DNA of 64,000 nucleotides from an uncultured Gammaproteobacteria bacterium (GTDB lineage Bacteria; Patescibacteriota; Patescibacteriia; Magasanikbacterales; UBA10003), in assembly GCA_964365025.1 (NCBI GenBank), contig CAYIOJ010000002.1:20208-84207 (forward strand), given 5' to 3'. Made by a program: the position numbers and the translations under genes. The stretch's first letter is position 1, and every line of letters begins with the position of its first letter. Below are positions 1 through 64,000 of the stretch, piece by piece. The notes below the pieces were generated by a model, which was given only the letters and a program-made list of their open reading frames with translations, did no database searches and was not told the origin of the DNA.

Positions 1-974
1 ACGGAATGAAAGTGCGCGTGTTTGGCTATCCGAAAATTTATCAAAAATCTGGCAAGTTTTCTTTGACCGTGAATAAAGTGGAGCTGTTGGGCGAGGGAAC
101 TTTGAAAAAAGCGTATGATTTGTTAAAAAAAAAATTAACGGCCGAAGGATTGTTCGCTTCGGAGCGCAAGCGGCCGATTCCGCGTTTTCCAACGAGAATC
201 GCTTTGATTACCTCGCCCGGAGCCGCGGCTTACACTGATTTTTTAAAAATTTTGAATAATCGCTGGGGTAGCGTGGAGGTGGATTTGATTCCGGTGACAG
301 TGCAGGGAGTTTCGGCGATTGGAGAAATTGTCAACGCTTTTAAATGGCTTAATAATCACGCGGATGATTATGATGTTTGCGTTTTGACGCGCGGTGGCGG
401 GTCAATGGAGGATTTGCAAGCGTTCAACAGTGAAGAGACGGCGCGGGCAGTATACGGCTCCAAGGTGCCGGTGATTTGCGGCATTGGACACGAACGCGAT
501 GAATGTTTGGCCGAATTTGCGGCTGATGTCCGCGCCTCCACGCCGTCTAATGCCGCCGAGCGTGTCGTGCCCAACCGCGCGGAAATTTTGGGTGAGCTGA
601 GTTTCATCATTGAACAAATGGAGAGCAATTTGAATTATAAAATCAGTAATGTCAGCCACGAGGTGGATAGAATTTTTTCTTTGATTGAGCATCAAGCGCG
701 CGCGCCATTGATCAAGTGTCAGGAATTATTTGGAAATTTTAAACATCGTTTTGAAAGTTTCTTTTTTCAGCTGGAAAATTATGACAAGGGGTTGGATAAT
801 TTTCAAAAAATGCTGGTGAATTTGGATCCGGCGCGGCTGTTGTCGCGCGGTTACAGTATTGTGCGCGGAGAGCGCGGAATTATTCGCCGCGCCGAGGATG
901 TAGCCATCGGGGAGGAAATTGTGGTAGAATTGGGGAGGGGGAAATTGGGCGCAAGTGTTAATAAAAAATATTGA
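1..974 (+). CDS. xseA: Exodeoxyribonuclease VII large subunit, C-terminal part (5' end lies outside the window)
   Basis: The translation has the XseA catalytic-core pattern (ALITSPGAAAYTDFL ... CVLTRGGGSMEDL ... CGIGHERD). The small-subunit gene xseB lies immediately downstream. Confidence 0.8.
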   Translation, partial: GMKVRVFGYPKIYQKSGKFSLTVNKVELLGEGTLKKAYDLLKKKLTAEGLFASERKRPIPRFPTRIALITSPGAAAYTDFLKILNNRWGSVEVDLIPVTVQGVSAIGEIVNAFKWLNNHADDYDVCVLTRGGGSMEDLQAFNSEETARAVYGSKVPVICGIGHERDECLAEFAADVRASTPSNAAERVVPNRAEILGELSFIIEQMESNLNYKISNVSHEVDRIFSLIEHQARAPLIKCQELFGNFKHRFESFFFQLENYDKGLDNFQKMLVNLDPARLLSRGYSIVRGERGIIRRAEDVAIGEEIVVELGRGKLGASVNKKY

Positions 975-1008
975 ATAACCGACCGCTACCGGTCGGCTTT
1001 TCAACGGA

Positions 1009-1080
1009 TGGAGCGAGGGGGAATCGAACCCCTAAAAGCAAGATGGTAAGCCTGCTCCTGGAACCATCCAGACTCGCCCC
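1009..1080 (-). tRNA. tRNA, anticodon unresolved (hand fold gives an 8-nt anticodon loop CUUACCAU)
   Basis: The reverse complement is GGGGCGAGTCTGGATGGTTCCAGGAGCAGGCTTACCATCTTGCTTTTAGGGGTTCGATTCCCCCTCGCTCCA. It has a 7-bp acceptor stem, a D-arm CTGG/CCAG and a T-arm GGGG-TTCGATT-CCCC. The anticodon stem GCAGG/CTTGC closes an 8-nt loop when folded by hand. Confidence 0.55.
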
Positions 1081-1217
1081 TCAACTCTCCACCCAACTGA
1101 AATTATATCACAAAAACAAAAAAGCCCCCAAAAGGGGCTTTCAAGGGCCGGATGGCCTTTCCAGAAACAGGTCTTACCATCAATAAATAGAGTATCAAAA
1201 AAATAAAATAATGTCAA

Positions 1218-1487
1218 GTGGATAACTTTATGTCAGCTAAAATATCAGGTAAAATAAATTTCGCCAAATCATACGATGAGCTTCAAAAGCTGGTGGAGTG
1301 GTTTGAAAAGGGTGATGTGGATTTGGAAGAAGGCGTGAAAAAATTTGAAGAGGGGATTAAGCTGGTGGGCGAGTTAAAAAAGTATTTGGGCAATATTGAG
1401 GCCAAGGTGAAACAAATTAAAATTAAGTTTGAAAATAACGATGAAGATGAAGACGGGGAAGAAGAAAAGGACGGAAAATTATTTTAG
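1218..1487 (+). CDS. xseB: Exodeoxyribonuclease VII small subunit
   Basis: The ~85-aa protein has the XseB helical pattern (YDELQKLVEWFEKGDVDLEEGVKKFEEGIKLVGELKKYL) followed by an acidic tail. It sits beside xseA. The true start may be the Met at 1230. Confidence 0.75.
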   Translation: MDNFMSAKISGKINFAKSYDELQKLVEWFEKGDVDLEEGVKKFEEGIKLVGELKKYLGNIEAKVKQIKIKFENNDEDEDGEEEKDGKLF

Positions 1488-1496
1488 TAATTATAA

Positions 1497-1568
1497 GCGA
1501 AGCTTGAAATTTCGTCGGGCTTCGCAAGTCAAAAACAAGTTTTTGACTTGGCTCATCCCTTGAAATTA
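1497..1568. repeat. 72-bp double-hairpin repeat, copy 1 (second copy at 52320-52390)
   Basis: The sequence is GCGAAGCTTGAAATTTCGTCGGGCTTCGCAAGTCAAAAACAAGTTTTTGACTTGGCTCATCCCTTGAAATT, about 90% identical to the copy at 52320-52390. It contains a GCGAAGC/GCTTCGC hairpin and a CAAAAAC/GTTTTTG hairpin. Confidence 0.7.
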
Positions 1569-1724
1569 TGAAAAATTATTCTCGCAAAACATCAACTCCC
1601 GGCAAGACCGCCTATCGCACGCCCAGCCGCTTTCGCGTGACGAAAAACATTGAGATTACGCAGGAAAAAGCGCGGTATTGCAAGGGGACTAAAGGAAAAA
1701 GAGTTTGTTAGCAACTAAATATTA

Positions 1725-2384
1725 TTGAAATTTATGAAAAAAAAGTTATTCATTTTCGTTATAATTATTTCGTCACTTGTTGTTTTGGTCATGATAATGT
1801 TAACGGCTTTGTTTTATTTTGTTCAACCACCAGATGATTATGCCAGGAATTCATTATATAGTTTATTCTACAGTGAATTACCACAGCCATTGGCACTCCC
1901 AAGGGAGGTGGCATGTCGTTTAAAAGGAGGTAGAATAAAGGTGGCGGGTTGCGGTTTAACATGCAGTTATGCTTGTTTTCCATCTCTTCCAAATGCTGGG
2001 AAGCCATGTAAATCGTCACAAGAATGTGGCGGAACGAAGTGTTTGTTGACGAATAAATCCGAATTAAAAAAATTAAATGGTCGAGAACAAATACAGGTAG
2101 GCGACTCTATCGGTTTAAATCATTTATTTTATGGGTCTATGGAGGCTCTGTATGTCCCAGAAGGATGTTCGCTTGAGTATGAGTTTGAAAAAGACAATGG
2201 TGTGCCGTGGTGGAATGGCGGGTTAATTATAGATTGCAAAGATAAAGAATTATTTGTTGGAGCAGAGTGTCAGGAGTTTGAATTTGGAGGTTGTGAACCA
2301 GCTACAGAATATTTGGGTAAAACAGAGGGCGGTGTTTACAGAATCAGGAGTCTTGAGGGGCCATCATGTAGAAATGTTGGATAA
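1725..2384 (+). CDS. Secreted or membrane-anchored cysteine-rich hypothetical protein
   Basis: It has an N-terminal hydrophobic segment and then a soluble domain with about 16 Cys. No recognisable family. Confidence 0.5.
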   Translation: MKFMKKKLFIFVIIISSLVVLVMIMLTALFYFVQPPDDYARNSLYSLFYSELPQPLALPREVACRLKGGRIKVAGCGLTCSYACFPSLPNAGKPCKSSQECGGTKCLLTNKSELKKLNGREQIQVGDSIGLNHLFYGSMEALYVPEGCSLEYEFEKDNGVPWWNGGLIIDCKDKELFVGAECQEFEFGGCEPATEYLGKTEGGVYRIRSLEGPSCRNVG

Positions 2385-2410
2385 ACCTAAAAAATTGTTT
2401 AAGGTTTCAT

Positions 2411-3100
2411 ATGTTAAAAAATGAGATAGTTGTTTTATCTTTGGGCGGCTCTTTGATTATTCCAAAAGACGGATTTAATTTGGAATTTCTCAAGGGCTTT
2501 AAGAATTTAATTTTGAAATTTGTAAAAAAAGGCACTCGTTTTATTATTGTCTGCGGCGGTGGGCAAACCGCGCGGTCTTACCAGGCCATCGCGCGGGAAA
2601 TCGGCGAACTGACTCCGGAAGATATTGATTGGATTGGCATTCATTCCACGCGGTTAAATGCCCATTTCATGCGCACAATTTTTCGTAAATGGGCGCATCC
2701 GATTGTGGTAAAAGACCCAACGCGAAAATTGCAATGGACAGAAAAGATTTTGGTCGGTTCGGGCTGGAAACCCGGCTGGTCAACTGATTATGACGCGGTG
2801 AAATTAGCGGAATTATATGGAGCCAAACTTGTAATCAATCTTTCCAATGTAGCTTATGTTTGTGACAAAGACCCTAAGAAATTTCCCGACGCGAAAAAAT
2901 TGGAAAAAATTTCTTGGTCTGGATATAGAAAAATCGTGGGCGATAAATGGAGTCCGGGCGCCAATTGGCCGTTTGATCCGGTGGCGAGCAAAGAAGCGGA
3001 AAAAATGAAATTAAAAGTAATTGTAATGGATGGGACAAATTTATTGGAGGTGGAAAAAGCGATAGGGGGAAAGAAATTTAAAGGAACAGAAATTATATGA
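2411..3100 (+). CDS. pyrH: UMP kinase, archaeal-type PyrH of the amino-acid kinase family
   Basis: Carries the VVLSLGGS motif, IVCGGGQTAR, GWKPGWSTDYDA and a DKDP-type motif. The length of 229 aa is typical of archaeal-type UMP kinases. Confidence 0.7.
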   Translation: MLKNEIVVLSLGGSLIIPKDGFNLEFLKGFKNLILKFVKKGTRFIIVCGGGQTARSYQAIAREIGELTPEDIDWIGIHSTRLNAHFMRTIFRKWAHPIVVKDPTRKLQWTEKILVGSGWKPGWSTDYDAVKLAELYGAKLVINLSNVAYVCDKDPKKFPDAKKLEKISWSGYRKIVGDKWSPGANWPFDPVASKEAEKMKLKVIVMDGTNLLEVEKAIGGKKFKGTEII

Positions 3101-3285
3101 CTGAAGGAAGACCAATTTCTTTGGAGGAGTTAAGGGCGAGATTTGAACAAGAGCAAGCAACTAATGCCAGATTGAAAAGTTTGGATGGAATGACGCGCAA
3201 GGGTGGGGCGCAGGCCGAAGCGGCTGAAAGAGCCAAGCGTCGGCTGGTGTTTGGAAATGAGGGGAAAAGGAAACAATCCGCTTGA
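3097..3285 (+). CDS. Small hypothetical protein (62 aa)
   Basis: Its ATG overlaps the pyrH stop as ATGA. It is charged and helical, with no family assignment. Confidence 0.3.
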   Translation: MTEGRPISLEELRARFEQEQATNARLKSLDGMTRKGGAQAEAAERAKRRLVFGNEGKRKQSA

Positions 3286-3309
3286 CACATTTTTTATATC
3301 CTGTATAAT
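3282..3309 (+). promoter_or_regulatory. Sigma70-like promoter (TTGACA-16-TATAAT) in front of a ~200-nt leader before rplJ
   Basis: TTGACA lies at 3282-3287 and TATAAT at 3304-3309. A long untranslated leader runs up to rplJ, consistent with an L10-leader type autoregulatory region. Confidence 0.55.
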
Positions 3310-3515
3310 ATAGTTAACCATAGACAGCAGGTGGCCGATTTGGCCTTAATTGCCTGCCGAGGTTTGAGCTAAAAGTGCCTGTTTAAGGCGTTTTAAGGTC
3401 GAAGCCAACCGTAGATTCTGTGGTAAAACACAGTTTTTTTATAATTTCAAAGGCCGAACAGGTTGAAAAAATTATTTTTCAATTTGTGAGGCCTGCCGAA
3501 ATTTCAAACTTGTTT

Positions 3516-4037
3516 ATGCCAAAAACACGAGATGAAAAGACACAAATCGTAGCTGATTTGACTAAACTCTTTAAAGAGATGAAATCGGCTGTTTTTGCCG
3601 ATTTTAAGGGTTTAAAGGTCAAAAACATCACTGAATTGCGCCGGCTTTGCCAAGGACAAAAAGTTTCCTATGGTCTGGCCAAAAAAACATTAATTCGGCT
3701 GGCCGCGAAAAACGCCGGTGTGGATTTTAATCCCGACAGCGTTGACGGTTCTTACGCTTTGGCTTTTGGGTTGGAAGACGAGGTCGCGCCGGCCAAAGTG
3801 TTGGCGGATTTTGCCAAAAAGCATGAGGCCTTGAAAATTCTCGGCGGCATTTTGGAGGGCAAGATGGTGGACAAGGTGGTCATTGGCTCCTTGGCCAAAT
3901 TGCCAAGCAAGCCGGAACTTCTGGCCAAATTGGTTGGTTCTTTGCAATCACCCATTTCCGGTATGGTCAATGTTTTAGCCGGTAATTTGCGCGGTTTAGT
4001 GCAAGTTCTTAATGCTTACCAAAAATCTAAAGCTTAA
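3516..4037 (+). CDS. rplJ: 50S ribosomal protein L10
   Basis: The L10 pattern begins at [15 protein letters not shown]. The ORF opens at 3420 but the conserved start is the Met at 3516. rplL follows. Confidence 0.85.
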
Positions 4038-4048
4038 TTAAAAAATAT

Positions 4049-4450
4049 ATGTCTGACGAACAAAAAAAAGAAGTGCCTGAAAAATTCAAGGCCTTAGTTG
4101 AACAGATTGAAAAATTGTCTGTTCTTGACCTTGCCGAATTGGTGAAGGTTTTAGAGGAAAAATTCGGCGTTTCCGCCGCCGCGCCAGTCGCAGTCGCGGC
4201 TGTCGGAGCCGGAGCGTCCGCGCCAGCCGAGGAAGAAAAGTCATCCTTCAACGTGGAATTGATTGAAGCCGGCGGCAACAAAATCGCGGTGATTAAAGTC
4301 ATTCGCGAAGTTACCGGTTTGGGTCTGGCCGATGCCAAGGGTTTGGTTGACGGCGCTCCCAAGATGGTTAAAGAGGGTGTGGATAAGGCCACAGCCGAGT
4401 CCATTCAAAAGAAGGTGACTGAAGCCGGCGGTAAGGTGACCTTAAAATAA
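4049..4450 (+). CDS. rplL: 50S ribosomal protein L7/L12
   Basis: It shows the Ala/Val-rich hinge and the C-terminal domain [33 protein letters not shown]. Confidence 0.9.
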
Positions 4451-4463
4451 TTTTTAAGCAAAT

Positions 4464-4492
4464 ACTAAAAAATTCCTCACGGGGAATTTTTT
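4464..4492. terminator. Bidirectional rho-independent terminator between rplL and the convergent minus-strand gene
   Basis: AAAAAATTCC-TCAC-GGGGAATTTTTT hairpin with flanking T and A runs. Confidence 0.5.
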
Positions 4493-6677
4493 AGTATTCA
4501 ATACTTTGTATTTTCATTCCGTTCAACAAGTAGATTGTTTTATTTTTCTCGTTGACGCTTAGATCTTGAAGGTCGGTGAATTCTTCGGCTGTGTATTGGG
4601 CAACCAATTTTTGCGTTTTTTTATTCCAGATAATCACTCGTTTTTGTCCCGGGTCTAGAATAAAGATGTTCTGCGAATCGGGCGAGCTAAAAATTTTTAC
4701 GGCTGAATTTAACTGCGGGTCTAGCGCGGAGAGCGAAAAATTTTGTAAATGGCCGCTGTCCAGTTTTGACACGCTGCCGTAAGGCCTCGCAATGTAGATT
4801 GATCCATCAATGGCCCAGCCGGTAAGGTCAGACACTGAAATATCTTCTTTGAGCCAACCGGCTCCTTTGGCAAAACCGGTGGTGCTTTCTTTGTGTTTGG
4901 CAATCAGATTATTTTTTACATCCAATGAGTACAGATAAGTATTATAATGGCCAATGAGTTTTATTTCCGAATCAGTCTTGGGCCAGATTATTTCCAAAGA
5001 AGAAAATTCGCCTGTTTTGAGGTCAAATTGCGTCAGTCGGTCTTTGCCATTGAGCAGTAACACTAATCCGTCTTTTTTTACGAATTTATATTTTAATTCT
5101 CCCGCAAGAGGCGAAGTTAAGGCGACTGATGTTTTGCTTTTTGTGTCGTATCGCCAAAGATTAGTATCATTATTGCAGAAAAAGAAAAAAGATAATTTGG
5201 CGGCGATAAGGTCGGTCGGTTGGCAAGTTAGATTTAGCGCGGACAAATCAGCCGCGAGTGTTGGCACAATCGTTTTCAGGTGGCGGAGCTTAGCGGCGAT
5301 AATTTCGGCGTTGACGAGTAAATTTTGCCGCATGGTTCGCCGGTTGGCGGAATTTTGGGGAAATTCAGTTAGGTCATTTTTAATTTCTGTCAGCAATTTT
5401 TCAGCTTGTTCTTCGTCTTTATAGATAATGCTTGATTCGGCTTGGTCTATTTTTTCTTTAATGCCATTCAACAGTTGATTATATTTTTCCTGCTCCAAAC
5501 GATTGTTGTTTTGTTGATAACTCCAGCCCACGCTTACGATAAAAATCGCGCCAACGATCAGCGCTCCTAAAAATAAGTAGCGGCGAGTCGGCGGTAATGC
5601 TAGAATTTTGGCGCGTGGGGCTTGCCAGAGTTTTTGGGCCAGCGCGCGCAGGGCGGTGATACCGGCTGTTTTTTTCACTATCGGTTCAGTCGGCGGCTTG
5701 GCCGTTCGGCTGAAAAATTTAATCATTTCACGCCAGGTTTTTTTCATCTGCCCCTGCCAGCCGGTCAGGCGGTTATAGATTTTTGTGATTTTTTTAATTG
5801 TTTCCAAATCCGAATCCTGTTTATTTTTCGTTTTGTTAAAGAATTTTTTGAACATCAGCCAAAGTGAAGGCGACAGGATGTTTTCCGTCTCTTTTTCTTT
5901 ATACACTAAGCGGCGGATAGAATTGTCCGGCGTAACGCGTTCGGTGGAAGCGATTTGAATTTGCCTTTGCGCCGATGGCGTTAAAAGATTAATAATCAAC
6001 CCGCCGAAAGAAAGCTGGTTGGCGATTTGATTTAAAGTTTTTTCCAAATAACGGCAGGCGTTTTCCATTGGGCGCGACAAAATAATTTTTTCCAAGCGGT
6101 CAATGGTAATAAAATCAAAAACCGCGCCCGTGCAAAATATAACCAGATTGTCCGGGCTCAAATCACCGGAAACCAGATTAGAGAAAAAAGGCCCGGCTTC
6201 TTTCTGTCTATCTCCGTAAGTTTTAATTAGGTCAAGATGGCGGTATTTTTCGCCGTCTTTAAAAATGATGTAGCCGCTAATGCGGCCATTGAAAGTAAAT
6301 TGTAATTGATTATTTTTTATGCCGCCAAAAATAAAATTCAATTCGTTTAATTCATCGGGTTTAAGCATTTGGCCGATCAGACGGTTGGCCCACTCCAAAT
6401 TGTGTTCAAAAGCGTTGTCCGGGTTGTCTTTGATTTCTTCCTCATAGTGACGAAGCATTTGATTGATGAGAATCGGCATTGTTTCTCTAAGATGGGGCGT
6501 CGGATGATATTCCACCATGGCGAAAAGACGGCTCATCGGCAGATTGTGCTTGGGCGGCGGCGCCAAAGACAAAAGTACGCGCGAATGGTCTTTGAGCGAC
6601 GACTGGGTGAGGAAGGTATTTAGTTCAGTGGAATTAATTGGCATAAACAAAGCGGCGTTTGACTGCGCACCTTGCAT
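4491..6677 (-). CDS. Single-pass membrane protein with a cytoplasmic N-terminal domain (possibly PP2C-like) and an extracytoplasmic beta-propeller-like repeat domain
   Basis: 728 aa with one TM helix (YLFLGALIVGAIFIVSVGW) near residue 360. The N-terminal domain has a weak PP2C-like segment (VSGDLSPDNLVIFCTGAVFDF). The C-terminal half is repetitive and beta-rich. Confidence 0.5.
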   Translation of the reverse strand: MQGAQSNAALFMPINSTELNTFLTQSSLKDHSRVLLSLAPPPKHNLPMSRLFAMVEYHPTPHLRETMPILINQMLRHYEEEIKDNPDNAFEHNLEWANRLIGQMLKPDELNELNFIFGGIKNNQLQFTFNGRISGYIIFKDGEKYRHLDLIKTYGDRQKEAGPFFSNLVSGDLSPDNLVIFCTGAVFDFITIDRLEKIILSRPMENACRYLEKTLNQIANQLSFGGLIINLLTPSAQRQIQIASTERVTPDNSIRRLVYKEKETENILSPSLWLMFKKFFNKTKNKQDSDLETIKKITKIYNRLTGWQGQMKKTWREMIKFFSRTAKPPTEPIVKKTAGITALRALAQKLWQAPRAKILALPPTRRYLFLGALIVGAIFIVSVGWSYQQNNNRLEQEKYNQLLNGIKEKIDQAESSIIYKDEEQAEKLLTEIKNDLTEFPQNSANRRTMRQNLLVNAEIIAAKLRHLKTIVPTLAADLSALNLTCQPTDLIAAKLSFFFFCNNDTNLWRYDTKSKTSVALTSPLAGELKYKFVKKDGLVLLLNGKDRLTQFDLKTGEFSSLEIIWPKTDSEIKLIGHYNTYLYSLDVKNNLIAKHKESTTGFAKGAGWLKEDISVSDLTGWAIDGSIYIARPYGSVSKLDSGHLQNFSLSALDPQLNSAVKIFSSPDSQNIFILDPGQKRVIIWNKKTQKLVAQYTAEEFTDLQDLSVNEKNKTIYLLNGMKIQSIEY

Positions 6678-6733
6678 AAATTATACTATAAGAAAGACAT
6701 TATTATCAAATTTTGTTAATTTTAATCTTAAAT

Positions 6734-7354
6734 ATGCTTGAATACCTTTTTGGTTCAAAGACGCGCCTTAAGCTTTTACGCCTTTTTTTTAATCAGCCGG
6801 AGCAAAAATTTTTTGTCCGCGAGCTGACGCGGCTGGTCAATACGCAGATTAATTCCGTGCGCCGCGAATTAGTACACTTATTGAACGCCCAGATTATTAT
6901 TCCGGGCGAAGCTGATGAGCCGGCGGCTGAAAAAAAAGACAAAAAGAAGATGGATGGCAAAAGAAAGTATTATTGCTTGAATCCGCGCGGCGTGATTAAT
7001 TCCGAGTTGCGAGCGCTTTTGCTCAAGGCCCAATTTTGGGGGGAGAAGCAGTTGATTGAAACGGTAAAGAAGATCGGGCACATTGATTTTTTAGTTTTGG
7101 CCGGCCGTTTTGTCGGCTTGCCTGAAGCGCCTACCGATTTGCTGATTGTTGGCAACTTGGCCAAAAAAGATTTGAGCAAATTGATTCGCGTGTTTGAAGA
7201 TGATTTTGGCGGCGAGGTGCGTTATACCGTGATGACGCCAAAAGAATTTTTGTATCGGCGCGATGTGGCTGACAAATTTTTATCGGCTATTTTTGAAAAT
7301 AAGCATCTGGTGGCGGTGGATAATCTGCCCACTCCGTACAGTTTGGAAAAATAA
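6734..7354 (+). CDS. Winged-helix (ArsR-like) DNA-binding domain protein
   Basis: N-terminal wHTH pattern (LFGSKTRLKLLRLF ... FVRELTR) with an uncharacterised C-terminal domain. Confidence 0.4.
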   Translation: MLEYLFGSKTRLKLLRLFFNQPEQKFFVRELTRLVNTQINSVRRELVHLLNAQIIIPGEADEPAAEKKDKKKMDGKRKYYCLNPRGVINSELRALLLKAQFWGEKQLIETVKKIGHIDFLVLAGRFVGLPEAPTDLLIVGNLAKKDLSKLIRVFEDDFGGEVRYTVMTPKEFLYRRDVADKFLSAIFENKHLVAVDNLPTPYSLEK

Positions 7355-7355
7355 T

Positions 7356-7775
7356 ATGGCCGGATTATTTTTAATAATTGATGTTACTGATTTTGACAGG
7401 CTGGTCATGGCTTTTGGCGGCAGGGGGAAAACTATGCGCAAATCATGGAAAAAACTACCCGGCCGGCATTTGAATATCCTGTTATGTTTGGATAAATTTT
7501 TAAAGCGAGCCAAGACGAAACTGAAAGATTTGACCGGTTTAGTTTTATTGGAAGGTGGTGGCAGTTTTTCAGGTACGCGTCAGGCCGCGGCGATTTTAAA
7601 CACAATTTGCTTGGTGGAGAAAATTCCCGTTTTGGGATTGGATAAAAGAAAATACGGCGATGATCGGCAAAAAATTACGGAAATTGCGGAAAGATATTTC
7701 CGCCGGTCCCAAAAGGGTAAATTTATTAAGCCGATTTATAGCGGTGAACCGAATATCACATGTCCGACTATTTGA
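7356..7775 (+). CDS. tsaB: tRNA threonylcarbamoyladenosine biosynthesis protein TsaB (short single-domain form)
   Basis: Begins MAGLFLIIDVTD and carries LVLLEGGGSFSGTRQAAAILNTICL, the YeaZ/TsaB signature. The ORF opens at 7263 but the conserved start is at 7356. Confidence 0.65.
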   Translation: MAGLFLIIDVTDFDRLVMAFGGRGKTMRKSWKKLPGRHLNILLCLDKFLKRAKTKLKDLTGLVLLEGGGSFSGTRQAAAILNTICLVEKIPVLGLDKRKYGDDRQKITEIAERYFRRSQKGKFIKPIYSGEPNITCPTI

Positions 7776-9241
7776 AATATCGTTTTTTGGAAATTATTCC
7801 AGGTTTCATGGTCTGGTTTACTTTGATAATGTCCGTGGTTTTGTCGTTTATAAAACCGCTGTGGCTCATGTATTTTGTGATTGTGTTTGACCTGTATTGG
7901 TTTTTCCGCGTCAGTTATTTTATTTTTTATCTTTTTATTTCCGGTTGGCGTTTGAATCGCATCAAAAAAATTGACTGGCTGGCCAAATTGCGCCAGGAAA
8001 TTTTCGGCTGGGAAAATAAATATCATTTGATTTTTTTGCCCACGGCTAACGAACCGCTGAAAGTGATTGAGGGCACTTTTAAAGCGTTGACCGAGGCCGA
8101 GTATCCCTTGGATAAATTTATTGTGGTTTTATGCGGCGAAGAGCGTGGCGGCAAAGAAAGATTTTTAAATATCGCTGAAAAAATCAAAAATCAATTTGGC
8201 GATAAATTTAAAAAATTTATTATCACCGTACACCCGGACGACCTCGTGGGCGAAATCAAAGGCAAGGGGTCAAATTTGAATTATGCCGGACATTTGGTTC
8301 AAAAAATGATTGACGCCTGGAAAATTCCTTACGACGACATTATTGTCTCCAGTTTTGACATAGATACGCGCGTGCATCCGCAATATTTTGCCTATCTGAC
8401 GCATCTTTATTGCACCGAGTCGAGGCCGACGCACGCTTCGTATCAGCCGGTGGCGCTATACAATAATAACATTTGGCAGAGCAATCCTTTATTGCGCGTG
8501 ACGGCTTTTGGCACGACTTTTTGGATTATGACTGAATTGGAGCGGCCGGATCGGCTATTCACCTTTTCCTCGCACAGCATGTCTTTCCGCGCTTTGGTGG
8601 ATGTGGGGTTTTGGCAAAAAAACATCGTTACCGAGGATTCGCGTATTTTTTTACAATGTTTCTTGCGCTACAGCGGGGACTATCGCGTGGTGCCGATGTA
8701 TTTGCCGGTGTCCATGAACACGGCCGAAGGCGAACATTTTTGGGACAGCGTTAAAAATGTGTACAAGCAACAGCGGCGCTGGGCTTGGGGCGTGGAGCAT
8801 TTTCCTTTTATGGTGTGGCATTTCTTGCGGCACAAGCATATTCCTTGGGCGAAAAAAATAAAATATCTTTGGAATTTGGGCGAGGGGATGTATTCCTGGG
8901 CTTCGGCCCCCATTTTAATTTTTATTCTGGGCCGCTTGCCCTTGTATTTAGCGCCCGAGGCCGTGCGCGGTTCGGCTTTTTATCAAAACACGCCGTTCAC
9001 CCTGGAGTCGCTGATGAATTTGGCCATGGCCGGCATTTTGTTTTCCGCCATTTTTAATATTTTGCTTTTGCCCCGGCCGCCCAACTCCAAACCCTGGAAC
9101 TATCCAATTATGATTTTGCAATGGATTTTTTTGCCAATCACTTTAATTATTTTCGGCTCTATTCCGGCCATTGACGCGCAGACGCGGCTGATGCTGGGCC
9201 GTTATCTTGGTTTTTATGTCGCCAAAAAGAAAACTGATTAA
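7760..9241 (+). CDS. Membrane glycosyltransferase, family 2 (cellulose-synthase-like)
   Basis: N-terminal TM helices, a D,D,D-type GT-A core and a QQRRWAWG (QxxRW) motif, followed by C-terminal TM helices. Confidence 0.75.
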   Translation: MSDYLKYRFLEIIPGFMVWFTLIMSVVLSFIKPLWLMYFVIVFDLYWFFRVSYFIFYLFISGWRLNRIKKIDWLAKLRQEIFGWENKYHLIFLPTANEPLKVIEGTFKALTEAEYPLDKFIVVLCGEERGGKERFLNIAEKIKNQFGDKFKKFIITVHPDDLVGEIKGKGSNLNYAGHLVQKMIDAWKIPYDDIIVSSFDIDTRVHPQYFAYLTHLYCTESRPTHASYQPVALYNNNIWQSNPLLRVTAFGTTFWIMTELERPDRLFTFSSHSMSFRALVDVGFWQKNIVTEDSRIFLQCFLRYSGDYRVVPMYLPVSMNTAEGEHFWDSVKNVYKQQRRWAWGVEHFPFMVWHFLRHKHIPWAKKIKYLWNLGEGMYSWASAPILIFILGRLPLYLAPEAVRGSAFYQNTPFTLESLMNLAMAGILFSAIFNILLLPRPPNSKPWNYPIMILQWIFLPITLIIFGSIPAIDAQTRLMLGRYLGFYVAKKKTD

Positions 9242-10649
9242 AATTTTGTTGTTTGTCATTTTAATTGCCGCGGCCGGCTGGGCGGTAAAATTTTTTTGGC
9301 AGTCAAAAATTAACCTTGGTCCGGCCGCATCGGAAAAAAGCGACAACGGATTGTCTCAAATTTTTAAAAATACATCTGAATTGAAAGAAGCGGTTTCATT
9401 GATGCCTAATTTTTTGGGTTACGACAAACCGCGCACTTATTTGGTTTTGTTTTTAAACAATGCCGAGATTCGGCCGGGCGGCGGATTCATCGGCAGTTAT
9501 GCTTTGGTAAAAATAGACAAAGGCAGATTGGCGTTTTTTGCCACCAGCGGTTCGGAAAATTTGGATTGGGCGGCGAGCGATGATTTTAAAGTTGAGCCGC
9601 CGGAAGCGCTGAAAAAATATCTGTATTTGACCAATTGGTATTTTCGCGATGCCAATTGGTCGCCGGATTTTCCGGAAAGCAGCCGCGCCGCGCTGTGGTT
9701 TTATCGGTTTGAGGGCGGCCAAGACGGTTCTAAAATTGACGGGGTCATCGGACTGACTCCGCGCGTAGTTGAAGAATTGGCCAAAATTACCGGACCGGTG
9801 ACAGTGGCTAACAAAGTTTTTAACGCGGAAAATATTATTGATGAATTGCAATATCAAGTGGAGGTCGGATTTTTGAAAGATGACACGCCGCGAGCGGAGC
9901 GCAAGGAACTGGTGGGGGATTTGGGGCGCGAGTTGCTTAAAAAAGTCGCGGATTTGCCGCCGTGGAAATGGGCCGGCATTTATTCAATGGCGCAAAAGAT
10001 GTTTGGGGAAAAACAGCTGATGATCTGGAGCGCCAATGATGCCATGGAGGCGGCTTTGGTCAAACAGGGGTGGGCCGGAGAAATTAAAAAAGTTGCCGGC
10101 GATTTTTTAATGGTAGTGGACGCGAATTTATCGGCCTTGAAAACTGATCCCAAGGTTGACCGCTTCATTCGTTATGAAATTAAGCCGGAAGGCGCGCGGC
10201 TGAAAGCTCGGGCAACAATTGCGTATAATCATCATGGGCAATTTGATTGGAAGACCACTCGTTATCGCACCTATACGCGCGTGTATGTTCCATTTGGCAG
10301 TGAATTAATCAGCTCAAGCGGTTTTGTGGAAAACGATAAAATCAAGAGCAAAGGAAAGATTGAGCCCGTGCCAGCCAAAGTAACCGAGGAATTGGGCCAG
10401 ACGGTGTTTGGCGGATTTATTGCCGTGGAACCGGGAGAAAAAGAAACTTTGATTTTAGAGTATTATTTGCCGGAAAAAATCGTTCAGCAAGCCGCTCGCG
10501 GGTTGTATACATTATTTGTTCAAAAGCAATTGGGCAGTGCGGCGTACAAATTGACAGTGGAAGCGAATTTTGGTAAAAAGGACGGGCAGGGAAATTTGCG
10601 CGCGGAAACGGATTTGAGAGAAGACAGAAGTTTCGACTCGTCATTCTGA
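9207..10649 (+). CDS. DUF4012-family envelope protein
   Basis: Has an N-terminal membrane anchor and the NNAEIRPGGGFIGSYA motif typical of DUF4012. The last three codons plus the stop are supplied by the repeat at 10639-10666. Confidence 0.55.
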   Translation: MVFMSPKRKLIKILLFVILIAAAGWAVKFFWQSKINLGPAASEKSDNGLSQIFKNTSELKEAVSLMPNFLGYDKPRTYLVLFLNNAEIRPGGGFIGSYALVKIDKGRLAFFATSGSENLDWAASDDFKVEPPEALKKYLYLTNWYFRDANWSPDFPESSRAALWFYRFEGGQDGSKIDGVIGLTPRVVEELAKITGPVTVANKVFNAENIIDELQYQVEVGFLKDDTPRAERKELVGDLGRELLKKVADLPPWKWAGIYSMAQKMFGEKQLMIWSANDAMEAALVKQGWAGEIKKVAGDFLMVVDANLSALKTDPKVDRFIRYEIKPEGARLKARATIAYNHHGQFDWKTTRYRTYTRVYVPFGSELISSSGFVENDKIKSKGKIEPVPAKVTEELGQTVFGGFIAVEPGEKETLILEYYLPEKIVQQAARGLYTLFVQKQLGSAAYKLTVEANFGKKDGQGNLRAETDLREDRSFDSSF

Positions 10650-10666
10650 GCGAAGCGAAGAATCTC
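10639..10666. repeat. GTCATTCTGAGCGAAGCGAAGAATC element, short variant of the GTCATTGCGAG...GAAGCAATC family
   Basis: The sequence is CGTCATTCTGAGCGAAGCGAAGAATCTC. It overlaps the stop codon of the upstream ORF. Confidence 0.7.
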
Positions 10667-10671
10667 TTTAT

Positions 10672-11679
10672 ATGTTCATCAAAAAAATTGCCATTGATTT
10701 GGGAACCACGAGCGTTCTGGTGCATGTACCCGGACGCGGCGTTGTGATAAATGAACCGTCAGTAGTGGCTATTTCCAGAGACGACCGCAAAATTTTGGCA
10801 GTGGGCGGCGAAGCCAAAGAAATGCTCGGCCGCACGCCCGAGACAATCATTGCCATGCGGCCGCTTAAAGACGGGGTAATCGCCGATTATCGCTCCACCG
10901 AAGCGATGTTGCGTTATTTTATAAACAAAGCCATTGGCGGATTTAGAATTTTGCGTCCGGAAGTGATGGTGGCGGTGCCGGGCGGCATCACCTCCACCGA
11001 GCGCCGCGCCGTGATTGACGCCACCATTGCCGCCGGCGCCCGCGCCGCCTACATTATTAAGGAGCCGATTGTGGCGGCGATTGGCGCGGACATTCCCATT
11101 GGCAGTGCGTCGGGACATTTGATAGTGGACATTGGCGGCGGCACGGCCGAGATGGCGGTGATCTCACTAGGCGGCATTGTGACAAGCAAATCAGTGCGCA
11201 TTGGCGGCAATCGGCTGGACGCGGCCATTCAGGATTACACACGGCGCAAATACGGCCTGGCTATTGGCGAGCGCACGGCCGAAGAAGTTAAAATCGGTAT
11301 TGGCTCGGCCATGTTTTTGGACAAGAAATTGGAAATGGAAATAAAAGGCCGCGATATGGTTTCCGGTTTGCCGCGCATTTTAAATTTAACTTCTGATGAC
11401 ATTACTGAAGCCATTCAGCCGGAATTGGAAGGCATGGTTAATTCTTTGAAAGAACTATTATCTGAAACGCCGCCCGAACTCGCGGCTGACGTTATGGACA
11501 AGGGTATGGTGCTGTCCGGCGGTTCTTCGCAGTTGCGCAACATTGAACAATTATTTTCCAAAGCCACCGGCGTGCCGGCTTTTGTGGCTGATGAGCCGGT
11601 ATTTTGCGTGGTCAAAGGTACTGGCATTGCTTTGGAAAATTTGGAATCTTACAAAAGATCAATTTTGGCGACAAGGTAA
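10672..11679 (+). CDS. mreB: Rod-shape-determining protein MreB
   Basis: Carries IDLGTTSVLV, the actin-fold phosphate and adenosine motifs (DIGGGTAEMAV, LSGGSSQL), at full length. Confidence 0.9.
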   Translation: MFIKKIAIDLGTTSVLVHVPGRGVVINEPSVVAISRDDRKILAVGGEAKEMLGRTPETIIAMRPLKDGVIADYRSTEAMLRYFINKAIGGFRILRPEVMVAVPGGITSTERRAVIDATIAAGARAAYIIKEPIVAAIGADIPIGSASGHLIVDIGGGTAEMAVISLGGIVTSKSVRIGGNRLDAAIQDYTRRKYGLAIGERTAEEVKIGIGSAMFLDKKLEMEIKGRDMVSGLPRILNLTSDDITEAIQPELEGMVNSLKELLSETPPELAADVMDKGMVLSGGSSQLRNIEQLFSKATGVPAFVADEPVFCVVKGTGIALENLESYKRSILATR

Positions 11680-11689
11680 AGGGTTGTCG

Positions 11690-12125
11690 TTCAAAAAAAA
11701 GACCGCCCGAGCCGAAGCCGGGGCGGAGGGAGCGGAATCAGTTGCGATTCCGCAGGTTGGTTTGAGTTGCGCCGTTTGCGGGTGCGGCGCCGGACTGCGT
11801 CACTGCAGACCTTCCTTGTCGCGGTTCTCTCGCGGTTTAAGAGGCTCGAGCGCCCTAGGAGAAGGGCGTCCCCCCCACGAGGTTAGAAACGAGGTAGCAG
11901 CAATCCAGTCCGCACCCGCATTCAGCGACCTTCATGGAAAAAAGCAGCCTATCATGTTTACCGTGCGGTCGCCCCCCGACGAACGCACAGTTATGATAGG
12001 GCGGGTAATTACTTAACCCGCGCCAGTTCCCGGACACGAACGGTCCGTACTCCGCTTCTTCCTTCTTGGCCGTGAAGGTCGGCCGGTTGAGGAATTTCGG
12101 CAGGAGTGTCCTGCCGAAATCTAAA
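11690..12125 (-). ncRNA. Candidate structured ncRNA, possibly RNase P RNA (rnpB). Strand and identity are tentative
   Basis: A ~430-nt stretch with no credible ORF and GC far above the local background. On the minus strand it ends in a GC-rich hairpin followed by a U8 run (11690-11730), like an intrinsic terminator. The minus strand also has GUCCGGG, GCACGGUAAAC and CCCCGGCUUCGG motifs in the order expected of bacterial RNase P RNA, but the canonical GGAAAGUCC is absent. Confidence 0.35.
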
Positions 12126-12232
12126 CGCGCTTTGAGAATACGCTCTCGCCGCGCGCCCAGACCAAGTTTGCGAATATGGCTTATGCTACCATAAATTGAC
12201 TGTGATTGTCAATAAATAAGCTGTGAATATCT

Positions 12233-13393
12233 ATGCTATTATTGATTGACGCTTCGCGCGCCAACAATGAACAAAAAACCGGCGTAGAATGGTACGCTTT
12301 TTTTGTGATTCAGGAATTGAAAAAAATTGTGCCGACGGAGACGCGCGTGGTTCTTTACACCCGCGAGCCGCTCCAGGGTGAGTTGGCGCGATTGCCGTCA
12401 AATTGGCAGGAGCAAGTTCTGCCTTGGCCGCCACGGCGGCTCTGGACGCAGATTCGTTTGTCCTGGGAGATTTGGCGCGTGAAAAGAGGGGCGCGTGATT
12501 ACGCCGCCGGCGCCAAAGAGAAAGAGTTGGCGCTGTTTGTGCCGGCGCATGTTTTGCCTTTAATTTGCCCGATCAATACTTTTATCACCATCCATGATTT
12601 GGGGGGTTTGCGTTTTCCAGCCGGCTATTCTTTGTTTGAAAAATGGTACGCGCGATTTGCCACTTGGTTCGCCCTGCGCCGCGCTACAGTTTTTACTCCG
12701 TCGGAATTCAGCCGTCGAGAGATTATGAACGTGTTTGGCAATGGGAAAATTATAGTCGCGCCCAATGGTTTTGATGATTCAAAATATCATTTGATTGATG
12801 ATAAAAAAGCGATCGGGCAAATTTTGGAAAAATATAATATCCGGCCGCCGTATTTTTTAAGCATCAGCCGGCTGGAAGAAAAGAAAAACACGGTCGGTAT
12901 TGTTGAGGCGTATAAAATTTTTAAAGAAAAAATATCTCTGCAATCCAATTCAGAAAATTATTCACTGGTTCTTTTGGGCAAGCCCGGATTTGGTTATACA
13001 AAAGTGGCGGAGGCGATTAAGAAATCCGGCTATCAGCACACCATTATTATACCCGGGTGGGTAAAGGCCGAGGATGTGCCGTATTTGATGAGTGGCGCCA
13101 GCGCTTTTATTTTCCCGAGTTTTTACGAGGGCTTTGGCATTCCGGTTTTGGAAGCCATGGCTTGCGGCGTTCCGGTAATTGTTTCTAATCGCGCGGCTTT
13201 GCCCGAGGTGGCGGACAACGCCGCTTTGCTCGTTGACCCATACAAGCCCGGGGACATCGCGCGGGCAATGCTGGAAATTGTTTCTTCTCCGGCCTTGAGT
13301 GACGAATTGGTTGGGCGGGGATTGGCTCGGGCACGGGAGTTTGGGTGGGAGAGGGCTGCGGGGAAGATTTGGGGTATTTTGACAAAATACTGA
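12233..13393 (+). CDS. Glycosyltransferase family 4 (GT-B fold)
   Basis: C-terminal EGFGIPVLEAMACGVPVIVS motif and the overall GT4 layout. Confidence 0.75.
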   Translation: MLLLIDASRANNEQKTGVEWYAFFVIQELKKIVPTETRVVLYTREPLQGELARLPSNWQEQVLPWPPRRLWTQIRLSWEIWRVKRGARDYAAGAKEKELALFVPAHVLPLICPINTFITIHDLGGLRFPAGYSLFEKWYARFATWFALRRATVFTPSEFSRREIMNVFGNGKIIVAPNGFDDSKYHLIDDKKAIGQILEKYNIRPPYFLSISRLEEKKNTVGIVEAYKIFKEKISLQSNSENYSLVLLGKPGFGYTKVAEAIKKSGYQHTIIIPGWVKAEDVPYLMSGASAFIFPSFYEGFGIPVLEAMACGVPVIVSNRAALPEVADNAALLVDPYKPGDIARAMLEIVSSPALSDELVGRGLARAREFGWERAAGKIWGILTKY

Positions 13394-13445
13394 TTTATGC
13401 TATAATTGATGTATATGTTAATTTTAGCGTAATAATCTATTTTTT

Positions 13446-14657
13446 ATGTATATTAAGCGAAAAATTGAGGATGAAATTCTCAAATATATTAAAAGGCCGG
13501 AAATTATAGCTTTAGTTGGCCCTCGCCAGTGCGGGAAAACAACCACTATTAAAAAAATTTATAACGATTTGAAAAAAGCGATTTTTTTGACCTTTGAGGA
13601 TCAGGATACCCTTAATTTGTTTGAAAATAGTATCAAAAAGTTTATCAGTGTTTATGTCGCCGGCAACGACTATGTTTTTATTGATGAGTTTCAATATGCG
13701 AAAAACGGGGGAAAACTTTTGAAATATATCTACGACATCCACCACACGAAGATAATTATATCCGGGTCATCAGCTCTTGACTTGACTGTCAAGGCGGCGA
13801 AGCATCTGGTGGGCCGGGTGTTTGTTTTGGAAATGCTGCCGTTTGATTTTGGGGAATATCTGCTGTATCGCGACGGAGAATATTATGCCATTTATGAAAA
13901 AAATAAAATTGATTTAAGAAGTATTATCAAAAATTCATTAACCGAAAAACAAAGTAAAATTATAAAAAAATATTTTGAAGAATACGCCCTTTGGGGAGGA
14001 TATCCGGCCGTGGTTTTGTCAAAAACCGAGGAAGAAAAAAAAGAAGTTTTGAAAAATATCTACAATACTTATTTTTTGCGAGATGTGAAAGATATTTTGG
14101 GATTAGTCGATGATTACAAATTAGGAAAATTGATTAAGGCGCTGGCTCTGCAAATCGGTAATATGATTGAATATGGAGAACTAACGGAAGTTTCCGAATT
14201 TTCCTATCATACATTGAAAAAGTATCTTAATTTTTTGAGTAAAACATACATAGCCGGTTTTATTCATCCTTTTTACGGGAACAAAAGGAAAGAAATTGTG
14301 AAGAATAAAAAAGTGTATTTTTTTGATACCGGTCTGCGAAATCACATTGTAAATGATTTTCAGATATTAAGCGCGCGTCAAGATGTTGGCGCTTTGCTTG
14401 AAAATGCTTGTTTTATGCAGTTTATCAAAAACAAATATTCGCCGCAGTATTGGCGGGATAAGAATAAAAACGAAGTAGATTTTATTTTAGACATCGGAGA
14501 CGGAAAATATTCGGCTCTGGAAATAAAGTTAAATCAAAATAAATGTCGCCTGCCCGCCGTTTTTAAAGATAACTATAAAGATTTTTTGACCTTTTGCGCG
14601 TATTTTAATGAAACCAATAAAGAGAAAGAAAATGGTCTGTTTTTACCTCTGCTCTAA
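13446..14657 (+). CDS. AAA+ ATPase with a C-terminal DUF4143-like domain (COG1373-type)
   Basis: Walker A GPRQCGKTT, Walker B VFIDEF, and the C-terminal region typical of DUF4143. The gene is AT-rich. A divergent paralogue lies at 38498-39742. Confidence 0.65.
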   Translation: MYIKRKIEDEILKYIKRPEIIALVGPRQCGKTTTIKKIYNDLKKAIFLTFEDQDTLNLFENSIKKFISVYVAGNDYVFIDEFQYAKNGGKLLKYIYDIHHTKIIISGSSALDLTVKAAKHLVGRVFVLEMLPFDFGEYLLYRDGEYYAIYEKNKIDLRSIIKNSLTEKQSKIIKKYFEEYALWGGYPAVVLSKTEEEKKEVLKNIYNTYFLRDVKDILGLVDDYKLGKLIKALALQIGNMIEYGELTEVSEFSYHTLKKYLNFLSKTYIAGFIHPFYGNKRKEIVKNKKVYFFDTGLRNHIVNDFQILSARQDVGALLENACFMQFIKNKYSPQYWRDKNKNEVDFILDIGDGKYSALEIKLNQNKCRLPAVFKDNYKDFLTFCAYFNETNKEKENGLFLPLL

Positions 14658-14671
14658 GTGTGTTAATACAT

Positions 14672-14706
14672 GAGATTGCTTCATCGCTTCGTTCCTCGCA
14701 ATGACA
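14672..14706. repeat. GTCATTGCGAG...GAAGCAATC family element in reverse orientation
   Basis: The sequence is GAGATTGCTTCATCGCTTCGTTCCTCGCAATGACAG. Confidence 0.7.
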
Positions 14707-14773
14707 GTTGTTGGGCAGTCTGTCAGGATAAAAAATTGTTGCCAATTAAACTCGCGACTGGTATAATAAGGTC

Positions 14774-15784
14774 ATGCTTATCGGCCATTCAGCCCAGCTA
14801 AATTTTTTACGCCGTTCCTTTGATAGCGGTCGTTTGGCGCACGCCTATATTTTCGTCGGGCCGGAAGGAGTAGGCAAAAAAAAAATGGCGTTGGAATTGG
14901 CTAATTGGTGTTTGGAGCGAATCGCACCTGCTGGATTCCCGATCAGGTCGGGAATGACAACGGCTGAATCAGCTGATGATTTAAGCCATGACTGGCAGAT
15001 CAAATTTGTGGAGCGGGTTTATGACGATAAAACCGGCAAACTGCGCAAAGACATTTCCATTAAACAAATTCATGAAATTCGGGAATCGCTAAATCATCAT
15101 TCTTTGGTAAGTTCCTATAAAATTGTTATAATAGATTCAGCCGAGCGGATGAGCATTGGCGCGGCTAATGCCTTGCTTAAAACTTTGGAAGAGCCCAGCC
15201 CCAAAACATTGATTGTGCTTTTGACTATTGATGAAAAGGCCTTGCCCAGCACCATTGTTTCGCGCTGTCAGGTCGTGCGATTTTATCAAGTGCCAACCAA
15301 GGAAATTTATGAGGCGTTGGTGGAAAAAGGTGTGAAGAGAGACGCGGCTTTGGAAACCGCCCGTTTGTCTTTTGGTTCGCCCGGCCGGGCGCTTAATTTA
15401 TTGGCTGATTCTGAAAAATTAAAATTTTGTCAAGATGAACGCGCTCGATTTTGGGAATTATTAAAAAATGGACTGGCGGAAAGATTGGCGCGAGTGGCTG
15501 ATTTATTCGGGAGCAAAGACGACCACATGGAAGCGCGCGATAAATTGATTGAAATTTTGCAGATTTGGCAGATTTTGTGGCGCGATATTTTGTCGGCGCG
15601 GCAGGGAGCGGTGGAACTGGTGGCCAATATTTCCGAGGAAGAGGAAATCCAAAAACAAACCAAAAGATACAGTGGGGCGCAAATCTTTGGCGTGATTAAA
15701 AAAATTGAAGAATCAATTGTCCTGTTGCGCCAAAACATCAATCCAAAATTGATAATTGAAAATTTAATTTTGAGTTTTTATTAA
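14774..15784 (+). CDS. holB: DNA polymerase III delta' subunit
   Basis: Carries HAYIFVGPEGVGKKK and the SRCQ motif. An extra segment after the P-loop (PAGFPIRSGMTT) is encoded by a small hairpin ATTCCCGA-TCAGG-TCGGGAAT. Confidence 0.8.
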   Translation: MLIGHSAQLNFLRRSFDSGRLAHAYIFVGPEGVGKKKMALELANWCLERIAPAGFPIRSGMTTAESADDLSHDWQIKFVERVYDDKTGKLRKDISIKQIHEIRESLNHHSLVSSYKIVIIDSAERMSIGAANALLKTLEEPSPKTLIVLLTIDEKALPSTIVSRCQVVRFYQVPTKEIYEALVEKGVKRDAALETARLSFGSPGRALNLLADSEKLKFCQDERARFWELLKNGLAERLARVADLFGSKDDHMEARDKLIEILQIWQILWRDILSARQGAVELVANISEEEEIQKQTKRYSGAQIFGVIKKIEESIVLLRQNINPKLIIENLILSFY

Positions 15785-15794
15785 AAATAGAAAA

Positions 15795-15872
15795 TGTCAT
15801 GCTGAATTTATTTCAGCATCTCATGAGATCCCGAAACCTGCCTACCGGACAGGCAGGCAAGTTCGGGATGAC
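15795..15872. repeat. Composite hairpin repeat: ATGCTGAA...TTCAGCAT plus ATCCCGAA...TTCGGGAT. The inverted partner lies at 16981-17040
   Basis: The left copy is TGTCATGCTGAATTTATTTCAGCATCTCATGAGATCCCGAAAC[CTGCCTACCGGACAGGCAGG]CAAGTTCGGGATGAC. Its reverse complement matches 16981-17040 except for the bracketed CTGCC...GGCAGG module. Confidence 0.75.
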
Positions 15873-15883
15873 GCGGTAAATAT

Positions 15884-16960
15884 ATGCGCAAAACAATTAT
15901 TTTTTTCGGTTTAATTCTCTCCGCACTGGTGTTGGTTGGCGCCGGCTGCCAGATCGGGCCCTTTAGTTTTGGCGGTGGCGGGGCCGCCGGCAATGATGGC
16001 GGAATTTTCAAAAGCGCTGACAAAGCCGAGACTTGGGTGCAGAAGACGCAAATTTTGGCCACGGGCGGACAAATTAAAAATTTTGGCAACATTAATATCA
16101 TCAGTTTCGTTTTTGATCCGTCTGATCGCAACGCTTTTTATGCCGGGTCTGCCGGCAACGGCCTATTTTACAGCTATGACGCGGGCGCGAGCTGGCAACA
16201 ACCGGCGCAGATTACGGCCGGCGCGATTCGCTCCATTGCCGTTGATCCGAAAAATAAATGCGTGATTTACCTTGCCGTTGGTAATCAGATTTTGAAATCA
16301 GTTGATTGCAATCGCAACTACGTTTCAATTTATCAGGAAACGCGGCCGGACGTGATTTTGAATCAAATTGCAGTTGATTCTTACAATACAACCAATCTTT
16401 TTGTGGGTAATAGCGTTGGCGATTTGATAAAGAGTTCTGACGCCGGCAAGTCTTGGGTAGTGATTCGCCATTTTGATAATTCTGTTGCCAAGATACTCAT
16501 GAATCCGCTGGATACGCGTAAAATGTACGTGGCCACGCAGGATTATGGAATCTTTCGCACCGGCGACGCGGGGAAATCCTGGGTGGATTTGAATCAGGGA
16601 TTGAAGCAGTACGGCGGCGCGTTTGTGTTTCATGATTTGATTTTGATGGACGCCAAGGCCGAGAGTTTACTTCTGTCTTCGCAGTACGGTTTGATTAAAT
16701 CCGGCGATGCCGGAGTCAGTTGGACCGCGCTGGCACTTTTGACTCCGCCTTCCGGCGCTGATATCAGGGTCGCGGCAATCAATCCGCAAAATCCGCAGGA
16801 AATTTTTTACGCCACGCCGTCAACTTTTTACAAATCATTTGACGGCGGAGTAAAATGGACCACTAAAAAATTGCCGAGCACGCGTTTGCCGACCGTTTTG
16901 GTCAACGATCCGACAGAACCAAAAATAATGTATATGGGATTTTTACAAGTGAAAAAATGA
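15884..16960 (+). CDS. BNR/Asp-box repeat beta-propeller lipoprotein
   Basis: Signal peptide with an LVGAGC lipobox, then at least five SxDxGxxW repeats (SYDAGASW, SSDAGKSW, TGDAGKSW, SGDAGVSW, SFDGGVKW). Confidence 0.75.
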   Translation: MRKTIIFFGLILSALVLVGAGCQIGPFSFGGGGAAGNDGGIFKSADKAETWVQKTQILATGGQIKNFGNINIISFVFDPSDRNAFYAGSAGNGLFYSYDAGASWQQPAQITAGAIRSIAVDPKNKCVIYLAVGNQILKSVDCNRNYVSIYQETRPDVILNQIAVDSYNTTNLFVGNSVGDLIKSSDAGKSWVVIRHFDNSVAKILMNPLDTRKMYVATQDYGIFRTGDAGKSWVDLNQGLKQYGGAFVFHDLILMDAKAESLLLSSQYGLIKSGDAGVSWTALALLTPPSGADIRVAAINPQNPQEIFYATPSTFYKSFDGGVKWTTKKLPSTRLPTVLVNDPTEPKIMYMGFLQVKK

Positions 16961-16980
16961 CCCCGATGAATATCGGGGTC

Positions 16981-17040
16981 ATCCCGAACTTGTTTCGGGA
17001 TCTTATTTCTAGAAGATGCTGAAACAAGTTCAGCATGACA
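16981..17040. repeat. Inverted partner of the composite hairpin repeat at 15795-15872
   Basis: The sequence is ATCCCGAACTTGTTTCGGGATCTTATTTCTAGAAGATGCTGAAACAAGTTCAGCATGACA. A GACCCCGAT-GAAT-ATCGGGGTC hairpin precedes it at 16958-16980. Confidence 0.75.
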
Positions 17041-17598
17041 TCAATTATGCTCAACTTAGACACTTTTCGTCCTCAATTCACTAAAATTCTTGACCATCTG
17101 AAAAACGAACTCGGCTCTTTGCGCACGGGCCGGGCCAACGCCGCTGTTTTGGATTCGGTTCAGGTGCAGGCTTATGGACAAAGTATGCTGTTAAAAAGCA
17201 TTGCTTCGATCAGCGTGCCGGACGCGCGCACCATTGCCGTGGAGCCTTGGGATAAGGGATTGCTCAAAGATGTGGAAAAAGCGATTGTGGAAGCCAAACT
17301 CGGTATCAATCCTGTTAATGAGGGCCAGTTGATTCGTTTGCCCATGCCCTCTTTGACCGAGGAATCGCGCCGGGATTTAATTAAGATTCTCAATCAAAAG
17401 TTGGAACAAGGGCGCATTACCGCGCGCCAGCTGCGCGACACGGTGCGGGAAAAAATCGTGCAGGAAGAAAAAGAAAAATTAATCGGCGAGGACCAGCGCT
17501 TTCGCCTTCAGCAAAAATTGGATGAAATGGTGAAAGAAATAAACGACAAAATCAAGGTGATGGGTGAAGAAAAAGAAAAGGAAATAATGACAGTTTAA
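17035..17598 (+). CDS. frr: Ribosome recycling factor
   Basis: RRF pattern throughout (VQVQAYGQSMLLKSIASISVPDARTIAVEPWDKGLLKDVEKAI). The start is probably the Met at 17047. Confidence 0.85.
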   Translation: MTSIMLNLDTFRPQFTKILDHLKNELGSLRTGRANAAVLDSVQVQAYGQSMLLKSIASISVPDARTIAVEPWDKGLLKDVEKAIVEAKLGINPVNEGQLIRLPMPSLTEESRRDLIKILNQKLEQGRITARQLRDTVREKIVQEEKEKLIGEDQRFRLQQKLDEMVKEINDKIKVMGEEKEKEIMTV

Positions 17599-17599
17599 T

Positions 17600-18982
17600 A
17601 TGCCGACGTCGGAATCAACAAAAATGGACAAATTAATTTCTCTCTGCAAGCGCCGCGGTTTTGTTTTTCCGTCTTCGGAAATTTACGGCGGATTTTCCGC
17701 CGCCTATGATTGGGGCCCTTTGGGGGTGGAGTTGGCTAATAATATAAAAAAGGCCTGGTGGCAAATGTTCGTACGCGAGCGGGAAGATATGGTGGGTGTG
17801 GATGCGGCGATTATTATGAATCCGCGCGTCTGGGAGGCCTCTGGCCATGTACAGAATTTTTCCGATCCTTTGGTGGAGTGCAAAAAATGCCACCAAAGAT
17901 TTCGTGAAGATCATTTACTGGAAGCGCGAAGCCGCGAGCCGGGTTATGATAAAGAAAAACCAATTGACAAAGGCGATTTAAAGTGCCCGGAATGTGGCGG
18001 AACTTTGACCGAAGCCAAACAATTTAATTTGATGTTTAAAACTTTTGTCGGACCGACCGAGAATTCGGCTGCGGCGGCGTACTTGCGCCCGGAAACCGCC
18101 GGCGGGATTTTTGTCAATTACAAAAATATATTGCAATCATCGCGCAAAAAATTGCCTTTTGGCATCGCGCAAATCGGCAAAGCCTTCCGTAATGAAATCA
18201 CCGTGGAAAATTATATTTTTCGCGTACGTGAATTTGAACAGATGGAAGTGGAATATTTTATCAATCCCAAAAATTGGGAGAAGCATTTTGCCGAGTGGCT
18301 GGAGATGATGAAAAAATGGTGCGCGTTTTTGGGATTAAAGGATAATGATTTGGTGTTTCATGAAATTCCGGACAGCGAGCGCGCGTTTTATTCCAAACGC
18401 ACGATTGATATTGAATATAAATATCCGTTTGGCGTAAAGGAATTGTACGGTTTGGCTTATCGCACTGATTATGATTTGAGCCGCCATCAGCAATCTAGCG
18501 GCGAGGATTTGAGTTATTTGGACGCGGAAACAGGCGAAAAATTTATTCCGCATGTGATTGAGCCGTCGCTCGGGTTGCAGAGAAGCGTTTTAGCAACGCT
18601 TTTGTCCGCTTATGAAGAAATCAAAGGCGGCCGCACCACCACCACCGAATCAGCCAAAGAGGAAGAAGTTGTTCTGCGTCTACCCTATGCTCTCTCGCCG
18701 GTAAAGGTGGCGATTCTGCCATTGTCTAAAAAAGAGCCGCTCGCGACTATGGCGCGCGAAATCGCGGCTGATTTACGCCGATATTGGAGTGTGCAATACG
18801 ATGACGCGGCCTCCATTGGTCGCCGTTATCGCCGGCAGGATGAAATAGGCACACCTTATTGCGTAACGGTGGATTTTGAGTCAGTGGAAGATAAAAAAGT
18901 GACAGTGCGCGATAGAGACACAATGAAGCAGGAGCGCGTGGCCATCGCTGAATTAAAAGATTATTTAAAAGAGAAAATTTAA
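17600..18982 (+). CDS. glyQS: Glycine--tRNA ligase, class II dimeric type
   Basis: Carries the FVFPSSEIYGG and RPETAGGIFVNYKN motifs and a C-terminal anticodon-binding domain. Confidence 0.9.
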   Translation: MPTSESTKMDKLISLCKRRGFVFPSSEIYGGFSAAYDWGPLGVELANNIKKAWWQMFVREREDMVGVDAAIIMNPRVWEASGHVQNFSDPLVECKKCHQRFREDHLLEARSREPGYDKEKPIDKGDLKCPECGGTLTEAKQFNLMFKTFVGPTENSAAAAYLRPETAGGIFVNYKNILQSSRKKLPFGIAQIGKAFRNEITVENYIFRVREFEQMEVEYFINPKNWEKHFAEWLEMMKKWCAFLGLKDNDLVFHEIPDSERAFYSKRTIDIEYKYPFGVKELYGLAYRTDYDLSRHQQSSGEDLSYLDAETGEKFIPHVIEPSLGLQRSVLATLLSAYEEIKGGRTTTTESAKEEEVVLRLPYALSPVKVAILPLSKKEPLATMAREIAADLRRYWSVQYDDAASIGRRYRRQDEIGTPYCVTVDFESVEDKKVTVRDRDTMKQERVAIAELKDYLKEKI

Positions 18983-18992
18983 TTCTTAATTT

Positions 18993-19571
18993 TTGTTTAT
19001 GTCCAAAACCACAAAAATTGTGCTCGGAATTGCGGCGATAGCAGTCGTTATCGCCCTGACTCTCGTTAGCATGTACAACGGTTTAGTGCGCGGCAATGAG
19101 AGCGTGACCACTGCCTGGGCGCAGGTGGAAACGCAATATCAACGCCGTTTTGATTTGATCCCCAATTTGACCGAGAGTGTTAAATCGGTCTTGAAGCAAG
19201 AGCAAAAAGTGTTTGGCGACTTGGCTGAAGCGCGCACTAAATATGCCGGTGCGGTTAGTCCGGAAGCTAAAGTTGCGGCGGCCAATGGCGTGGAAAGTGT
19301 TTTGTCCCGTTTATTGGTGATAATGGAAAATTATCCGCAATTAAAATCCAATGAGACGGTGCAAACCCTGATGGCGCAATTGGAGGGAGCGGAAAATCGC
19401 ATCAGCGTGGAGCGGAGCCGCTATAACGATGCCGTGAAAGTGTTTAACATTAAAGTTAAAACTTTCCCGACCAATCTGATTGCCGGCTGGTTTGGCTTTA
19501 GCCCGCGCACCATGTTTGAGGCGGTCAAAGGCGCGGAAACTGCGCCGAAAGTGGATCTGAAATTAGAGTAG
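18993..19571 (+). CDS. lemA: LemA family protein
   Basis: N-terminal TM segment plus the LemA core (YNGLVRGNESVTTAWAQVETQYQRRFDLIPNL). Confidence 0.85.
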   Translation: MFMSKTTKIVLGIAAIAVVIALTLVSMYNGLVRGNESVTTAWAQVETQYQRRFDLIPNLTESVKSVLKQEQKVFGDLAEARTKYAGAVSPEAKVAAANGVESVLSRLLVIMENYPQLKSNETVQTLMAQLEGAENRISVERSRYNDAVKVFNIKVKTFPTNLIAGWFGFSPRTMFEAVKGAETAPKVDLKLE

Positions 19572-19579
19572 AGTTGAGA

Positions 19580-19601
19580 CGACCCCGATACTCATCGGGG
19601 T
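19580..19601. terminator. GACCCCGAT-ACTCAT-ATCGGGGTC hairpin after lemA (same motif as at 16958-16980)
   Basis: A perfect 9-bp stem followed by GGTTTG. It may act as a terminator. Confidence 0.4.
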
Positions 19602-19621
19602 CGGTTTGAAATAACTGAATT

Positions 19622-20515
19622 ATGAAAATGAAGATACTGGCAATTTTATTTTTTTCTTTATTTTTCCCTTTGGGAGTTTGGGCATATTATCCGCTTCCGC
19701 ATCCGGCCGGGTTTGTAAATGACTACGCCGGTATGTTGAGCGCGAATATGAAGGCGCAACTGGAGACGGAGCTGGCGGCTTTTCAGGAGCAAACCAAACA
19801 CGAAATTGCCGTGGTGACTATTAAAAGTTTGGAAGACGACACGATTGAAAATTTTGCCGTGAAATTATTTGAAGCTTGGGGTGTGGGAACAATTGGGGCG
19901 GACAATGGCGTGTTATTTTTAATTTCAAAAGATGATCGACAGATGAGGATTGAAGTGGGGTATGGACTGGAGGGCGCTTTGCCCGACGCCACGGCTTGGC
20001 AGATTATTGATAAAATTGCGACGCCGGCTTTTAAAAATAGCGATTTTGATAACGGAATTTTACAATCGGTCAGGGCAATAGAGTCGGCTGTCAAAGGTGA
20101 GGATGTGAGCGGGCGTTTGGCGGAGACGAATAAAAAAAACGGCTGGTTCGGCATGATCAATCAATTTGGCTATCTTTTTTTCTTTTTATTTTTAGCCGCA
20201 ATGGAATTGTTCGCCCATTTTTTGAGCAAAAGCAAAAGATGGTGGCCGGGCGGATTGATCGGTGCTGTTTTAGGTTTAATAATCGGCTTGATTGTTTTTG
20301 CGACGGTTGGCGCGGTAGTTTTGACCATAATTTTGGGTTTGCTTGGTTTGTTAATTGATTATAAAGCGTCTAAAAGAGGCCCGGACGGTTGGGGTAAGGG
20401 CGGCCGCGGCGGAATGTTTTTCGGCGGCGGCGGCCGCGGCGGATTCGGCGGCGGGGGATTTGGCAGCTTTGGCGGCGGACACTCCGGCGGCGGCGGGGCT
20501 GGCGGGAGATGGTAA
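19622..20515 (+). CDS. TPM-domain (YgcG-like) membrane protein with a Gly-rich tail
   Basis: Signal peptide, a TPM phosphatase-like domain, TM helices and a GGRGG/GGFGG tail. LemA and TPM genes form a conserved pair. Confidence 0.8.
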   Translation: MKMKILAILFFSLFFPLGVWAYYPLPHPAGFVNDYAGMLSANMKAQLETELAAFQEQTKHEIAVVTIKSLEDDTIENFAVKLFEAWGVGTIGADNGVLFLISKDDRQMRIEVGYGLEGALPDATAWQIIDKIATPAFKNSDFDNGILQSVRAIESAVKGEDVSGRLAETNKKNGWFGMINQFGYLFFFLFLAAMELFAHFLSKSKRWWPGGLIGAVLGLIIGLIVFATVGAVVLTIILGLLGLLIDYKASKRGPDGWGKGGRGGMFFGGGGRGGFGGGGFGSFGGGHSGGGGAGGRW

Positions 20516-20518
20516 GAT

Positions 20519-21796
20519 ATGTTTAAAACAAATAAATTATTAAATGGAATTACTTTATTGACCGTTCCGGTCGCGGGCACCGAAGCCGTGACTGTTTTGG
20601 CATTGTTTCCGGTTGGTTCGCGCTACGAAACAGCGCGCCAAAGCGGCATTTCGCATTTTATTGAGCACTTGATGTTCAAAGGCACGGCCAAACGTCCTGC
20701 TACTTTGGATATTTCGCGCGAGCTGGATAAAGTCGGCGCTGAATACAACGCCTATACCGGTCGCGATCATACCGGCTATTATGTAAAAGTCAGCGCGGAT
20801 AAAATTGAACTGGCTTTGGATTTGCTTTCAGACATGCTGTGGCATTCTAAATTTGATAAAGACGAAATTGAACGGGAAAAAGGCGTGATTGTGGAGGAAT
20901 TGAACATGTATAAAGACAACCCGACCATGTATGTTGAGGAATTATTTGAAGAGTTGATGTATAAAAATAATTCTTTGGGCAGAGACATCGGCGGCACACC
21001 AAAAACTGTGCGCGCCGCGAGCCGCGAAATGATTATCAGTTATTATCATCAGTTTTATAATCCTCATAATTTAGTTTTGGTCGTGGCCGGCAAGATCGGC
21101 AAAAATATCCGGCCGATGATTGATAAATATTTTTCTATGGCCGGATCTAAAAAAATAAAACCGACTTTTCCCGCTTTTTCTTTTCCGTCTAGATCAGCAA
21201 TGGAGGCGTCGGTTCATTTTAAAAAAACAGACCAAACGCACCTGGCCATGGGTTTCCCGGGATTTTCCTATGATGATCCGCGCTCGCCCGCGCTCGCGCT
21301 TTTGAACATAATTTTGGGCGCGACCATGAGCTCGCGACTTTTTACCGAAGTGCGCGAACGCCGCGGCCTGGCTTATGTAATCCAGTCCGGACTTAATCGT
21401 TATCATGAAACAGGTAATTTGGTGATTAAAGCCGGTTTGGACAAAAGTCGGCTGGCCGAGGCTATGAAAGTAATTTTGGCAGAATTGGAAAAAATTAAAA
21501 AACAAGGCGTTATGTACGAGGAATTACAAACGGCCAAGGATAATTTAGCCGGACACATGATTTTACAATTGGAGGATTCTAGCGCCCAAGCCGATTGGTA
21601 CGGCCGCGCCGCGCTTTTGAAAAAGAAAATCAGGACGCCGCAGGAAGAGCTTGCGATTTATCGCGCGGTCAAATTACCCGAGATTAAAAAAATTGCCAAT
21701 CAGATTTTTCAAATGCCGCGTTTGCGTTTGTCGGCCATCGGGCCGTATCAAGATAATTTGGAATTGAAGAAGATGTTGAAAACTAGTATAATGTGA
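20519..21796 (+). CDS. M16 family zinc peptidase (pitrilysin/insulinase-like)
   Basis: Inverted zinc-binding motif HFIEHLMFKGT (HxxEH), with E at the EELN position. Confidence 0.85.
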   Translation: MFKTNKLLNGITLLTVPVAGTEAVTVLALFPVGSRYETARQSGISHFIEHLMFKGTAKRPATLDISRELDKVGAEYNAYTGRDHTGYYVKVSADKIELALDLLSDMLWHSKFDKDEIEREKGVIVEELNMYKDNPTMYVEELFEELMYKNNSLGRDIGGTPKTVRAASREMIISYYHQFYNPHNLVLVVAGKIGKNIRPMIDKYFSMAGSKKIKPTFPAFSFPSRSAMEASVHFKKTDQTHLAMGFPGFSYDDPRSPALALLNIILGATMSSRLFTEVRERRGLAYVIQSGLNRYHETGNLVIKAGLDKSRLAEAMKVILAELEKIKKQGVMYEELQTAKDNLAGHMILQLEDSSAQADWYGRAALLKKKIRTPQEELAIYRAVKLPEIKKIANQIFQMPRLRLSAIGPYQDNLELKKMLKTSIM

Positions 21797-22533
21797 GTAT
21801 GTCAAAATTAATTGTTGCCAATTGGAAAATGTATCTTTCGCCTAAAAATTCGGTGGAAATTTTTAGCGTTGCGGCGGGGAAAAGGGGCGTGGTGATTTGT
21901 CCGTCTTTTGTGGCTTTGAATCAATTGAGCTCTTTGGCTAAAAAGAATGGGGTTAGTTTGGGCGCGCAAAATTGTTTTTGGGCGGATCGCGGGGCGTATA
22001 CCGGTGAAATTTCTCCCGCGGATTTGAAAGAGATTGGCTGCGAATATGTGATTGTCGGGCACAGCGAACGGCGCGGTTATTTGGCGGAAACCGATGAAAT
22101 AATCGGGAAAAAATTGCAAGCCGGTTTGGCCGCCGGTTTGATTCCCATTTTATGCGTGGGCGAAAATGAAACCGAAAAAAAGGCGGGGGACGCCAACGAA
22201 CGCGTTGCCGAGCAGTTGGAAAAAGCTTTATCGGGGCTCGGCCGGTTGCCAGCCGGGCAGAAAATTATTATTGCCTATGAACCGGTCTGGGCCATTGGCA
22301 CAGGCCAGGCCTGCAGTCCCGAGGCGGCAGGGGAAATGCACCGATTGATAAAAGATAAAGTGGCTGAATTGATTGGCGTAAAAAATGTTTTAGCGCTTTA
22401 CGGCGGCAGTGTGGATGATAAAAATATCGCGAGCTATTTGGAAAAAGCGGAGATTGACGGCGCCTTGGTCGGCGGAGCCAGCGCTAAAAAAGATATTTTT
22501 GCGTCACTGCTTAACGCGGCCGCTAATTTTTAA
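21793..22533 (+). CDS. tpiA: Triosephosphate isomerase
   Basis: Carries ANWKM, VGHSERR and AYEPVWAIGTG. Confidence 0.9.
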   Translation: MSMSKLIVANWKMYLSPKNSVEIFSVAAGKRGVVICPSFVALNQLSSLAKKNGVSLGAQNCFWADRGAYTGEISPADLKEIGCEYVIVGHSERRGYLAETDEIIGKKLQAGLAAGLIPILCVGENETEKKAGDANERVAEQLEKALSGLGRLPAGQKIIIAYEPVWAIGTGQACSPEAAGEMHRLIKDKVAELIGVKNVLALYGGSVDDKNIASYLEKAEIDGALVGGASAKKDIFASLLNAAANF

Positions 22534-22535
22534 AT

Positions 22536-23498
22536 ATGTTTTATTCTTTTTTCCCCATTGTTTTAATTTTTGTGAGTTTGGCGACGATGGCGATTGTTAT
22601 TGTGCGCAAATTTCCGCAGATGACCGGTCTAGACACGGAAAAATTGCCAGAAGTAAAGCAGGCCAAGATCAAAGAAGAAATAAAATTTCAGAAATTTTTG
22701 CGGCACATTTCCGATCTGGGCGCAAAATTTCAAAATTGGTCAAAGTATTTCATTTTTTTTAAAAAAAGTTGGTTATGGCTGCAAGGCAGATTTCGCGTGG
22801 CCACGCACAATTTGCAGGAGAAATATAAAAAATCAGTGATCGCTGAATTCAGAAATAGCGCGAAAGAACAGGCGGCGGAAAAGACAAAAAGGGTATCGGT
22901 TAAGAAAAAAACAACCATGCCGCACGGAGCGCCGGATTCTAGCGTTGATCCTTTAAAACAGGCGGAAAAGAGCAGAGAAGCCGGTGATTTGCCAACGGCC
23001 GAGCGTTTTTTTATTGAAGTGATTAAAACCAATCCGCGCGAAGTAGAGGCTTATCGCGGGCTGGGCAAGACATATTTGGCCATGGAGAAATTGAAAGAAG
23101 CCAAAGAGACTTTTGAATTTTTAGCCAAACTGAAACCTGATGAAGACCGAGTGTATAACTATCTGGGCATGGTGGCTGAAGCGCAGGGTAAAAAGGCCGA
23201 GGCCATCAGGTATTTTGAAGAAGCTGTGCGCTTGAACGATAAGTTGGCCGTGCGATTTTATGATTTAGGCCGGATGTACGCGTCGGTCAAGCGGCCGGCG
23301 GCGGCCTTGCGGAATTTCGCGCGCGCGGCGGAAATTGAGCCTAATAATCCCAAATACCTTGACCAATTGCTGGAAATGAGTATAATTACTGGAGATGTGG
23401 ATTTGGCGCGGGAGATCTATGACCGTCTTCGCTTAACCAATCCCGACAATCAAAAACTGCCCGGATTTAAGCAGAGGATTGAAGAAATGGAGGAATAA
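22536..23498 (+). CDS. Membrane-anchored TPR-repeat protein
   Basis: N-terminal TM segment followed by tetratricopeptide-like helical repeats (AYRGLGKTYLAMEKLKEAKETFEF ...). Confidence 0.55.
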   Translation: MFYSFFPIVLIFVSLATMAIVIVRKFPQMTGLDTEKLPEVKQAKIKEEIKFQKFLRHISDLGAKFQNWSKYFIFFKKSWLWLQGRFRVATHNLQEKYKKSVIAEFRNSAKEQAAEKTKRVSVKKKTTMPHGAPDSSVDPLKQAEKSREAGDLPTAERFFIEVIKTNPREVEAYRGLGKTYLAMEKLKEAKETFEFLAKLKPDEDRVYNYLGMVAEAQGKKAEAIRYFEEAVRLNDKLAVRFYDLGRMYASVKRPAAALRNFARAAEIEPNNPKYLDQLLEMSIITGDVDLAREIYDRLRLTNPDNQKLPGFKQRIEEMEE

Positions 23499-23514
23499 AA
23501 TTTAACAATTTAAT

Positions 23515-23590
23515 GCCGTTGTAGCTCAGCTGGTAGAGCAACTCCATGGTAAGGAGTAGGTCCGCGGTTCAATTCCGCGCAACGGCTCCA
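23515..23590 (+). tRNA. tRNA-Thr (GGU)
   Basis: GCCGTTG acceptor stem, anticodon arm ACTCC-ATGGTAA-GGAGT, T-loop TTCAATT, and an encoded CCA. Confidence 0.85.
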
Positions 23591-23595
23591 CTTTT

Positions 23596-23678
23596 GGGTG
23601 GGTACCGAAGCGGTCAAACGGGGCAGACTGTAAATCTGCTGGCTTTCGCCTTCCTAGGTTCGAATCCTAGCCCACCCA
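23596..23678 (+). tRNA. tRNA-Tyr (GUA)
   Basis: GGGTGGG acceptor stem, anticodon loop CTGTAAA, and a long variable arm. It closely resembles bacterial tRNA-Tyr. Confidence 0.85.
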
Positions 23679-23700
23679 GGTAAGATTATCAAGCGGTCAT

Positions 23701-23777
23701 GGGCGGCTAGCTCACTTGGTTAGAGCGCTACATTGACATTGTAGAGGTAACAGGTTCGATTCCTGTGCCGCCCACCA
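23701..23777 (+). tRNA. tRNA-Val (GAC)
   Basis: GGGCGGC acceptor stem, anticodon arm CTACA-TTGACAT-TGTAG, T-loop TTCGATT, and an encoded CCA. Confidence 0.85.
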
Positions 23778-23778
23778 C

Positions 23779-23850
23779 GCCGCCTTAGCTCAGTGGTAGA
23801 GCAATGCTTTTGTAAAGCAAAGGTCCTCGGTTCAAATCCGAGAGGCGGCT
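23779..23850 (+). tRNA. tRNA-Thr (UGU)
   Basis: GCCGCCT acceptor stem, anticodon loop TTTGTAA on a TGCT/AGCA stem, and T-loop TTCAAAT. Confidence 0.75.
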
Positions 23851-23886
23851 AATCCATTGTTTTAAATTAATTTTTATTAAAAATTT

Positions 23887-24042
23887 ATGTCCCAGGACAA
23901 TCTTATCAAGTTAGAATGCACGGTTTGCAAGCGCGTGACGCATCATTCGCATAAAAATAAAAAAATTCTCAAGACCCGCTTGGAATTAAATAAATTTTGC
24001 AAACACTGCAAAAAGCACACCAAACATAAAGAGACGAAGTAA
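23887..24042 (+). CDS. rpmG: 50S ribosomal protein L33
   Basis: The 51-aa translation [51 protein letters not shown] is the L33 zinc-ribbon pattern. It is too short to appear in the supplied ORF track. Confidence 0.85.
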
Positions 24043-24051
24043 AGATTTTTC

Positions 24052-24123
24052 GTCATTGCGAGCCAGACTGTCCGAGAATTGTCATTGCGAGGAGCAAAGC
24101 GACGAAGCAATCTAGTAGCTCGG
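24052..24123. repeat. Two tandem partial copies of the GTCATTGCGAG...GAAGCAATC element
   Basis: GTCATTGCGAGCCAGACTGTCCGAGAATT followed by GTCATTGCGAGGAGCAAAGCGACGAAGCAATCTAG. Confidence 0.7.
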
Positions 24124-24176
24124 TGTTTATTTTTTAGTTTTACTCCTTGCAACGATCGTAACGGAAAAGTTTTTTA

Positions 24177-24250
24177 GGGGGCGTCGTATAGTGGTAGTAC
24201 TTTCCTCTCCAAAAGGAATAGCGTGGGTTCGATTCCTACCGCCCCTGCCA
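24177..24250 (+). tRNA. tRNA-Trp (CCA)
   Basis: GGGGGCG acceptor stem, anticodon arm TTCCT-CTCCAAA-AGGAA, T-loop TTCGATT, and an encoded CCA. Confidence 0.85.
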
Positions 24251-24316
24251 GATAAATTTTATCATTTTCAAAAAGGTTGCCTTCATGGGCGATTTTTAGG
24301 TTTAAAAAATGAAGCT

Positions 24317-25768
24317 ATGTCCGAAAATGTAATTTTACGATTTGACAATGCCACCTTTGAATATGAAGAAAAAAAACCGCTTCTTGACGAAGCGAGTTTT
24401 AGCGTGCGCCAGGGCGCGAAAATTACTTTAATGGGACAAAATGGAGCCGGTAAAAGCACTATATTCAAATTAATCAAAGGCGAATTAAAACCAACGCAAG
24501 GCAATGTTTTTATCACCAATAACGCGACTATTGCCACCGCCTTGCAAATGATTGACAAGCAAGATTTGGATTTAACCGTGGAAAAATATTTTGCCAAGGC
24601 CTTTGCCGCAGTACCCGGTAATATTAAAAGCCAGATCAGCAAAGTGATGACCGCGGTTAATTTAACAGTTCCGATTGATAAAAAAGTGGGGGATTTGTCC
24701 GGCGGCCAGCAAGCCAGAATTTTATTGGCCTATGCTTTGATTCAAAATCCGGATATTTTGCTTTTGGACGAGCCGACCAATAATTTGGACAAAGCCGGCA
24801 TTGACCATTTGATAGAATTTTTAGTGATGTATGATAAAACAGTGATAGTAATTTCCCACGACGCTGATTTTTTAAATTGTTTTACCGAAGGAGTAATTTA
24901 CCTGGATGTTTTTACCAAAAAAATTGAGACCTATGTCGGCGACTATTTTTCCGTGGTGGAAGAAATCACCGCCAGAATTGAAAGAGAAATAAAGAAAAAC
25001 GCTCAATTGGAAAAAGAAATTTTGGACAACAAAGCCAAGGTGAACTTTTTTGCCAACAAAGGCGGCAAGATGCGCAAGCTCGCGAGTAAATTAAAAGAGG
25101 AAATTGAAGAGCTGGAAGAAAACAAAGTGGAGGTGCGACGCGAAGACAAAACCATCAGGGATTTTAAAATTCCGGCGCAGGGAATTATCGGCAAGGTGGC
25201 GACAATTAAGTCGGTAAAAATAATTAAAAATCACAAGCCGCTAATCAAAGAAGTGAATATCGTTTTGCGGCAAAGAGATCGCTTATTGATTTCCGGACCG
25301 AACGGCATTGGCAAAAGCTCGTTGTTGCGTTCTTTGGTAAATGCCACTAGTGAAGACACGGTGATTTTGTCAGACACTCGCGTTGGTTATTACAGTCAGG
25401 ATTTCGCCACTTTGGATTATAGTCAAACTGTTTTTGATTCTTTGAAAAGCGTATTGACCGAAGGCGCGGACATTCAAGACGTGCGTTCGGTAGCAGCCGG
25501 ACTTTTGATTACTGGCGACTTGATGGGTTTGCCGATTTCCAGTTTGTCAGATGGGCAAAAAGGATTGCTTTCTTTCGCGCGATTGGTGTTGATGAAGCCC
25601 GGACTTTTGATTTTGGACGAGCCGACCAATCATATTAATTTTCGCCATATTCCGGTGATTGCTAGAGCCATAAATAATTATGACGGCACGATAATTCTTA
25701 TCAGCCACATGCCGGATTTTGTTAAAGCGATTAAAGTTAATGAAAGATTGGATTTGGGAGCGTTGTGA
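24317..25768 (+). CDS. ABC-F family ATPase: two ABC domains, no TM domain
   Basis: Two Walker A motifs (GQNGAGKST and GPNGIGKSS), two signature motifs (LSGGQQ and LSDGQK) and an inter-domain linker. The conserved start is the Met at 24317. Confidence 0.85.
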   Translation: MSENVILRFDNATFEYEEKKPLLDEASFSVRQGAKITLMGQNGAGKSTIFKLIKGELKPTQGNVFITNNATIATALQMIDKQDLDLTVEKYFAKAFAAVPGNIKSQISKVMTAVNLTVPIDKKVGDLSGGQQARILLAYALIQNPDILLLDEPTNNLDKAGIDHLIEFLVMYDKTVIVISHDADFLNCFTEGVIYLDVFTKKIETYVGDYFSVVEEITARIEREIKKNAQLEKEILDNKAKVNFFANKGGKMRKLASKLKEEIEELEENKVEVRREDKTIRDFKIPAQGIIGKVATIKSVKIIKNHKPLIKEVNIVLRQRDRLLISGPNGIGKSSLLRSLVNATSEDTVILSDTRVGYYSQDFATLDYSQTVFDSLKSVLTEGADIQDVRSVAAGLLITGDLMGLPISSLSDGQKGLLSFARLVLMKPGLLILDEPTNHINFRHIPVIARAINNYDGTIILISHMPDFVKAIKVNERLDLGAL

Positions 25769-25835
25769 AAAGCGCCATTGACAAAATACCCCGCGCCATT
25801 TAAGGCACGGGATATTTTTATCTTTTTGACAAAGA

Positions 25836-26036
25836 TTAAGCGCGAGTGACATTCACTGCGCGAGGTCCTTTGTCAGACTGTTCCTCATCAAAGTTGACCG
25901 CGTCGCCTTGTTTCAATTCAGAGAATTGAATTCCGACCAAACCGGTTTCATGAAAGAAGAGATCTTTTACGCCACCGTCAGGTGTAATAAAGCCAAAATG
26001 CTTTTCAGCAATTATTGTTTTAATAGTACCTTTCAT
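25836..26036 (-). CDS. cspA: Cold-shock protein, CspA family
   Basis: MKGTIKTIIAEKHFGFITPDGGVKDLFFHETGL contains the RNP1 and RNP2 motifs. Confidence 0.9.
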   Translation of the reverse strand: MKGTIKTIIAEKHFGFITPDGGVKDLFFHETGLVGIQFSELKQGDAVNFDEEQSDKGPRAVNVTRA

Positions 26037-26146
26037 ATTGGTAATAAAAATAAAATTTCTATCCGTTTAAGAAAACCGACCAATTTTCTAAGGATGTGGA
26101 TATTATACCACAAACGCAGGGAATTGTCAACAGCCAGCTCATTTCC

Positions 26147-26175
26147 TTGACAAAAACGCCATTTTGTGCTATACT
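26147..26175 (+). promoter_or_regulatory. Sigma70-like promoter (TTGACA-17-TATACT) with a ~90-nt 5' UTR before the DEAD-box helicase gene
   Basis: TTGACA lies at 26147-26152 and TATACT at 26170-26175. The leader is long, as in cold-shock genes, and shares the intergenic region with the divergent csp gene. Confidence 0.5.
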
Positions 26176-26264
26176 TGTATATTCTGGCTGTATTAAGCAG
26201 CCAACGACTCGGATCTCTTGTGTCATTATGTGTGGCCCAGCAGAAACTCGGGTCACCAATTAAT

Positions 26265-27497
26265 ATGACACACACAAATCAAATTGTGCCCGGTTTTAAC
26301 ACACTGGGCATTGCTCCGGAAATGCTTGAGGTATTGAGCCGCTTGCGTTTCACCACTCCCACGCCCATTCAGCACCAGTGTATTCCGGCCGCCTTAGAGG
26401 GTAAAGACATTGTTGGTATTGCTCAAACAGGCACAGGCAAGACCCTAGCTTTTGGCATACCCATGATTCAACTGCTTGGCCAAAACAAAGGTCAGGGATT
26501 GATTTTATTGCCAACTCGCGAATTGGCTTTGCAGGTGAATGAAGTATTGCAGACGCTTGGCCACAAATTTGGTTTGCGTACCGCTGTGGTAATCGGCGGG
26601 GCATCTTCTTTTCAGCAAATTCAGGCTATTCGCCGCCGTCCGCACATTATCGTGTCCACACCGGGACGGTTGATTGATCATTTGCAAAACAAAAATATCT
26701 CTTTGGAAAAAGTGAAAATGATTGTGATGGACGAGGCTGACAGGATGTTTGATATTGGTTTTCTTCCGCAGATCAAACAAATTTTGAGCGCCGCCCCCAA
26801 AGAGCGCCAGACGCTAATGTTTTCGGCGACTATGCCTAAGGCCATTGCCGAGGTGGCCGCGCGGTTTATGAAAATGCCGTGGCGCATTGAAGTGGCTCCG
26901 GCCGGCACTCCAGCCGCTCAAGTGGAACAAGAGATTTTTATCGCGTCCAAAGATGTTCGCGTTCAACTTTTAGATAAATTATTAACTGATACTCCCGGCA
27001 CTGTTTTGATTTTTTCCCGCACCAAACACGGCGCCAAAAGAATTGCCGGACAGGTTCGGGATATGGGTCATTCGGCGATTGAAATTCATTCCAACAGATC
27101 GCTTGCGCAAAGACAGGCGGCCATGGCCGGATTCAAGGCCGGCAAGTATCGCGTGCTCGTGGCTACAGACATTGCCGCCAGAGGAATTGATGTGGAAGAT
27201 ATTGCCTTGGTTGTTAATTATGATTTGCCTGATAATCCGGAAGATTATGTGCATCGTATTGGCCGCACTGGTCGCGCCGGCAGTACAGGCAGAGCGGTTT
27301 CTTTTGCCGGGCCGGATCAAAGAATGGATGTTAAACAAATTGAACGGATTATTAAAAAAACAATTCCGGTTTCCGAGCTTCCGGTTTTGCCGGCTCGCCG
27401 CGCGGCTAGAGTCAGCGCCAAAGTAACGCCTGTCGGGCAATATCGCGGCGGCAACAGGCCGTTCCGCGGGCAAAATAGAAAATTTCGTCATCGTTGA
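26265..27497 (+). CDS. DEAD-box ATP-dependent RNA helicase
   Basis: Q-motif, AQTGTGKT, PTRELA, DEAD, SAT and HRIGRTGRAG motifs, followed by an RG-rich C-terminus. The conserved start is the Met at 26265. Confidence 0.9.
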   Translation: MTHTNQIVPGFNTLGIAPEMLEVLSRLRFTTPTPIQHQCIPAALEGKDIVGIAQTGTGKTLAFGIPMIQLLGQNKGQGLILLPTRELALQVNEVLQTLGHKFGLRTAVVIGGASSFQQIQAIRRRPHIIVSTPGRLIDHLQNKNISLEKVKMIVMDEADRMFDIGFLPQIKQILSAAPKERQTLMFSATMPKAIAEVAARFMKMPWRIEVAPAGTPAAQVEQEIFIASKDVRVQLLDKLLTDTPGTVLIFSRTKHGAKRIAGQVRDMGHSAIEIHSNRSLAQRQAAMAGFKAGKYRVLVATDIAARGIDVEDIALVVNYDLPDNPEDYVHRIGRTGRAGSTGRAVSFAGPDQRMDVKQIERIIKKTIPVSELPVLPARRAARVSAKVTPVGQYRGGNRPFRGQNRKFRHR

Positions 27498-27506
27498 TTT
27501 TTCAAC

Positions 27507-27536
27507 AAAAAGGCGCGACCAATCGCGCCTTTTTTG
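27507..27536 (+). terminator. Rho-independent terminator after the helicase gene
   Basis: AAAAAGGCGCGA-CCAA-TCGCGCCTTTTTT. Confidence 0.8.
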
Positions 27537-27696
27537 GTATATTTTCGACATTGGTGTATGGCTCATTCGGCGGCAGACCCTTGTTCGCTTGACTTTTGCG
27601 ATGGCTTTTATTAAGATAGCGAATAACTGCTTGCTGAATTCAGCGTCAAGACGGCGTTGGAAAAAGCGAGCGTAGATGTTCAAGAAGGAGTATCCA

Positions 27697-28149
27697 ATGG
27701 CCTTGATTGATCCCAAGCGTGCGGCTGTAAATGCGGTGTTGCCGGAAGCTCTCAGAATGGGATTGACAAACAAGTCTCCCTGGCCAACTTCCAACACTCG
27801 TGTCCAGTGGCATTTTTCCGTGGATGGTGGCAAGCAAGTTTCTCTGTTCTACATCAGTCAGCCATTTGGCGGAGGATTGGGGCCACAAGACAGGGTGGCG
27901 GTATTTGTCGATGTTGATGAGTACGGTCAAGGTGGATTGGCGGAAAAGTGCGCGCGCGATAAATTGCTTTCGGCCGATATTGGCCAAGTCAGCGTTGCCG
28001 TTCTCTTGCGTTGGGCCACTGACGCGGAACGCGAAAGCGGCGGAGGACTTCGCGCAGCCATGACACTGCTCGAACCGAACGACGTGGGCACTGATGGATG
28101 CTGCTTCCGCATTGTCGGCATCACCTCGCTGTTCAACTTCGCGGGCTAG
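27697..28149 (+). CDS. Hypothetical protein inside GC-rich island 1
   Basis: 150 aa with a strong AAGGAG Shine-Dalgarno 7 nt upstream. GC is about 55% against a ~40% background. No family was recognised. Confidence 0.45.
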   Translation: MALIDPKRAAVNAVLPEALRMGLTNKSPWPTSNTRVQWHFSVDGGKQVSLFYISQPFGGGLGPQDRVAVFVDVDEYGQGGLAEKCARDKLLSADIGQVSVAVLLRWATDAERESGGGLRAAMTLLEPNDVGTDGCCFRIVGITSLFNFAG

Positions 28150-28190
28150 GTTGGTCCGCGTGAATTACAAACCTGAGAAGGAGGAATTCA

Positions 28191-28496
28191 ATGGGGCGAG
28201 CCAAATTGGCTAGTACTGGAGTGCGCGGCCGCAGTGATGGGCGCGTGGAGAGAAGGATGAAGGAGTGCAAGTGCGTCCAGCCCTGTGCCGACATGAGCGG
28301 CGTCTGCCCGACCGCGCAAAAGCCGTGCGAGCGCGCAGTGCGTGTCGCGTCGGCGCGGCACGCGGTGAGCGCTTCCCACCCGTTCGAAGACAGTGGGCCG
28401 TGGATTTGCCAGGCCTGTGGCACTCAAAATAATCTCGGCGACGATGTCTGTTTTTCCTGTCGCGTGGTGTGCGGTAGCGTCCACGACATGCCCTGA
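28191..28496 (+). CDS. Cys-rich zinc-ribbon hypothetical protein inside GC-rich island 1
   Basis: 101 aa with an AAGGAGG Shine-Dalgarno site. Cys pairs CxC..C, CPTAQKPC and CQAC...CFSC suggest zinc ribbons. Confidence 0.45.
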   Translation: MGRAKLASTGVRGRSDGRVERRMKECKCVQPCADMSGVCPTAQKPCERAVRVASARHAVSASHPFEDSGPWICQACGTQNNLGDDVCFSCRVVCGSVHDMP

Positions 28497-28555
28497 CAGC
28501 ACAGGGCACAGTCAACATTCCCCGCCTTTCTAACCAATTCAACATTTTAGCCACT

Positions 28556-28589
28556 GACGGCCTGCCAACCCAGCGCCGTCTTTTTTTTA
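28556..28589 (+). terminator. Rho-independent terminator closing GC-rich island 1
   Basis: GACGGC-CTGCCAACCCAGC-GCCGTC followed by T8. Confidence 0.6.
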
Positions 28590-28638
28590 TATAGCATTTT
28601 ATTGTCAAATTTTTATATTTCCAGTATAATTACCCTGT

Positions 28639-29850
28639 ATGATCTATCTTAGTAAGATACTTGGAGCAAAAATCAAAGATAGCGCCGACCAGACCGTTGG
28701 TGTTTTGAAAGATGTGTTGGTAAAACCAACACCCGGCGAGTATTCGCCTTTGGAGGCCTTGTTGGTAAAATCAAAAAAGAAGCGTCAACATTTCTACATT
28801 CCATATCACTATGTGGAAAATTTGGCGGCCGATGAAATAACTTTGAAAACTTTGGAAGATAAAATTATTGATTACGCGGCCGAGGCCGGGGACATACTTC
28901 TCCTGCGCGATGTTTTGGACCAGCAGATTGTGGATACGGCCGGCGCGCGAGTGGTGCGGGTCAATGATTTACAGATTGGAGAGGTGGAGGGCGAGATGTG
29001 CGTGTTGGGAATTGACATCAGCACGCGAGGGCTTTTACGTCGTCTGGGCCTGACGAAAACAGGCCTTTTCAATTGGCTTCACGTGAATCTTATTGATTGG
29101 CAACAAGCCCAGCCAATGCGCGGAACTTTAAAACTAGAAACTTTATCCAAAGATTTGGTAAAATTACATCCGGCGGATTTGGCCAATATCGTAGAAAAAT
29201 TAAACATCAAGCAGGGTCGGGCCTTGGTGGAGGCCATGGACACGAAAACAGCGGCCAAAATTTTGGAAGAAATGAATCCGCGCGTGCAGAAAATTTTGGT
29301 GCAGGCTTTAGGGCCGGCCAAAGCGGCAAAAATTTCCGAACGGATGTCCATTGACGAATTAGTGGATTTGATAAAGTTGTTGCCATATGACGAGGCTAAG
29401 GAAGTTTACTCAACCTTCCAAAGCGGCCGCAAGAGCAAGTTGGAAAAATTATTGACCTATAAAGACGATACGGCCGGCGGGTTAATGACTACGGAATTTA
29501 TCGGCGCCCTGCCCAGCTGGACAGTACAGCAGGTAATTGATGAAATAAAACGCACATCAGAATCATTTCGGTCAATTTTATATATTTATGTTTCCGACGA
29601 CAACGGAATTTATAAAGGCGTGGTTTCTCTGCGTCGTCTTTTGACATCTGAGCCGACGGATAAAATTGATAAAGTGATGAAAAAAGCCAAACGCCTGCCC
29701 TGCGCCAAAGTACATCAAAAAATCAAAGAAGTGGGAAAATTAATGACCAAATACGATTTGAATTCAGTGGCAGTGGTGGACCACCATCATCGTATTCTGG
29801 GCGTGGTGACGGTTGATGATGTGATGCGTCACTTTTTCCCGCACGCGTAA
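28639..29850 (+). CDS. Soluble MgtE-N/CBS-pair protein with an N-terminal PRC-barrel-like domain and no transmembrane region
   Basis: MgtE N-terminal helical domain followed by two CBS motifs (YVSDDNGIYKGVVSLRRLL and VVDHHHRILGVVTVDDV). The membrane domain of MgtE is absent. Confidence 0.65.
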   Translation: MIYLSKILGAKIKDSADQTVGVLKDVLVKPTPGEYSPLEALLVKSKKKRQHFYIPYHYVENLAADEITLKTLEDKIIDYAAEAGDILLLRDVLDQQIVDTAGARVVRVNDLQIGEVEGEMCVLGIDISTRGLLRRLGLTKTGLFNWLHVNLIDWQQAQPMRGTLKLETLSKDLVKLHPADLANIVEKLNIKQGRALVEAMDTKTAAKILEEMNPRVQKILVQALGPAKAAKISERMSIDELVDLIKLLPYDEAKEVYSTFQSGRKSKLEKLLTYKDDTAGGLMTTEFIGALPSWTVQQVIDEIKRTSESFRSILYIYVSDDNGIYKGVVSLRRLLTSEPTDKIDKVMKKAKRLPCAKVHQKIKEVGKLMTKYDLNSVAVVDHHHRILGVVTVDDVMRHFFPHA

Positions 29851-29853
29851 ATT

Positions 29854-31095
29854 ATGGGCAAACTAAAACATTGGGGTTCAAGAATTTTATTGATCTTAAG
29901 CGTGATCGGCCCGGGCCTTATTACCGCGAACGCCGACAATGATGCCGGTGGCATTAGTACCTATTCAATTGTCGGAGCTCATTATGGCTATTCTTTGCTG
30001 TGGGTGCTTTTTTTAATTACTTTCGCGCTGGGCATTACGCAGGAATTTGGCATGAGATTGGGCATTGTTACGGGAAAGGGCCTGGCCGCCTTGATTCGGG
30101 AAAAGTTCGGCGTTAAACTCACGGTTTTTGCCATGCTGACCATGCTGGTGGCTAATCTGGGCACTATTACCGCTGAATTTTCCGGCGTAGCCGCAAGTTT
30201 AAGTTTGGTTGGCGTGAGCAAATATTTTTCCGTGCCTTTTTTCGCTTTTATCGTTTGGCTGGTTTTATACAAAGGTTCATTTAAAAAAGCGGAAAAGATA
30301 TTTTTGCTTTTATCTTCTTTTTACATTGTATATTTTGTCGCCGGTTTTTTGGTCAAGCCGGATTTTGGCGCCGCCGCCGCGGCTTTGGTCACGCCGAGTT
30401 TTCGTTTTGACATAAAATATCTGATTGCTTTTATCGCTCTAATCGGCACCACCATTACTCCTTGGGGGCAATTTTTTATACAATCATACGTGGTGGATAA
30501 AGGTGTACACTTAAAAAATATTAATGTTTCTCGATTTGAAGCGTATTTCGGGGCAGTGATTACTAATTTGGTGAGTTTTTTTATCATCGTTACCACGGCT
30601 AACACTTTATTTAAGTATGGATTATCTATCACTAACGCTGGCGACGCGGCTCTGGCCTTGCGGCCGCTGGCAGGGGAATTCGCGCAATTTTTGTTCGCTT
30701 TTGGACTGTTTAGCGCCTCTATGCTCGGTGCGTTCATACTGCCCGTGGCCACCGCTTATGCTGTCTGCGAGGCCTTTGGCTGGGAATCCGGTTTTAATTT
30801 GAATTGGGCCAGGGGCAAAATTTTTTATAGTCTAATTATTATCTCCATCGCCATTCCCGCCGCCATCGTGCTTTTGCCGCGGGTCAATTTGATGTTTTTA
30901 ATGCTGATGTCGCAGGCCGTGAACGGCATGCTTCTGCCCGTGATTTTGATTTATTTGATGCGTTTGATGAATGATCAAGAATTGTTGGGTAAGCATGTTA
31001 ACGGCAGGATTGTCAACCTAGTGGCTGGTATCACCGTTGTCGGTTTAATTATAGCTTCAATAATTTTAATTGGAGCCTCATTTTTCCCCAGTTAA
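29854..31095 (+). CDS. mntH: NRAMP-family divalent metal transporter (MntH-like)
   Basis: Carries the GPGLITANADNDAGGISTYS signature and about 11 TM helices. Confidence 0.85.
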   Translation: MGKLKHWGSRILLILSVIGPGLITANADNDAGGISTYSIVGAHYGYSLLWVLFLITFALGITQEFGMRLGIVTGKGLAALIREKFGVKLTVFAMLTMLVANLGTITAEFSGVAASLSLVGVSKYFSVPFFAFIVWLVLYKGSFKKAEKIFLLLSSFYIVYFVAGFLVKPDFGAAAAALVTPSFRFDIKYLIAFIALIGTTITPWGQFFIQSYVVDKGVHLKNINVSRFEAYFGAVITNLVSFFIIVTTANTLFKYGLSITNAGDAALALRPLAGEFAQFLFAFGLFSASMLGAFILPVATAYAVCEAFGWESGFNLNWARGKIFYSLIIISIAIPAAIVLLPRVNLMFLMLMSQAVNGMLLPVILIYLMRLMNDQELLGKHVNGRIVNLVAGITVVGLIIASIILIGASFFPS

Positions 31096-31109
31096 AGGCC
31101 TGAATTTTT

Positions 31110-31775
31110 ATGAAACACGGAATAAAGTTTCAAGCAATCCTGTTTGACATGGACGGCATTATTATTGACAGCGAAATTTATTGGGAAAAAATTGAACGGA
31201 TTTATGCCAGACAAAAAGGCATCAGCTACACTTTGGCGTATCATCGCGATATTATGGCCTTGAGTCCGCCGGAATTGGCCGAGGTATTGCGGCGAAAATA
31301 CGGTTTGAAAGAAATGGTTGAGCAAATTATAGTTGAGCGAGACAGGATCGCTTTGGAAATTTATGAAACCAAGGCCAAACTGCTGCCGGATTTTTTGGAT
31401 TTGATTAAGAGATTGCGCGGGAGATACAAAATCGCGCTCGTCAGCTCCTCTCCATTTGAATGGATTAATCCGGTTTTGCGCCGATTCAGGTTGCGGCCGT
31501 ATTTTGACGAGATAGTTTCCGCCGAAGAAATGCGCGATGGGCATGGCAAGCCGCATCCGGCGATTTATTTTTTCGCCGCGCGGCGTTTGAAAGTAAGGCC
31601 AAAAGAGTGCGTGGTGTTTGAGGATTCGGTTAATGGCATTAAAGCCGCCAAAGCCGCCGGAATGTTTTGCGTTGCCGTGCCTGGAAAATGGGTAAAAGAT
31701 AGGCGCGGAGTTAGCAAGGCGGATTTAGTGGTTCGGCATTTGGGAGATAGGAGAATAGCTGAAATTTTGGTATAA
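31110..31775 (+). CDS. HAD-superfamily hydrolase, subfamily IA (beta-phosphoglucomutase-like)
   Basis: Motif I AILFDMDGIIIDSE, motif II VSSS, and a C-terminal FEDSVNGIKAAKAAG. Confidence 0.8.
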   Translation: MKHGIKFQAILFDMDGIIIDSEIYWEKIERIYARQKGISYTLAYHRDIMALSPPELAEVLRRKYGLKEMVEQIIVERDRIALEIYETKAKLLPDFLDLIKRLRGRYKIALVSSSPFEWINPVLRRFRLRPYFDEIVSAEEMRDGHGKPHPAIYFFAARRLKVRPKECVVFEDSVNGIKAAKAAGMFCVAVPGKWVKDRRGVSKADLVVRHLGDRRIAEILV

Positions 31776-31785
31776 TAATAGATGT

Positions 31786-32925
31786 ATGCAAGAAAAATCT
31801 CTTTCTTTTTTTGAGGCCTTGGCAGTGCTGGTCGGCTCGGTGATTGGAGCCGGTGTTTTGGGTATTCCTTATGCTGTTGCTAAAGTCGGCTGGGGCATCG
31901 GCGTGATTTATCTCGCGGCTTTGGGTGTTTTGGTGATGGGCTTAAATTTACTTTTGGGCGAGATTGTTTTGCGCACCAAACACCATTTGCAGATTCCGGG
32001 ACTGGCTAATAAGTATCTTGGGACAAAAGGCAAATATTTTGTCACTTTTTCCGTGCTTTTCGGCTCGTACGGCGGTCTTTTGGCCTATGTGATCGGCGAG
32101 GGACAGGTGCTGAAAGCGCTTTTTGGTGGCGATGCTTTTTGGTGGAGCTTGTTTTTTTGGGTGGCCGGCTCCTATGCGGTTTTTTACGGTTTGCGGTTGA
32201 TTAAAAAATTGGATTTGATTTTGACTTTGATAATTTTTGCCGTGGTTTTGATAATTACCGTGTGGAGCGCGCCGGATATTCATTGGCCGAATTTAGGCAA
32301 TCATGTCACTTGGGCTAATTTATTTCTGCCTTACGGCGTGATTTTATTCGCTTTGCAAGGCGCTTCGGCCATTCCGCAGGTGAAAGAAATTTTGCCGCAT
32401 CAGCAGAAAAATTTGCGGTCGGTGATTACTTGGGGCGGACTCATTCCAATTTTTGTCTATTTTTTATTCATGACAGCTGTGGTTGGCGTTACCGGTACTG
32501 CCACAACCGAAGTGGCTACAGTCGGATTGGGGCAAAAACTCGGGCCGGCTTTGGTGATTTTTGGCAATTTGTTCGCTCTATTTGCCATGGGCACTTGTTT
32601 TTTAAACAATGCAATCGCGGTAAAGAAACAATTTGAATGGGATTATAAACTGGATAAATTTAATGCTTGGGTTTTGACAATAATGGCGCCATTGCTTTTG
32701 TTTTTACTCGGCGCCAGAAATTTTATTGGCACTTTGGAAATCGTGGGCGCGCTGTTTGGCAGTTTTAACGCCATTATTATTATAATTATTTATTGGCAGG
32801 CCAAACGAAAGGGCGATTTGCCCGTGCGTTGGTACAGTTTGCACCACGCCCTGCTTTTAAGCATTTTAATTATTTTAATTTTTGTCATTGGAGCGGTTTT
32901 AACTTTTTGGCAAATTGGGAGATAA
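31786..32925 (+). CDS. Amino-acid permease-like membrane transporter (aromatic amino acid / Trp-Tyr permease-like)
   Basis: About 11 TM helices. The N-terminal FEALAVLVGSVIGAGVLGIPYAV is typical of amino-acid transporter families. Confidence 0.55.
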   Translation: MQEKSLSFFEALAVLVGSVIGAGVLGIPYAVAKVGWGIGVIYLAALGVLVMGLNLLLGEIVLRTKHHLQIPGLANKYLGTKGKYFVTFSVLFGSYGGLLAYVIGEGQVLKALFGGDAFWWSLFFWVAGSYAVFYGLRLIKKLDLILTLIIFAVVLIITVWSAPDIHWPNLGNHVTWANLFLPYGVILFALQGASAIPQVKEILPHQQKNLRSVITWGGLIPIFVYFLFMTAVVGVTGTATTEVATVGLGQKLGPALVIFGNLFALFAMGTCFLNNAIAVKKQFEWDYKLDKFNAWVLTIMAPLLLFLLGARNFIGTLEIVGALFGSFNAIIIIIIYWQAKRKGDLPVRWYSLHHALLLSILIILIFVIGAVLTFWQIGR

Positions 32926-32962
32926 GATGTAGTTATAGAAGGGGGAAAATAGATTAAAATAT

Positions 32963-33347
32963 ATGAACGATTACGAAGATTTCAAAGATAGATTTAAATT
33001 ACTGGCGAGCAAGAATCATCATTTAATAGTGAACACGCTTTCTAATATTTTTACGATGCGTTTGATAGGCAACAAAACACATGGCGACCTCGCTGAAATT
33101 GGTATGGCTGAATTCATCAATCAATTCATGTACGACTTCAAAAGTATCCATGTTGGAAAAGATCTTTTTAGGGCAAAAAAAACACGAAGAAGATATCGTA
33201 ATAATCAATGAAATAACCAATACAAAATTTCTTGTTAGTTTGAAGGCATATGGAGACGGCCCGCTTCAACTTTCAACGGATAGCAGACAAAAATATTCCC
33301 ATACCTTGAAAATCAAGGATTACAAATTAAAAATTCTAAACAAATAG
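32963..33347 (+). pseudogene. Small ORF split by a +1/-1 frameshift at an A8 homopolymer run; possibly a small restriction endonuclease partnered with the adjacent methyltransferase
   Basis: ORFs 32963-33211 and 33081-33347 overlap in different frames around GGGCAAAAAAAACACG. Removing one A joins them into a single ~128-aa protein. The region is AT-rich. Confidence 0.45.
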
Positions 33348-33491
33348 CCAAAATTTTTAAAAAGGATGGATAGATTACTCGCATAATCATGCACTGGTAA
33401 AATTATTTAGTCTCGCTTTAAATAGCTCTGAAAAAGGGCACAAATTGGCTAATGAAATTTTGCAAAAAGACATAGACAGATTAAAAAAGCT

Positions 33492-34718
33492 ATGATAAAT
33501 CAGCAGCTCAACATATTTGGAAATAAAATATTCACCGCCCCAAAGACGCAGGGTATAAAATACACAGTATCTAAATTGAAGATTCTGCCTCATATTGTCC
33601 AAATTTTGAGTGAGCTGGATGGCATAAATAATGTGCTCGACGGATTTAGCGGCACAACGCGCGTTTCACAAGCTTTCGCGCAATTGGGTTACAACATGAC
33701 CTCAAATGATATTTCTATTTGGTCAGAGGTGTTTGGAAATTGTTATTTGCTTTCCAAAAAACCGGATTCATTTTATCAAAAAATTATTAATTATTTAAAC
33801 TCTTTAAAAGGATATGATGGTTGGTATACAGAACATTACGGCGCTGAAATCGCTGAAAATAAAAGACCTTTTCAAGCGAAAAATACTCGCAAATTAGACG
33901 CGATACGAGATGAAATTGAAAAACTCAATCTTGGTTGGGAGGATAAATGCGTAATTCTTGCCAGTCTTATTTATGCGTTGGATTCTGTTGATAGTACTCT
34001 GGGGCACTATGTGGCTTATTTATCAAAATGGTCGCAACGGTCACATAACGATTTATTTCTAAAATTGCCGAAAAGGTTTGAAATATTTGGTGAGCATAAA
34101 GTAATTCGTAATGATATTTTTGATACTGTATTAAAAAATAGTTTTGATTTAGCATATTTTGACCCGCCATACGGCTCAAACAACGAAAAAATGCCACCAA
34201 GCAGAGTGCGTTATGCATCTTATTATCATATTTGGACAACAATAATAAAACACGACAAACCGGAGATTTTTGGCAAAGCGAATCGACGCGTAGACAGCAG
34301 AGACGGTGTGGCAGCTTCAGTATTTGAAGAATTTAGAAAAAATGATGATGGTTCGTTTATTGCCATGGAAGCGTTAAGAAGATTAATTCAAACGACCGAT
34401 TCTCGTTATATTTTATTGTCATACAGTTCTGGAGGCAGAGCCACAAAACAAGAGCTAAATGAAATAATTGACGAATCTGGAAGGCTGTTAAAAGCGATAG
34501 AGATCAACTATAAGAAAAATGTGATGGGAAATATGCGATGGACAAACGAATGGATAAATAGTGATGAAAAACATTGCGAATATTTATTTTTAATGGAGAA
34601 AAATACTATTTCCACAAATCAGACACAAGCCAAAGCGACTTGGTTTTCCAGCGTTCACGCATTTAATTCCTCACCGCCGTCCGCCCAAAAAGAAAAAATA
34701 AAATTGGCCTCTCTTTAA
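33492..34718 (+). CDS. N6-adenine DNA methyltransferase (Dam-like)
   Basis: Carries the FDPPYGS (DPPY) catalytic motif and an N-terminal AdoMet-binding region (LDGFSGTTRV). The gene is AT-rich. Confidence 0.7.
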   Translation: MINQQLNIFGNKIFTAPKTQGIKYTVSKLKILPHIVQILSELDGINNVLDGFSGTTRVSQAFAQLGYNMTSNDISIWSEVFGNCYLLSKKPDSFYQKIINYLNSLKGYDGWYTEHYGAEIAENKRPFQAKNTRKLDAIRDEIEKLNLGWEDKCVILASLIYALDSVDSTLGHYVAYLSKWSQRSHNDLFLKLPKRFEIFGEHKVIRNDIFDTVLKNSFDLAYFDPPYGSNNEKMPPSRVRYASYYHIWTTIIKHDKPEIFGKANRRVDSRDGVAASVFEEFRKNDDGSFIAMEALRRLIQTTDSRYILLSYSSGGRATKQELNEIIDESGRLLKAIEINYKKNVMGNMRWTNEWINSDEKHCEYLFLMEKNTISTNQTQAKATWFSSVHAFNSSPPSAQKEKIKLASL

Positions 34719-34769
34719 GAGTGTTCATCTTGGGCCGATAAAGGAAAATATAACTAACGAAGATAAATT

Positions 34770-35756
34770 ATGTCAAAAGTCTGCATTCTTGGCAGTGGGA
34801 GCATGGGCACGGCTCTCGCGCATTTGATAGGCGGCAACGGGCACAAGGTGGTAATTTGGAGTATTGATAAAGAAGCGGCCGAGCACATCAATACTAATCA
34901 TGAAAATAAAAAGTTTTTGCCCGGTGTTTCTTTGAATAAAAATGTTTCAGCAAGTTTAATTTTGCCGCTGGCACTGGCTGACGCTTCGGTTGTGATTGTG
35001 GCTTTGCCAACGCAAGTAGTGAATCAAGTAATGCCGGCTCTTCACAATCACACGGCTAAAGACGCTGTGATTTTGAGTGTGTCCAAGGGCATTGATGTGA
35101 AAAGCGGGCAGACGGTCTCGCAAATTATCAAATCAATTTTGCCGGAGGTGCGTCATAAAAACATTGCCGCATTGATGGGGCCGTTGTTTGCGTCGGAAAT
35201 TTCCGCCAAGGTACCAAGCGTGGGGCTTTTGGCAATCAGCGACCTAAAAGTTTTTAAGTTTTTACAAAAGATTTTGGTTAATAAACATTTTTTTGTCAGA
35301 TATTCCGATGATTTGATCGGCGCGGAATTGGCCGGCGCTTTGAAAAATATTTACGCCATACTTTTGGGAGTGTGCGATGGCATGGGCTATGGCTGGAATA
35401 CCAAATCGGCCTTGATGACAGCGGTAGTGAAAGAAATGTCCGAGGTGGGGCAGTATCTGGGCGGGAAAAAAGAAACATTTTATGGTTTGGCCGGAATGGG
35501 GGATTTATTAACCACGGGATTTGGCGAAAAAAGCCGCAATCGTCGGTTTGGCGAGAAATTGTGTTCAGGCAAAACAGCGCAAGAAGTGATTAAAGAAATC
35601 GGTCATGTGGTAGAGGGCGCGGCTACGGTTAAGTCGGTGATGAAAGCGCTTATTTCTTTTAAAAAGCAGGCGCCATTACTATCAGCTGTGAATGACATTG
35701 TGAGCAAACGCAAAAATCCTTGTACAATTTTACAAAAGCTGTTTAATGTGATATGA
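34770..35756 (+). CDS. gpsA: NAD(P)H-dependent glycerol-3-phosphate dehydrogenase
   Basis: ILGSGSMGTALA Rossmann motif and C-terminal GpsA domain motifs (GLAGMGDLLTT). Confidence 0.85.
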   Translation: MSKVCILGSGSMGTALAHLIGGNGHKVVIWSIDKEAAEHINTNHENKKFLPGVSLNKNVSASLILPLALADASVVIVALPTQVVNQVMPALHNHTAKDAVILSVSKGIDVKSGQTVSQIIKSILPEVRHKNIAALMGPLFASEISAKVPSVGLLAISDLKVFKFLQKILVNKHFFVRYSDDLIGAELAGALKNIYAILLGVCDGMGYGWNTKSALMTAVVKEMSEVGQYLGGKKETFYGLAGMGDLLTTGFGEKSRNRRFGEKLCSGKTAQEVIKEIGHVVEGAATVKSVMKALISFKKQAPLLSAVNDIVSKRKNPCTILQKLFNVI

Positions 35757-35769
35757 TTGAAGCGAATCT

Positions 35770-36474
35770 ATGCATTTTTTAGTTGAAATTTGGAACAATT
35801 TTTTATATATTCCGCTGTTGAACGCTTTGATTTGGTTTTATAATGACTGGGGCAAGGAAAATCTCGGCTACGCGGTTATTATTTTAACTGTTGCTTTGCG
35901 CATTGTGCTTTTGCCTTTGAGCATTGTTTCCGAACGCAATAAATTAAGATATAAAACACTGGACAAAAAAATAGTTGAAGCGGAAAAGGCGTATAAAAAA
36001 GATCGCGTTTTGTTAAAAGAAAAAATTCGCGAGTTATTAAAACAATACAAAATCAGTCCTTGGGCCAAGACGGTAATTTTAGGGATTCAGGCCTTGGTGT
36101 TGGTGCTGTTGTATCAAGTTTTTATTCATGGCATCACCCGCACCAAATTGAATGTGTTGTATCCTTTTGTTGACCGGCCGGAAATCATTTATACGAATTT
36201 TTATGGATTTGAACTTGGCCTGCGCAATTTATGGTGGGCGGTGGCAGTTGGAGCCGTGCTGTTCATTGAAATTTATCTTGACCAGCGTCGCCGCAAGTCG
36301 CAAGTGACCAAAAATGAGCAGGTCTACGCCATTTTGTTTCCCATTATGAGCGTTCTCGCGCTTTACGCCCTGCCCATGGTAAAATCGCTCTTTATCTTGA
36401 CAACTTTGGCTTTTTCATATATGCTATCTATATTTCGGGTGGTATTTTATCCCGAAGAAAAAGAAGAACATTAA
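35770..36474 (+). CDS. yidC: Membrane protein insertase, YidC/Oxa1 family (short form)
   Basis: About 5 TM helices and the conserved motifs RIVLLPL and LLYQVF. Confidence 0.7.
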   Translation: MHFLVEIWNNFLYIPLLNALIWFYNDWGKENLGYAVIILTVALRIVLLPLSIVSERNKLRYKTLDKKIVEAEKAYKKDRVLLKEKIRELLKQYKISPWAKTVILGIQALVLVLLYQVFIHGITRTKLNVLYPFVDRPEIIYTNFYGFELGLRNLWWAVAVGAVLFIEIYLDQRRRKSQVTKNEQVYAILFPIMSVLALYALPMVKSLFILTTLAFSYMLSIFRVVFYPEEKEEH

Positions 36475-36486
36475 ACATAAATCTAT

Positions 36487-37059
36487 ATGGCAGAATCATT
36501 AGACAAGTTAATGTATTCATTCGTAGTTGAGGATGTTTTGAAAGGCGTGTTCATCTATGTTCCACCCGGCTATGTGGCTTGCGTTTATGATTTGGGTCGC
36601 GGCGTTTTGAAAAAGGTTTTGGCGCCGGGATTGCATTTGAAAATTCCATTTTGGCAAAAAGCTAAATTGTTTAACACCCAGACTTTGGAATACACCATCA
36701 GCGATGAATTTGATTTGGGCAATGAAAAAGCCATGGGCGATGTGCCTGTATCGGTGATTACCAAAGACAACCGTAAAATCACAGTGCAGGGCTCGGTTTT
36801 GCTTCGTTTGGATGTGCACCAAATTCCGGCTATCTGGCAGACCATTGGCGAGGATTTTGTCGCAAAAATCGTGCGGCCGACAATTCGCAGTCGCGTGCGC
36901 ATGGTTTTGGCGCAATACGCCAATCAGGATATTATCGCGGACAAACGCGACAACATTGAGCAGGAACTCAAAAGCGAGCTGGAACGGATTTTTTACCCTC
37001 GCGGGATTTATGTGGAAAATGTGCTGTTGAGCGAAGTGGGCGGTGGAGGGAAGGAATAA
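36487..37059 (+). CDS. SPFH (band 7 / prohibitin-like) domain protein
   Basis: SPFH core pattern (KDNRKITVQGSVLLRLD ... IVRPTIRSRVRMVLAQY ... YPRGIYVENV). Confidence 0.65.
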   Translation: MAESLDKLMYSFVVEDVLKGVFIYVPPGYVACVYDLGRGVLKKVLAPGLHLKIPFWQKAKLFNTQTLEYTISDEFDLGNEKAMGDVPVSVITKDNRKITVQGSVLLRLDVHQIPAIWQTIGEDFVAKIVRPTIRSRVRMVLAQYANQDIIADKRDNIEQELKSELERIFYPRGIYVENVLLSEVGGGGKE

Positions 37060-37069
37060 TAAAAAAAGT

Positions 37070-37099
37070 AAAACTCCTCTGATTTTCAGAGGAGTTTTT
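37070..37099. terminator. Bidirectional rho-independent terminator between the SPFH gene and convergent tsaE
   Basis: AAAACTCCTCTGA-TTT-TCAGAGGAGTTTTT. Confidence 0.8.
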
Positions 37100-37526
37100 G
37101 ATTTATTGAGATTTTTCTTTCGCCATTTTTTAGAATTGAGATTTTGATTTTTCGCGTTTGGAATTTTTTCAGCAGCGGCGCGATTTTTTCCGGCCATTCA
37201 ATGGCGCAGACAGTATCAGGCGCGGCCAAGTGCTCCAAAAGTCCGATGTCAATAACTTCTTGCGTTGAATGAAGACGATAGCAATCCAGATGAACAAATT
37301 GTTTTATCTTTTTTTGTTTTGGTAATTTATAAATTTTCATTAAATTAAAACTCGGACTGCGCACGGTTTGCTTAATGCCAAATCCAGACGCCAATCCTTT
37401 GATAAAAACAGTTTTGCCAGCTCCCAATTCTCCGGACAATGTTAAAATATCGCCCCCGCGCAAACCCGTGGCGATATTTTTGCCTAGATTGAAAGTTTGG
37501 GTTGTGTTATTGGAGTAGTAAAGCAT
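37086..37526 (-). CDS. tsaE: tRNA threonylcarbamoyladenosine biosynthesis ATPase TsaE
   Basis: Walker A GELGAGKT, then HLDCYRL and WPEKI motifs, 146 aa. It lies in the same open frame as folD upstream (see repeat 37531-37590). Confidence 0.75.
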   Translation of the reverse strand: MLYYSNNTTQTFNLGKNIATGLRGGDILTLSGELGAGKTVFIKGLASGFGIKQTVRSPSFNLMKIYKLPKQKKIKQFVHLDCYRLHSTQEVIDIGLLEHLAAPDTVCAIEWPEKIAPLLKKFQTRKIKISILKNGERKISINQKLL

Positions 37527-38435
37527 ATTTATGTCATTGCGAGCGCCTGCCTGCCGGCAGGCAGGAAGCGAAGCAATCTCGCGCCATTTTACAGTCAATA
37601 AATATACATTTTCCAAAAGCATGGCCACGGTCATTGGCCCCACGCCGCCTGGCACCGGTGTAATCCAGCCATTTTTGTCGCGCGTTGATTCAAAATTTAC
37701 ATCGCCGCAGATCGCGCCACTGCCAACCTGACCAGCAGGCAGGGGCAGGCGATTGATACCAACATCAATCACTATTGCGCCATCTTTAAAATTATCGCCA
37801 CGCAAAAAATTCGGTTGACCAACAGCAATGATTACAATATCAAATTGTTTGGTTATTGAGCCATCGAATTGTTTAGAGTGAAGATGGGAAGCGTCCAGTC
37901 CTTTTTGTTTTAAAAATAATTCCAAGGGCTCGGTAAAAGCATCGCTGTTGCCGATGATAAGGCATTTTTTCGCGTCCAGGCCGGCATTTTTTCGCGCGTC
38001 TTCAATTAAGCGCCAAATTGCTTTGGCTAAAACAGGTTCCACAGCCGGTTGGCCTTCTCGCATTTTTTTTACATTATCAGGATGAAATCCATCAACATCT
38101 TTGGTCGGGTCAATCGCGGCAATCACGCTGTTTGGATTGAGGGGGGATGGGAGTGGCAACTGTATTAAGATACCGTGAATGTTCGGCGCGGCGTTTAACT
38201 CTTGAATTTTTTGAATAATAGTTTCTTCCGCGGCGTCAGTTGGAAAAAGATATTTTTCAAAATATATTTCGGCCTCGGCGCAGGCCTTTTCTTTCAGGCG
38301 CACATACAAATGCGAGGCCGGATCATTGCCAACCAAAATAACACCAAGCCCCGGTGTAATTCCCAAGGCGGCGATTTTGTCTTTCAATTCCGCTCGGATT
38401 TTTTTGGCCAATGAGCGGCCGTCAATTAAACGCAT
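37527..38435 (-). CDS. folD: Bifunctional methylenetetrahydrofolate dehydrogenase/cyclohydrolase. There is no stop codon before tsaE
   Basis: Carries LVGNDPASHLYVRLKEKAC and PVPGGVGPMTVAMLLEN. The reading frame continues through the repeat into tsaE. Confidence 0.8.
37531..37590. repeat. GTCATTGCGAG...GAAGCAATC element with an internal CCTGCCTGCCGGCAGGCAGG module. It bridges folD and tsaE in-frame
   Basis: On the minus strand it translates without stops as KWREIASLPACRQAGARNDIN, joining the FolD C-terminus to the TsaE start Met. Confidence 0.75.
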
Positions 38436-38497
38436 ATTAAGCCCAAGTTTCGTTTTTTGGTATTAAATAAGTAGCTTGTTTCTATAATATTAGAAAC

Positions 38498-39742
38498 TCA
38501 ATTATTTGTTAATAGCCATTTCCACAATGGCTTGACTTCAATTGTAACTCCATTTTGTTTGATGATTTTTTCTTGATTGATTGTTAAAATCAGTCCCTTT
38601 TTAAGACGGCTGGCATTCAATGCTTCTGATAATCCGTTTATCTCTCGTTCTTGATTTTCATCTCCCAAATAAGCCGTGACCTGAATTGCCGAGGTTATTT
38701 TATTTTTTTCTTTTATTAAAAAGTCGCATTCTTTTTTATTTTTGAAATAATAAATTTCGTGACCGCGCCGTTTTAATTCAATAAACACCAAATTTTCCAA
38801 CAGTCGTCCTTTGTCCGCGGAGACGGAAAAAGCTATTTCATTGCGCAGGCCATTGTCAATAACAAATATCTTTTTGTCGGAAATAAATTGTTTTTTCAGC
38901 GAATAATCATATTTCATCAATTTAAAAACCAAATAGGCCTCGGTCATAAAACTAACATGTTTGCGCACAGACACCGGGCTTTTATAGCCCAGTATTTTTT
39001 TAAGACCATTATAGCTGATTTCTTTGCCGACATTAGAAAAAAGGAAAGCGGCCAACTGTTGGAATAATTTTGTTTCTCTGATTTTAAATCTGGCGATTAA
39101 ATCTTTATACAAAACATCTTCATAAATTCTTTTTAGATATTCTTTTTCTTGATATTTTATCGCTTCGGGAAATCCGCCGCCAGCCAGATATTCGTCGAAT
39201 TTTTTTAACAATGTCGCTTGTCCGGCCGAAGAATCATCAGCGAGGTTTATATTTTTAAATATCAGAAATTCTCTGAAAGAAAAAGGATAAAGTTCAATTT
39301 TAAAATAACGGCCGGTTAAATGCGTGGCCAATTCCGAACTTAACAGTTTGGCATTGGATCCGGTGATAAAAATTTTATAACCTTCTTCATAAAGACGGCG
39401 CGCGAATCTCTCCCAGCCGATTACATTTTGCACCTCATCCATAAAAATTACATTGGCTTGGCGCGATTTTTTGAAAGCGAGCATCAAATCAGAAAAATCA
39501 TCAATCGTAAAATTGATGAGCCGTTCGTCATCAAAAGTGATGTAGTAGAAATCAGGGAAGCGAGTGGAAAATTGTTTGAGCAGGGTGGATTTACCGCTTC
39601 TCCGGACGCCGGAGATGGCGGTGATTTGTTTGGTTTTAAGATATTTGGAAAAATCCAGTTCGCGGGCGATGCCGCGGTCTTTGGCTTCAAAGTTTTTTCT
39701 TTGGTCAGCGATGGTTTGTTCAAGCAAATTCAGCTCTATCAT
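38498..39742 (-). CDS. AAA+ ATPase with a C-terminal DUF4143-like domain (COG1373-type), second paralogue
   Basis: Walker A GVRRSGKST, Walker B IFMDEVQ, and the DUF4143-like C-terminus. The gene is AT-rich. Confidence 0.65.
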   Translation of the reverse strand: MIELNLLEQTIADQRKNFEAKDRGIARELDFSKYLKTKQITAISGVRRSGKSTLLKQFSTRFPDFYYITFDDERLINFTIDDFSDLMLAFKKSRQANVIFMDEVQNVIGWERFARRLYEEGYKIFITGSNAKLLSSELATHLTGRYFKIELYPFSFREFLIFKNINLADDSSAGQATLLKKFDEYLAGGGFPEAIKYQEKEYLKRIYEDVLYKDLIARFKIRETKLFQQLAAFLFSNVGKEISYNGLKKILGYKSPVSVRKHVSFMTEAYLVFKLMKYDYSLKKQFISDKKIFVIDNGLRNEIAFSVSADKGRLLENLVFIELKRRGHEIYYFKNKKECDFLIKEKNKITSAIQVTAYLGDENQEREINGLSEALNASRLKKGLILTINQEKIIKQNGVTIEVKPLWKWLLTNN

Positions 39743-39788
39743 ATATTACTAATATACATTTTATGTAATTTTATATATTAGTAATATA
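39742..39788. promoter_or_regulatory. 16-bp perfect inverted repeat (ATATATTACTAATATA ... TATATTAGTAATATAT) just upstream of the AAA+ ATPase start; candidate operator
   Basis: Perfect inverted repeat with a 15-bp spacer, lying in the divergent intergenic region between 38498-39742(-) and 39895-40545(+). Confidence 0.45.
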
Positions 39789-39842
39789 TGGTACGGGAGG
39801 AATTTTGTCAAGACACTTATCCACAATTGGGGGTTGCGTTTA

Positions 39843-39856
39843 AGAGAGAGAGAGAG
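39843..39856. repeat. (AG)7 dinucleotide microsatellite
   Basis: AGAGAGAGAGAGAG in the same intergenic region. Confidence 0.8.
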
Positions 39857-39894
39857 TAGTATAAGGACAGGGTAAATTTATTTAATGAATTTAT

Positions 39895-40545
39895 ATGTCC
39901 GAAAATTCACGAGGAGATAAAGGGGCAAAAAATTTTAAACCGCCGATTATTCCGGCTCGTTTAGATGGTTCATTAGACCAAAAGACGGTAGAATATGTGC
40001 GGAGTAATGAGGCCAAAGACGCGGCTTTTGAAGAACGCGTCAGATTGTTGAAAGAATATATAGTAAAAAATAGAGTTAATGCTGATGAACTTGACCATGC
40101 GACAATTAAAGAGATATTTGATCAGGCGGGTCAAATTGCCAACACAAAATGGGATAAAAAACGATTTTATGATGGATGGCAAGAATTACCAAACAGTTCT
40201 TTGATTTACGCGGAAGGTCGCACAATGACACATTCAAGGCGATTAAAAGAAACCGTGACGGATGATGAAGAAATTTCTAACATTCATACTGGCGCTGCAC
40301 AAATTGAATTATGTTATAAAGACAAGGAAGGCAAATTGGTAAGAATGATATTGGATACCTCAAAAATACCTGGGCATGAAAATTGGGGCCAGTTGGCTTC
40401 AGTCGGCAGACTTAGGACTGAGATAAGTCAATTTTTAGCAGAAAACGATTCTGGTGATCTGGATTGGAGGAATGCTTATGTGGTACAAGCAGTACTTGAT
40501 GAAGTAGAAAAAAAGAAGCCTGGTAATTCGACAGAGCCGTTGTAA
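39895..40545 (+). CDS. Hypothetical protein, no recognisable family
   Basis: 216 aa, soluble and charged, transcribed divergently from the AAA+ ATPase gene. Confidence 0.45.
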   Translation: MSENSRGDKGAKNFKPPIIPARLDGSLDQKTVEYVRSNEAKDAAFEERVRLLKEYIVKNRVNADELDHATIKEIFDQAGQIANTKWDKKRFYDGWQELPNSSLIYAEGRTMTHSRRLKETVTDDEEISNIHTGAAQIELCYKDKEGKLVRMILDTSKIPGHENWGQLASVGRLRTEISQFLAENDSGDLDWRNAYVVQAVLDEVEKKKPGNSTEPL

Positions 40546-40561
40546 ATTAACAATAACAATT

Positions 40562-40598
40562 AAAAAAAGTCTGGGTTTTAGCCAGACTTTTTTGGATT
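40562..40598. terminator. Bidirectional rho-independent terminator between the hypothetical gene and convergent glyA
   Basis: AAAAAAGTCTGG-GTTTTAG-CCAGACTTTTTT. Confidence 0.75.
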
Positions 40599-40623
40599 TG
40601 ATTTTTAAGGACTTTCGCGCCCA

Positions 40624-41859
40624 TTAATACAGCGGAAATTTTTTCGTCAATTCCACCACCTGTCGGCGAATTTCTGCGAGCGCGGTTTCGTTCTGCCAAT
40701 TTTCAATTGCCTCGTCAATCCAGCCGGCAATTTGTATCATTTCAGTTTCTTTCATTCCGCGGGTGGTAATGGCCGGCGTGCCTAAACGGATACCGGACGG
40801 ATCCATTGGCGAGCGCGGGTCATCAGGCACCATATTTTTGTTCACGGTAATACCTGCCTTATCCAATGCAATCTGCGCCTGTTTACCAGACAGGCCTTTA
40901 TTTGTCACATCAATCAACAGCAAATGATTGTCCGTGCCGCCGAAACAGAGTTTGTAATCGCGTTTTTTTAATTCTTCTTCTAAAATTTTCGCGTTCTTTT
41001 TAATTTGCCGCGCGTAATCCTTGAAAGCCGGTTCCAACGCTTCTTTAAAAGCCACTGCTTTAGCCGCGATATTGTTTTCATGCGGCCCGCCTTGGAGTCC
41101 GGGAAAAACCGCTTTGTCAATTTGTTTGGCCCATTTTTCCTTGCACATAATCATACCGCCGCGCGGTCCGCGCAGTGTCTTGTGCGTGGTGGTGGTGACT
41201 ACATCAAAAATCGGCACAGGATTATTCATCTCTCCAGCGGCAATGAGCCCGGCAATATGAGCGATGTCCGCCATGGTCAAAGCGCCAACTTCATCAGCAA
41301 TTTTTTGCACAGCTTGGTAATCGATCTCGCGCGAATAGGCCGAGTAGCCGACCAAAATCATTTTTGGCTTGTGTTCCAAAGCCATCTGCCGCAGATTTTC
41401 CAGATCAATCAAGCCCGCAGAATTTGTTTTGTAGCGCACAAAATTGAAAATCTGCGCCATGTGGGTGACTGGATGGCCATGCGTCAAATGCCCGCCGTGT
41501 GATAAATCCATGCCAAGTATTGTCTCGCCAGGTTTAAGCAAAGCAAAATACACCGCGATGTTGGCCGGCGCGCCGGAAAGCGGTTGGACATTGACATGCT
41601 CGGCGCCAAAAAGTTGCTTGGCGCGATCAATGGCCAACTGCTCAACTTCATCAATAAATTGACATCCGCCGTAGTAGCGCTTGCCAGGATAGCCCTCGGC
41701 ATATTTGTTGGTTAAAATTGAACCAAGCGCTTCCAATACTGCGGGAGATACAAAATTTTCCGATGGAATCATTTCCAGTCCTTCTTCTTGCCGCTGTTTT
41801 TCGCGTTTAATCGCGGCGTGAATGTCCGGATCAAATTGTTGGAGTGTTTGTTTGTGCAT
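40624..41859 (-). CDS. glyA: Serine hydroxymethyltransferase
   Basis: Carries the PLP-lysine motif [14 protein letters not shown] and [20 protein letters not shown]. Confidence 0.9.
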
Positions 41860-42012
41860 AATAAACCCCCGCGGGGTATTTTATCTGCGCTTGCTCGGAA
41901 ATGAAAAATTGCGGTTTTTTATTTCTCTCGCTTCGCTTGATAATAAAAAATAAAAAAATTATTCATCTTCGTCCGTTTCATTCATTTTATTTAAACTCCA
42001 ACGATTCAAAAA

Positions 42013-42420
42013 TCATAGCCCCTTTTTGTAATCTTTTATAACTTCATAAACATTTGGCGCGCAATCGGACGGCAAATTGTCAATGTCATGCCAGCCCCAT
42101 TCTATAGTTTGAGGTCCCGGATTGATTTCTCCAATTCTTTCAGCTAGGAAATGTACTAAAATGGCTAAACTCCCCTCAACACCTATACGGTGTACCATCC
42201 TTGTTTGTAATGGTTTGATGATTTTTACATCAATACCCATCTCTTCTTTTACTTCGCGTCGGCAGGTTTCTTCCAGTGGAATATCAAAATCTTCAACCAT
42301 ACCGCCCGGAAACATCCACATATCCGAGCCGTGCTCTTTTTTCTCCTTATTTAAGAGGACTTTATTGTTTTCAATTATCACCGGTCCTGAGGCGACAATT
42401 GAGTTGGGGGGTAATATCAT
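42013..42420 (-). CDS. NUDIX hydrolase
   Basis: Nudix box GGMVEDFDIPLEETCRREVKEEMGI. Confidence 0.85.
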   Translation of the reverse strand: MILPPNSIVASGPVIIENNKVLLNKEKKEHGSDMWMFPGGMVEDFDIPLEETCRREVKEEMGIDVKIIKPLQTRMVHRIGVEGSLAILVHFLAERIGEINPGPQTIEWGWHDIDNLPSDCAPNVYEVIKDYKKGL

Positions 42421-42576
42421 AGCCCTCTTATTGTATCAGCAATACTTGACAAATTCAACTGGCTATATTAGGATAATTAATCCAGTGGTGGAGGTGGATG
42501 CGGGCCGGCCGGGGTAGGCATGAGCCCAAGAGGAAAACAACAACCTACTAGAGGAGGGTGAAGAAAGGGGGCGGTA

Positions 42577-42966
42577 ATGATGTGCGCGCAAAGCAGTGAT
42601 CATATCCATGTCAGTGATCACGCCTTGGAACGATTTCGTCAAAGGCGGGTACGACTGGGGTTGGATGATTTCGACGGCAACATAATGATGCTGGAGGCAG
42701 AACTTCGGCGTATCTTCGCTCAGAGTACGAAATTGGATATCACGAAATTGCGCAATTGGAGGGAACGCAGAAGGAAATATCCGGATTCAACTTATTTTCG
42801 CAACGAGCGTTTTGTTTTGGTGATGAATTTTGCCAACAACACGCTGGTCACTTGTTTTCTGTTTCAGGGACGCCGCGCCACGCGCCTCAAACCCAGAGAC
42901 CGCGATGAGCGAGCGCACCACAAGACGGTTCTGCGTCGGCACTTGCACGAAGGCGGAGAACTTTAA
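42577..42966 (+). CDS. Basic hypothetical protein inside GC-rich island 2 (possibly a small toxin-like or nucleic-acid-binding protein)
   Basis: 129 aa, Arg-rich, with AGGAGG and AAGGGGG Shine-Dalgarno elements upstream. The region is about 52% GC. The N-terminal HVSDHALERFRQRRVRL is faintly like DUF4258/RelE-type small proteins. Confidence 0.35.
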   Translation: MMCAQSSDHIHVSDHALERFRQRRVRLGLDDFDGNIMMLEAELRRIFAQSTKLDITKLRNWRERRRKYPDSTYFRNERFVLVMNFANNTLVTCFLFQGRRATRLKPRDRDERAHHKTVLRRHLHEGGEL

Positions 42967-42994
42967 CCTTTTTGGAGGGAACAACTGCGTAATG

Positions 42995-44620
42995 TCATTT
43001 GCCTCGACGGCTTCGTCGGGGCAGTTTTTTTACCATGTAAGTTTTTTGTAGTTTGTAACCAAGTTTTTTATAATATCCGCGCACGCCAATGCCAGAGATA
43101 ACTGCGATTGTATCCGCGCCGTGTTCGCGGGCGATTTTTTCCGCTTCGGCAATCAAGCGTCGACCCAAACCGCGATGTTGGCTGGCTTTTTTTGACCTTT
43201 GGCCAAGCGGCATAAGTTGGCCGTAAGTGTGCAGTTCGCGGATAAAAGCCGGATACAGGCCCCGGGCGTCCAGGCGCAGGCGGCAGAAAGCAAAAACCGC
43301 GCGCCGCGCCGTATCTTCAAAACTTAAAAAATATTCCGTGCCGCCGGACGCTTCATATTGATCAATAAATAATTTGATTTTGGCCGGATGACTAAGTTGT
43401 TGGTGCCCGATTTCTCGGCAACGCAAACATTGGCAGGTGAGTCCGTCTTCAACCATTTTAGCTTGAATTATTTGACGCAAGTTGGTCGCTAGATTGCCCG
43501 CGATTATTTCCGTGGAAGGAATGTCGCGAATCAGACGCGAGATTCGGCAATAGCGCGGAATAATTTTTGATTTTACTTTCATCAGCATGGCAATCAGTTT
43601 TTTATCAGCGTAGGGTTTGAATTGGCCTTTTTTATACCAGCGGTACAGTTCGGAATTGATAACAACCGTGCAGGGATAAATTTTAATCATATCCGGCCGC
43701 AAATCAGGGTCGGCAAAAATTTTTTCAAACATTTTGTAATCCTTGGTCGGAGTGGAGCCTGGCAATTGCGGCATTAAATGAAAATCAATTTTAAATCCAT
43801 AGCCGCGCAATAACGCGGTTGCTTTTTTCGCGTCTTCAATAGTATGCCCGCGTTTTGTTAGGCGCAAAATTTTGTTATCAGTATGTTGTATTCCCATTTC
43901 CACGCGAGTGCAACCCAAGATACGCATTTGCCCGGCTGTTTTATGAGTGATTAAATCCGGCCGTGTTTCCAAAGTCAGGCCGATCAGACGATGAGCCGCG
44001 GTTTCATTTTTTTTCTGCGTCATTGCGAGGGAGCGCAGCGACCGAAGCAATTTCGTTGATTTTGGTACAACGAGATTGCTTCGCTTCGCTCGCAATGACG
44101 CGGTAAACTCATTTGTCGCCCTAAAACACTCTTTGATAAACCAAACTTGATATTTCCAAGGATAAACGTTCCAGCTGCCGCCTTTTACAATAAGTTCAAT
44201 CTTGTCGGTTAGGTGCCCATTGTTGTAAAGCATCTGTAAGCGGGAAATAACTTGATTATACGGATTAAATTTGTTAAAATAAGCGCGTTGGGCAGCCGGC
44301 TCGCTTTTAAGATAACTTTTTGGCATGCCCGGCTCCAATGGGCAATAAATACACTGTCCCGGGCATGGCCAGGGCTTGGTCAAAACAGTGACGATGGCCA
44401 CGCCTGAAAGTGTGCGCACCGCGCGTTTTTGCAAAATGGATTCCAACAGCGCCGAGGATTTTGTTTTTTTTCCAGCAACCAGACGCCTATATTCTTTTAA
44501 AACTTCGGCTGTGGATGGCGCGCTGCGGAAATTCAAACGCGACCAACTGTTTTTCAATTCGTCAAGTCGTGGGCGCGTCAGGCCTTTCTGTCGGATTAAT
44601 TTTTTGATGAAAGTTTTCAT
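42995..44620 (-). CDS. elp3: Elp3-like radical-SAM/GNAT enzyme (elongator catalytic subunit homologue)
   Basis: Radical-SAM region (CPGQCIYCP) followed by a C-terminal GNAT domain (QHRGLGRRLIAEAEKIA). The ORF opens at 44722 but the Met at 44620 (MKTFIKK) is the likelier start. It contains an in-frame repeat at 44038-44120. Confidence 0.7.
   Translation of the reverse strand: MKTFIKKLIRQKGLTRPRLDELKNSWSRLNFRSAPSTAEVLKEYRRLVAGKKTKSSALLESILQKRAVRTLSGVAIVTVLTKPWPCPGQCIYCPLEPGMPKSYLKSEPAAQRAYFNKFNPYNQVISRLQMLYNNGHLTDKIELIVKGGSWNVYPWKYQVWFIKECFRATNEFTASLRAKRSNLVVPKSTKLLRSLRSLAMTQKKNETAAHRLIGLTLETRPDLITHKTAGQMRILGCTRVEMGIQHTDNKILRLTKRGHTIEDAKKATALLRGYGFKIDFHLMPQLPGSTPTKDYKMFEKIFADPDLRPDMIKIYPCTVVINSELYRWYKKGQFKPYADKKLIAMLMKVKSKIIPRYCRISRLIRDIPSTEIIAGNLATNLRQIIQAKMVEDGLTCQCLRCREIGHQQLSHPAKIKLFIDQYEASGGTEYFLSFEDTARRAVFAFCRLRLDARGLYPAFIRELHTYGQLMPLGQRSKKASQHRGLGRRLIAEAEKIAREHGADTIAVISGIGVRGYYKKLGYKLQKTYMVKKLPRRSRRGK
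44038..44120. repeat. Complete palindromic GTCATTGCGAG...GAAGCAATC element (83 bp) inserted in-frame in elp3
   Basis: The sequence is CGTCATTGCGAGGGAGCGCAGCGACCGAAGCAATTTCGTTGATTTTGGTACAACGAGATTGCTTCGCTTCGCTCGCAATGACG. On the minus strand it reads ASLRAKRSNLVVPKSTKLLRSLRSLAM. Confidence 0.75.
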
Positions 44621-44622
44621 GT

Positions 44623-45375
44623 ATGCATTTGAGCGAGGCAAAAAAGATAATAAAAAAAGTTGAAAATGATTACGACGCCGTGGCGCGCGACTGGGATACA
44701 TCGCGATTTTCCGCCAGAGCAAGTCAGATTAAAATTGCCAATCAAATAAAAAATGGCGAGAGATTGCTGGATGTTGGCTGCGGCAATGGTGTATTTTATC
44801 CTGTTTTAGCTGATAAGTCAATCAATTATGTGGGAATGGACATTAGTAAAAAATTATTGGCGTTGGCCAGTCAAAAAGCGCGAAAAATTAAGAGCGGGTC
44901 CAAGGTAAAATTTATTAAAGGCAGTATTACCAAATTGCCGTTTAGAAATAATCAATTTGATTGGGTGTGCGTTTTCGCGGTTTTGCATCATATTCCAAGT
45001 GAGGAATTACGATTGCGCTCGGCGCAAGAAATTTGGCGCGTGTTGAAACCCAGTGGCAAAGTAATAGTGACTGTTTGGAATATGTTTTCCAATTGGGCTG
45101 AAAAAAAATTTAACATCAATGAACAATTGAAAAATATTCACGAAGGATTTGACCATGGCGACGTAATAATTCCGTGGAAGGGGACTGTTGGCAAAGTAAT
45201 TCAAAGATACATGCGCGCGTTTGCTAAAAATGAATTGAGCAAATTATTTAAAGACGCGGGATTTAAAAAGGTTTCGACATATTACGCCATCAAAGAAATA
45301 GGAGTAAAATCACAGAATGCCAAAGAGGGGAAGAATTTGGTTTTGATGGCAAAAAAAGCAGGCGGAGGCAGATAA
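44623..45375 (+). CDS. Class I SAM-dependent methyltransferase, Trm9-like
   Basis: The N-terminal VENDYDAVARDWDTSRFSAR resembles the Trm9/ALKBH8 N-terminal pattern. Motif I is LDVGCGNGVF. The start lies 3 nt from the divergent elp3 start. Confidence 0.6.
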   Translation: MHLSEAKKIIKKVENDYDAVARDWDTSRFSARASQIKIANQIKNGERLLDVGCGNGVFYPVLADKSINYVGMDISKKLLALASQKARKIKSGSKVKFIKGSITKLPFRNNQFDWVCVFAVLHHIPSEELRLRSAQEIWRVLKPSGKVIVTVWNMFSNWAEKKFNINEQLKNIHEGFDHGDVIIPWKGTVGKVIQRYMRAFAKNELSKLFKDAGFKKVSTYYAIKEIGVKSQNAKEGKNLVLMAKKAGGGR

Positions 45376-45422
45376 TTTTTGAAGCGATGATATGTTTGAG
45401 CCAGATCGAGGCATCCTGCTAT

Positions 45423-45499
45423 AGGGGGCGCGCAAATATCTTTTTTTGCGCTGCGGACTCATCGCCGCGACTGCAAAAAAAGAAATTTGCGCGCCCCCT
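45423..45499. repeat. Type-2 palindromic element: outer inverted repeat AGGGGGCGCGCAAAT, inner TTTTTTTGC...GCAAAAAAA around a GCTGCGGACTCATCGCCGCGACTGC core
   Basis: Nested palindromes. The core matches the reverse complement of the core of the element at 47006-47073. Confidence 0.7.
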
Positions 45500-45509
45500 A
45501 ATCAAGAAT

Positions 45510-46994
45510 ATGGATTTAGCGACGATTAAAAAAATTCACTGCGTAGGCATTGGCGGAATTGGCGTATCAGCTATTGCCAAGTTTTTTTTGTCGCTCGGCG
45601 CGACTGTGACTGGTTCCGATGTTTCATCCTCGGTTATTACGCAGGATTTGGAAAAACGCGGAGTGAAAATTTTTTATGGACACAAGGCCGAAAATGTTTC
45701 AAATGATGTTGATTTAATAATTTATTCTCCTGCTGTGCCCAAAGACAATCCCGAGCGGCAAAAAGGCATCCAAGAATTATCTTATCCTGAATTTTTGGGA
45801 GAATTATCAAAACAATATTTTACCATCGCCATTTCCGGCACGCACGGCAAAAGCACCACTACGGCTTTGATTGGCTTGATTTTGGAGGCGGCGGGTTTTG
45901 ATCCATTGGTAATTGTCGGGTCGCGCGTGCCCGGCTGGGAGTTGGGCAATATCCGCCTTCCCGCGTCATTGCGAGCGCCTGCCCCTGCCTACCGGCAGGC
46001 AGGTGCCGACAAGGCAGGCGAAGCCGAAGCAATCCCGAACAATAAAAAAATTTTTGTGGTAGAAGCCTGCGAACATCAGGCCAATATGCTCAATTTGTGT
46101 CCGCAGGCCGTGGTAATCACCAATATAGAGCCGGACCATTTGGATTTTTATGGCAATTTTGATAATGTTAAAAGCGCTTTTCAAAAGTTCGTTCGTTTGG
46201 TTCCTAAAAATGGGCTGGTGATTTTTAATGGCGATAGAGAGGCGGAATTGGATTGGAATTATGCCAGGCCAAGCATGTGGAAATTAATTTGGCAGGTTTT
46301 ATTCAGCCGCCGCGTCAAATGGCGCAGTTTTGGTTTTAAGACGCCCAATGATTATCAGGCTCTGGATAGAGAAGTAAAAAATGGCAATCAGTTTTTTAAT
46401 GTTCAAAGTGGGTTGTCCAAATTTCATGTAAAATTAAGTATCCCCGGTAAGTTTAACGCGTATAATGCTTTGGCAGCCATGGCTGTGGTGCTGGAACTTG
46501 GCGCACCAGTGGAAGTTTGTCAGAAAGTTTTAGCGAATTTCAAAGGTATTTGGCGCCGGTTTGAAATTTTAAAAGAAAAGCCATTGATTATTTCCGATTA
46601 TGGCCACCACCCGACAGCTATTGCCGAAACTGTGAAGGCCGCGCGCGAATTTTATCCCGGTCGGCGCGTGGTTTTGGTGTATCAGCCGCATCAGCATCAT
46701 AGAACAAAAATGTTATTCAATGATTTTGTTTCGGCTTTGGCTTTACCAGATGTATTAATTTTATCAGATATATATGATGTGGCAGGCAGAGAAGAGGTAA
46801 CAGATCAAGATGTAAGTTCTGAAAAGATTTTGGAGGCGATAAAAGTGTCGGGTGGAGCGGGCGAGTATTTTTACAGTGGCGATTTGGCCACCACCGAACG
46901 ATTAGCGCGAGAGATTATAAAAGAAAGCGATGTTATATTGGTGATGGGAGCTGGGGATGTAGATATCATTGCCAGGCATCTATCTATATTTTGA
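45510..46994 (+). CDS. murC: UDP-N-acetylmuramate--L-alanine ligase
   Basis: Carries GIGGIGVSAIA, GTHGKSTTT and a C-terminal Mur ligase domain. The conserved start is the Met at 45510. A 26-aa in-frame repeat insertion lies at 45964-46034. Confidence 0.85.
   Translation: MDLATIKKIHCVGIGGIGVSAIAKFFLSLGATVTGSDVSSSVITQDLEKRGVKIFYGHKAENVSNDVDLIIYSPAVPKDNPERQKGIQELSYPEFLGELSKQYFTIAISGTHGKSTTTALIGLILEAAGFDPLVIVGSRVPGWELGNIRLPASLRAPAPAYRQAGADKAGEAEAIPNNKKIFVVEACEHQANMLNLCPQAVVITNIEPDHLDFYGNFDNVKSAFQKFVRLVPKNGLVIFNGDREAELDWNYARPSMWKLIWQVLFSRRVKWRSFGFKTPNDYQALDREVKNGNQFFNVQSGLSKFHVKLSIPGKFNAYNALAAMAVVLELGAPVEVCQKVLANFKGIWRRFEILKEKPLIISDYGHHPTAIAETVKAAREFYPGRRVVLVYQPHQHHRTKMLFNDFVSALALPDVLILSDIYDVAGREEVTDQDVSSEKILEAIKVSGGAGEYFYSGDLATTERLAREIIKESDVILVMGAGDVDIIARHLSIF
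45964..46034. repeat. GTCATTGCGAG...GAAGCAATC element (with a CCTGCC...GGCAGG module) inserted in-frame in murC
   Basis: The sequence is CGTCATTGCGAGCGCCTGCCCCTGCCTACCGGCAGGCAGGTGCCGACAAGGCAGGCGAAGCCGAAGCAATCC. It translates as ASLRAPAPAYRQAGADKAGEAEAIPN between conserved MurC segments. Confidence 0.75.
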
Positions 46995-47005
46995 ATTACG
47001 AATAA

Positions 47006-47073
47006 GGGATGTGCCTATTCTTTTTTGCAGTCGCGGCGAAGTCCGCAGCAAAAAAAAGATATAGGCACATCCC
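47006..47073. repeat. Type-2 palindromic element, second copy: outer inverted repeat GGGATGTGCCTAT, with the core in opposite orientation
   Basis: The sequence is GGGATGTGCCTATTCTTTTTTGCAGTCGCGGCGAAGTCCGCAGCAAAAAAAAGATATAGGCACATCCC. The two type-2 copies bracket murC. Confidence 0.7.
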
Positions 47074-47094
47074 GAATAATGAATTTTATTTATC

Positions 47095-48012
47095 ATGCTA
47101 ATACAAGAAAACATTTCACTTGCTCCATTGACGACTTTTAAAATCGGCGGGCCGGCCAGATTTTTTGTTGAAGTTGGCACAGCTGAAGAAATTGTTCAAG
47201 CAAAAAAATTCGCGCGAGAAAAAAATCTTCCGGTTTTAATTTTTGGCGGAGGGAGTAATGTTTTAATCAATGATAATGGATTTCCCGGATTGGTCATCCG
47301 TCTTATCAAAGGCGGGTGGACTATAAACGGCAATCAAATTGAGGTGGGCACAAGCGTATATATGGCAGCTTTAGCTTTTATGGCCTCGCGAAATGGTTTG
47401 CGCGGACTGGAATGGGCCGGCGGCTTGCCCGGCACCGTGGGCGGAGCGATTCGCGGCGATGCCGGCGCGTTTCGTTTTGAAATCAGCCAAAATGTGAAAT
47501 CAGTGGAAGTCTTGCGCGGCGACCAAATAATTCAACTCAAGCCGGAAGAATGCGGTTTTGGTTATCGCACCAGCTACTTTAAAAATAAATTAAAAGATGA
47601 TATAATTTTATCAGCGCGGTTGGAGCTGACAGCGGGCGACGCTAAAGAAAGCGAGAAACAATTGCAGGATTTTTTACAGCATCGCCAGGCGCATCAGCCG
47701 CCTCATCCAAGCGCCGGTTGCATTTTTAAAAATTTTTCTTTTACTGATGACGCGGATATTGCGGAAATAAAAAATATTGTACCGGTGGAGTTTTTAAAAT
47801 ATAAAAAAATTCCCGCGGCTTGGATCGTTGAGCGGGCAGGTATGAAGGGTGTGCTGGTTGGACAAGCGCAGGTGTCGTTGACGCACGCCAACTTCATTGT
47901 CAATCTGGGTGGAGCCAAAGCAGTAGATGTCTTGACACTTATTAGACAAATTAAAGAGAAAGTGTATAATAAATTCCATATTAAATTGGAAGAAGAAGCG
48001 CAAATAATATGA
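47095..48012 (+). CDS. murB: UDP-N-acetylenolpyruvoylglucosamine reductase
   Basis: FAD-binding region (LTTFKIGGPARFF ... IFGGGSNVL) and the C-terminal MurB domain. Confidence 0.85.
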   Translation: MLIQENISLAPLTTFKIGGPARFFVEVGTAEEIVQAKKFAREKNLPVLIFGGGSNVLINDNGFPGLVIRLIKGGWTINGNQIEVGTSVYMAALAFMASRNGLRGLEWAGGLPGTVGGAIRGDAGAFRFEISQNVKSVEVLRGDQIIQLKPEECGFGYRTSYFKNKLKDDIILSARLELTAGDAKESEKQLQDFLQHRQAHQPPHPSAGCIFKNFSFTDDADIAEIKNIVPVEFLKYKKIPAAWIVERAGMKGVLVGQAQVSLTHANFIVNLGGAKAVDVLTLIRQIKEKVYNKFHIKLEEEAQII

Positions 48013-48362
48013 AGATAATTATCAAAGCCACTGATTTAACGCTCACTCCGGCCATTCATGATTATATTGAAGAGAAAATCGGCGGGCTGGCCAAATATTT
48101 GCCCACCCCGGATTCAACAGCTGTGGAGGCGCGGGTGGAGGTGGGACGCACGACTAAGCATCACCAGAAAGGTGACATATTCCGCGCCGAACTTAATTTA
48201 AAAATTCCCGGCGGACTTCTGCGCGCCGAACGGGAAACCGGCGATCTGTATGCGTCAATTGATTCTGTCCACGATGAAATGAAACGCCAGATAATTTCTT
48301 TTAAAGAAAAAAGAATTTCTAAAAAAGTCCGCGCCGCCAGGCGGGCGAAAATTGTCGCGTAG
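48009..48362 (+). CDS. hpf: Ribosome hibernation promoting factor (RaiA/HPF family)
   Basis: Begins [32 protein letters not shown], the S30AE pattern. Confidence 0.8.
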
Positions 48363-48400
48363 CGTCATCCCCGCGAAAGCGGGGATCTAAACCTTATTTT

Positions 48401-48943
48401 ATGGTACCAAGCAAAATTTTTTTCACGAAAGGCGTGGGGAGGCACAAAGATTATCTGCAGTCATTTGAGCTGGCGCTTCGCGACGCCGGCATTCAGCCGT
48501 ATAATTTGGTGAATGTCTCCAGTATTTTTCCTCCGGGATGCAAACGAATCAGCAAAGAGGAAGGCGCGAAAATTTTAAAGCACGGCGAGGTGGTTTTCTG
48601 CGTCATGGCGCGCAATGCCACGAACGAGCCGAATCGCCTGATTGCCGCTTCAATCGGCTTAGCCTTGCCGGCTGATGAAAGTCAGTATGGTTATCTTTCA
48701 GAGCATCACCCTAACGGCGAAACAGATGAAAAAGCCGGTGAATACGCCGAGGATTTAGCCGCCTCAATGTTGGCCAACACTTTGGGTATAGAATTTGACG
48801 CCAATCAATCCTGGGACGAACGCGAGCATGTGTATAAAATGAGCGGTAAAATCGTTAAGACCACCAATATCACCCAATCGTCCGAAGGCCACAAAGACGG
48901 GCTCTGGACTTCAGTGGTGGCGGTGGCGGTGCTTGTGCCATAA
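48401..48943 (+). CDS. pdaD: Pyruvoyl-dependent arginine decarboxylase
   Basis: [11 protein letters not shown] start, a VSSIFPPG Ser-Ser self-cleavage site, and the ~180-aa length of the PdaD/AaxB family. Confidence 0.7.
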
Positions 48944-48947
48944 TAAT

Positions 48948-48977
48948 GTCATTCTGAGCCCGTAGGGCGAAGAATTT
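48948..48977. repeat. GTCATTCTGAGC...GAAGAAT short variant of the element family
   Basis: The sequence is GTCATTCTGAGCCCGTAGGGCGAAGAATTTT. Confidence 0.6.
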
Positions 48978-49001
48978 TAATTTAATTTTAAAAAATAAAA
49001 T

Positions 49002-50168
49002 ATGCCAGAAATGTCCAAGGGGGCCATGTTATTCACTTCCGAATCCGTGACCGAAGGTCATCCGGATAAAATTTGCGATCAGGTGTCTGACGCTATTTTA
49101 GATAGTTTAATTGCTCAAGATCCGGGGTCGCATGTGGCAGTGGAGGCCTTTACCACCACCGGACTTATGATTGTCGGCGGTGAAGTAACCACGCGCGGGT
49201 TTGTGGATGTGCAAAAAGTGACGCGCGGTGTTTTAAGAAATATCGGTTATGTTAATCCGGAATACGGTATTGATTGCGACGACGCCGGAGTTTTGGTTTC
49301 CATTCATGAACAATCGCCGGACATTGCCCAGGGCGTCAATCGCGCCACCACCGAAGAACAGGGGGCAGGGGATCAGGGTTTGATGTTTGGTTATGCCTGT
49401 ACTGAAACGCCGGAGTTGATGCCGTTGCCCATTATGCTAGCCCATCATTTGGCTAAAAAATTGTCCGTTGTGCGCAAAAAAGGTGTTTTGCCGTATTTGC
49501 GTCCGGATGGCAAGTCGCAGGTGGCGGTGGAATATCGCGACGGTAAGCCGGTGCGTTTGCACAATGTGGTAATTGCCGCCCAGCATAATCCCGAGATCTC
49601 CACCGAGCAATTGCGCGCCGATATTATTGAACAAGTAATAAAGCCGGTGTGCGGCCAATATCTGGACGCGCAGACTGAATATCATATTAATATGACCGGC
49701 CGTTTTGTGGTCGGCGGGCCGCAGGGGGATACCGGCCTCACCGGCAGAAAGATTATTGTTGACACTTACGGCGGCATGGGTCGGCATGGCGGAGGCTGTT
49801 TTTCCGGCAAAGATCCGTCCAAAGTTGATCGTTCCGGCGCCTACATGGCGCGTTATGTGGCTAAAAATATAGTGGCGGCCGGCTTAGCCGAGCGTTTGGA
49901 GGTACAAATTTCCTATGTTATTGGCCGCGCTTTGCCCACGAGTGTGTCAGTCAATGCCTTTGGCACAGGCAAATTGTCTGATGACAAATTAGTGGAAATT
50001 GTTAATAAGCATTTTGATTTGCGGCCGGCTAAAATCATTGAGCACCTGCAATTATTGCGACCGATTTACCAGAAAACAGCGGCTTACGGTCATTTTGGCA
50101 GAAACGAAGAAGAATTTAGCTGGGAAAAAACAGACAAAGTTGAAGAATTGAAACAATATCTCGTCTAG
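49002..50168 (+). CDS. metK: S-adenosylmethionine synthetase
   Basis: Carries [28 protein letters not shown] and [16 protein letters not shown]. Confidence 0.9.
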
Positions 50169-50169
50169 T

Positions 50170-51039
50170 ATGGCTTATCAAAGGAGAGTGACTCCGAATA
50201 ATTTCGGCGGCTTGTCTGATCAAAGTTTTGACGCGGCTAAGGCCGTAATTTTGCCCGTTCCTTATGAAGGCACGGTTTCTTACGGTTTGGGAGCGTCCAA
50301 AGGCCCGCAGGCGATTATTCAATCATCGCGTTTCATGGAATGGTATGATATTGAATTAGATGCGGAGATATATAGGAAGCCCGGAATTTTTACTTTGGAG
50401 CCGATGGCAGTTGGCGCTTTGGATCCGGAAGACATGACCGTAGAAGTTGAAAAAGAATACGCCAGATTAGTGGCGGCCGATAAATTCACGGTGATGCTCG
50501 GGGGAGAGCATTCCATTTCTTACACCGCGGATCGACCATTGCGAGAAAGATATTCCGATCTGTCAATTTTGCAATGGGATGCGCATGCTGATTTGCGCGA
50601 TTCTTTTGAAGGCACGAAATTCAGTCATGGCTGCGCAATGAGACGATTTTATGATAATGCAAAAAGAATTGTGCAAGTTGGCGTTCGCAGTTATTCAGCT
50701 GAAGAAGCCGAATACATTAAGAAAAATGATTTGCGCGGAAATATTTTCACGCCGATGGAATTTAATGTGGAAAAAATAATTGACCGGCTTTCGTCAAATG
50801 TTTATGTTACTGTTGATTTGGATGGTTTTGATCCGTCAGTGCTGCCGGCCACCGGCACTCCGGAACCCGGCGGTCTTTATTGGCCTGATTTTTTGAAATT
50901 GATGCGCGCGGTTTTTGCCAAAAAGAATGTGGTGGGTTGCGATGTGGTGGAGTTGGCGCCGATTGCCGGACAACCGTCATCTGATTTTCTTGCCGCGCTC
51001 GCGGTTTACAAAATGATTGGATATAAATTTTGTCAATAA
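50170..51039 (+). CDS. speB: Agmatinase (arginase/ureohydrolase family)
   Basis: Arginase-fold metal ligands GGEHSIS, DAHADL, DLDGFDP and SGCDVVELAP. It sits beside pdaD. Confidence 0.8.
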   Translation: MAYQRRVTPNNFGGLSDQSFDAAKAVILPVPYEGTVSYGLGASKGPQAIIQSSRFMEWYDIELDAEIYRKPGIFTLEPMAVGALDPEDMTVEVEKEYARLVAADKFTVMLGGEHSISYTADRPLRERYSDLSILQWDAHADLRDSFEGTKFSHGCAMRRFYDNAKRIVQVGVRSYSAEEAEYIKKNDLRGNIFTPMEFNVEKIIDRLSSNVYVTVDLDGFDPSVLPATGTPEPGGLYWPDFLKLMRAVFAKKNVVGCDVVELAPIAGQPSSDFLAALAVYKMIGYKFCQ

Positions 51040-51196
51040 TTTTTTTAAATTAAAAAAAGAGAACGCTTAATGGTGTTCTCTTTTATTTTTTTTTGTTGCC
51101 TGTGGATAACTTTTTTAAAATTTATATCCAATTTTTTATTTTTGTTGTATAATATAAATGAAATGAAAATAATTTTTTAAAATTTTTTTTCAAAAA

Positions 51197-52303
51197 ATGA
51201 AAATCGCGATTCTCTCCAACATTTTTGAAAGCAATTCCGAAAACAAAGAAGTGGAAGACGATTTGATGGAAGTGGGAAAGAAAACCAAAGCGGCGTTGGA
51301 ATCATACGGACACGAGGTGGCCTTCTATGATGTGAATGAAAGAGTATTTGAAAAATTGCGCAAGGCTAAACCTGACGCGGCTTTTAATGTTTGCGAGCGT
51401 TTTAATGGTTCCAGCTTGTTTGAGCCGCATGTGGCCTCAATGCTGGAGCTTTTGGGTATCCCTTATACCGGTTCCGGCCCATTGGCCTTGGCCACTTGCA
51501 TGAATAAGCCCATGGTAAAGGCTGTCTTAATGCACCATGAAATTCCCACGCCCAAGTATCAGGTGTTTTACTCCCGTTATCGCAAACTTGACCCCGAGCT
51601 TAAATTTCCTTTAATCGTTAAACCGTGTTCAATGGACAACAGCATCGGCATTACGCCGGAATCCGTGGTCAAAAATGAAGAGGACCTGCGCCGCCAGATC
51701 AATTTTATTTTAAAAACCTATTCCCAGCCGGCGCTGGTGGAAGAATTTATGGCCGGCCGCGAATTTACCGTCAGTATTTTAGGCAATGACAAGGAAGCCA
51801 TGCCCTTGCCGGTTTGCGAAATTGAAATGGGAAATGTTCTCAATAATCCGAATAAAATTTACAGTTATGACGCCAAGTGGGATGAGAATGGCGTTAATTA
51901 CAATCAAACTTACATTGATTGTCCGGCCAAAATTCCCAAATATCTGGAATTGAAATTGCAAAAAGTCGCTTTGGAAACGCATCGCGTGCTTGGCGTGCGC
52001 GATTACAGCCGCGTGGATTTGCGTTTGGATGAAGAAAACAATCCGTATGTTTTGGAAATGAATCCCAATCCGGGAATTAGCGCGGATTGTTTTCTGCCGT
52101 ATTCAGCCACGGCCTTGAACATCAATTACAATCAACTCATTAATATCATTTTTTGTTGCGCCTTGGAACGTAATGGAATTGAAAATGACAAAAAAATCAG
52201 CCGCGTGGCTGACATAATCAAAGAAGACGGAGTGAAGACCGGCGCGGAGGAAGAAGTGAAAGTCCCGTTGGCTGTTAAAGCGTTTTCGGCGCAAGCGGCT
52301 TAG
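51197..52303 (+). CDS. ddl: D-alanine--D-alanine ligase (ATP-grasp)
   Basis: The Ddl N-terminal pattern (MLELLGIPYTGSGPLALATCMNKPMVK) and an ATP-grasp C-terminal domain (EEFMAGREFTVSILG ... VLEMNPNPG). Confidence 0.7.
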   Translation: MKIAILSNIFESNSENKEVEDDLMEVGKKTKAALESYGHEVAFYDVNERVFEKLRKAKPDAAFNVCERFNGSSLFEPHVASMLELLGIPYTGSGPLALATCMNKPMVKAVLMHHEIPTPKYQVFYSRYRKLDPELKFPLIVKPCSMDNSIGITPESVVKNEEDLRRQINFILKTYSQPALVEEFMAGREFTVSILGNDKEAMPLPVCEIEMGNVLNNPNKIYSYDAKWDENGVNYNQTYIDCPAKIPKYLELKLQKVALETHRVLGVRDYSRVDLRLDEENNPYVLEMNPNPGISADCFLPYSATALNINYNQLINIIFCCALERNGIENDKKISRVADIIKEDGVKTGAEEEVKVPLAVKAFSAQAA

Positions 52304-52306
52304 GAT

Positions 52307-53281
52307 ATGGAAATTATAAGCGAAGCTTCAAATTTCGGCGGGCTTCGCAAACCAAAAACAAGTTTTTGGTTTGTCTCATCCCTTGAAATTTTCAAAGATA
52401 CGGCGGAGAATCAGTCATTGATTGAGGAGGAGATTCAAAAGTACGGTTATGCCCCCGAGCATAATTTTTTTTGTTTTAGAGATGATCAGGGCGAGGGTAC
52501 GCAGAATTGGCTTTTCAAAACCGACAAGGGTTCAATTTTAGCGCGCCGGGAAGATGAAGTTTGGTATCTTTTTTCCGAAATTCTCGCGCCGCCGCCTGAT
52601 AAGTTAAAAATTTTGTCGGAATTTTTAACGCATTGTTTCAACGATAAAAAAACAGATCGAGTCAGCGTGGAATTTGAAACTGATTTTTACCGCGAAGTAT
52701 TAAAATTTTTAAAATCATCGCCGTGGCGCGCTTGTACTGTAAATTATTCTTTAACTTGGCCGATTTTTGATTTAACAAAATGGAATCCGGAATTGCCGGG
52801 AGGCGAGTGGAAAAAACTGCGTTATCAAATCGGATTGTTTTATCGCCGGCATAAAGTGGAAATAGTTGACGCCCGCGATTGTAAGCCGGATGATTTGAAA
52901 AAAATAGTGGAAGCGTGGAGAAAAAAACGGCAAGGTGGAGACAGGAGTTATGATTACCATTATTTGAATTTGATTGATAATAATTTTGCTGGCGTAAAAT
53001 TTTGCCGTGTTTTTGTAGTAGATGGCGCGAAGGCTACCATTACAGCCGGTTGGGAGATCCCCAATCAACCATGTAGTTATTATTCAGCTGTGGGTTTGCA
53101 TAATTATTCTTGCGATTATTTGGGCGAGGCGGCTAATGTTGATGATTTATCGTTTTTAAAAAAGCAGGGTTATCAATTGGCGAATTTTGGCGGGGGGGAA
53201 GAAGAATTGACCGGATTTAAAATGAAATTTCATCCCCGCCGAACCTACGATACGCATGTTTTTTCAATTAAAAGGCGTTAA
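52307..53281 (+). CDS. Hypothetical protein. Weak resemblance to DUF2156, the MprF C-terminal-like aminoacyl-transferase fold
   Basis: 324 aa. The first ~28 codons are supplied by the 72-bp repeat (52320-52390). Downstream the sequence has a GNAT/FemAB-like feel (WNPELPGGEWKKLRYQIGLFYRR). The assignment is tentative. Confidence 0.35.
   Translation: MEIISEASNFGGLRKPKTSFWFVSSLEIFKDTAENQSLIEEEIQKYGYAPEHNFFCFRDDQGEGTQNWLFKTDKGSILARREDEVWYLFSEILAPPPDKLKILSEFLTHCFNDKKTDRVSVEFETDFYREVLKFLKSSPWRACTVNYSLTWPIFDLTKWNPELPGGEWKKLRYQIGLFYRRHKVEIVDARDCKPDDLKKIVEAWRKKRQGGDRSYDYHYLNLIDNNFAGVKFCRVFVVDGAKATITAGWEIPNQPCSYYSAVGLHNYSCDYLGEAANVDDLSFLKKQGYQLANFGGGEEELTGFKMKFHPRRTYDTHVFSIKRR
52320..52390. repeat. 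72-bp double-hairpin repeat, copy 2
   Basis: The sequence is GCGAAGCTTCAAATTTCGGCGGGCTTCGCAAACCAAAAACAAGTTTTTGGTTTGTCTCATCCCTTGAAATT. It overlaps the 5' end of ORF 52307-53281. Confidence 0.7.
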
Positions 53282-53333
53282 GCCGGCAAGCTCTTTACAG
53301 ATAAGCTGGAAAAAGGTATATTGGGTCTAATGT

Positions 53334-56078
53334 ATGTCAATCTTTAAAACCCTTTTTGGCAGCCCAAATTTAAGAGTAATCAAGCAAATTCAGCCGATAG
53401 TTGAGGAAATCAATAAATTGGAATCGGAATTGGCCAAATTATCAGCTGATGAACTCAAAAATAAAACCGTTGAATTTCGCGAACGACTGGCTAAAGGCGA
53501 GGCGTTGGACGCACTTTTGTCCGAGGCCTTTGCCACTGTTCGCGAAGCGGCCAAACGCACTATTGGCCAACGGCATTTTGACGCGCAATTGATTGGCGCG
53601 GTTGTTTTGCATCGCGGGCAGATTTCTGAAATGCGCACTGGTGAAGGCAAAACCCTGACCGCGACCTTAGCAGTGTATTTAAACGCGTTGGAGGGCAAGG
53701 GCGCGCAGGTGGTAACGGTGAATGATTATTTGGCCAAGCGCGACGCAGTATGGATGGGGCAGATTTATAATGCCTTGGGCATGACTGTCGGGTGCATTCA
53801 ACAGCAGACGCGTAGTTTTATTTACGAACCAGGGTATCAAGCGGCCGCACCTGTTATTAAAGAAATCAGTGGTAAAGAAGATGAAGTCAAAGAGTCCTTG
53901 GTGAAAATTGAGCCGTCGCATTTGCGTCCGTGCCAGCGTCGCGAGGCCTATCATTGCGATATTACTTACGGCACCAATAATGAATTTGGTTTTGATTATT
54001 TGCGCGACAACATGGTGGCGAATTTGGCGGAAATGTCCCAGCGCGATTTGCATTACGCCATTATTGATGAAGTTGATTCAATTTTAATTGATGAAGCGCG
54101 CACCCCTTTGATTATTTCCGCTCCGGCAGAGGAAGCGACTGATAAATATTACCAGTTTTCCGAATTGGTCAGCCGTTTGACGGAAAATGAGGATTACAAC
54201 ATTGATGAAAAATTGCGCTCGGCCACTTTGACCGAGGCTGGTATTGAAAAATTGGAAAAATGGCTGGGTTTGGATAATATTTACGCCGAAGGCGGGATGC
54301 AAACAGTGCATCATTTGGAGCAGGCGCTTAAAGCGCGCGTGCTTTTTAAATTGGACAAGGATTATGTTGTGAAAGACGGCGAAGTTATTATTGTGGATGA
54401 ATTTACCGGCCGTTTGATGTTTGGCAGGCGCTTTAGCGAAGGCCTTCATCAAGCTATTGAGGCCAAAGAAAAAACTAAGATTCAGCGCGAATCGCAAACG
54501 CTTGCCACCGTCACTTTTCAAAATTATTTTCGTCTTTACAAAAAAATCGCCGGCATGACCGGCACGGCGGCCACCGAGGCCGAGGAATTTTCCAAAATTT
54601 ACAATTTGGAAGTGGTGGAAATTCCCACGCACCGGCCGATGATTCGTCGCGACGAGCCCGATCGCATTTATAAAAATGAGGAGGGCAAGTTTCAGGCCGT
54701 GATTAAAGAAATCAAAGAACGCAATACCAAAGGTCAGCCGGTTTTGGTCGGCACGATTTCCATTGAAAAAAACGAAGAGTTGAGCCGTCTTTTGGAAATG
54801 GAAGGGATACCGCACCAAATTTTAAACGCTAAAAATCATGAAAAAGAAGCGGAGATAATTTCTCAAGCCGGTCGTTTTGGCGCGGTTACTTTGGCCACGA
54901 ATATGGCCGGTCGCGGCGTGGATATTATTCTTGGCGGCAACCCGGCTATATCGGAAGAAGCAACCAAGGTGCGCGAAGCTGGCGGTTTGCATGTGCTTGG
55001 CACCGAACGGCACGAATCGCGGCGCATTGACAATCAATTGCGCGGCCGTTCCGGCCGCCAGGGCGACCCGGGTTCGTCTCAATTTTATGTGTCTTTGGAA
55101 GATGATTTGATGCGCATTTTTGGCTCGGACCGAATCAAAAAAATGATGGAATTTTTGAAAATGCCGGCGGATATGCCGATTGAAAATAAAATGGTGTCGC
55201 GGGCGCTGGAATCGGCGCAGAAAAAAGTGGAAGGGCACAATTTTGACATTCGCAAACACTTGCTTGATTATGATGATGTGTTGAATAAGCATCGCGGGGT
55301 GATTTACAAAAAACGGCGGGAAATTTTGGCCGAATACGAAGCGGAAAAATCAGGCGGACAAAAAAATGTTTTAAAAGCAAGAGTTTTGGAATTGGTGGAG
55401 CAGGAAATTGAGCAGGTGGTTTTTTTCCACACCGGCGGCACTGCGGGCGGGGATTGGAACATTAAAGAAATTTATGAAACAGCTATCACTATTTTTCCTT
55501 TGAATGAGTCGGAAAAAGAGGAATTGTTTAAAATTGCCCGTGAAGACGAAGGCCGCCGCGCTGATGCCGAGGCCCGTTCGCGTTTGGTGGAATTTTTGAT
55601 CGGCCTGGCCAAGACTCGTTATGATGAAATGAGGCAGAAAATAAATAATCCGGAAATGGTGTTGGAAATGGAAAAAGGCATTCTTTTGCGCGCGATTGAC
55701 ACCCTGTGGGTGGATCATTTGGTAGCGATTGATTATTTGCGCGCCGGTATTGGACTGCGCGGCTATGGCCAGCGCGATCCGTTGGTGGAGTATAAAAAGG
55801 AAACATACCGCTTATTCGGCGAGTTATTGAATTTGATTCAAAAAGAGGTTGTCTATAGTTTTTACAAAATTGGTACGGCCCTGGATTTAGCGCCGTCTTT
55901 GATGCAGAGAAGCAACATCCAGATGTCCGGCGCGGCGAAAGATGGCGGCTCGGCGGCCTCTATCGCGGAGACGCGGCCAAAAGAGTTTACGAAAACCGCC
56001 ACGGGTGATAAAATAGGCAGAAATGATCCCTGCCCCTGCGGGTCGGGGAAGAAATATAAGAAGTGTCATGGGAGATAA
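53334..56078 (+). CDS. secA: Protein translocase ATPase SecA
   Basis: Full-length SecA motor (GEGKTLTATLAVYLNAL, DEVDSILIDEARTPLIIS) with a C-terminal zinc-binding CPCGSGKKYKKCHG. Confidence 0.95.
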   Translation: MSIFKTLFGSPNLRVIKQIQPIVEEINKLESELAKLSADELKNKTVEFRERLAKGEALDALLSEAFATVREAAKRTIGQRHFDAQLIGAVVLHRGQISEMRTGEGKTLTATLAVYLNALEGKGAQVVTVNDYLAKRDAVWMGQIYNALGMTVGCIQQQTRSFIYEPGYQAAAPVIKEISGKEDEVKESLVKIEPSHLRPCQRREAYHCDITYGTNNEFGFDYLRDNMVANLAEMSQRDLHYAIIDEVDSILIDEARTPLIISAPAEEATDKYYQFSELVSRLTENEDYNIDEKLRSATLTEAGIEKLEKWLGLDNIYAEGGMQTVHHLEQALKARVLFKLDKDYVVKDGEVIIVDEFTGRLMFGRRFSEGLHQAIEAKEKTKIQRESQTLATVTFQNYFRLYKKIAGMTGTAATEAEEFSKIYNLEVVEIPTHRPMIRRDEPDRIYKNEEGKFQAVIKEIKERNTKGQPVLVGTISIEKNEELSRLLEMEGIPHQILNAKNHEKEAEIISQAGRFGAVTLATNMAGRGVDIILGGNPAISEEATKVREAGGLHVLGTERHESRRIDNQLRGRSGRQGDPGSSQFYVSLEDDLMRIFGSDRIKKMMEFLKMPADMPIENKMVSRALESAQKKVEGHNFDIRKHLLDYDDVLNKHRGVIYKKRREILAEYEAEKSGGQKNVLKARVLELVEQEIEQVVFFHTGGTAGGDWNIKEIYETAITIFPLNESEKEELFKIAREDEGRRADAEARSRLVEFLIGLAKTRYDEMRQKINNPEMVLEMEKGILLRAIDTLWVDHLVAIDYLRAGIGLRGYGQRDPLVEYKKETYRLFGELLNLIQKEVVYSFYKIGTALDLAPSLMQRSNIQMSGAAKDGGSAASIAETRPKEFTKTATGDKIGRNDPCPCGSGKKYKKCHGR

Positions 56079-56087
56079 TTTTAAAAT

Positions 56088-57536
56088 ATGAAAAAAATAT
56101 TTTCTCACAAGATTTTAATCATCGGTTACGGCGCGGTGTCGCAGTGCACCTTGCCGATTTTATTGGACAAGATTGATGTTCCTTTTGGCAATGTCACCAT
56201 CATTGATTTTGAAGATAAATCGCAATTATTGAAAAAATACACTGATAAAGGTTTGAATTATATTCATGAACGGATTACCCAAGAAAATTTAGGCCATGTT
56301 TTGTCAAAGCATTTGGATGATGGGGGATTGCTGATTGATCTGGCTTGGAATATCGGCGCCAATGATATTCTTAGCTGGTGCCATGATCATAATGTTTTGT
56401 ATGTGAATACTTCGGTAGAGGTTTGGGATTCATTGGCTGGTGTTTTCACCGACAGTCCATTTGAAAAATCATTGTATTGGCGGCAAATGAAACTTCGGGA
56501 AATGATTAAAGATTGGAAAGACGCGCCGACTGCCGTGGTGGATCACGGCGCTAATCCCGGATTGATTTCGCATTTTGCCAAACAAGGACTTATGGATATC
56601 GCCGCGAAATTGATTGCCGATAACAAAGCAACCGGACAAGATAAGGAAGAAATGCAGCAATATCAAAAAGACAAGAATTTTGCCAAACTTGCGCAAAAAC
56701 TGGGAGTAAAAGTTATTCATTGCAGTGAGCGGGACACGCAAATTACCAATCGTCCAAAAGCAGTTGATGAATTTGTGGGCACTTGGAGCATTGAAGGCCT
56801 GCGCGAAGAAGGGACGGCGCCGGCGGAAATGGGGTGGGGGACACATGAACAAAAATTGCCGGCTTTGGCGCAGGTGCCGCCGTATGGCCCTAAAAATCAA
56901 ATTGCTCTTGCCCAGATGGGCGTCAACACTTGGGTGAGGTCGTGGATACCCAATGAAGAAATTGTGGGTATGGTGATTCGTCACGGCGAGGCCTTTGGGC
57001 TTTCCGACCGTTTGACTGTTTGGGATGGGGACAAGGCCATCTATCGGCCGACAGTGCATTACGCGTATATGCCTTGTCACGAAACACTGTCTTCTTTGTG
57101 CGAATTGCGCGGACGAAATTATGTTTTGCCGCCAAAATTGAGAATTATGGGAGATGAAATTACTTGCGGAGCTGATATTTTGGGCGCGTTACTCATGGGG
57201 CATCAATTTAATTCTTGGTGGACCGGCAGCGCTTTGACTATTGAAGAGGCGAGGCGGCTGGCTCCTGGGCAAAATGCTACTACGCTTCAAGTTGCTTTGG
57301 GAGTCATTTCTGCGGCGCTGTGGATGATTGATAATCCGCGTCGCGGGCTTAACTTGCCGGATGATTTGCCTCATGATTTTGTTTTGGATATTGCGAAGCC
57401 TTATCTGGGCGATTTTATTTCCACGCCTTCTGATTGGACGCCCTTGAAAAATCGTGTGATTTATTTTAAAGAAAATCCAGCCAGCCGGCCGCATCCGGAC
57501 ACTTGGCAGTTTGAGAATTTTAAATTTTTGTCATAA
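56088..57536 (+). CDS. hss: Homospermidine synthase-like / saccharopine-dehydrogenase-family enzyme
   Basis: 482 aa with an N-terminal Rossmann fold (ILIIGYGAVSQ) and length and pattern typical of bacterial homospermidine synthase. It lies in a polyamine gene neighbourhood. Confidence 0.55.
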   Translation: MKKIFSHKILIIGYGAVSQCTLPILLDKIDVPFGNVTIIDFEDKSQLLKKYTDKGLNYIHERITQENLGHVLSKHLDDGGLLIDLAWNIGANDILSWCHDHNVLYVNTSVEVWDSLAGVFTDSPFEKSLYWRQMKLREMIKDWKDAPTAVVDHGANPGLISHFAKQGLMDIAAKLIADNKATGQDKEEMQQYQKDKNFAKLAQKLGVKVIHCSERDTQITNRPKAVDEFVGTWSIEGLREEGTAPAEMGWGTHEQKLPALAQVPPYGPKNQIALAQMGVNTWVRSWIPNEEIVGMVIRHGEAFGLSDRLTVWDGDKAIYRPTVHYAYMPCHETLSSLCELRGRNYVLPPKLRIMGDEITCGADILGALLMGHQFNSWWTGSALTIEEARRLAPGQNATTLQVALGVISAALWMIDNPRRGLNLPDDLPHDFVLDIAKPYLGDFISTPSDWTPLKNRVIYFKENPASRPHPDTWQFENFKFLS

Positions 57537-57582
57537 ATTAAAAAAGGCGCTGAACAGACCGTTTGGTCCGTCGCGCCCTATA

Positions 57583-57918
57583 TTACAGGTTCATGAGTAT
57601 GACCCCGGCCATAGATAGGGCCATTCCGAACGCATGTAGTGGCTGAATTTTATCTCCAAAATACAAACAGCCAATTAGTATAGCGCAGACGCCGATTATC
57701 GCCATTTGCATGATGCAAAGCCGTCCCAGCTCCCACTTTAATTGGAACAAGTAGATGAAAAGAATACTTTGAATTAGGTAGAGAGCTACGATTGGCGCCA
57801 TCAGCCAATGGAACACGCCCTGCGCCAAGGTGGAAGTATTATTAGCCAATTCTTTGGTCAGGGAATCGGCTATCACGGCCGATATTGCCGCAACAACCAT
57901 CATCAACGCCTGTGTCAT
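57583..57918 (-). CDS. Small 4-TM membrane transporter, SMR/DMT-like
   Basis: 111 aa with four hydrophobic helices and an EmrE/MdtIJ-like size and layout. Confidence 0.5.
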   Translation of the reverse strand: MTQALMMVVAAISAVIADSLTKELANNTSTLAQGVFHWLMAPIVALYLIQSILFIYLFQLKWELGRLCIMQMAIIGVCAILIGCLYFGDKIQPLHAFGMALSMAGVILMNL

Positions 57919-57972
57919 TTGTCTCCTCTTTCATTTTTTGAACTGGCTATAATTTAGCATAATTATTTATTT

Positions 57973-59169
57973 TTGTCAAGGACCATCATTATGATGACCG
58001 AACAACGAAAAAAACTTTTGCAGGAATTGGCCGCCAAGCGCGGCACGCCGCTATTCGTGATTGACCACGAAATCCTGCGGCAGAATTTTCAGGAATTTCG
58101 GGAAAAACTGCCCGATATTCAACCGTATTTCGCGGTTAAGGCTAACCCTGATCCGGAAATAATCAAAACCATGTTTGATTTGGGTTCAAGCTTTGACACG
58201 GCTTCAATTTATGAATTTAAAATGGTCCACGAGCATATCAAAGATTGGTCGGAAAAACAGCGGCAGGATTTTATCTGGGACAAGATTATTTACGCCAACA
58301 CCATCAAGCCGGCGAAAGTTCTAGCCAAGTTGAATCCTTATAAAATTCTAGTTACTTTTGACAATATTGAAGAATTAAAAAAAATCAGACAGCACGCGCC
58401 AGACGTGGGACTGATTCTGCGCCTGCGCGTGCCCAATACCGGCTCCATGGTGGAGCTTTCTTCAAAGTTTGGCGCTCATCCCGGCGAGGCGGTGGACCTG
58501 ATGCTTGAAGCCGCACAGATGAATTTGGGAGTGGAGGGTATTAGTTTTCATGTGGGCAGTCAGTGCAATAATTTTGATAATTATGTGCAGGCCCTGAATT
58601 TTGTTTCTTCAATTTTTAAAGAAGCGAAATTGCGCGGATTGGAAATCGGATTTGTGAGAGACGGCCAAAGGACCAAAGTGGTGGATATTGGTGGCGGCTT
58701 TCCGGTAAAGTACACGCCAGACGTGAAATCGTTCACCGCGCTCGCCAAAAAAATAAATTCGGAAATCAAGCGGTTGTTTAATAAAGATCGCGTTCAGATC
58801 ATTGCCGAACCCGGCCGGTTTATGGTGGCGGCGGCCTGTACTTTGGTAACCAAGATTATCGGCAAGTCGGTGCGCGACGGCAAGACCTGCTATTATTTGG
58901 ATGACGGGGTTTACCACACTTTTTCCGGACAGGTTTTTGATCATCAGCATTACCCGCTGCATTCTTTTAAAGAAGGCGAGAAAAAAGTTTGCGCCACTTT
59001 CGGCCCGACCTGCGACGCCTTTGACACGATTTCTCTGGCTGATGAATTGCCGGAGGACTTGCAAATTGATGATTTGCTTTATGCCGAAAATATGGGCGCC
59101 TATACCACGGGTTCAGCCACTTTTTTCAATGGTTTTCCACCGGCCAAAGTGGTGCATATAAACAAGTAA
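57973..59169 (+). CDS. PLP-dependent decarboxylase, fold type III (ornithine / diaminopimelate / carboxy(nor)spermidine decarboxylase family)
   Basis: Carries the FAVKANPDPEI PLP-lysine motif, the GGGFPV glycine-rich loop and a C-terminal beta-barrel domain. Confidence 0.75.
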   Translation: MSRTIIMMTEQRKKLLQELAAKRGTPLFVIDHEILRQNFQEFREKLPDIQPYFAVKANPDPEIIKTMFDLGSSFDTASIYEFKMVHEHIKDWSEKQRQDFIWDKIIYANTIKPAKVLAKLNPYKILVTFDNIEELKKIRQHAPDVGLILRLRVPNTGSMVELSSKFGAHPGEAVDLMLEAAQMNLGVEGISFHVGSQCNNFDNYVQALNFVSSIFKEAKLRGLEIGFVRDGQRTKVVDIGGGFPVKYTPDVKSFTALAKKINSEIKRLFNKDRVQIIAEPGRFMVAAACTLVTKIIGKSVRDGKTCYYLDDGVYHTFSGQVFDHQHYPLHSFKEGEKKVCATFGPTCDAFDTISLADELPEDLQIDDLLYAENMGAYTTGSATFFNGFPPAKVVHINK

Positions 59170-59247
59170 ATACACAAGCTTGTTTATTTTTCCATTCTAT
59201 TATATAATAGAGTCAATCTTTTTGATTCTTAATTTTTAAGTTTTTCT

Positions 59248-60978
59248 ATGGGTATTCGCAATTTCCGCGTAACCAATACAATGTCGCGCCAGCGCATCAG
59301 ATGGGGGACGATCGGCGTGGCTGTGTTATTAATTTTTACCGCTCTGTTTTCCTTTCCGCAGGCGTATGATAAAGTGTCGGACGGATTGAAAAGCAAAAGT
59401 GGCATTGATTTGGGGCACTTTCCATGGCAGACGCCGTTTCGGCTGGGGTTGGATTTGCTTGGCGGCACGCATTTGGTATATGAGGCCGATGTGGCCAAAA
59501 TGTCTTCTGGCGGAAAAGCCGACGCGGTGGAAGGAGTGCGCGATGTGATTGAGCGGCGCGTCAACGCTCTTGGCGTGTCCGAACCGGTGGTGCAGACCGA
59601 TCGCGCGGGAGAATCTTGGCGCGTAATCGTGGAGTTGGCCGGCATTAAAGACGTGAATCAGGCCATTAAAATGATTGGCGAGACGCCTATTTTGGAATTT
59701 AAAGAAGAAGCGGGATTTATTGGATTAACTGACGAGCAAAAAAAAGGAATGGAAACATTTAATAAAGCCGCGGAGAAAAAGGCCAATGATGTTTTAAAAC
59801 AAGCTTTGAAATCAAAAACTGACTTTGTCGCGTTGGCCAAAAAATATTCTGAAGACCCGGGCTCGGCCGCTAACGGCGGGGCCTTGGGTTGGTTTGGCGA
59901 AGGCATGATGGTGAAATCGTTTGAAAACGCGGTCAAAACACTGTCGGTAAATCAGTTGACTACAAAATTAGTTCAATCGCCATTCGGTTATCACATCATT
60001 AAAAAGACCGGTGAGAGGGAAGTGGAAAAAGACGGTGAGAAAGTAAAAGAATACGAAGCCAGTCACATTTTATTGAAAACTAAAAGCGAGGCGGATTACG
60101 CTCCTGCCGATCAGTGGAAATTGACCGGTTTGTCCGGCCAGCAATTGAAAAAATCTTCAGTGCAGTTTGATCCAAATTCCGGCATGCCCACAGTAGCTTT
60201 GGAATTCAATGCCGAGGGCAAGGATTTGTTTGCCGCCATTACCGAGCGCAATGTCAATAAACAGGTGGCCATATTTTTGGACGGGGATCTAATTTCCAGT
60301 CCGGTCGTGAGAGAAGCGATTCGTGATGGGCAAGCCGTTATTTCCGGCGATTTCAGCATTGCCGAGGCTAAACAATTATCCCAACGTCTGAACGCCGGCG
60401 CTTTGCCTGTGCCTGTCACTTTGATCGGCCAGCAGACAGTCGGAGCGAGCCTGGGAGCCGATTCATTAGACAAAAGTTTGTTTGCCGGCTTGATTGGATT
60501 TGTTGCTGTGGCTGTGTTTATGATTTTGTTTTATCGTTTGCCCGGAGTGCTCGCGGTTTTGGCTTTGATTCTCTATACATTTATAACTCTCACGATTTTC
60601 AAGATGATCCCGGTAACTTTGACTTTGGCTGGTATTGCCGGTTTTATTCTTTCTATTGGCATGGCTGTGGACGCGAATGTTTTAATTTTTGAACGCACTA
60701 AAGAAGAATTGCGCCGCGGACTCACCATCACGCAGGCGCTGAACGAGGGCTTCGCGCGCGCCTGGCTGTCAATACGTGATTCCAACGCCTCCAGTTTGAT
60801 TACTTGTTTGATTCTGATGTGGTTTGGCACGAGCGTGGTTAAAGGTTTCGCCATTACTTTGGCCATTGGTATTTTGGTAAGCATGTTTTCGGCCATTACG
60901 GTTACTCGCGTTTTGCTACATTTTGTCGGGCCGTGGATAAAAAATGCCAAATGGTTTTTGGGAGGGGTAAAAAAATAA
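59248..60978 (+). CDS. secD: Protein translocase subunit SecD with an embedded parvulin-like PPIase domain
   Basis: SecD TM1, P1 head and a C-terminal 6-TM bundle. Inside the periplasmic domain is a segment FVALAKKYSEDPGSAANGGALGWFGEGMMVKSFENAV ... SPFGYHIIKK ... EASHILLKT that matches the parvulin/PrsA signature. Confidence 0.8.
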   Translation: MGIRNFRVTNTMSRQRIRWGTIGVAVLLIFTALFSFPQAYDKVSDGLKSKSGIDLGHFPWQTPFRLGLDLLGGTHLVYEADVAKMSSGGKADAVEGVRDVIERRVNALGVSEPVVQTDRAGESWRVIVELAGIKDVNQAIKMIGETPILEFKEEAGFIGLTDEQKKGMETFNKAAEKKANDVLKQALKSKTDFVALAKKYSEDPGSAANGGALGWFGEGMMVKSFENAVKTLSVNQLTTKLVQSPFGYHIIKKTGEREVEKDGEKVKEYEASHILLKTKSEADYAPADQWKLTGLSGQQLKKSSVQFDPNSGMPTVALEFNAEGKDLFAAITERNVNKQVAIFLDGDLISSPVVREAIRDGQAVISGDFSIAEAKQLSQRLNAGALPVPVTLIGQQTVGASLGADSLDKSLFAGLIGFVAVAVFMILFYRLPGVLAVLALILYTFITLTIFKMIPVTLTLAGIAGFILSIGMAVDANVLIFERTKEELRRGLTITQALNEGFARAWLSIRDSNASSLITCLILMWFGTSVVKGFAITLAIGILVSMFSAITVTRVLLHFVGPWIKNAKWFLGGVKK

Positions 60979-61006
60979 TTGACGCCAAGCGTCACCTTGA
61001 ATAATT

Positions 61007-61909
61007 ATGACCAATTTCAATCTTGTTAAAAATCAAAAATATTTTCTAGTTTTTTCCGGCGTTTTGATTGTGGCCGGTTTGCTCGCGATTTTGATTTGGG
61101 GGCTGAAGCCTGGTTTGGATTTTACCGGCGGCTCGCTTTTGGAAGTGGCTTTTCAGGACGCCCGTCCGGACAATCAAGAGGTTGAACAAAAAATTAGTTC
61201 ACTCGCGGAAAAGCCGGTTTTGATTCCGGCCGGGGAAAAAGATTTGATTATTAAAATGAAAGCGGTTGATGAGGCCAAACATCAGCAGATTTTGTCAGCC
61301 TTGAAAGAGCTGGGCGGTGGAGGGGATAAGGTGATGGAGAAAAGATTTGAAATGATTGGTCCCACTGTCAGCGCGGAGTTGAAAACAAAATCATTTTTAG
61401 CCATTGTTTTTGTGCTGCTGGCTATTATTCTCTACATCGCTTTTGCTTTCCGCAAAGTTTCACGTCCGGTCAGTTCTTGGAAATACGGCGTTTGCGCGGT
61501 CTTGGCCCTGTTTCACGATGTGATTATTCCGACCGGCGTCTTTGCCGTTTTAGGGCGCTTTCTCGGCGTGGAGGTTGACACCTTGTTTGTTACCGCGCTT
61601 TTAACTGTACTCGGCTTCTCGGTTCATGATACAATAGTGGTGTATGATCGCATTCGTGAAAATCTGCTGAAATTTCCGCGCGAGACTTTTGATGAAGTGG
61701 TTAACCGCAGTGTTAATCAAACCGCGGTGCGTTCGGTAAACACTTCCCTAACTGTGCTTCTGGTGCTACTCGCCACTTTCTTTTTTGGCGGTGAATCAGT
61801 CAAGTATTTTGTGCTGACTTTGATTATCGGCGTGGTCTTTGGAACTTACTCATCAATTTTTATCGCGAGCCCACTGCTTGTGATTTGGAATCGAGCGGCG
61901 AAAAAATAA
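61007..61909 (+). CDS. secF: Protein translocase subunit SecF
   Basis: SecF TM pattern and conserved FHDVIIPTG ... VHDTIVVYDRIREN. Confidence 0.9.
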   Translation: MTNFNLVKNQKYFLVFSGVLIVAGLLAILIWGLKPGLDFTGGSLLEVAFQDARPDNQEVEQKISSLAEKPVLIPAGEKDLIIKMKAVDEAKHQQILSALKELGGGGDKVMEKRFEMIGPTVSAELKTKSFLAIVFVLLAIILYIAFAFRKVSRPVSSWKYGVCAVLALFHDVIIPTGVFAVLGRFLGVEVDTLFVTALLTVLGFSVHDTIVVYDRIRENLLKFPRETFDEVVNRSVNQTAVRSVNTSLTVLLVLLATFFFGGESVKYFVLTLIIGVVFGTYSSIFIASPLLVIWNRAAKK

Positions 61910-61921
61910 TTTTAACGCCCG

Positions 61922-62320
61922 ATGATTTCTATGCGAGGAGAATCATTAATGGGTTACACCTACGATGAGGTAGAGGCGTACCGCCATGGCGCTTCTCTTT
62001 TGATTTGTTTCGCGGTCATTTTAATGTTTTTTGGCGGTTATTTTTCAGCGCAATTGGAATGGAAATGGCTGCAAATTTCCGCCTTGCTCGCGGCCTGGCA
62101 AACATTTCAGTATTTGGGCTCCATGGAAGTAAAAATGGATTTTTACACGATGATTATCAGAGTTATTGCGTCGCTTTTGGTCGGTCTGGTTTTCTGGTTG
62201 ATTTTTTTATGGGGTTTTTATGTCGGACCCAAGCACGCTTGGTGGGCCTTTTTGCCATTGGTTTTGGTTTATTTTATTTCGGCTAAATACATTCACAAGC
62301 CTTACAAACGCGGTCATTGA
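61922..62320 (+). CDS. Hypothetical 4-TM membrane protein
   Basis: 132 aa with four hydrophobic helices. No family recognised. Confidence 0.4.
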   Translation: MISMRGESLMGYTYDEVEAYRHGASLLICFAVILMFFGGYFSAQLEWKWLQISALLAAWQTFQYLGSMEVKMDFYTMIIRVIASLLVGLVFWLIFLWGFYVGPKHAWWAFLPLVLVYFISAKYIHKPYKRGH

Positions 62321-62321
62321 T

Positions 62322-63722
62322 ATGATTTCTATTGATTTCAGCTATTTTGATTGGTTTCTCAATTTTATTACCGTGGCCCCGCCGACCGAAGTGTATATCT
62401 ACCTTTTCACTCACGGCGGTTGGCTAATTTTATTTTTTGTCGTCTTTAAATCTTTTTGGCAGTTTTATCATCTTTCCCGCACCGGCGCGTATCTCGGAAA
62501 ACTGCCGTGGGTGCTTCTGGCAGTGGACATTCCCAAAGGCAATGAACAGACGCCAAAAGCGGTGGAGCAGATATTCGCGCACTTGGCCGGCGCTCACAAA
62601 ACACCTGATTTGGAGGAACAGTTTTTATACGGCTTTATGCCGGCTTGGTTTTCGTTTGAAATCGTGAGCATTGAGGGCTATATTCAATTTATTATCCGTA
62701 CTATTAAAAAATATCGCGATTTGGTGGAAGCCTCCATTTACGCGCAATACCCGGAAGCGGAAATCACTGAAATTGAAGATTATACCAATGATTTTCCGTC
62801 GCATTTTCCCAATAAAGAATACCAACTGTTCGGCACTGAATATATTCTTACCAATAAAGAGCAGAGTTATCCCATCCGCACTTACAAAGATTTTGAGCAC
62901 ACGGCCGCGGAAGATATTTTTAAAGACCCTATTGCCGCGCTTTTGGAAACATTCAGCCGTGTGGGCAAGGGCGAATTTACCGGTTTGCAGATTTTAGTGA
63001 AACCAATCAGCAACAGATGGAATAATTGGAAAGAGCACGGCGAGGCGGTGGTAAAAAAAATGATTGGAGCCAAGGTAAAAATTAAAGATTCTATTATTAG
63101 CAAACTTGGCAGCTTGCCCGGACAAGTTTTGGATACAACAGTTGAAGCAGTGGCCGGATACGCGGTGGGAGCGGAAGAAGCAATGAATAAAAAAGAAGAA
63201 GCGCCCTCTTTGATGTTGCACTTGCCGCCCGGATTTAAAGTTAACGTGGAAAAAGTGGAAACAAAAATCAGCAAGATTTGTTTTGCCACGAAAATCCGCT
63301 GGATTTATATGGCGAAGAAAGACATCTATAATCGCGCCAAAACCAGCTATGGCGTGACCGGCGCTTTTAAACAATATAATGTAGAAGATATGAACGGCCT
63401 TAAACCTGAATTTGCCTCAATTGGCACGCATGTGCATTATTTTATGATAAAGACGCGTCAAAATTGGCGCCGCACTCGCCTGATTAACGCTTATAAAGCG
63501 CGGAGCCGCTGGAAGGGCGCCATGGAATATCTTTTAAACATTGAAGAGCTGGCTTCGTTGTGGCACTTCCCGATGCTTACGGTCAAGGCGCCGATGGTCG
63601 CCGGCACTCAAGCCAAACGCGGCCAGCCGCCGGCTACATTGCCGGTGGAGAGAGAAGGTGGCTTGTTAAGGCCGGTGGAGAAAAAGGCTAAAGGCGCTCC
63701 GCCGCCGAATTTGCCGGTATAA
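62322..63722 (+). CDS. Hypothetical membrane-anchored protein with a large soluble domain
   Basis: N-terminal TM helix (WLILFFVVFKSFW) and a ~400-aa soluble region with no nucleotide-binding motifs. It precedes a coupling-protein-like ATPase gene. Confidence 0.4.
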   Translation: MISIDFSYFDWFLNFITVAPPTEVYIYLFTHGGWLILFFVVFKSFWQFYHLSRTGAYLGKLPWVLLAVDIPKGNEQTPKAVEQIFAHLAGAHKTPDLEEQFLYGFMPAWFSFEIVSIEGYIQFIIRTIKKYRDLVEASIYAQYPEAEITEIEDYTNDFPSHFPNKEYQLFGTEYILTNKEQSYPIRTYKDFEHTAAEDIFKDPIAALLETFSRVGKGEFTGLQILVKPISNRWNNWKEHGEAVVKKMIGAKVKIKDSIISKLGSLPGQVLDTTVEAVAGYAVGAEEAMNKKEEAPSLMLHLPPGFKVNVEKVETKISKICFATKIRWIYMAKKDIYNRAKTSYGVTGAFKQYNVEDMNGLKPEFASIGTHVHYFMIKTRQNWRRTRLINAYKARSRWKGAMEYLLNIEELASLWHFPMLTVKAPMVAGTQAKRGQPPATLPVEREGGLLRPVEKKAKGAPPPNLPV

Positions 63723-63728
63723 GTATAT

Positions 63729-63809
63729 TGTCATTGCGAGGAGGCGAAGCCGACGAAGCAATCTCATATCTAGAATTGCGAGATTGCTTCGCTACGCTCG
63801 CAATGACAG
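63729..63809. repeat. Complete palindromic GTCATTGCGAG...GAAGCAATC element (81 bp), intergenic
   Basis: The sequence is GTCATTGCGAGGAGGCGAAGCCGACGAAGCAATCTCATATCTAGAATTGCGAGATTGCTTCGCTACGCTCGCAATGAC. Confidence 0.75.
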
Positions 63810-63820
63810 TGGTAAACATT

Positions 63821-64000
63821 ATGAAAGAAGAACCTAAAGCACAACCTAAACCATTATCAGAAATTACTTTTTTTGCCGAAACCAGCTTCCGCGGCCAGGG
63901 TCGGCGTTTTGGCATTAAGACAGATGACCGCCGCCGGCATATGTATATAATAGGAAAGACCGGCATGGGCAAAACCAACATGATGGAGCAGATGGTGCTC
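63821..64000 (+). CDS. P-loop ATPase, N-terminal fragment of a VirD4/TraD/FtsK-HerA-like protein (3' end lies outside the window)
   Basis: Walker A in the context RHMYIIGKTGMGKTNMMEQMVL, which is typical of type-IV coupling proteins and DUF87 ATPases. Confidence 0.45.
   Translation, partial: MKEEPKAQPKPLSEITFFAETSFRGQGRRFGIKTDDRRRHMYIIGKTGMGKTNMMEQMVL

What the first reader, a model, noticed from the sequence alone, without database searches (positions are those of the whole stretch)
59248..60978. SecD carrying an embedded parvulin-like PPIase domain, possibly circularly permuted
A segment with the PrsA/SurA parvulin signature (LAKKYSEDPGSAANGGALGWF...MVKSFENA...GYHIIKK) lies inside the SecD periplasmic region. 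The HIL-type beta1 motif (EASHILLKT) appears after GYHIIKK rather than before it, which suggests a permuted topology. A foldase fused to the translocon exit is a tidy functional arrangement.
Basis: partly seen in the sequence, partly recalled or inferred. Interest (0 to 1): 0.55.

Follow-up and report, generated by a model that had tools for sequence, protein, structure and literature searches.

The report
SecD with built-in permuted parvulin foldase
This protein-export subunit (SecD) of a tiny-genome Patescibacteria bacterium has a proline-isomerase folding domain built into its outward-facing part, wired in a circularly permuted order, so a folding helper is probably attached directly to the secretion machine.

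Summary
The observation and the interpretation both hold. ORF 59248-60978 (+, 576 aa) is a genuine SecD (TIGR01129 397 bits; SecF follows; Foldseek hits SecDF 5XAN/3AQP). Residues 153-294, at the P1 base-to-head connection, are a parvulin PPIase domain (Pfam Rotamase_3 E=6e-25). The domain-only AlphaFold model has pLDDT 93 and matches only parvulins (PrsA 6XD8 2.5 A, NmPin 2M08 1.8 A).

The domain is circularly permuted. The His-bearing beta1 strand (EASHILLKT, 270-278) follows beta4 (GYHIIKK) through a long hairpin. Evidence: a tandem-duplication Pfam test, swapped-order hhalign hits, collinearity with SurA P1-core plus P2-beta1, and invariance of H249 and H273.

The fusion is lineage-wide: all 120 best database hits and at least 547 species-level genomes, essentially all Patescibacteria. 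About half are a longer form with a canonical parvulin apparently nested inside a degenerate permuted one.

The likely role is a translocon-tethered foldase. This is inferred; activity was not tested. I found no paper describing the fusion or a permuted parvulin. The nearest analogue is the non-covalent PrsA-like dome over SecDF in Mycoplasma. Verdict: a new variant of known parts, of moderate to high interest.

The parts
59248..60978 (+). secD ORF, 576 aa, including the embedded parvulin
   Evidence: ORF; TIGR01129 396.7 bits, cutoff 244.4; Foldseek to SecDF 5yhf/5xan/3aqp, E~1e-24
59287..59355 (+). TM1 of SecD (residues ~14-36)
   Evidence: AF2 helix 14-35, hydrophobic WGTIGVAVLLIFTALFSF
59422..59703 (+). 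P1 base, N-terminal part (residues 59-152; Sec_GG motif and SecD_1st), ending in ...ETPILEFK152
   Evidence: Sec_GG 62-81, SecD_1st 95-154; aligns to T. thermophilus SecDF residues 28-126
59704..60129 (+). Insert, residues 153-294. It takes the place of a ~40-residue stretch of T. thermophilus SecDF at the P1 base-to-head connection
   Evidence: query 59-161 aligns to Tt 28-126; query 295 onward aligns to Tt 160 onward
59731..60030 (+). Parvulin core in the order alpha1-alpha2-alpha3-beta2-alpha4-beta3-beta4 (residues 162-261). Includes SED203, L213, M221, F225, S244 and GYH249IIKK
   Evidence: Rotamase_3 E=6e-25; AF2 elements; 6xd8 rmsd 2.5 A over 83 columns; 2m08 rmsd 1.8 A over 77 columns; hhalign E=5e-36 to the canonical parvulin profile
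60037..60078 (+). Permuted beta1 strand (residues 264-277, EKVKEYEASH273ILLK), predicted to pair with beta4 as a long hairpin. Carries the first catalytic His
   Evidence: E247-261 / E264-277 hairpin, pLDDT >90; tandem-duplicate Pfam match starts at H273 at profile position 1; query 113-122 aligns to template 2-11, E=7e-6; H273 invariant
60079..60129 (+). Linker from the parvulin back into SecD (residues 278-294, TKSEADYAPADQWKLTG)
   Evidence: short helix 281-284, then strand 290-296; W290 nearly invariant
60130..60441 (+). P1 head subdomain and return to the base (residues 295-398)
   Evidence: SecDF_P1_head 294-388, E=1.3e-28
60457..60936 (+). TM2-TM6 of SecD (residues 404-563), including the invariant GMAVD475ANVLIFER motif
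   Evidence: SecD_SecF_C 393-558; helices 404-563; D475 invariant
61007..61909 (+). secF, the partner subunit, 28 nt downstream
   Evidence: TIGR00966 286 bits, cutoff 160

Best explanation
The gene encodes a functional SecD. Its extracytoplasmic P1 domain carries a complete parvulin-type peptidyl-prolyl isomerase domain at the connection between P1 base and P1 head, between LEFK152 and L295SG.

The domain has the normal parvulin fold, but its chain order is circularly permuted. It starts at helix alpha1 and runs alpha1-alpha2-alpha3-beta2-alpha4-beta3-beta4. The strand that is N-terminal in every described parvulin (beta1, xSHILx, carrying the first active-site His) comes last, joined to beta4 by an extended charged beta-hairpin. 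The new chain ends, at the start of alpha1 and the end of beta1, are where the domain is spliced into SecD.

The parvulin hydrogen-bond network is intact: D203, H273, H249 and S244, equivalent to Pin1 C113, H59, H157 and T152. So is the proline pocket: L213, M221 and F225.

Inferred mechanism: as SecYEG/SecA extrude an unfolded chain, the proton-driven P1 head of SecDF captures it. The parvulin sits on the same mobile arm. It binds the emerging chain, catalyses prolyl cis/trans isomerisation, and holds the chain until release. This would give a small-genome, probably monoderm, bacterium a PrsA/PpiD-like foldase covalently fixed to the translocon at 1:1 stoichiometry.

Shown by computation: domain identity, insertion site, permuted order, residue conservation, extracytoplasmic location, and lineage-wide conservation.

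Inferred only: catalytic activity, substrate hand-off, and coupling to P1 movement.
For: SecD identity: TIGR01129 above cutoff, SecF adjacent, SecDF structures as best fold matches.

Parvulin identity: Pfam Rotamase_3 E=6e-25. The insert profile hits SurA, PrsA, Par10 and Pin1 in the PDB down to E=8e-37. The domain-only AF2 model has pLDDT 93.3 and pTM 0.85. Its only significant Foldseek hits are parvulins: 6xd8 rmsd 2.5 A, TM 0.72, 46% identity; 2m08 rmsd 1.8 A, TM 0.71.

Permutation:
(a) The Pfam match to the native sequence lacks profile positions 1-12. In a tandem duplicate the best match runs from H273 of copy 1 to GYHIIKK of copy 2 and covers 1-96 of 97. A de-permuted construct scores 100.1 bits, against 92.7 for a shuffled control and 90.2 for the core alone.
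(b) AF2 places strand 264-277 in a hairpin with beta4, in both the full-length and the domain-only models.
(c) hhalign of the short insert against the canonical inner parvulin of long-form relatives gives core-to-core (E=5e-36) plus C-terminal KEYEASHILL to N-terminal beta1 (E=7e-6), in swapped order.
(d) The insert is collinear with SurA P1 core + linker + P2 beta1.
(e) H249 and H273 are invariant, D203 is nearly invariant, and connector indels come in 4-residue steps.

Conservation: all 120 best hits carry the same domain set. At least 547 species genomes have a confirmed relative. Of 56 recovered P1 regions, 27 are short permuted, 27 are long, and none has a canonical-only insert.

Functional plausibility: parvulin foldases are known to work at the Sec exit. 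Mpn444/Mdp444 crosslinks to SecD and forms a dome over SecDF-SecYEG. The PpiD/YfgM and SurA-Sec papers are listed.
Against: No coordinates were available. I could not directly verify that strand 264-277 sits between beta4 and beta2, or that H249 and H273 are within hydrogen-bonding distance. The order-dependent Foldseek alignments cover only ~80 residues, so they neither place nor exclude beta1.

PPIase activity is untested, and parvulin domains in SurA (P1) and PpiD are known to be catalytically inactive chaperone modules. Some relatives (L058, L074, L078) have lost both histidines. In long forms the permuted outer domain is usually degenerate. So catalysis is not universally required of this insert.

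The AF2 full-length model is only moderately confident overall (pLDDT 75.6, pTM 0.45), so the position of the parvulin relative to the P1 head is not established.
Confidence: 0.82

Rival explanations
1. The insert has the permuted parvulin fold, but it acts only as a non-catalytic substrate-binding (holdase) or structural module on the P1 head, like SurA P1 or the PpiD parvulin domain. Prolyl isomerisation would play no role.
For: Relatives exist in which both histidines are lost (L058, L074, L078). In 91 long forms the outer domain is mostly degenerate, with N and R at the two His positions. Inactive parvulin domains in Sec-associated chaperones are established knowledge (SurA P1, PpiD).
Against: In the window protein and in every short form examined (47, 27), both His are invariant, D203 is nearly invariant, and S/T244 and the hydrophobic pocket are retained. 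In long forms an intact catalytic set is always kept in the inner domain. So each SecD with a detectable parvulin keeps one complete active site. That argues for selection on catalysis.
Confidence: 0.15
2. The parvulin is an ordinary, non-permuted or beta1-less domain. EASHILLKT would be a chance look-alike, or the first strand of the SecD P1 head (Pfam P1_head positions 1-19 are unmatched).
For: The P1_head match starts at profile position 20, so something else must fill the start of the head. The bit-score gain from adding beta1 is modest for the Rotamase model: 85.7 against 82.2 for the shuffled control.
Against: H273 is invariant in all relatives. hhalign maps KEYEASHILL onto beta1 of the family's own canonical parvulin at E=7e-6. 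HMMER prefers to bridge a 38-residue gap in order to include it. AF2 pairs it with beta4 at pLDDT >90. No His-bearing strand exists upstream; residues 155-161 are coil.
Confidence: 0.03
3. The trailing beta1 is a vestige of a second, deleted parvulin domain (a decayed long form) and is not part of a folded unit. The remaining core would be an incomplete remnant.
For: Long and short forms are interleaved on a crude tree, so deletions and duplications of a repeat unit have probably occurred. The insert is collinear with an out-of-register window on tandem parvulins.
Against: A vestige would not keep an invariant His and a near-invariant xSHILxKT across more than 70 diverged short forms. AF2 folds the segment confidently into the domain. 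Origin by duplication/deletion is compatible with, and is in fact the classical route to, a functional circular permutant.
Confidence: 0.04
4. The fusion is an assembly chimera or a frameshift artefact that joins a PrsA-like gene to secD.
For: None was found.
Against: It is a single uninterrupted ORF with SecD sequence on both sides of the insert. The same architecture appears in all 120 nearest database proteins and in hundreds of independent assemblies.
Confidence: 0.01

Closest known systems
Canonical SecD/SecDF (Thermus thermophilus 3AQP/5YHF, Deinococcus radiodurans 5XAN/5XAP)
   Same: TM1-P1-TM2-6 topology, Sec_GG motif, P1 base and P1 head, the conserved TM Asp motif (GMAVDANVLIFER), and a partner SecF. 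Best sequence and fold matches.
   Different: A ~40-residue stretch at the base-to-head connection is replaced by a 142-residue parvulin domain. No solved or described SecD that I found has an enzymatic domain there.
PrsA (Bacillus subtilis 4WO7/1ZK6, B. anthracis 6XD8): the lipoprotein foldase of monoderm bacteria
   Same: The parvulin domain is most similar to PrsA-type parvulins (46% identity, rmsd 2.5 A). It shares the SED / GGDLGW / MVKxFE / FGYHIIK motifs, an extracytoplasmic membrane-tethered location, and a presumed role in folding secreted proteins.
   Different: There is no N/C-terminal SurA-like chaperone domain and no lipobox. The anchor is SecD itself. The strand order is permuted, with beta1 last.
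SurA (E. coli 1M5Y): tandem parvulin chaperone
   Same: Best profile hit (E=8e-37). The insert is collinear with SurA P1 core + linker + beta1 of P2. The long-form relatives also contain two parvulin units.
   Different: In SurA each beta1 belongs to the domain that follows it. Here the single core must use the strand that follows it. There is no SurA N-domain. SurA is soluble and periplasmic.
PpiD/YfgM at SecYEG (E. coli), and the Mycoplasma pneumoniae dome complex (Mpn444/Mdp444 with SecDF-SecYEG)
   Same: A parvulin-containing chaperone is positioned at the exit of the Sec translocon. In Mycoplasma, which is also genome-reduced, it contacts SecD and the emerging substrate.
   Different: Those are separate polypeptides that associate non-covalently and carry SurA-like chaperone domains. 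Here the parvulin alone is covalently built into SecD.

Membership tests
SecD (TIGR01129 / Pfam SecD_1st + SecDF_P1_head + SecD_SecF_C) | Sequence model above the curated cutoff | tested here: met
   TIGR01129 scores 396.7 bits against a cutoff of 244.4. All three Pfam domains are above gathering.
SecD (TIGR01129 / Pfam SecD_1st + SecDF_P1_head + SecD_SecF_C) | Topology: TM1, a large extracytoplasmic P1 (base + head), then five TM helices; fold like SecDF crystal structures | tested here: met
   AF2 elements. Foldseek to 5yhf/5xan/5xap/3aqp at E 1e-21 to 1e-24.
SecD (TIGR01129 / Pfam SecD_1st + SecDF_P1_head + SecD_SecF_C) | Adjacent or fused SecF partner | tested here: met
   SecF at 61007-61909: TIGR00966 286 bits against a cutoff of 160.
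SecD (TIGR01129 / Pfam SecD_1st + SecDF_P1_head + SecD_SecF_C) | Conserved membrane-embedded Asp of the proton pathway (AVDxNV motif) | tested here: met
   D475 in GMAVDANVLIFER is invariant in 47 relatives and aligns to the GAAVDGNVLSFER motif of T. thermophilus SecDF. Its role in proton transport is taken from established knowledge.
SecD (TIGR01129 / Pfam SecD_1st + SecDF_P1_head + SecD_SecF_C) | PMF-dependent stimulation of protein export | not testable with these tools
   Needs genetics or biochemistry.
Parvulin-type PPIase domain (Pfam PF00639 / PF13616) | Sequence model above gathering | tested here: met
   Rotamase_3 88.5 bits (cutoff 22.5). Rotamase 77.4 bits (cutoff 21.7).
Parvulin-type PPIase domain (Pfam PF00639 / PF13616) | Parvulin fold: four-stranded antiparallel sheet plus four helices | tested here: met
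   AF2 pLDDT 93.3 with 4 strands, 3 helices of four or more residues, and a short helical turn at the alpha3 position. The only significant Foldseek hits are parvulins, at rmsd 1.8-2.5 A.
Parvulin-type PPIase domain (Pfam PF00639 / PF13616) | Canonical chain order beta1-alpha1-alpha2-alpha3-beta2-alpha4-beta3-beta4 | tested here: not met
   Beta1 follows beta4. It is a circular permutant: a member of the fold/superfamily, but not of the canonical topology.
Parvulin-type PPIase domain (Pfam PF00639 / PF13616) | Active-site hydrogen-bond network (Asp/Cys - His - His - Thr/Ser) and proline pocket (Leu, Met, Phe) | tested here: met
   D203, H273, H249 and S244, plus L213, M221 and F225. Both His are invariant and D203 is nearly invariant. 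The alignment to Pin1 is; the Pin1 sequence and numbering are from memory.
Parvulin-type PPIase domain (Pfam PF00639 / PF13616) | Measured prolyl cis/trans isomerase activity | not testable with these tools
   Needs an enzyme assay.
PrsA / SurA / PpiD chaperone families | SurA-N / trigger-factor-like chaperone domain flanking the parvulin | tested here: not met
   There is no such Pfam domain in the protein. The NCBIfam PrsA and SurA models match only over the parvulin region and fall far below cutoff, e.g. 63 bits against 361.
PrsA / SurA / PpiD chaperone families | Own anchor or signal (lipobox for PrsA, signal peptide for SurA, N-terminal TM for PpiD) as a separate polypeptide | tested here: not met
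   The domain is internal to SecD.

The most novel reading that the evidence does not exclude
Across much of the Patescibacteria the stand-alone extracytoplasmic foldase (PrsA/PpiD type) has been replaced by a parvulin built into the moving P1 arm of SecD. The proton-driven swing of SecDF would then mechanically feed each emerging segment to a prolyl isomerase, coupling translocation to catalysed folding in one polypeptide. In addition, the family preserves a natural series for the parvulin fold: a permuted single domain, a permuted domain with a canonical domain nested in its hairpin, and degenerate forms. That series would document circular permutation by duplication/deletion in action.
Probability: 0.3. 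Interest if true: 0.78.

Novelty: new variant of a known kind. Interest (0 to 1): 0.62.

Why it matters
How newly exported proteins are handed from the Sec channel to folding catalysts is an open question. It is currently approached through weak, transient complexes: PpiD/YfgM-SecYEG, SurA-holotranslocon, and the Mycoplasma dome. A natural covalent SecD-parvulin fusion fixes the geometry and stoichiometry of that hand-off. It is conserved across hundreds of Patescibacteria species, and it offers a compact construct for structural and biochemical work.

It also shows that the SecD P1 base-head junction tolerates a whole enzyme domain. It appears to provide the first natural circular permutant of the parvulin fold, with related nested and degenerate forms that are useful for studying how permutations arise. 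For CPR biology, it helps explain how organisms with ~1 Mb genomes may cover extracytoplasmic proteostasis.

Tried and rejected
(1) The Foldseek search with the full-length model returned only SecDF and RND pumps in the top 50, which hid the insert. A domain-only model solved this.

(3) Model coordinates are not exposed. I could not measure the H249-H273 distance or confirm beta1-beta2 pairing. A simple register count from DSSP was inconclusive, and I dropped it.

(4) BLASTP of a de-permuted construct against Pin1 aligned the core but not beta1, because of Pin1's long beta1-alpha1 loop. Profile methods were needed.

(5) Five literature searches (SecD+parvulin; circular permutation+parvulin; permuted/PPIase; SecD+Patescibacteria/CPR+PPIase; SecDF+PpiC/rotamase/fused) found no description of the fusion or the permutation. 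The library is incomplete, so this is not proof of novelty.

(6) A crude NJ tree of the non-insert parts shows short and long forms interleaved, with at least ~10 changes, but it is too weak to give a direction. I rejected any claim about which form is ancestral.

(7) I looked for a second, free-standing parvulin in the window and found none. A 64 kb window cannot say anything about the whole genome.

(8) I considered that EASHILLKT is the missing start of the P1 head (Pfam positions 1-19) and rejected it, for the reasons given under the rival explanations.
Full report
**Observation.** The window has a 576-aa ORF at 59248-60978 (+), followed 28 nt later by a 300-aa ORF. The quoted motifs are at residues 196-206 (LAKKYSEDPGS), 221-228 (MVKSFENA), 247-253 (GYHIIKK) and 270-278 (EASHILLKT), in that order. 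Pfam finds, in order: Sec_GG (62-81), SecD_1st (95-154), Rotamase/Rotamase_3 (170-254; E=1.7e-21 and 6.2e-25), SecDF_P1_head (294-388) and SecD_SecF_C (393-558). NCBIfam gives TIGR01129 secD at 396.7 bits (cutoff 244.4). The downstream ORF is SecF (TIGR00966, 286 bits). The Rotamase match begins at profile position 13 of 97, so the N-terminal strand of a normal parvulin is missing upstream of the core.

**The scaffold is SecD.** The full-length AlphaFold2 model (47-sequence alignment, mean pLDDT 75.6) has TM1, a large P1 region and five further TM helices. Its best PDB matches are SecDF structures 5YHF, 5XAN, 5XAP and 3AQP (E 1e-21 to 1e-24). Sequence alignment to T. thermophilus SecDF places window residues 59-161 on Tt 28-126 (…LEFK152 on …LEFR) and residues 295 onward on Tt 160 onward. 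So residues 153-294 take the place of about 40 residues at the P1 base-to-head connection. D475 in GMAVDANVLIFER is invariant.

**The insert is a parvulin domain.** A profile of 32 insert sequences hits SurA, PrsA, Par10/PpiC, Par14 and Pin1 chains in the PDB (best E=8e-37). The insert modelled alone is very confident (pLDDT 93.3, pTM 0.85). Its only significant Foldseek matches are parvulins. Against isolated parvulin domains the fit is tight: B. anthracis PrsA fragment 6XD8 at rmsd 2.5 A over 83 columns, TM 0.72, 46% identity; NmPin 2M08 at rmsd 1.8 A over 77 columns, TM 0.71. About 80 of ~93 target residues align. The shortfall is about one strand, as expected from an order-dependent aligner if beta1 has moved.

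**The domain is circularly permuted.** Five lines of evidence agree.

1. Pfam on engineered sequences. In a tandem duplicate of the insert, the best Rotamase stretch starts at profile position 1 on H273 (ASHILL) of copy 1 and ends at GYHIIKK of copy 2, covering 1-96 of 97. A de-permuted construct recovers full coverage and scores 100.1 bits for Rotamase_3, against 92.7 for a control with the moved segment shuffled and 90.2 for the core alone.
2. Both AF2 models give the order alpha1 (162-187), alpha2 (193-200), alpha3 (204-207), beta2 (212-217), alpha4 (223-231), beta3 (242-244), beta4 (247-261), a two-residue turn, then a strand at 264-277. That makes a long beta4-beta1 hairpin. Residues 155-161 upstream are coil.
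3. hhalign of the short-form insert profile against a profile of 73 canonical inner parvulins from long-form relatives gives two hits in swapped order: core to core (query 20-101 to template 27-105, E=5e-36), and KEYEASHILL (113-122) to the N-terminal beta1 (template 2-11, E=7e-6).
4. Against SurA, the insert profile aligns collinearly through the P1 core, the inter-domain linker and beta1 of P2 (VTEVHARHILLK). That is what an out-of-register window on a tandem parvulin repeat looks like.
5. H249 and H273 are invariant and D203 is nearly invariant; it is Cys in one relative, as in Pin1. S/T244 is kept, and connector indels come in 4-residue steps, as expected for a hairpin.

What I could not do is inspect coordinates, so the placement of beta1 between beta4 and beta2 is inferred, not measured.

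**Distribution.** All 120 best hits in the 5.8-billion-protein collection have the same Pfam set. The named ones are Patescibacteria (Magasanikbacteria, Falkowbacteria, Parcubacteria group) and are annotated only as SecD or hypothetical. The closest named relative (80% identity) is from Candidatus Magasanikbacteria, so the window is most likely from that lineage.

They span Magasanik-, Falkow-, Kuenen-, Veblen-, Kerfeld-, Komeili-, Moran-, Uhr- and Buchananbacteria and the Parcubacteria group. Of 56 P1 regions recovered from those loci, 27 are short permuted forms (every one with GYHII followed by xHIL), 27 are long forms, and 2 are fully degenerate. None has a simple canonical beta1-core insert.

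**The long form.** Relatives of ~685 aa have, after LEFK, a beta1-less first core, then a complete canonical parvulin (Pfam 1-96 of 97), then a trailing beta1-like strand. In 91 long forms the middle beta1 is His in 73 of 75 resolved cases, and the second core was identified by its intact GxH motif. The first core's beta4 position is mostly Asn and the trailing strand mostly Arg.

These two positions co-vary: (N,R) 27 times, (E,H) 5, (H,H) 4, and never (N,H). This suggests the first core pairs with the trailing strand. That would make an outer permuted parvulin with a canonical parvulin nested in its beta4-beta1 hairpin. Shared ancestry was not controlled for, and the alternative (two tandem permuted units) is identical at sequence level.

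Short and long forms are interleaved on a crude tree of the non-insert parts, with at least ~10 changes. So interconversion by duplication or deletion of a repeat unit seems recurrent. The direction is unresolved.

**Mechanism (inferred).** The insert lies in P1 and is therefore extracytoplasmic. SecDF is thought to use the proton-motive force to swing its P1 head, capture the emerging chain and release it (established model from the 3AQP and 5XAN work). A parvulin spliced at the base-head junction would travel with, or sit beside, that head. There it could bind unfolded segments and catalyse prolyl isomerisation.

Each family member with a detectable parvulin keeps one complete catalytic set: the only domain in short forms, the inner domain in long forms. 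That favours a catalytic role over a purely structural one. The fully degenerate cases show it is not obligatory everywhere.

Independent precedent for parvulins working at the Sec exit:
- Mpn444 crosslinks to SecD in Mycoplasma pneumoniae (10.1101/2024.09.05.611430).
- An in-cell dome of PrsA-like PPIC proteins sits over SecDF-SecYEG, with substrate density contacting the active PPIC domain (10.1101/2025.04.25.650208).
- The PpiD/YfgM and SurA-Sec interaction papers are listed.

Those are all non-covalent. Here the link is covalent and the SurA-like chaperone domain is absent.

**Comparison and novelty.** The protein is a member of SecD and of the parvulin fold, but not of the canonical parvulin topology. 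It is not a member of PrsA, SurA or PpiD. The Pfam-level co-occurrence is visible in precomputed annotations, so the fusion as such is discoverable in databases. NCBIfam has no dedicated model, source names say only SecD, and five literature searches found no description of the fusion, of a permuted parvulin, or of the nested form. I rate it a new variant of a known kind.

**Verdict.** Confidence that this is a SecD with an embedded, circularly permuted parvulin domain is high (~0.9). Confidence in the foldase mechanism is moderate. Interest is 0.62.

Noticed in passing
Relatives: P0019, P0033, P0038, P0050; loci L040-L080 (e.g. the L040 P1 region, 347 aa): About half of the family is a ~685-aa long form: degenerate beta1-less core, then a complete canonical parvulin, then a trailing beta1-like strand. 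The first core's beta4 position and the trailing strand co-vary (N/R, E/H, H/H). This suggests a canonical parvulin nested inside the hairpin of a permuted one.
   Followed up: partly
L058, L074, L078 (P1 regions): Some SecDs keep an insert of similar size at the same site but have lost both histidines and most parvulin motifs (two are undetectable with the core HMM). These look like decayed or purely structural inserts.
   Followed up: no
L006, L011, L020, L026 (P1 regions): In short forms the beta4-to-beta1 connector ranges from ~8 to ~45 residues, often acidic or low-complexity. The hairpin tip looks like a hot spot for insertions. It is the same place where the extra parvulin sits in long forms.
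   Followed up: no
P0080 and L032 (insert motif HSDCPS): Two relatives have Cys instead of Asp at the D203 position, the Pin1-type catalytic residue. This is unusual for bacterial PrsA-like parvulins.
   Followed up: no
window 61922-62320 (+) and 62220-63722 (+): Directly downstream of secF there is a 132-aa hydrophobic ORF overlapping a 500-aa ORF with an N-terminal membrane segment. Neither has any Pfam or NCBIfam hit. Function is unknown, and they are possibly co-transcribed with secDF.
   Followed up: partly
window 53334-59169: secA (53334-56078; all SecA Pfam domains plus the SEC-C zinc motif) is separated from secD by three genes. These are a 482-aa saccharopine-dehydrogenase-family protein (homospermidine-synthase-like size, no NCBIfam hit), a 398-aa PLP decarboxylase of the Orn/DAP/Arg family (below every equivalog cutoff), and, on the opposite strand, a 111-aa SMR/EamA-like membrane protein. 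The first two look like a polyamine-type gene pair sitting inside a sec gene neighbourhood.
   Followed up: partly
L004, L006, L008, L010, L012, L049, L060 and others (record titles): Many contigs carrying this Patescibacteria-type SecD are titled 'uncultured Gammaproteobacteria', 'Bdellovibrionales' or 'Lysobacteraceae' MAGs. These are probably placeholder labels or mis-binned contigs rather than true occurrences outside Patescibacteria. I did not check this.
   Followed up: no
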